From Pseudomonadota bacterium (GTDB lineage: Bacteria; Bdellovibrionota; FAC87; UBA2466): a DNA stretch of 16,856 nucleotides. Position numbers and translations under genes: made by a program. The DNA is taken from NCBI GenBank assembly GCA_043767805.1, contig JAYUGC010000031.1:1-16856 (forward strand). Direction: 5' to 3'. Under the pieces are notes generated by a model. It searched no databases. It saw only the letters and a list, made by a program, of their open reading frames with translations, and was not told where the DNA came from. Below are positions 1 through 16,856 of the stretch, in pieces; position 1 is the stretch's first letter, and each line of letters opens with the position of its first letter.

Positions 1-167
1 AAACGATCCTGCTCAACGACTAATACGTCACGACCTTTGGTCGGATCGAAGGAACCAATGTGTTCAATAAAGCGACCGTCTCGGGGAGAACGGGAGTCCT
101 GCACCACGATACGATAGAAGGGCATCTTTTTCTTTCCGTGCCGGGAAAATCGAATTACCGTTGCCAT
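1..167 (-). CDS. rpsP: 30S ribosomal protein S16 (5' part; runs off the window start)
   Basis: Manual translation from ATG at 167-165 gives [55 protein letters not shown], which has the S16 signatures PFYRIVV and [14 protein letters not shown] lies at 185-181. The ffh-rpsP order is conserved in bacteria. Not in the ORF track. Confidence 0.97.
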
Positions 168-194
168 CTTGCTGACTTAGCCTCCAAAAACTTA

Positions 195-260
195 TGGACC
201 GCGGGCTCAGTATCGTTCAAGCGAAGCTTAAACGCTGCCTGACGCCACGCTACCGGCCCA
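195..260 (-). promoter_or_regulatory. Long interrupted RNA hairpin in the ffh-rpsP spacer (candidate rpsP leader element)
   Basis: Minus strand reads UGGGCC..GCG.GGC.UCAG..CGUUUAAGC-UUC-GCUUGAACG..CUGA.GCC.CGC.GGUCCA. The nested complementary segments include G-U pairs. Confidence 0.5.
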
Positions 261-263
261 GAG

Positions 264-1592
<1,329 letters not shown>

Positions 1593-1600
1593 AGCCGCTT

Positions 1601-1629
1601 ACCGTAATGTCGGCTTGGCTCTCAGGCAA
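1601..1629 (-). promoter_or_regulatory. Putative sigma70 promoter for ffh (leaderless or near-leaderless)
   Basis: TTGCCT (1629-1624), 17 nt, TACGGT (1606-1601). The -10 is 8 nt before the ATG and there is no SD. Confidence 0.55.
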
Positions 1630-1638
1630 GCCGGTTGA

Positions 1639-3435
1639 TCAAGCAAAGTAACCCAAGCGGGAATAGCCGCCTTCCTCGTAAAAGGCGTTGGCAATGTGGA
1701 CTTCGAGCTCGTCGTCGTTGCGGTTGAGCCGCCGGAAGTTCTCCTTGATTCGCCGGCGGGCATTTTTGCAGAACATCCGCGTGAGTCTCGCCTCTTGGGC
1801 GGCCCGGTCCACGCCGCGCTCCTCGATGAGCCGGGTGGTGCGAGCCAGGGTCGCCATCATAGCGTACAGATCGATGGCGACATCGGCCACCCGCCTAACT
1901 TGAAGCTGAGCCCGCAAGATGTTTTTGCCGTATTTGAGCAGTAGCTTCTCGCACTCTTTGCCGAATTCACTCGCGTACCGCTCGATGACCGCTTCCTCGC
2001 GCTTGAGCGAAGGGTGAACGCCTTCAATGGAGTCCGACGTCCAAACGCGCCGCTGAATCCAACGGACGCCGAAGTCGGAGAGGACGCCTAAAGAATGAAG
2101 GACGTCGTCCATGGGCTTTTTCAGGACTTTCGAAATCTCGCTCAGCTTTTCTCCGGGCCCTTGCAGCCCCGACAAGCCGATGAAGAGCCGCAAAACTTCG
2201 TTCGCACCTTCCCAAATAGTGAAGATGCGCGAGTCGCGTACGGCCTTTTCGTAGCCGTACTCTCTCATGTAGCCGGCGCCGCCCGCTATTTGCAGCGCTT
2301 CGTTAGCGGTACGCCATTCGGCTTCCGTGCAGAATACTTTGCACATGGCCGTCTCTAAAGAATAATCCCAGTCGCCCCGGTCCATGATGTCGGCGGTCAG
2401 GCGCACCATGCTTTCCGCAGCATAGGTCTCGGAGACCATATGAGCGAACTTCGACTGAATCAGCTCGAACTGCCCGATGGGCTGCCCGAATTGTTTGCGT
2501 TGTAAGGCGTGATCCATCGCTGATTGGATGATGTTTTTAGACGCAAACGCGCAAGCGCCCGCGAGTCCCATGCGCCCGTTATTTAAAACCGCGACGGCAA
2601 CTTTGAAGCCTTCTCCCGGTTCTCCGATGATGTTCTCGACGGGAACCTGGACGTTGTCGAAATGAAGCGACGTGGTCGAGCTGCCATAAAGGCCCATCTT
2701 CTTTTCTTCGGCGCCGCTCGAGAACCCCGCCATGTCGCGGGTCACGATGAAGGCGGTGAGCCTGTCTTTATTCGCGCCTTTATCGTCGGTATGGGACGTT
2801 TTGGCGAAGACCGTGAAAAAGGTGGCGAGTCCGCCGTTGGTGATCCAAATTTTTTCGCCATTCAAGACGTAATGTTTTCCGTCTTCCGACTTCTTGGCGG
2901 TGGTGCGGAGGCTGCGCACGTCGCTGCCCGCGCCGGGCTCGGTCAGTCCGAAAGCCGCGATCCATTCCCCGGTGGCGAGCCGCGGGAGGTACGCTTTCTT
3001 CTGTTCCTCGTTGCCGAACATGAGAAGCGCCTTGAGCCCGATGGATTGGTGAGCGCCCATGGTGGCCGTGATGCTGGTGTCGATCATTCCCAAGGCGCTA
3101 ATGGTTTGAATGTAAGCGCTATTGGAAAAGCCGAAGCCGCCGTACTCCTCGGGGATGATGAGACCGAAGAGGCCCATCTCTTTCATCCGGTTCATCAGCT
3201 CCGCCGGAATTTTTTTCGTGTCCTCGATGGCGAAGACGTCGACTTCCTTTTTTAATTTCTGAATGGCGTCGAGGGTGAGATCGAGAACTTCCTTTTCGCT
3301 TTCAGGAAAGCGGGGAAAAGGCATGAAGCGGTCCGCCCGAAGGGTGCCGTGAAAAAGCGATTTGCCGATGGAGGGCAAAGGCTTGGGGGGACTTTGGGCC
3401 GGGGAGGGGTCGGGCTTCTCAGAAGTGACGTCCAT
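1639..3435 (-). CDS. Acyl-CoA dehydrogenase, VLCAD/ACAD9-like long form
   Basis: 598 aa with FGLTEPGAGSD, LNGEKIWITNG, RKQFG, GGAGYMREY and IWEGANEV (catalytic Glu position), plus a C-terminal extension typical of VLCAD/ACAD9. GGAGG SD upstream. Confidence 0.95.
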   Translation of the reverse strand: MDVTSEKPDPSPAQSPPKPLPSIGKSLFHGTLRADRFMPFPRFPESEKEVLDLTLDAIQKLKKEVDVFAIEDTKKIPAELMNRMKEMGLFGLIIPEEYGGFGFSNSAYIQTISALGMIDTSITATMGAHQSIGLKALLMFGNEEQKKAYLPRLATGEWIAAFGLTEPGAGSDVRSLRTTAKKSEDGKHYVLNGEKIWITNGGLATFFTVFAKTSHTDDKGANKDRLTAFIVTRDMAGFSSGAEEKKMGLYGSSTTSLHFDNVQVPVENIIGEPGEGFKVAVAVLNNGRMGLAGACAFASKNIIQSAMDHALQRKQFGQPIGQFELIQSKFAHMVSETYAAESMVRLTADIMDRGDWDYSLETAMCKVFCTEAEWRTANEALQIAGGAGYMREYGYEKAVRDSRIFTIWEGANEVLRLFIGLSGLQGPGEKLSEISKVLKKPMDDVLHSLGVLSDFGVRWIQRRVWTSDSIEGVHPSLKREEAVIERYASEFGKECEKLLLKYGKNILRAQLQVRRVADVAIDLYAMMATLARTTRLIEERGVDRAAQEARLTRMFCKNARRRIKENFRRLNRNDDELEVHIANAFYEEGGYSRLGYFA

Positions 3436-3502
3436 GTGAGGGGCCTCCGAATTTCTCGTCGAGTAAAGGCTAAGTTAAGAGGATCGGCAAGGGCGCGAGG
3501 AC

Positions 3503-3541
3503 AAATAAAAAGGGGCGATCCTCGGATAAAGATCGCCCCTT
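3503..3541 (-). terminator. Rho-independent terminator
   Basis: Perfect 11-bp inverted repeat AAGGGGCGATC (3510-3520) / GATCGCCCCTT (3531-3541), followed on the minus strand by a U tract (UUUUUAUUU). Confidence 0.85.
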
Positions 3542-3645
3542 ACATGGGTTGGGGGTTTACGTCCCCTTGGGGAGGGAACGTAAAGTGTTAAACTTAGCGC
3601 AGTCTTCAAATAACAAAATGCGTTAGACCGCTTGCGTTATTCAGA
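3505..3645 (-). ncRNA. Candidate ~140-nt small RNA (or structured tldE 3' UTR)
   Basis: TAAAAT -10 box at 3656-3651, hairpin AATAAC/GTTATT (3609-3641), 12-bp hairpin with a C-rich loop (3556-3584), C-rich linker, then the terminator. No credible ORF. Confidence 0.45.
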
Positions 3646-3735
3646 TACTCATTTTAGAGGGGCAGCGCAACAAAAAACGTAGCAGAACGCGTCATGTGCT
3701 GAGAGCGGTGGGGATAGGATTTGAATTACAGAGGG

Positions 3736-5133
3736 TTACTTCTTAGCGCCTGAGGTAACAGACACGCCGTCGACCACAAAAGTGGGGCATTCCTGGGAAG
3801 CGTCGACCAGTTCCGTCTCTTCGGAGACCCCCAAAAGGTGCTGATCCAGGCATTCGAAAAGGTTGCCCGAAATGAGGGTCTCCTGGACGAAGTAGGCACG
3901 CTCGCCGTTTATCCACCACTCGCCCCCTTTGGCCACGCCGGAGAAGTCTCCCGTGATGGGGTCGGTCTGGCCCGAGAAGCGGTGGACGATGAGTAAGTTC
4001 TTTTGGCGCGTGGAAACGTCTTTAAGGAGAGTGGCCACGGGCGTGGTGCCGGGAGCGACGATAATGCCGTGGGAGCCCAAGGCGGGGAGGCTGGAGGGCC
4101 CTCCGCCCGCGTGGCCCGTGGAGGTGCGGCCCAAGGCTTTGGCGGCGTAGTGATCGAGCATGACATTGGTCCACTTGCCCGCTTCGACTAATTTCAAAGG
4201 TCTCGCCGGCGTGCCTTCACGATCGAAAAGCGTACAGCCGCTGCGATCCGTCTTCCAGGGATCGTCCGCAAGGGAGAGAGAGGCGTTGAAAAGACGTTTT
4301 CCCATCTCCTCCAGTTTCCAGCGGCTCGTCCCTTCCACGAGATTGCGGCCGTTGAAGTGATGGACGAGCGAATCGATAAGAATCTCGAGCGCCGCTCTCG
4401 GTGAAAAGATGACGACTCCTTTATAGGTCTCGGCGGGGCCTTGATTGAGGGAATCGATAATCTCGGTGCGGAATTTGCGCGCGGAATTGACGAGCCGGTC
4501 GGGCACGCCCTCGGCCTTACGGGAGAGATCGGAAAAATAATCGAAGCTCGTCATGCGGTCGCCTTCGACCCCCATGCCCATCAAGCTCCAGCCCGCGACG
4601 GACTCCTTTTCGATTTTGTGAGTGCCGAGAGAGTTCATCACCAAGAAAAGGCTGGAGCCGATCTCGAGACTGCCCTCGTTCAGTTTGAGCCGTTTGTCGC
4701 GCATCGCTTCGTCCGCGAGCAGCTTCGTCCAGTCGCGCTGGGTTTGAAGGGAAACCTGATGAAGCGCTTCGTCGAATAATTCGGAGGGAGCTTCTCTGGG
4801 AATGTTTCCGGACTCCAAAATGTCGACGTGAGGATTGGGCGGTGAAAAACCCGCGATCTCCACCGCGCGCGTCGCGATCTCTTTCATCTCTTGCGGATCC
4901 ATGGTGTTGCAGGAGGCAAAGCCCTGTTTTTGTCCCTGCAAGACCCTTAGGCCGAAGGAGTATCCCTCATCCGAAGAGGCGAGGTGGTAATCCTGCTTTT
5001 CGAGAGAGAGCCGGGTCTTGTGCCCGAAAGCGGCGCAGACTTCGGCTTTCTGGGCCCCCGCCGATAGGGCGAGGGAGAGCAGTTTTTCCGCGGTGTTCTC
5101 GAGAGCCGAGCGTTCCTTTTTTAAAAAATTCAT
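3736..5133 (-). CDS. pmbA: TldE/PmbA family protein
   Basis: Contains FDREG and TGDFS motifs and lacks HExxxH. The start is moved to ATG 5133 (MNFLKK...), which overlaps the tldD stop (ATGA), rather than the track's TTG at 5166. Confidence 0.92.
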   Translation of the reverse strand: MNFLKKERSALENTAEKLLSLALSAGAQKAEVCAAFGHKTRLSLEKQDYHLASSDEGYSFGLRVLQGQKQGFASCNTMDPQEMKEIATRAVEIAGFSPPNPHVDILESGNIPREAPSELFDEALHQVSLQTQRDWTKLLADEAMRDKRLKLNEGSLEIGSSLFLVMNSLGTHKIEKESVAGWSLMGMGVEGDRMTSFDYFSDLSRKAEGVPDRLVNSARKFRTEIIDSLNQGPAETYKGVVIFSPRAALEILIDSLVHHFNGRNLVEGTSRWKLEEMGKRLFNASLSLADDPWKTDRSGCTLFDREGTPARPLKLVEAGKWTNVMLDHYAAKALGRTSTGHAGGGPSSLPALGSHGIIVAPGTTPVATLLKDVSTRQKNLLIVHRFSGQTDPITGDFSGVAKGGEWWINGERAYFVQETLISGNLFECLDQHLLGVSEETELVDASQECPTFVVDGVSVTSGAKK

Positions 5134-6533
5134 CCTTCTTGAATCCCCCCGATGGTGGCTTGGCAACGGATGTAAGGCCCGCCGGCGTCGACTTTAGCGG
5201 GTTGTCCTTTGCCGCAATAACCTGATCCCAAATCCAATTTGAACTCTCGCGATACGGCATCCACCGTCGAGAGCACTTCGAAAGCTTGGCCGGAGATAGT
5301 GGCCCCGCGGTAAAGCTCAGTGAGCTTCCCGTTCTTGATCCGCTGCACTTTTTGAGCGCCGAACATGAACTCCCCCGTCGCATCCGCTTGTCCGCCAAGC
5401 GGGCAATCCACGAACCAGCCGTCTTCCGTCGAAGCGATGATGTCCTCGAGAGACTGGGTGCCCGCCTTGAGATAAGTGTTCCGCATCCGGATGAGGGGCT
5501 CGTCATTGTAGAGCCACGCGCGAGCGCTTCCCGTTGGCTCCACGCCGTAGAGCGCCGCGGACTCGCGGTTGTGAAGATACGATTCGAGAATGCCGTCCCG
5601 GATGATGACGGTGTTTTGGGTCGCGACTCCTTCATCATCGACGAGCAAGTCGCCGCCGCCGAACGGCACGCCGTCAACTTGGCCGCCATCACACATCGTC
5701 ACAAGAGAGCTCGCCACGCGCTTACCGATTTTTCCGGCGGCGACGGAGCCCGAGAGGACGAAGTCCGCCTCCACGGTGTGGCCAATGGCTTCATGACAAA
5801 GAATGCCGACCATCGCGGGAGAAAGAATGAGGGTCGCTTTACCTCCCGGGGTGTGAGGGGCGTTCAAAAGATCGACGGCAAGTCTTCCGGCGAGCTCCGA
5901 CATCTGGCCCACCGAGTTCTCGGAGAAGAGGCACTCCCAAGTGCCCGTCTTGCCGACGTGATGGCTTCCCGTGCTCATCTCACCGTCTTTGCCGGCAATA
6001 GCCGTCAGTCTGAACTCGCTGCGAGCGAGCTGGGAGACGGCGTTGGCTCCGTCGGTGGTGACCACGATCTTGTCTTCGAAAATCTCGTTGTAACCGCAGA
6101 CCGCGCTATGAATCGAAGGGGAAAGGGATCTGGTTTGGCTCTCGGCCTTCACCACCGCGCTCAGTTTCTGTTCGAGCGTCATGGACTGGAGCTGCTCGTA
6201 GCCCGCCAGCGTAAACGTGCCGTGGGCGAGCTTCGTTTTGGGAAGATCTTTGACGGCCGCCTTCTTCATTTGGCTGAGGGATTTCGCGCACTCGATGGCG
6301 CGCTTCAAAGTTTTGTCGAGAGCTTCGGAAGAAAGATCCGAAGTGGAGGAGAATCCCCACGCTCCGTCGACCAGCGCGCGGATGCCTACCCCCGAGGTCA
6401 GCGAGGATTTCGCCTGTTTGACCAACCCCTTTTGGACTTGGAGGGACTGGTTCTTTCGCCGATGAAAACGGGCTTCCGCCCAGCTCGGCGAGTTTTCCAT
6501 TAACTTTTGCAAGCGTTCGGCGAGTGACTTCAT
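5130..6533 (-). CDS. tldD: TldD metalloprotease subunit
   Basis: 467 aa with GVGIRALVDGAWGF, metal motif HEAIGH, DDEG, RMRNTY and C-terminal CGKGQ. Confidence 0.95.
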   Translation of the reverse strand: MKSLAERLQKLMENSPSWAEARFHRRKNQSLQVQKGLVKQAKSSLTSGVGIRALVDGAWGFSSTSDLSSEALDKTLKRAIECAKSLSQMKKAAVKDLPKTKLAHGTFTLAGYEQLQSMTLEQKLSAVVKAESQTRSLSPSIHSAVCGYNEIFEDKIVVTTDGANAVSQLARSEFRLTAIAGKDGEMSTGSHHVGKTGTWECLFSENSVGQMSELAGRLAVDLLNAPHTPGGKATLILSPAMVGILCHEAIGHTVEADFVLSGSVAAGKIGKRVASSLVTMCDGGQVDGVPFGGGDLLVDDEGVATQNTVIIRDGILESYLHNRESAALYGVEPTGSARAWLYNDEPLIRMRNTYLKAGTQSLEDIIASTEDGWFVDCPLGGQADATGEFMFGAQKVQRIKNGKLTELYRGATISGQAFEVLSTVDAVSREFKLDLGSGYCGKGQPAKVDAGGPYIRCQATIGGIQEG

Positions 6534-7237
6534 GGTTCGGACCTCAATTTGAAAAAGAAGACCGCGAGGAGCGGGCTAATCAAAAGACTCATCCCCAAGC
6601 TGAGCAAGAACTGCGTCGCCAATGCCAAGGCGGAACCGATGGCGGGCGTGGGTGCCATCGCACCTATCCGGACGCCGAGATCGGAAGCCGAAAAGGCTAA
6701 TCCAAATTCCATTATCATCAGAAGGCCGGCAATTCCCAGCATCTGCCACAAAGCTTTCTTAACGAGTTGCCTCGACCGGTGGAAGAGCACGCTCATGGGA
6801 GCGTCGGGAGATTCCATGGCCAAGAAGGGAGCAAACCCATAGATGGCGGAAAAATAAACCGCGACAGGAATGAGAATGGGGGCGAACGCTCCGGGAATCG
6901 TGAGCAAAGCCAGCACGATTCCCGCCGGAAACCATTTCTTCCAGCGCCGTAAGGACTCGAGGGCGGCGGTCTTGGCGCTCACGGGCAGGGCCCCCACTTC
7001 GCCGCGAACCAACGCAAACGTCGCGGTGCTGGAGAGGGTGGAAAGAAACACAAAGATTGGAAAGACGATCGAAAGGATTAAGATGAGCTGAGTGTTGTTT
7101 TGAATCCCTTCCGAAGGCGCGGGCTCGACGAGAGAAGTCGCGGCCACCGGAAGCTGGAGAAGAAACAGCGCGCCGGCGCGCTGGCGTAAGATTCCTACGG
7201 TCCGCCCTAGTACGGAAGTCTGACTTTGGGATGACAC
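6530..7237 (-). CDS. Hypothetical integral membrane protein (~6 TM), coupled to tldD
   Basis: 235 aa with several hydrophobic segments and a GTG start. Its TGA overlaps the tldD ATG. Confidence 0.8.
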   Translation of the reverse strand: MSSQSQTSVLGRTVGILRQRAGALFLLQLPVAATSLVEPAPSEGIQNNTQLILILSIVFPIFVFLSTLSSTATFALVRGEVGALPVSAKTAALESLRRWKKWFPAGIVLALLTIPGAFAPILIPVAVYFSAIYGFAPFLAMESPDAPMSVLFHRSRQLVKKALWQMLGIAGLLMIMEFGLAFSASDLGVRIGAMAPTPAIGSALALATQFLLSLGMSLLISPLLAVFFFKLRSEP

Positions 7238-7288
7238 GATAGGGCGAGTTTATCGAGGCTGAGAGCAAAAGTATACCCGAGACGTCTT

Positions 7289-9004
7289 ATGGCTCTACAA
7301 AGCACCCACCCTTATCCCGCCGAGTCAGTGAAAGTCGTCCGCGTGTCCGGATCCGATCGCGACATGGGACGTCAACACGCCGAGCAAGTGGGACCCGTCA
7401 TCCTGCAGGGCATGACGAGCTTTTATTACCAGTTTTGGCAACGCATGGTGAAAAACGATCCGGAAGCCTTTCTCGATCGGCAGGCGTTTCGCGTCGTGCG
7501 CTTTCTCCTCGAAAAGATGCTGGTGCCGAAGCTAATGGGGTCCATCCCGACGGGTGCCAAGGATCGAATCGCGGGAATGGCGGAAGCGTTGAAGGCCCCC
7601 TACGATGAAATGATCATCGCGTTGGTGCTTCCCGATTTGATGCCGTTGATCCAGGCCTATCTGACGGTGCTCCGGCCCTCCCTTTTCATCGAAGCGGGAC
7701 CCGCGCCCCGTTTCGGCTGCTCGAGCTTCATTTCGAACGGGCGTCAGTTTCTTCACGGACGGAATTTGGATTTTCCCGGCGTCGCTTATTGGGATCGCTA
7801 TCCCGTCGTGCAAGTGACCTCACCGCCGAACCGGCTGAAGTTCGTGAGCTTTGCGAGTGCCGGCGTTCCCTTTGGCGGGATCACCGGCATTAACGAAGCG
7901 CAGGTGAGCGTTTCTCTTCACCAGCACTATTGCCGCAAGACGTCCTTCAAAGGCCGGTTACCGTTTTTTATCGCCGAGGAGATTTTAGGAAAGGCGCGCA
8001 CCATCGACGAGGCGGTGGCCTTCCTGGGTACCTGCCGCGTCGCCACGGCGTGGGCCTTCGTTCTCTCCGATGGCAAGTCCCGCAGGGCCGCTGTCTACGA
8101 GTGCCATCCGCGAGCCAGGGGTGTCACCTGGATCGACGAGGGGACTAACTGTCTCGCCCATTCCAATTTTTTCCAAACCAGGGAGTGCCAGCCTTCGGAG
8201 TACGCGACCACCGCGAAAATGAACTGGGACAATTATTGGAGAAAGCGGCGTCTCGAAGATCGCGTCAAAGCTATCGGCAAGGATCTCACTCCCGCGGACG
8301 CCTGCCAAATCATCAGCGATCATTTCGATCCGTATTGGGGCGAGGAGAAGTACGTCAATCGCACCGTCAGCCAGGTCTACAACATCCAGAGCGTGGTTTT
8401 CGATCCGGTGGAAATGCAAGCCTGGTCGGCCGAGGGCAACGCGCCCATTCATCTCGGCAAGTTCCGCAAATTCGACTTGGGAGAGCTGCTAGCTGGACGC
8501 AATGGCGTGACCGAGGAGTTTTTGCCCTCGTACACCTTCACCCGTCCCGCGGTGCGGGACGCGAAGCAGAGTTACATTCTCAGTTTCATCGCGGGCTTCG
8601 ACGGGAGATTCGAGGAAGCTCAGCTTCATCTCAAGCGAACCTTGGCTCTCGATTTCTGCGCGGAAGCGGCTCTGGTGGGAGCCGTACTCCACTTGAAAGC
8701 GCGAGAGTACCAAGACGCCATCGATCTCCTGGAAAGAGCGCGCGAATGGGTGGAAACGAGAAAGCGAGAACGGGGACTCGCGCATTTTCCGCCGGAGTAC
8801 TTCGAAGTCTGCCTTTTTTTGGCGCGGGCTTACGACTTGAAGGGCGATCGAACTAAGGCGCTTTCCTGGTACCGCGAAGTCAGCTCTCACGCGGACCTGG
8901 ACGACGGGAACGTGCGCGCTTTGGCGAAGGAAGAAGGCCCTTATACGCCGACGAAGCTCGGGCGCATTCTCATGCCCTATGCGACGTACATCCCCTTCGA
9001 ATAG
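7289..9004 (+). CDS. C45 family autoproteolytic Ntn hydrolase/acyltransferase with C-terminal TPR-like helices
   Basis: 571 aa with N-terminal GSDRDMGRQHA, G|CSSF autocleavage site (Cys144, nt 7718), HGRNLDF, GINEAQV and HSNFF. C-terminal TPR-like segments include YQDAIDLLERA and LARAYDLKGDRTKALSWY. Confidence 0.88.
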   Translation: MALQSTHPYPAESVKVVRVSGSDRDMGRQHAEQVGPVILQGMTSFYYQFWQRMVKNDPEAFLDRQAFRVVRFLLEKMLVPKLMGSIPTGAKDRIAGMAEALKAPYDEMIIALVLPDLMPLIQAYLTVLRPSLFIEAGPAPRFGCSSFISNGRQFLHGRNLDFPGVAYWDRYPVVQVTSPPNRLKFVSFASAGVPFGGITGINEAQVSVSLHQHYCRKTSFKGRLPFFIAEEILGKARTIDEAVAFLGTCRVATAWAFVLSDGKSRRAAVYECHPRARGVTWIDEGTNCLAHSNFFQTRECQPSEYATTAKMNWDNYWRKRRLEDRVKAIGKDLTPADACQIISDHFDPYWGEEKYVNRTVSQVYNIQSVVFDPVEMQAWSAEGNAPIHLGKFRKFDLGELLAGRNGVTEEFLPSYTFTRPAVRDAKQSYILSFIAGFDGRFEEAQLHLKRTLALDFCAEAALVGAVLHLKAREYQDAIDLLERAREWVETRKRERGLAHFPPEYFEVCLFLARAYDLKGDRTKALSWYREVSSHADLDDGNVRALAKEEGPYTPTKLGRILMPYATYIPFE

Positions 9005-9008
9005 AGGG

Positions 9009-9443
9009 CTATTTGTCGGGATTCTTGGTGGCGAGCGCGATCTTTTCGGCGCCGGCATTGCGGGCCGCTTCCATGATCTTCACCGCTTTGCCGAGCACGA
9101 TGGACTCGTCTCCGCGGATGATCACTGTTTTTTCGGTATCGGAAGCGACGATCTTTTGCAGCTCGGCTTGTAAGTCGCTGTCGGACACGACCTTCTCATT
9201 GATGGAAATGCGGCCGTCCGCTCCCACGGTGACGTAGGTGGGCTTACCTTCCTTGGTGTCGGGAGACACGCTCACGCCCTTGGCTGTGGGCAATTTCACG
9301 TTCAAGCCGCTCTCCATCATGGCGGAGCTCGAGATCATGAAGATGATGAGCAGAACGAGAAAAATATCCGTCAGAGGCGTGATGTTGATCTCGGCAACGA
9401 TCGAATCTTCTTCACTACTATTGTCGGAAAACCGCATTGCCAT
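9009..9443 (-). CDS. exbD: ExbD/TolR family biopolymer transport protein
   Basis: INITPLTDIFLVLLIIFM (conserved TM Asp), VIIRGD, AGAEKIALAT. Confidence 0.95.
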   Translation of the reverse strand: MAMRFSDNSSEEDSIVAEINITPLTDIFLVLLIIFMISSSAMMESGLNVKLPTAKGVSVSPDTKEGKPTYVTVGADGRISINEKVVSDSDLQAELQKIVASDTEKTVIIRGDESIVLGKAVKIMEAARNAGAEKIALATKNPDK

Positions 9444-9467
9444 GAAGGCGCCCTCGAAGCTTAAAGC

Positions 9468-10085
9468 TTATTTACTGGCCTGATAGGACTCGTCCAAGAT
9501 TTCATCCAGAGTCAGCTTGAGCGAGCTCAACGTCTGGTTCGCGGCGTTTACGAACGTGTTGTACGTAAGCAGCGCCACGATCGCGACGATGAGGCCCGCG
9601 GCGGTTGCCACCAAGGCCTCGGAGATGCCGCCCGCGACCACCGCGAAACCGCCTGAACCTTTGGCCGACATTTCAGAGAAAGCTCTCACGATACCGACGA
9701 CGGTGCCGAGCAGGCCCACGAAGGGGGCCGCGCTGCCAATGGTGCCGAGGATCCAAAGGTGCTTGCGAAGATGGGCCATCAGGCGAAGGCGGTTGCGCTC
9801 GGTAACGCGTTCCGTGGTTTCCCGTTTCTGCTTGGTGTCGAGAGTGCTCAAGAAAAGCTCACCGACGTACGGCTTTTGATTGTGGCAAATCTGGCGGGCG
9901 GCTTGAAGATCCCCCGCCTTTAGGCTCTGCATGAGCGACTGGGCGATCTGATTGAGCTTCGGGCGCAGGCTGAAATAGACGAAGGCCCGCTCGAAAACGA
10001 TGGTCCAAGTCAGGATGGAGAAGATCGCCAGCGGCCACATGACCCAGCCGCCAGTGGCGAAGAGATGTCCGAGTGAAAGATCCAT
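9468..10085 (-). CDS. exbB: MotA/TolQ/ExbB proton channel family protein
   Basis: GGWVMWPL, APFVGLLGTVVGI, GISEALVATAAGL. AAAGGA SD upstream. Confidence 0.95.
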   Translation of the reverse strand: MDLSLGHLFATGGWVMWPLAIFSILTWTIVFERAFVYFSLRPKLNQIAQSLMQSLKAGDLQAARQICHNQKPYVGELFLSTLDTKQKRETTERVTERNRLRLMAHLRKHLWILGTIGSAAPFVGLLGTVVGIVRAFSEMSAKGSGGFAVVAGGISEALVATAAGLIVAIVALLTYNTFVNAANQTLSSLKLTLDEILDESYQASK

Positions 10086-10109
10086 GGATTGCGGTTCCTT
10101 TCGTGTCCC

Positions 10110-10137
10110 AGGATAGCACAGGCGAGAGAACTATGAA
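10110..10137 (-). promoter_or_regulatory. Putative extended -10 sigma70 promoter for exbBD
   Basis: TTCATA (10137-10132), 16 nt, TATCCT (10115-10110), with TGn immediately before the -10. Confidence 0.4.
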
Positions 10138-10251
10138 TAGAACTCCACAATTGCGGCACACCGCGGCCATCTGCCTTTGCAAGAATAGTATTACCTGCGT
10201 GGCACGTATCCTGATCTCTCCCGTTAATCCAAAGAACAGTTTGAGGGTTTT

Positions 10252-11934
10252 ATGTTTGGGTGGAGAAGTCTCTTTTTGGTTGCCGCGCTCCTGGGCACCT
10301 TAAGTTGCGGCAAACGGGATATGGGACAAGTCCAGCTCACGGGAGGGTCTGGAGCGGGCCATCCCAGCGCCGATGAGGCGGGCCGGGCGAGCTACCGTTA
10401 CGCCTTTTCCGCCCAAGTCCTCGATGAAACGACCGGCCTCGCGGTCCCGAACTTCGCCGTTACCTTACTTTCCCAGGACGGCGCGGTAAGCGCTTTGCTT
10501 AACGCCATGGGCGACAAGACCGGCGTCTTCCACATTTCCCGTAACCCCGCGGCGGGAGACCTGGCCTTCAAGGCCATTCCAATTTTGCTCACGGCGGTCG
10601 GTCATAAACCAGTGGTCCAATTCGTAGACGTCGGCGCCGATTGTTTGGCGGGCCAATGCCCGGGCTCCAGACCTCTCGCCATTCACTTGGCAATCGCCGG
10701 CGCCGCGGTCTCCTTTGCCAAGGAAGCTTTTGCTCCGCTGGCGGCCACCCAGAAGATTAACGCCGTGGGAACGGCGCCTCTGTTTCAAGCTCTCATTAAG
10801 AGCGGCAAGATGGATCCAGAGATCCAAAAACTTTTCTCCACGGCGAAAAACGGCGACACGCTCAGCAATATCTTGATTGTCCTGAACGGCAGTCATGGGG
10901 GCGCCGATTTGGCGCAAGCTTTATTGAACGGCGCGAACGCCGAGAAATTAAAGGGCCTCACTACGGGGCTCGGCACCATCGCGGCGCTCCTCGTTCCTAT
11001 GCTTTCCAGTTCCCATCCGGATGCATCGGCGGCCATGATCGCGGTCAACGCGCTCTTGCCCTACCTCACGCCCATTCTGCAGAAGGCGGAGAACAAAGGG
11101 CCGCTCATGAGCGTGCTTACGACGTTACTCGCGGACCCGAACTCCCAGCAGAACCTGGTGAATCTGATTCAGTCGCTTTCTAAGAACGGCGACAAGACGA
11201 AGACTCTCCAGTTCGCCATGGCGACCTTTCTGCCCCTCTTACAAAGCTTGATCGCGAAAAAAGTCCCGCCGGCGACCGCCAGTCCCTTCGAGACCCTTCT
11301 CGCGAAGTCCGTGCTCGATCCGAAATTCGCGGCGCTCGTTGCTTCTCTCGCGGATAAAAATATCGTGAAGGACGAGAAGGTCTCTCTGCTTCTCTCCTAC
11401 CTGCAGCCTCTCGTGCAGGCTTTGAGCGGAAAAGCGGCTCCGGAGATCGCTTATCTCTTCAATCAGCTCATTCAAGACGGCGGGCTACAGAAGCTGAAAG
11501 ACTTCGCGAAGGATGGAACGGCCCAAGAAAAGTTTGCGCAGCTCATTCCCTATATCGAGCCTTTGGTTAAAGGATTGAACTCGGCCGAAGCGACGAAGCT
11601 CGCGGAAGCGCTCTTACCGATCCTGGCGTCCTCGAATCCGGCGGCGGCCGTGCGAGACATTCTCGTGAAGGCGGCGGCGGGCGGCAGCCAGGCGGGTCAA
11701 GTCATCGCGGCCCTTTTGCCGGCCTTGGAACCTCTCTTGAAAGAAACCTCTCCCGGCAAGCAGGTACTTTCCGCGCAGTTGCTTCAAGGTCTCTTGAACG
11801 GAGACTTCACTGGAATTCAGGTTACGAAGGACCTTCAAGGCTTGCCGGCGGTGATCGTGTCGGGGCAAGCGAAGGACATCTTCAAGCTTCTTCAATTGCC
11901 GAACGTGGATAAGGCCGTCGCTTTGACGCTCTAA
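10252..11934 (+). CDS. Hypothetical lipoprotein with an N-terminal beta domain and Ala/Leu-rich helical repeats
   Basis: 560-aa ORF with GAGGG SD at 10243-10247 and a signal peptide ending LLGTLS-C19. QVLDETTGLAVPNFAVTL resembles the start of a carboxypeptidase-regulatory-like domain. Confidence 0.8.
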   Translation: MFGWRSLFLVAALLGTLSCGKRDMGQVQLTGGSGAGHPSADEAGRASYRYAFSAQVLDETTGLAVPNFAVTLLSQDGAVSALLNAMGDKTGVFHISRNPAAGDLAFKAIPILLTAVGHKPVVQFVDVGADCLAGQCPGSRPLAIHLAIAGAAVSFAKEAFAPLAATQKINAVGTAPLFQALIKSGKMDPEIQKLFSTAKNGDTLSNILIVLNGSHGGADLAQALLNGANAEKLKGLTTGLGTIAALLVPMLSSSHPDASAAMIAVNALLPYLTPILQKAENKGPLMSVLTTLLADPNSQQNLVNLIQSLSKNGDKTKTLQFAMATFLPLLQSLIAKKVPPATASPFETLLAKSVLDPKFAALVASLADKNIVKDEKVSLLLSYLQPLVQALSGKAAPEIAYLFNQLIQDGGLQKLKDFAKDGTAQEKFAQLIPYIEPLVKGLNSAEATKLAEALLPILASSNPAAAVRDILVKAAAGGSQAGQVIAALLPALEPLLKETSPGKQVLSAQLLQGLLNGDFTGIQVTKDLQGLPAVIVSGQAKDIFKLLQLPNVDKAVALTL

Positions 11935-12902
11935 CGCGACCGGTTTTCCCAAGCCCAGTGCGAGGCGAGTATTTGGTCGAGCGATCGGGAAGGCTTCCAG
12001 CCCAGGTGCTCGCGCGCCTTTTTGGTATCGGCTACCAGGACCGGCGGATCGCCCACCCGGCGAGGTTGCAGCGTCGACGGAATGTTCTTTCCGCAGATGC
12101 GCCCCGCCGCCTCTAGAATCTCCTTCACGGAAACTCCGCGGCCCGCGCCTAAGTTAAGGGTCCCGGGTAATTTCTTTCCGGCCTCGAGGCTCTCCAAAGC
12201 CAGTAGATGAGCGTCGACGAGATCTTCGAGATGGAGATAGTCCCGAACGCAGGTGCCATCGGGCGTCGGGTAATCCGAGCCCAGGATCGGGACCGGATCT
12301 CCCGTGCGCGCGGCGCGAAGGACCAAAGGAATGAGGTGCGTCTCGGGCTCGTGCCGTTCTCCCCAACCAAGCGAATCGAGCGCTCCCGCGGGATTGAAGT
12401 ATCTCAAGTTGAGGGTGCTCAAGTTCCGGCTCTTGGAAACTTGGTCCACTACCTTTTCGGCCAAGCGCTTCGACTCGCCGTAAGGGGAAATGGGGGCGCA
12501 GGGAAGCTCTTCCGAGATAAGAGGCACTTGCGGGAAGCCGTACACGGCGCAGCTCGAGGAGTGAACGAAGGCGCGGGCCTTGCGGCGGCTGGCTCCCTCC
12601 GCGCAGTTCAAGGTGGCTTGAACGTTATTGCGCTTATACTCCTCCGGCATTCTCACCGATTCCGCGACCAGGGCGAGCGCCGCGAAATGGAGCACGGTCG
12701 CGTTTTCCGGTAAGGCATCCCAGGCCCGAGCCGCTTGGGCGGCATCCGCTAAATCGACGAGCTTCGTCTCCCAGGTGGCGCCCTTCGGTGGCGGCAAGCG
12801 ATCGAGAGACAGCGGCGTGTAACCCTTTTGAAGAAGGCGCAGGCAGGCGGCTCCTCCCAGATAACCCGAGCCCCCGGTGACGATGACGGTTCTTTTGCTC
12901 AT
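11931..12902 (-). CDS. galE: UDP-glucose 4-epimerase
   Basis: TGGSGYLG, HFAA, SSSCAVYG, YGESK (YxxxK), LRYFNPAGA, PETHLIP, DYPTPDGTCVRDY. Confidence 0.96.
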   Translation of the reverse strand: MSKRTVIVTGGSGYLGGAACLRLLQKGYTPLSLDRLPPPKGATWETKLVDLADAAQAARAWDALPENATVLHFAALALVAESVRMPEEYKRNNVQATLNCAEGASRRKARAFVHSSSCAVYGFPQVPLISEELPCAPISPYGESKRLAEKVVDQVSKSRNLSTLNLRYFNPAGALDSLGWGERHEPETHLIPLVLRAARTGDPVPILGSDYPTPDGTCVRDYLHLEDLVDAHLLALESLEAGKKLPGTLNLGAGRGVSVKEILEAAGRICGKNIPSTLQPRRVGDPPVLVADTKKAREHLGWKPSRSLDQILASHWAWENRSR

Positions 12903-12914
12903 GCTTATCTGACT

Positions 12915-12943
12915 AACCTAGGCGGCCACCCCCGGCTTTTCAA
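12915..12943 (-). promoter_or_regulatory. Putative internal sigma70 promoter for galE
   Basis: TTGAAA (12943-12938), 17 nt, TAGGTT (12920-12915). The -10 is 12 nt before the ATG and there is no SD. Confidence 0.5.
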
Positions 12944-12945
12944 GC

Positions 12946-13743
12946 TCACGAGAAGGACGGAAAGAAAAAGGGAAGCAGCTCGGTCTTCCACATCCAGTAG
13001 GTGGCCGCCGCCCCCGCGAGAAAAGGCCCGAAAGGAATGCTCGCTTTGAGGTCCTTCTTTTGAAAGAACATGACTCCGACGCCGACGATACTGCCTATGC
13101 CCGTCGATAAGATGATGACGATGAGAATGGACTGGTACCCCAGCCATGCCCCGATCATGGCTAGGAGTTTCACGTCTCCGCCGCCCAAGCCCTCGCGTTT
13201 GGCGACCATCTCGTAAAAATAGGCGATGGCGAAGAATATCCCGCCTCCCGAGACGGCGCCGATGACCGAGTCATGCCAGGAGATATCGCCGGTGAGCAGC
13301 GTGGCAAGTATTCCCAGAACGATTCCGGAAAGACTGAGTTCGTCGGGAATGATGCGATGGTGGAGATCGATGACGGAAATGATGAGCAGATAGGAAAGAA
13401 AAACTCCGTAGCAAAGCATCCTCGAGTCGGGGCCGTAACGATTGGCGACGCCTAGCCATATCAAGCCGGTGCAGAGCTCGACTAACGGATACTCCACGGA
13501 AATACTTTTCGCGCAGTCGCGGCACTTTCCGCGCAGCCACAGGTAACTGAAGACCGGAATGTTGTGGTACCAGCGGATGGGCGTCCGGCATTGCGGGCAC
13601 CGCGAGCCGCCCCGGACGATGGACTCGTCGAGGGGAAGCCGGACGATGACGACGTTGAAAAAGCTCCCGAGGATGAGTCCCAATAGAAAGGAAAAGGGGA
13701 GGAGCAGAGTGGGCTCGTTCAGAATGTCCTGCCAGGTTGTCAC
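12946..13743 (-). CDS. pilD: Prepilin peptidase / N-methyltransferase (A24)
   Basis: GSFFNVVIVRLP, CPQC and CRDC zinc motifs, IDLHHRIIPD, GGGDVKL, IPFGPFLA. The GTG start overlaps the upstream TGA. Confidence 0.96.
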   Translation of the reverse strand: MTTWQDILNEPTLLLPFSFLLGLILGSFFNVVIVRLPLDESIVRGGSRCPQCRTPIRWYHNIPVFSYLWLRGKCRDCAKSISVEYPLVELCTGLIWLGVANRYGPDSRMLCYGVFLSYLLIISVIDLHHRIIPDELSLSGIVLGILATLLTGDISWHDSVIGAVSGGGIFFAIAYFYEMVAKREGLGGGDVKLLAMIGAWLGYQSILIVIILSTGIGSIVGVGVMFFQKKDLKASIPFGPFLAGAAATYWMWKTELLPFFFPSFS

Positions 13744-14507
13744 GCAGCGATGTCTTTATGGTTGAAGCAGACGACCGCCGCAAAGAGATAGAAGGTCACG
13801 CAAATCACGGCATATCCGCACGCTAGCGAGAGCTCGTTCCAGCCGATGGTGAGCCCGTAAGAGGCCATGCTCTTCATGTTGAAGATTTCCAGGTCCGGTA
13901 CCAAGGCCTTGGTGAAACTCCAGACGTAGGTCGCAAACGAGTCGCCGATATTCTCATTCACGCGATCGCGCACATGCCCGACGGCGAAGAAGCAGAGAGT
14001 GACGGCGGCGGCGGTGATGGCGCCTGAGTTCACGGCGAAGAGATAGGTAATCGCCGTGAGCGTCGCGCACTCGAACACGATCATCGTCATGGCCTGAAAC
14101 AGAGCGGTCGCGGAAAAATTCCCTTCGAAGCGGGCGCAAGTTAGGTAGGCGATGACGCCCATGAGCGCAATCACCGCGGTTTGCACGATGACTTGCCCGA
14201 GGTACTTACCCACTAGAAATACCCAGCGGGAAACGGGCTTTGAAAGCAGCATGTAGATGGAGCCGCTGTTCATTTCTTTGTGAAACAGGCTGATGCCCAT
14301 GAATACCGCGAAAAGAATCATGGCCATTTGAGTGCCGCCCAGCATGAAGTCTAGTAGAAGTTTCGACTGTTCGGCATAGGAAAACTGGCTCAAGAGAACG
14401 CTCAAGGCCATCGCGGCCAAGGCGAACGAGACGAGCAGGTAGAAGACCTTTTCGTAGAGGAGCTCCCGCACCGTGACCCAGGCAATTCGCAAGCATGCGG
14501 CAATCAT
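13740..14507 (-). CDS. pilI: ABC transporter permease, PilI-like
   Basis: Multi-TM protein with EMNSGSIYMLLSKPVSRWVFLVGKYLG. It lies between the pilH-like ATPase and pilD, as in Myxococcus pilGHID. Confidence 0.88.
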   Translation of the reverse strand: MIAACLRIAWVTVRELLYEKVFYLLVSFALAAMALSVLLSQFSYAEQSKLLLDFMLGGTQMAMILFAVFMGISLFHKEMNSGSIYMLLSKPVSRWVFLVGKYLGQVIVQTAVIALMGVIAYLTCARFEGNFSATALFQAMTMIVFECATLTAITYLFAVNSGAITAAAVTLCFFAVGHVRDRVNENIGDSFATYVWSFTKALVPDLEIFNMKSMASYGLTIGWNELSLACGYAVICVTFYLFAAVVCFNHKDIAA

Positions 14508-15472
14508 GGCGTCGCCTCCGGAAGCGGATTAGCAATCAGCGGAGCGTCCCCAAAGAGCGCCTCCTCCAGAGTGCGTCTGTGGGAGTTCACGCCCACGACT
14601 TTGACGCCCTCTCGGCGGATGGCTTCCAGCTCGCGCATGAAATTCTCGGTACCGTCGATGGTGACGATGAGGCCGATCGGCCTGGTCTCGGTGGCGTGCG
14701 CGCTTTTCAGGCGCTCGCGCAAGTCAGGCGCCGGATCGCGCACGATGAGGTCGAAGCGTTCTTCGTTATTCACCAGGAGGTCCTCGATGGGGCAGTAGCT
14801 CCCCAGCTTTCCTTTGCGGAGGAGAGCGACATCGGAGCAGAGCATCTCCACGTCGTTCAGGATGTGGGTGCTGAACAAGATGGTGGCGTCGGGAATTTCC
14901 GTGTGGACGCGTTGGATGAGCTGACGGATCTCGAAGCGGCCCAGGGGATCGAGTCCGCTCATGGGCTCATCGAACACCAAGATCCTCGGCGAATTGAGAA
15001 GGGCCTGAGCGATCCCTAAGCGCTGGGTCATGCCTTTGCTGTACCCTTGAACGCGATCGTCGCTGGCGTGGGCAAGACCGACCAGCTCGAGAAGCTCTTC
15101 GCTCTTCTTTTTCAAAGGCGCCGTCTCGAGCCCCAGGAGCTTGCCGTAGTAAAAGAGGACTTCGCGGCCGGTGAGAAACTTTTGGAACCGCGGATTCTCC
15201 GGAAGGTAGCCGAGAAAGGAACGGGCCGAGCGCTCGTCCGAGGGCACGCCGCAGATGAGAATCTGGCCGTGCGTGGGCCTCAGAAATCCCATTAGCATCT
15301 TGAGTGTGGTGGACTTACCCGATCCGTTCGGTCCGAGCAATCCCACTACCTTGCCTTTTGGAATCGAAAGGGTGAGGTTTTCCACGGCGGTCTTTTTCTT
15401 ATGCACGCCGAGGCGGAAAACCTTGGTGACGTCCGTAATTGAGATCACTTCCGAAGCCGCGATTTCAGTCAT
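14504..15472 (-). CDS. pilH: ABC transporter ATP-binding protein, PilH-like
   Basis: Walker A GPNGSGKST, signature YSKGMTQR, Walker B LVFDEPMSGLDP, H-loop STHIL. Confidence 0.92.
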   Translation of the reverse strand: MTEIAASEVISITDVTKVFRLGVHKKKTAVENLTLSIPKGKVVGLLGPNGSGKSTTLKMLMGFLRPTHGQILICGVPSDERSARSFLGYLPENPRFQKFLTGREVLFYYGKLLGLETAPLKKKSEELLELVGLAHASDDRVQGYSKGMTQRLGIAQALLNSPRILVFDEPMSGLDPLGRFEIRQLIQRVHTEIPDATILFSTHILNDVEMLCSDVALLRKGKLGSYCPIEDLLVNNEERFDLIVRDPAPDLRERLKSAHATETRPIGLIVTIDGTENFMRELEAIRREGVKVVGVNSHRRTLEEALFGDAPLIANPLPEATP

Positions 15473-15479
15473 GATGGTC

Positions 15480-16412
15480 TCAAGTCCCTTTTCTGCCGTA
15501 GATGCCCGATTGCTCGAGAGCCGGCTGTGGCTTTACGGGAACAATTTTCTTTTCCGCCGAATCGTATCGAAACGAGTGTACTTCCGCAAACAGCGGCACA
15601 ACGTCTTCGGGAATTTCCGCCGTGGTGATGACCGAGGCGATCTCGCGGGTCTGGCTGATGAAGTGCGAGCGAATGTCGTCGATGCCCTTCGGCTCGCTGT
15701 GTTTTTGCTTGCGGAAGCCCTCGAGCGCCGCCTGCCAGCTCGCCTTTTGCAAGGCGTAGACGAGGCTGCGGATGCGCGACAGCAAGCGGGCTTTCCCGTC
15801 GTTGTCGCGCATTGCCGGCACGAGCGAGACTGCAAGGCGAAGCGCCTGGGCGAGGGTGCCCGTTTCACTCAGTAGCCGGATGCCTAAAGAGGTAAGCCAG
15901 GTGGGCGCTCCTTCGAGGCTCGCCGCCGTGAGAATTTCCCGCGCCGCCGGCTTGTACTGCTGCATTTCGAAATAGAGGTGATAGCCGAGCGAGTAGTGGG
16001 AGCGCCAGTTGTTGGGGTAGTAGCGCACCCATTTTTCCAAAAGTATCCGCGCGCCTTCGGCGTCTCGGAGAAATACGGAAAGAAAAGCCGCTCCAAAAGG
16101 GTAGGCCCCCTGGAAATTACGATCGAGACTGGTGATGGCGTCTAGCTGTGCGAACTCCCAGCTTACTTTTCCGGGCTCAGCGTCTTTGTGGCGTGCTTTG
16201 TCGAGAAGCCGGAGCCAAAGCAGATCGGTTATGACGAAGTCGAAACCCAGGCTATAGCGTTTTAAAGAATCGGCGTGGTAGCGAGCGGCTTGGGCGTAAA
16301 GGCTTGGCGCTCTTTCGTCGAGGTTTCCGAGATGGCGCTCCGAGACGTGTTTAGCCGCGATTAAGCAAAAACCGATCCCTAAGGAAGAGAACCAAAAAAG
16401 GAAGCGTTTCAT
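15480..16412 (-). CDS. pilG: PilG-like (Myxococcus-type) TPR-containing pilus accessory protein
   Basis: N-terminal TM (MKRFLFWFSSLGIGFCLIAA), LGFDFVITDLLWLR, ITSLD and TPR-like WRSHYSLGYHLYF. It sits directly before pilHID. ATG 16412 is preferred over the track's TTG at 16502, whose extension is low-complexity and lies in an inverted repeat. Confidence 0.78.
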   Translation of the reverse strand: MKRFLFWFSSLGIGFCLIAAKHVSERHLGNLDERAPSLYAQAARYHADSLKRYSLGFDFVITDLLWLRLLDKARHKDAEPGKVSWEFAQLDAITSLDRNFQGAYPFGAAFLSVFLRDAEGARILLEKWVRYYPNNWRSHYSLGYHLYFEMQQYKPAAREILTAASLEGAPTWLTSLGIRLLSETGTLAQALRLAVSLVPAMRDNDGKARLLSRIRSLVYALQKASWQAALEGFRKQKHSEPKGIDDIRSHFISQTREIASVITTAEIPEDVVPLFAEVHSFRYDSAEKKIVPVKPQPALEQSGIYGRKGT

Positions 16413-16462
16413 GGGGGGTAGATGATCCGCTTCTATTGTACTGGGAGTAGGTACGGAGGGGG

Positions 16463-16591
16463 AAAGAAGAAAGTTGAGGCGAGAGGCGGGAAAAACCAAC
16501 AACCGTCGGCAACAGGTTTTGGGGGGTTGAATGGAATTGGGAAGGTCTAGCTGGCCTCCCGAATCCTCATCGCCTCAACTCAATCTTCTTT
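16463..16591 (-). repeat. Long imperfect inverted repeat (rod-like RNA hairpin)
   Basis: AGTTGAGGCGA (16472-16482) / TCGCCTCAACT (16570-16580) is a perfect 11-bp pair, flanked in register by AAAGAAGA/TCTTCTTT, GAGG/CCTC and CGGGA/TCCCG. Confidence 0.85.
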
Positions 16592-16653
16592 TGTCGCTAC
16601 GGCTACTACTTCTACTGAATCAGCTTCCGCTGCCGTTGCTACGAGACGCCCTA

Positions 16654-16671
16654 TTGCAGGGTGTATGCCAA
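16654..16671 (-). promoter_or_regulatory. Sigma54 (-24/-12) promoter
   Basis: Minus strand TTGGCATACACCCTGCAA has GG-N10-GC spacing and is close to TGGCAC-N5-TTGCW. An AT-rich tract with an IHF-like TATCAATTGGATG (16701-16713) lies just upstream. Confidence 0.72.
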
Positions 16672-16856
16672 CTGTGCATGGTTTAAATATAAATGAATAT
16701 TATCAATTGGATGACTAAAATTTCGCCTTCTGAAAAGAGTTCGGCGCTTCGGCGAAATGAAGGGTAGCAGTGTCTCATTTTGGAACCGGTTAAGGCCACT
16801 TATTAAATTCAGTATTGTTAAATACTTACCTCGGGTGCGCTCCTCCCTTTTTGGAA

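Follow-up and report, generated by a model that had tools for sequence, protein, structure and literature searches.

The prepilin peptidase gene pilD of a bacterium of the Bdellovibrionota has beside it a structured RNA that is real, conserved and previously uncatalogued, and that is specific to one order of uncultured members of this phylum. We propose that it is the product of a clade-specific RNA gene of about 180 nt, most likely a stand-alone regulatory small RNA (sRNA) with its apical loop as the working part, a reading to which we attach about even confidence. The window analysed here is the entire contig C31 (16,856 bp) of a draft genome of 4.52 Mb, which is held in 204 contigs and has 57.9% G+C. 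Read along the minus strand, a palindrome is followed by an A+T-rich spacer, a sigma-54 box, a segment of 53 nt, a long RNA rod with its tail, a TACAAT box and the ATG of the first downstream gene at 16412; the positions of these features are collected in Table 1.

Table 1. Features of the RNA locus and of the downstream operon, in positions of the window.
Feature	Position	Strand	Basis or remark
Palindromic enhancer-like site GTTCCAAAATGAGAC, 15 bp, imperfect; putative enhancer-binding protein (EBP) site	16772..16786	(-)	GTNCCA-N3-TGGNAC consensus
Sigma-54 -24/-12 box TTGGCATACACCCTGCA, GG-N10-GC	16655..16671	(-)	GG at 16669/16668, GC at 16657/16656
Predicted 5' segment of the RNA	16592..16644	(-)	Start predicted from the -12 element; folds
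Rod, 129 nt, built of four stacked helices with 42 modelled pairs and capped by the apical loop	16463..16591	(-)	MFE fold
Near-invariant apical-loop block UUCCAUUCAACCCCCCAAAACCUGUUGCCGA, presumed functional site	16506..16536	(-)	Motif conservation
C/U-rich, G-poor tail CCCCCUCCGUACCUACUCCCAG, 22 nt, 3' of the rod	16441..16462	(-)	Sequence
TACAAT, -10-like box, candidate operon promoter	16435..16440	(-)	22 nt before the ATG; TAnAAT conserved
310-aa protein, "pilG-like" by position only	15480..16412	(-)	Without Pfam or NCBIfam family
ABC transporter ATPase, pilH-like by position	14504..15472	(-)	PF00005, E = 3e-31
ABC-2 type permease, pilI-like by position	13740..14507	(-)	PF12679, E = 7e-10
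Prepilin peptidase PilD	12946..13743	(-)	PF06750 (E = 1.5e-34), PF01478 (E = 1e-23)

The order of the downstream genes (310-aa protein, ABC ATPase, ABC-2 permease, PilD) fits the Myxococcus xanthus-type pilG-pilH-pilI-pilD cluster, and pilG, pilH and pilI are named as pil cluster genes in one paper (PMC6060248). Searches of the 310-aa protein against Pfam and NCBIfam gave zero family matches, and its homologues are unnamed proteins confined to the same clade; among the 43 of them, the 11 with a name given comprise ten entries called 'hypothetical protein' and one called 'TPR repeat protein'. The label "pilG" would thus apply to this gene by gene order only. An earlier note on this DNA had placed the RNA in the usual pilA position upstream of pilGHID. 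This analogy has the downstream gene order as its only basis. In relatives, what lies upstream is a small membrane ORF in divergent orientation together with a PepA-like gene, and not pilS/pilR.

No pilin is encoded between the sigma-54 box and the pilG-like gene, as the earlier note had stated. Our survey of the stretch from the box to ATG 16412 found no minus-strand ORF of at least 20 aa, except two extending into the sequence downstream; the N-terminal pilin motif G|F-T-L-I-E is absent from all ORFs in 16413-16671. Among the relatives described below, none has an ORF with the pilin motif between the box and the pilG-like gene. The type IV pilin genes of the window's genome sit elsewhere; the one on contig C99 is preceded by a TATAAT promoter of sigma-70-like type and by a ribosome-binding site that is strong, and not by a sigma-54 box. 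The RNA-bearing stretch itself is unique within its own genome.

Folding of the minus-strand RNA from 16650 to 16413 gave an MFE of -76.7 kcal/mol (z = -4.19), and none of 200 shuffled sequences folded as well; for the plus strand of the same stretch the z-score was -1.99, and seven of 200 shuffles equalled it. All of the helices named in the earlier note are present in the MFE structure, namely AAAGAAGA/UCUUCUUU, GAGUUGAGGCGA/UCGCCUCAAC, GAGG/CCUC, and GGGAGGCCAGC with GUUGGUUUUUCCC, the last including G-U pairs, and they build a near-perfect rod duplex of about 45 bp. The C/U-rich apical loop is likewise as it had been described. Within this terminal loop of about 35 nt lies the 31-nt block, which is C-rich with only two G, predicted to be single-stranded, and not palindromic. 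The 53-nt segment on the 5' side of the rod varies in both sequence and length among relatives and usually forms a hairpin of its own. Inspection by eye found no conserved pseudoknot between the loop and either the 5' segment or the tail. We also considered an alternative pairing in P3, CCAUU/GAUGG, and rejected it; CCAUUC is constant, whereas any base may stand in the middle of GA-N-GG.

We used the 310-aa protein as the query against 41 related genomes, so that the loci to be compared were chosen independently of the RNA. Matches were obtained in 33 of the 41 genomes, including 24 of 24 others in the window's family and three of four in the sister family. The search returned 30 loci; exclusion of four that are cut by contig ends and of two from other families left 24 to be examined. 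In all 24 the loop core motif is found 90-240 nt upstream of the start of the 310-aa protein, and the loop block is near-invariant across the same 24 loci in which that protein is 35-72% identical. When each of these relatives was folded alone, the loop block was seen by eye to tip a long hairpin in every case (24/24), on stems whose sequences differ, examples being GAGUUGAGGCGA, UUGAGAGAGGGUU, GGCUGAGACUGG and UUGGCGAGAGAG.

Alignment with MAFFT followed by RNAalifold did not yield a consensus structure because the stems are out of register, and covariance-model alignments were therefore used. The first model was built from the window and its closest relative with the MFE structure of the window, and every match was aligned to it. 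In the resulting alignment of 29 distinct sequences, 89.0% of the cells hold standard pairs, against 36.3-48.7% in a slid control with the 3' partners displaced by 1-3 columns; compensatory changes, on both sides of a pair, occur in 40 of the 42 pairs, and none of 500 shuffles reaches the observed values. Alignment to a second model, with loci added from pattern scans of genome and metagenome collections, comprised 49 distinct sequences and gave 88.0% paired cells against 36.6-48.0% when slid, again with 40 of 42 pairs changed on both sides; as both alignments are fitted to the structure of the model, which favours pairing, the independent support for the stem comes from the single-sequence folds. 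The covariation in relatives that had been suggested as a check on the rod is therefore present in nearly every modelled pair. Wobble cells across the 29 sequences are strongly asymmetric, with 119 G-U/U-G against 31 A-C/C-A. The RNA therefore reads in the direction of the pilD operon, and this bears out the minus-strand orientation previously deduced from the G-U pairs of the window.

A search of 151 genomes of the phylum with the second covariance model returned exactly one match per genome in 24 of them: all 20 genomes of the window's family (f1), all three of its sister family (f2), and the window's own genome. None of the 127 genomes searched from 23 other families gave a match. The two pattern scans produced 53 loci, of which 49 carry the RNA, many of them in the same genomes as the protein-found set; the matches at L044, L101 (identical to L114) and L121 are due to chance, as they lie inside long ORFs and are without the rod. 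Two of the 49 RNA-bearing loci from these scans are cut by contig ends, and each of the other 47 has the 310-aa gene as its immediate downstream neighbour in the same orientation. At locus L097 of genome G025 the three pilGHI-like genes are absent, and the palindrome, the box and the RNA are retained directly upstream of pilD.

No Rfam 15 family matches the window at gathering scores. When the stretch 16380-16856 was compared with the same models at E<=10, six chance-level hits of 11-17 bits were returned, all far below thresholds, to models of eukaryotic miRNA, U6, snoRNA and lncRNA and to one CRISPR direct-repeat model; no bacterial family was among them, and 6S RNA, a comparison that had been suggested beforehand, gave no match. 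A literature search at the level of abstracts found no published description of such an RNA.

The sigma-54 box that had been read from the minus strand has the expected GG-N10-GC form and predicts a transcription start near 16644. This box occurs in the same position in 24 of 24 relatives, where the predicted start falls 89-148 nt before the loop core. The palindrome of the window lies about 115 nt upstream of the box. Among the 24 relatives, 22 have a palindrome that agrees with the consensus at eight or more of the ten specified positions, 68-169 nt before the box, as opposed to 22 of 480 background windows; this comparison is partly circular, since the consensus was derived from the same loci. 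The layout is the textbook one for an activator-dependent sigma-54 promoter, from which dependence on sigma-54 and an activator, and a start near 16644, are predicted. One rpoN gene is present in the genome, along with about 19 genes that score above the cut-off for Sigma54_activat. An orphan NtrC-type regulator on contig C99, convergent to the pilin gene, is a candidate for the activator and nothing more. A search for the enhancer palindrome elsewhere in the genome, aimed at a regulon, gave only weak candidates; one perfect copy, on contig C193, is without a sigma-54 box.

Consideration of the limits of the transcript gives insight into whether the RNA is made on its own or as part of the operon mRNA. 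The TACAAT box that had been seen just after the rod is present in the window, and TAnAAT occurs 35-95 nt past the loop core in 21 of 24 loci compared with 48 of 1155 background windows. By eye, its distance from the likely start codon in 11 loci is 8-35 nt, and this closeness implies that an operon mRNA starting there would be leaderless or short-leadered. No match to a -35 element accompanies it. We note that no Shine-Dalgarno sequence precedes ATG 16412 in the window, which agrees with a leaderless or short-leadered operon mRNA.

The tail between the rod and TAnAAT measures 16-45 nt and contains one to six G in the 20 relatives with TAnAAT. A scan for intrinsic terminators from the rod to the ORF found none that would account for a discrete 3' end. 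The base of the rod is followed by a U-rich run at two loci only, those of the window and L002; other tails begin with mixed sequence. Rho is present in the genome, and the C-rich, G-poor tail together with Rho is only suggestive as a route to a 3' end.

Public RNA libraries also contain this RNA. An estuary, a mine drainage and a river study contributed one metatranscriptome run each, and every run holds a single contig, of 152-159 nt and 95-99% alike; these contigs are about the length of a read and come from related strains, and cannot show ends, strand or abundance. The contigs span 16459-16616, with a loose end to about 16631, and thus lie inside the predicted transcript and do not pass its predicted start. 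For the earlier note, which had expected a 5' end near 16644, this means that RNA from within the predicted transcript has been recovered; the start near 16644 is itself a prediction. Contigs are absent upstream of the box and from 16200-16412, the initial 212 nt of the ORF; this absence is not evidence, because the contigs come from related strains in which the flanks may be too diverged. The letters that border one of the contigs on both sides look like what we take to be transposase-adapter remnants, which suggests a short insert.

We also looked for molecules with which the loop could pair. Genome-wide, 4217 seed sites for trans-targets were scored by duplexfold and none stood out, and exact 11-13-nt complements of the loop were not above a rough, uncomputed chance estimate (about 45 for 11-mers) and formed no pattern at start codons. 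Three more specific candidates were rejected. Pairing with tRNA or tmRNA gave a best duplex of -31.4 kcal/mol against -35 to -40 kcal/mol for shuffled loops. The leader of the pilin candidate (C99:10114) reached -15.2 kcal/mol and rank 1353 among 1500 random windows, and composition explains why the best site recurs at the Walker-A codons of the ABC ATPase, with a mean z of -0.3 against shuffled loops over 23 loci. As no pairing partner beats its controls, a protein partner, or Rho loading at the loop and tail, is as probable as pairing with G-rich ribosome-binding sites.

We propose that an enhancer-binding protein at the palindrome would activate sigma-54 RNA polymerase at the box, and that transcription from near 16644 would produce the variable 5' hairpin and then the rod, the tip of which would display the near-invariant, C-rich, single-stranded 31-nt block. 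The stems are free to vary as long as they pair, which argues that the rod is a scaffold, and the invariance of the loop argues that this is the contact surface. The loop would then be the working surface that touches a conserved partner, either a protein or a G-rich RNA reached through base pairing, and the degree of constraint on the loop points to a specific molecular partner. The pilG-like/ABC/pilD operon would use its own TAnAAT promoter, with a leader that is short or absent. Independence from the operon and action through the loop are what these features together lead us to expect. Hfq was not found in the genome, which is 100% complete by marker genes, and CsrA is present; Hfq is thus probably not involved.

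The structured leader that the earlier note had set beside an unannotated sigma-54-dependent RNA of about 200 nt is the chief rival to this proposal, and these two are still the leading readings after our tests. As a cis-acting 5' leader or attenuator, the rod would lie in a long 5' UTR made from sigma-54 as a conditional second promoter of the pilG-like/ABC/pilD operon; a factor bound at the loop (a protein, or Rho at the C-rich loop or tail) would decide read-through or mRNA stability, and TAnAAT would serve basal expression. We regard this as a serious possibility of clearly less than even probability. Wherever a contig end does not cut the locus, the RNA immediately precedes the operon and shares its strand; where the pilGHI-like genes are missing, it stands directly upstream of pilD. 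It is single copy in each genome, no terminator separates rod and ORF, and TAnAAT has no -35 element, all of which would fit a leader; so would the C-rich, G-poor loop and tail in a genome with Rho, and a near-perfect duplex of about 45 bp, which would suit processing by RNase III. However, the RNA has no expression platform, in that no terminator/anti-terminator alternative was found and there is no Shine-Dalgarno to sequester. The location of TAnAAT, 8-35 nt from the start codon, implies that the normal operon mRNA starts past the RNA, in which case an internal AUG without a Shine-Dalgarno on a read-through transcript would be expected to be poorly translated. The RNA also survives the loss of the pilGHI-like genes at L097, and the library contigs cover the rod and not the first 212 nt of the ORF, which is a weak argument. 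The constant upstream, same-strand position would look the same for a leader. We therefore consider a stand-alone RNA at about even probability and a leader or attenuator below it, and the two readings are not exclusive.

Two further explanations deny that an RNA is the functional product. In one of these the invariant 31 bp are a protein-binding site in DNA, such as an operator or recombination site, and the inverted repeat acts as a cruciform or a bound palindrome. Such an element would agree with the single copy per genome, the near-invariant core and an inverted repeat that is symmetric as DNA, but the wobble asymmetry (119 against 31 cells) is expected of RNA and not of duplex DNA, the stems covary and yet keep pairing over 42 positions, the core is not palindromic, the conserved promoter points into the element, and the element occurs in RNA libraries; we consider this explanation very improbable. 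The other would see in the stretch either a decayed pilA remnant or a hairpin that arose by chance, in both cases without present function and preceded by a relict PilR-type promoter. Its position resembles that of pilA in the M. xanthus pil cluster, and a separate pilin gene with a sigma-70-like promoter is present elsewhere in the genome. This reading, which we find scarcely credible, is contradicted by the conservation data as they stand: identity in the neighbouring protein is 35-72% across loci whose loop is near-invariant, compensatory changes affect 40 of 42 pairs, the conserved block reads like pilin in no frame, and all 23 sampled genomes of the two families retain the stretch.

Returning to the stand-alone regulatory RNA, its setting suggests a role that we advance only tentatively. 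The Bdellovibrionota are predators, and prey attachment and entry need type IV pili, as is established for cultured Bdellovibrio; to our knowledge, regulatory RNAs have hardly been described in the uncultured relatives. The RNA may represent a new class of riboregulator, in which an EBP and sigma-54 switch on a rod RNA from a promoter slot beside pilus-assembly genes. Its loop could capture a conserved partner (an RNA-binding protein, Rho or G-rich ribosome-binding sites) and so, with no need of Hfq, place pilus-dependent behaviour under the control of a signal from the environment or from prey; this larger proposal is possible, though we would not call it likely. What the data provide is a clean RNA family, with strong covariation, a complete and conserved sigma-54 promoter architecture, a fixed address beside pilD and a 31-nt block that stays the same as neighbouring proteins drift to 35-45% identity, that is ready to become a new Rfam entry. 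For a lineage without genetics it offers a tractable way into signal-dependent control, and it adds a case that uses neither Hfq nor a terminator to the few activator-dependent sigma-54 RNAs.

Comparison with known systems places the RNA between several types. With 6S RNA (RF00013) it shares a rod-like form, a size of about 130-180 nt and one copy per genome; unlike 6S RNA, which is widespread and has a central bubble between two helical arms, it carries a terminal loop, is found in one order only and has no match at E<=10. The leaders of pnp, rnc and rho, which are cut by RNase III or read by Rho, resemble it in their long duplex, C-rich and G-poor strands and upstream, same-strand position, but the RNA described here has the 31-nt invariant loop, and a conserved -10-like box separates it from the ORF. 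The analogy drawn in the earlier note was to Pxr, a non-coding RNA likewise behind a sigma-54-type promoter, in a lineage formerly counted among the deltaproteobacteria. The two RNAs are unlike in size, architecture and genomic context, as Pxr is not known to lie in the pil cluster of M. xanthus, and no Rfam match was obtained at E<=10, where Rfam 15 may lack a Pxr model.

The closest parallels lie among the sRNAs with activator-dependent sigma-54 promoters. GlmY, GlmZ and CrcZ depend on sigma-54 with GlrR or CbrB as activator, and some of these RNAs sequester a protein rather than base-pair. The RNA of the window would share the activator-dependent sigma-54 promoter, and protein sequestration is a plausible mode of action for its invariant loop; it differs in its single long C-rich loop, which contrasts with the short repeated motifs or defined sites of processing in those RNAs, and no homology to them was found. 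The Qrr sRNAs of Vibrio are expressed with LuxO and sigma-54, are about 100 nt long with several short hairpins and an intrinsic terminator, and are Hfq-dependent. In contrast, the RNA of the window is a single rod of 129 nt, closed by a terminal loop of about 35 nt, and has no terminator, in a genome in which Hfq was not found. The two systems nevertheless share several traits: a small RNA gene, a -24/-12 promoter, a palindromic activator site upstream of it whose halves are separated by 3 nt, and an invariant single-stranded block that is presumed to be the working region.

In most relatives, the promoter of the RNA is flanked by a pair of genes upstream of the enhancer-like palindrome, with a membrane ORF of about 160-185 aa in divergent orientation followed by a PepA-like aminopeptidase gene (for example, positions 335-850 of locus L004 and 3-1106 of locus L097). 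The membrane ORF has the conserved motif G-[YF]-L-x-K-x-G. This layout is known from the relatives, and the window contig stops short of the corresponding region. The divergent membrane-ORF gene may be served by the palindrome as well. In the window's own genome the palindrome (GTCCCATTTTGGAAC) has its sole perfect copy in an intergenic position on contig C193, at ~28659, and no sigma-54 box was recognised adjoining this copy.

Between the palindrome and the sigma-54 box of the window, the minus strand contains a TTTCGCC ... GGCGAAA inverted repeat (16721-16757), which is followed by a highly A+T-rich run (~16715-16680). This run could be a DNA-bending site.

Several draft assemblies break within or directly beside the RNA; the places include two contigs of the related genome G004 (C145, positions 1-43, and C53), loci L012, L015, L018 and L027, and the end of the window itself (16856), which lies 185 nt upstream of the sigma-54 box. 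In G004 one contig stops within the loop, and the gap from the start of the other to the 310-aa gene is 73 nt. The breaks may reflect assembly trouble at the long hairpin or the C-run, or else strain variation.

Within the operon, the Walker-A codons of the ABC ATPase (window ~15336-15395, and the same site in relatives) are often the top-scoring complement of the apical loop; at locus L006 the pairing comprises UUUUGGGGG plus AAUGG. We rejected this site as a target of the loop, as it scores no better with the real loop than with shuffled loops (mean z = -0.3), and its match is thus explained by G-rich composition.

On contig C99 of the window's own genome, the gene for a type IV pilin candidate has a strong ribosome-binding site, and its TATAAT promoter is sigma-70-like. 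The NtrC-type response regulator beside it is without an adjoining kinase. These genes are listed below, followed by further genes that lie in the window.

Genes on contig C99 and genes within the window
Feature	Location	Strand or orientation	Domains, motifs or matches
Type IV pilin candidate, 242 aa	C99:10114-10842 (locus L098)		N_methyl motif
Orphan NtrC-type response regulator	C99:10924-12363 (locus L098)	convergent to pilin candidate, adjoining	REC, sigma-54 AAA+, HTH_8 domains
Long ORF, 235 aa	window 6530-7237	-	no Pfam or NCBIfam match
Long ORF, 560 aa	window 10252-11934	+	no Pfam or NCBIfam match
Remaining window genes, ordinary			Ffh/SRP54, acyl-CoA dehydrogenase, TldD/PmbA pair, AAT/TPR protein, ExbB/ExbD, NAD-dependent epimerase

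The 5' segment of the RNA has a lineage-specific form in the single genus represented by loci L014, L019 and L028, where a long 5' hairpin is followed by UUUUUU immediately before the rod. This arrangement looks like an intrinsic terminator placed downstream of the sigma-54 start and ahead of the rod.
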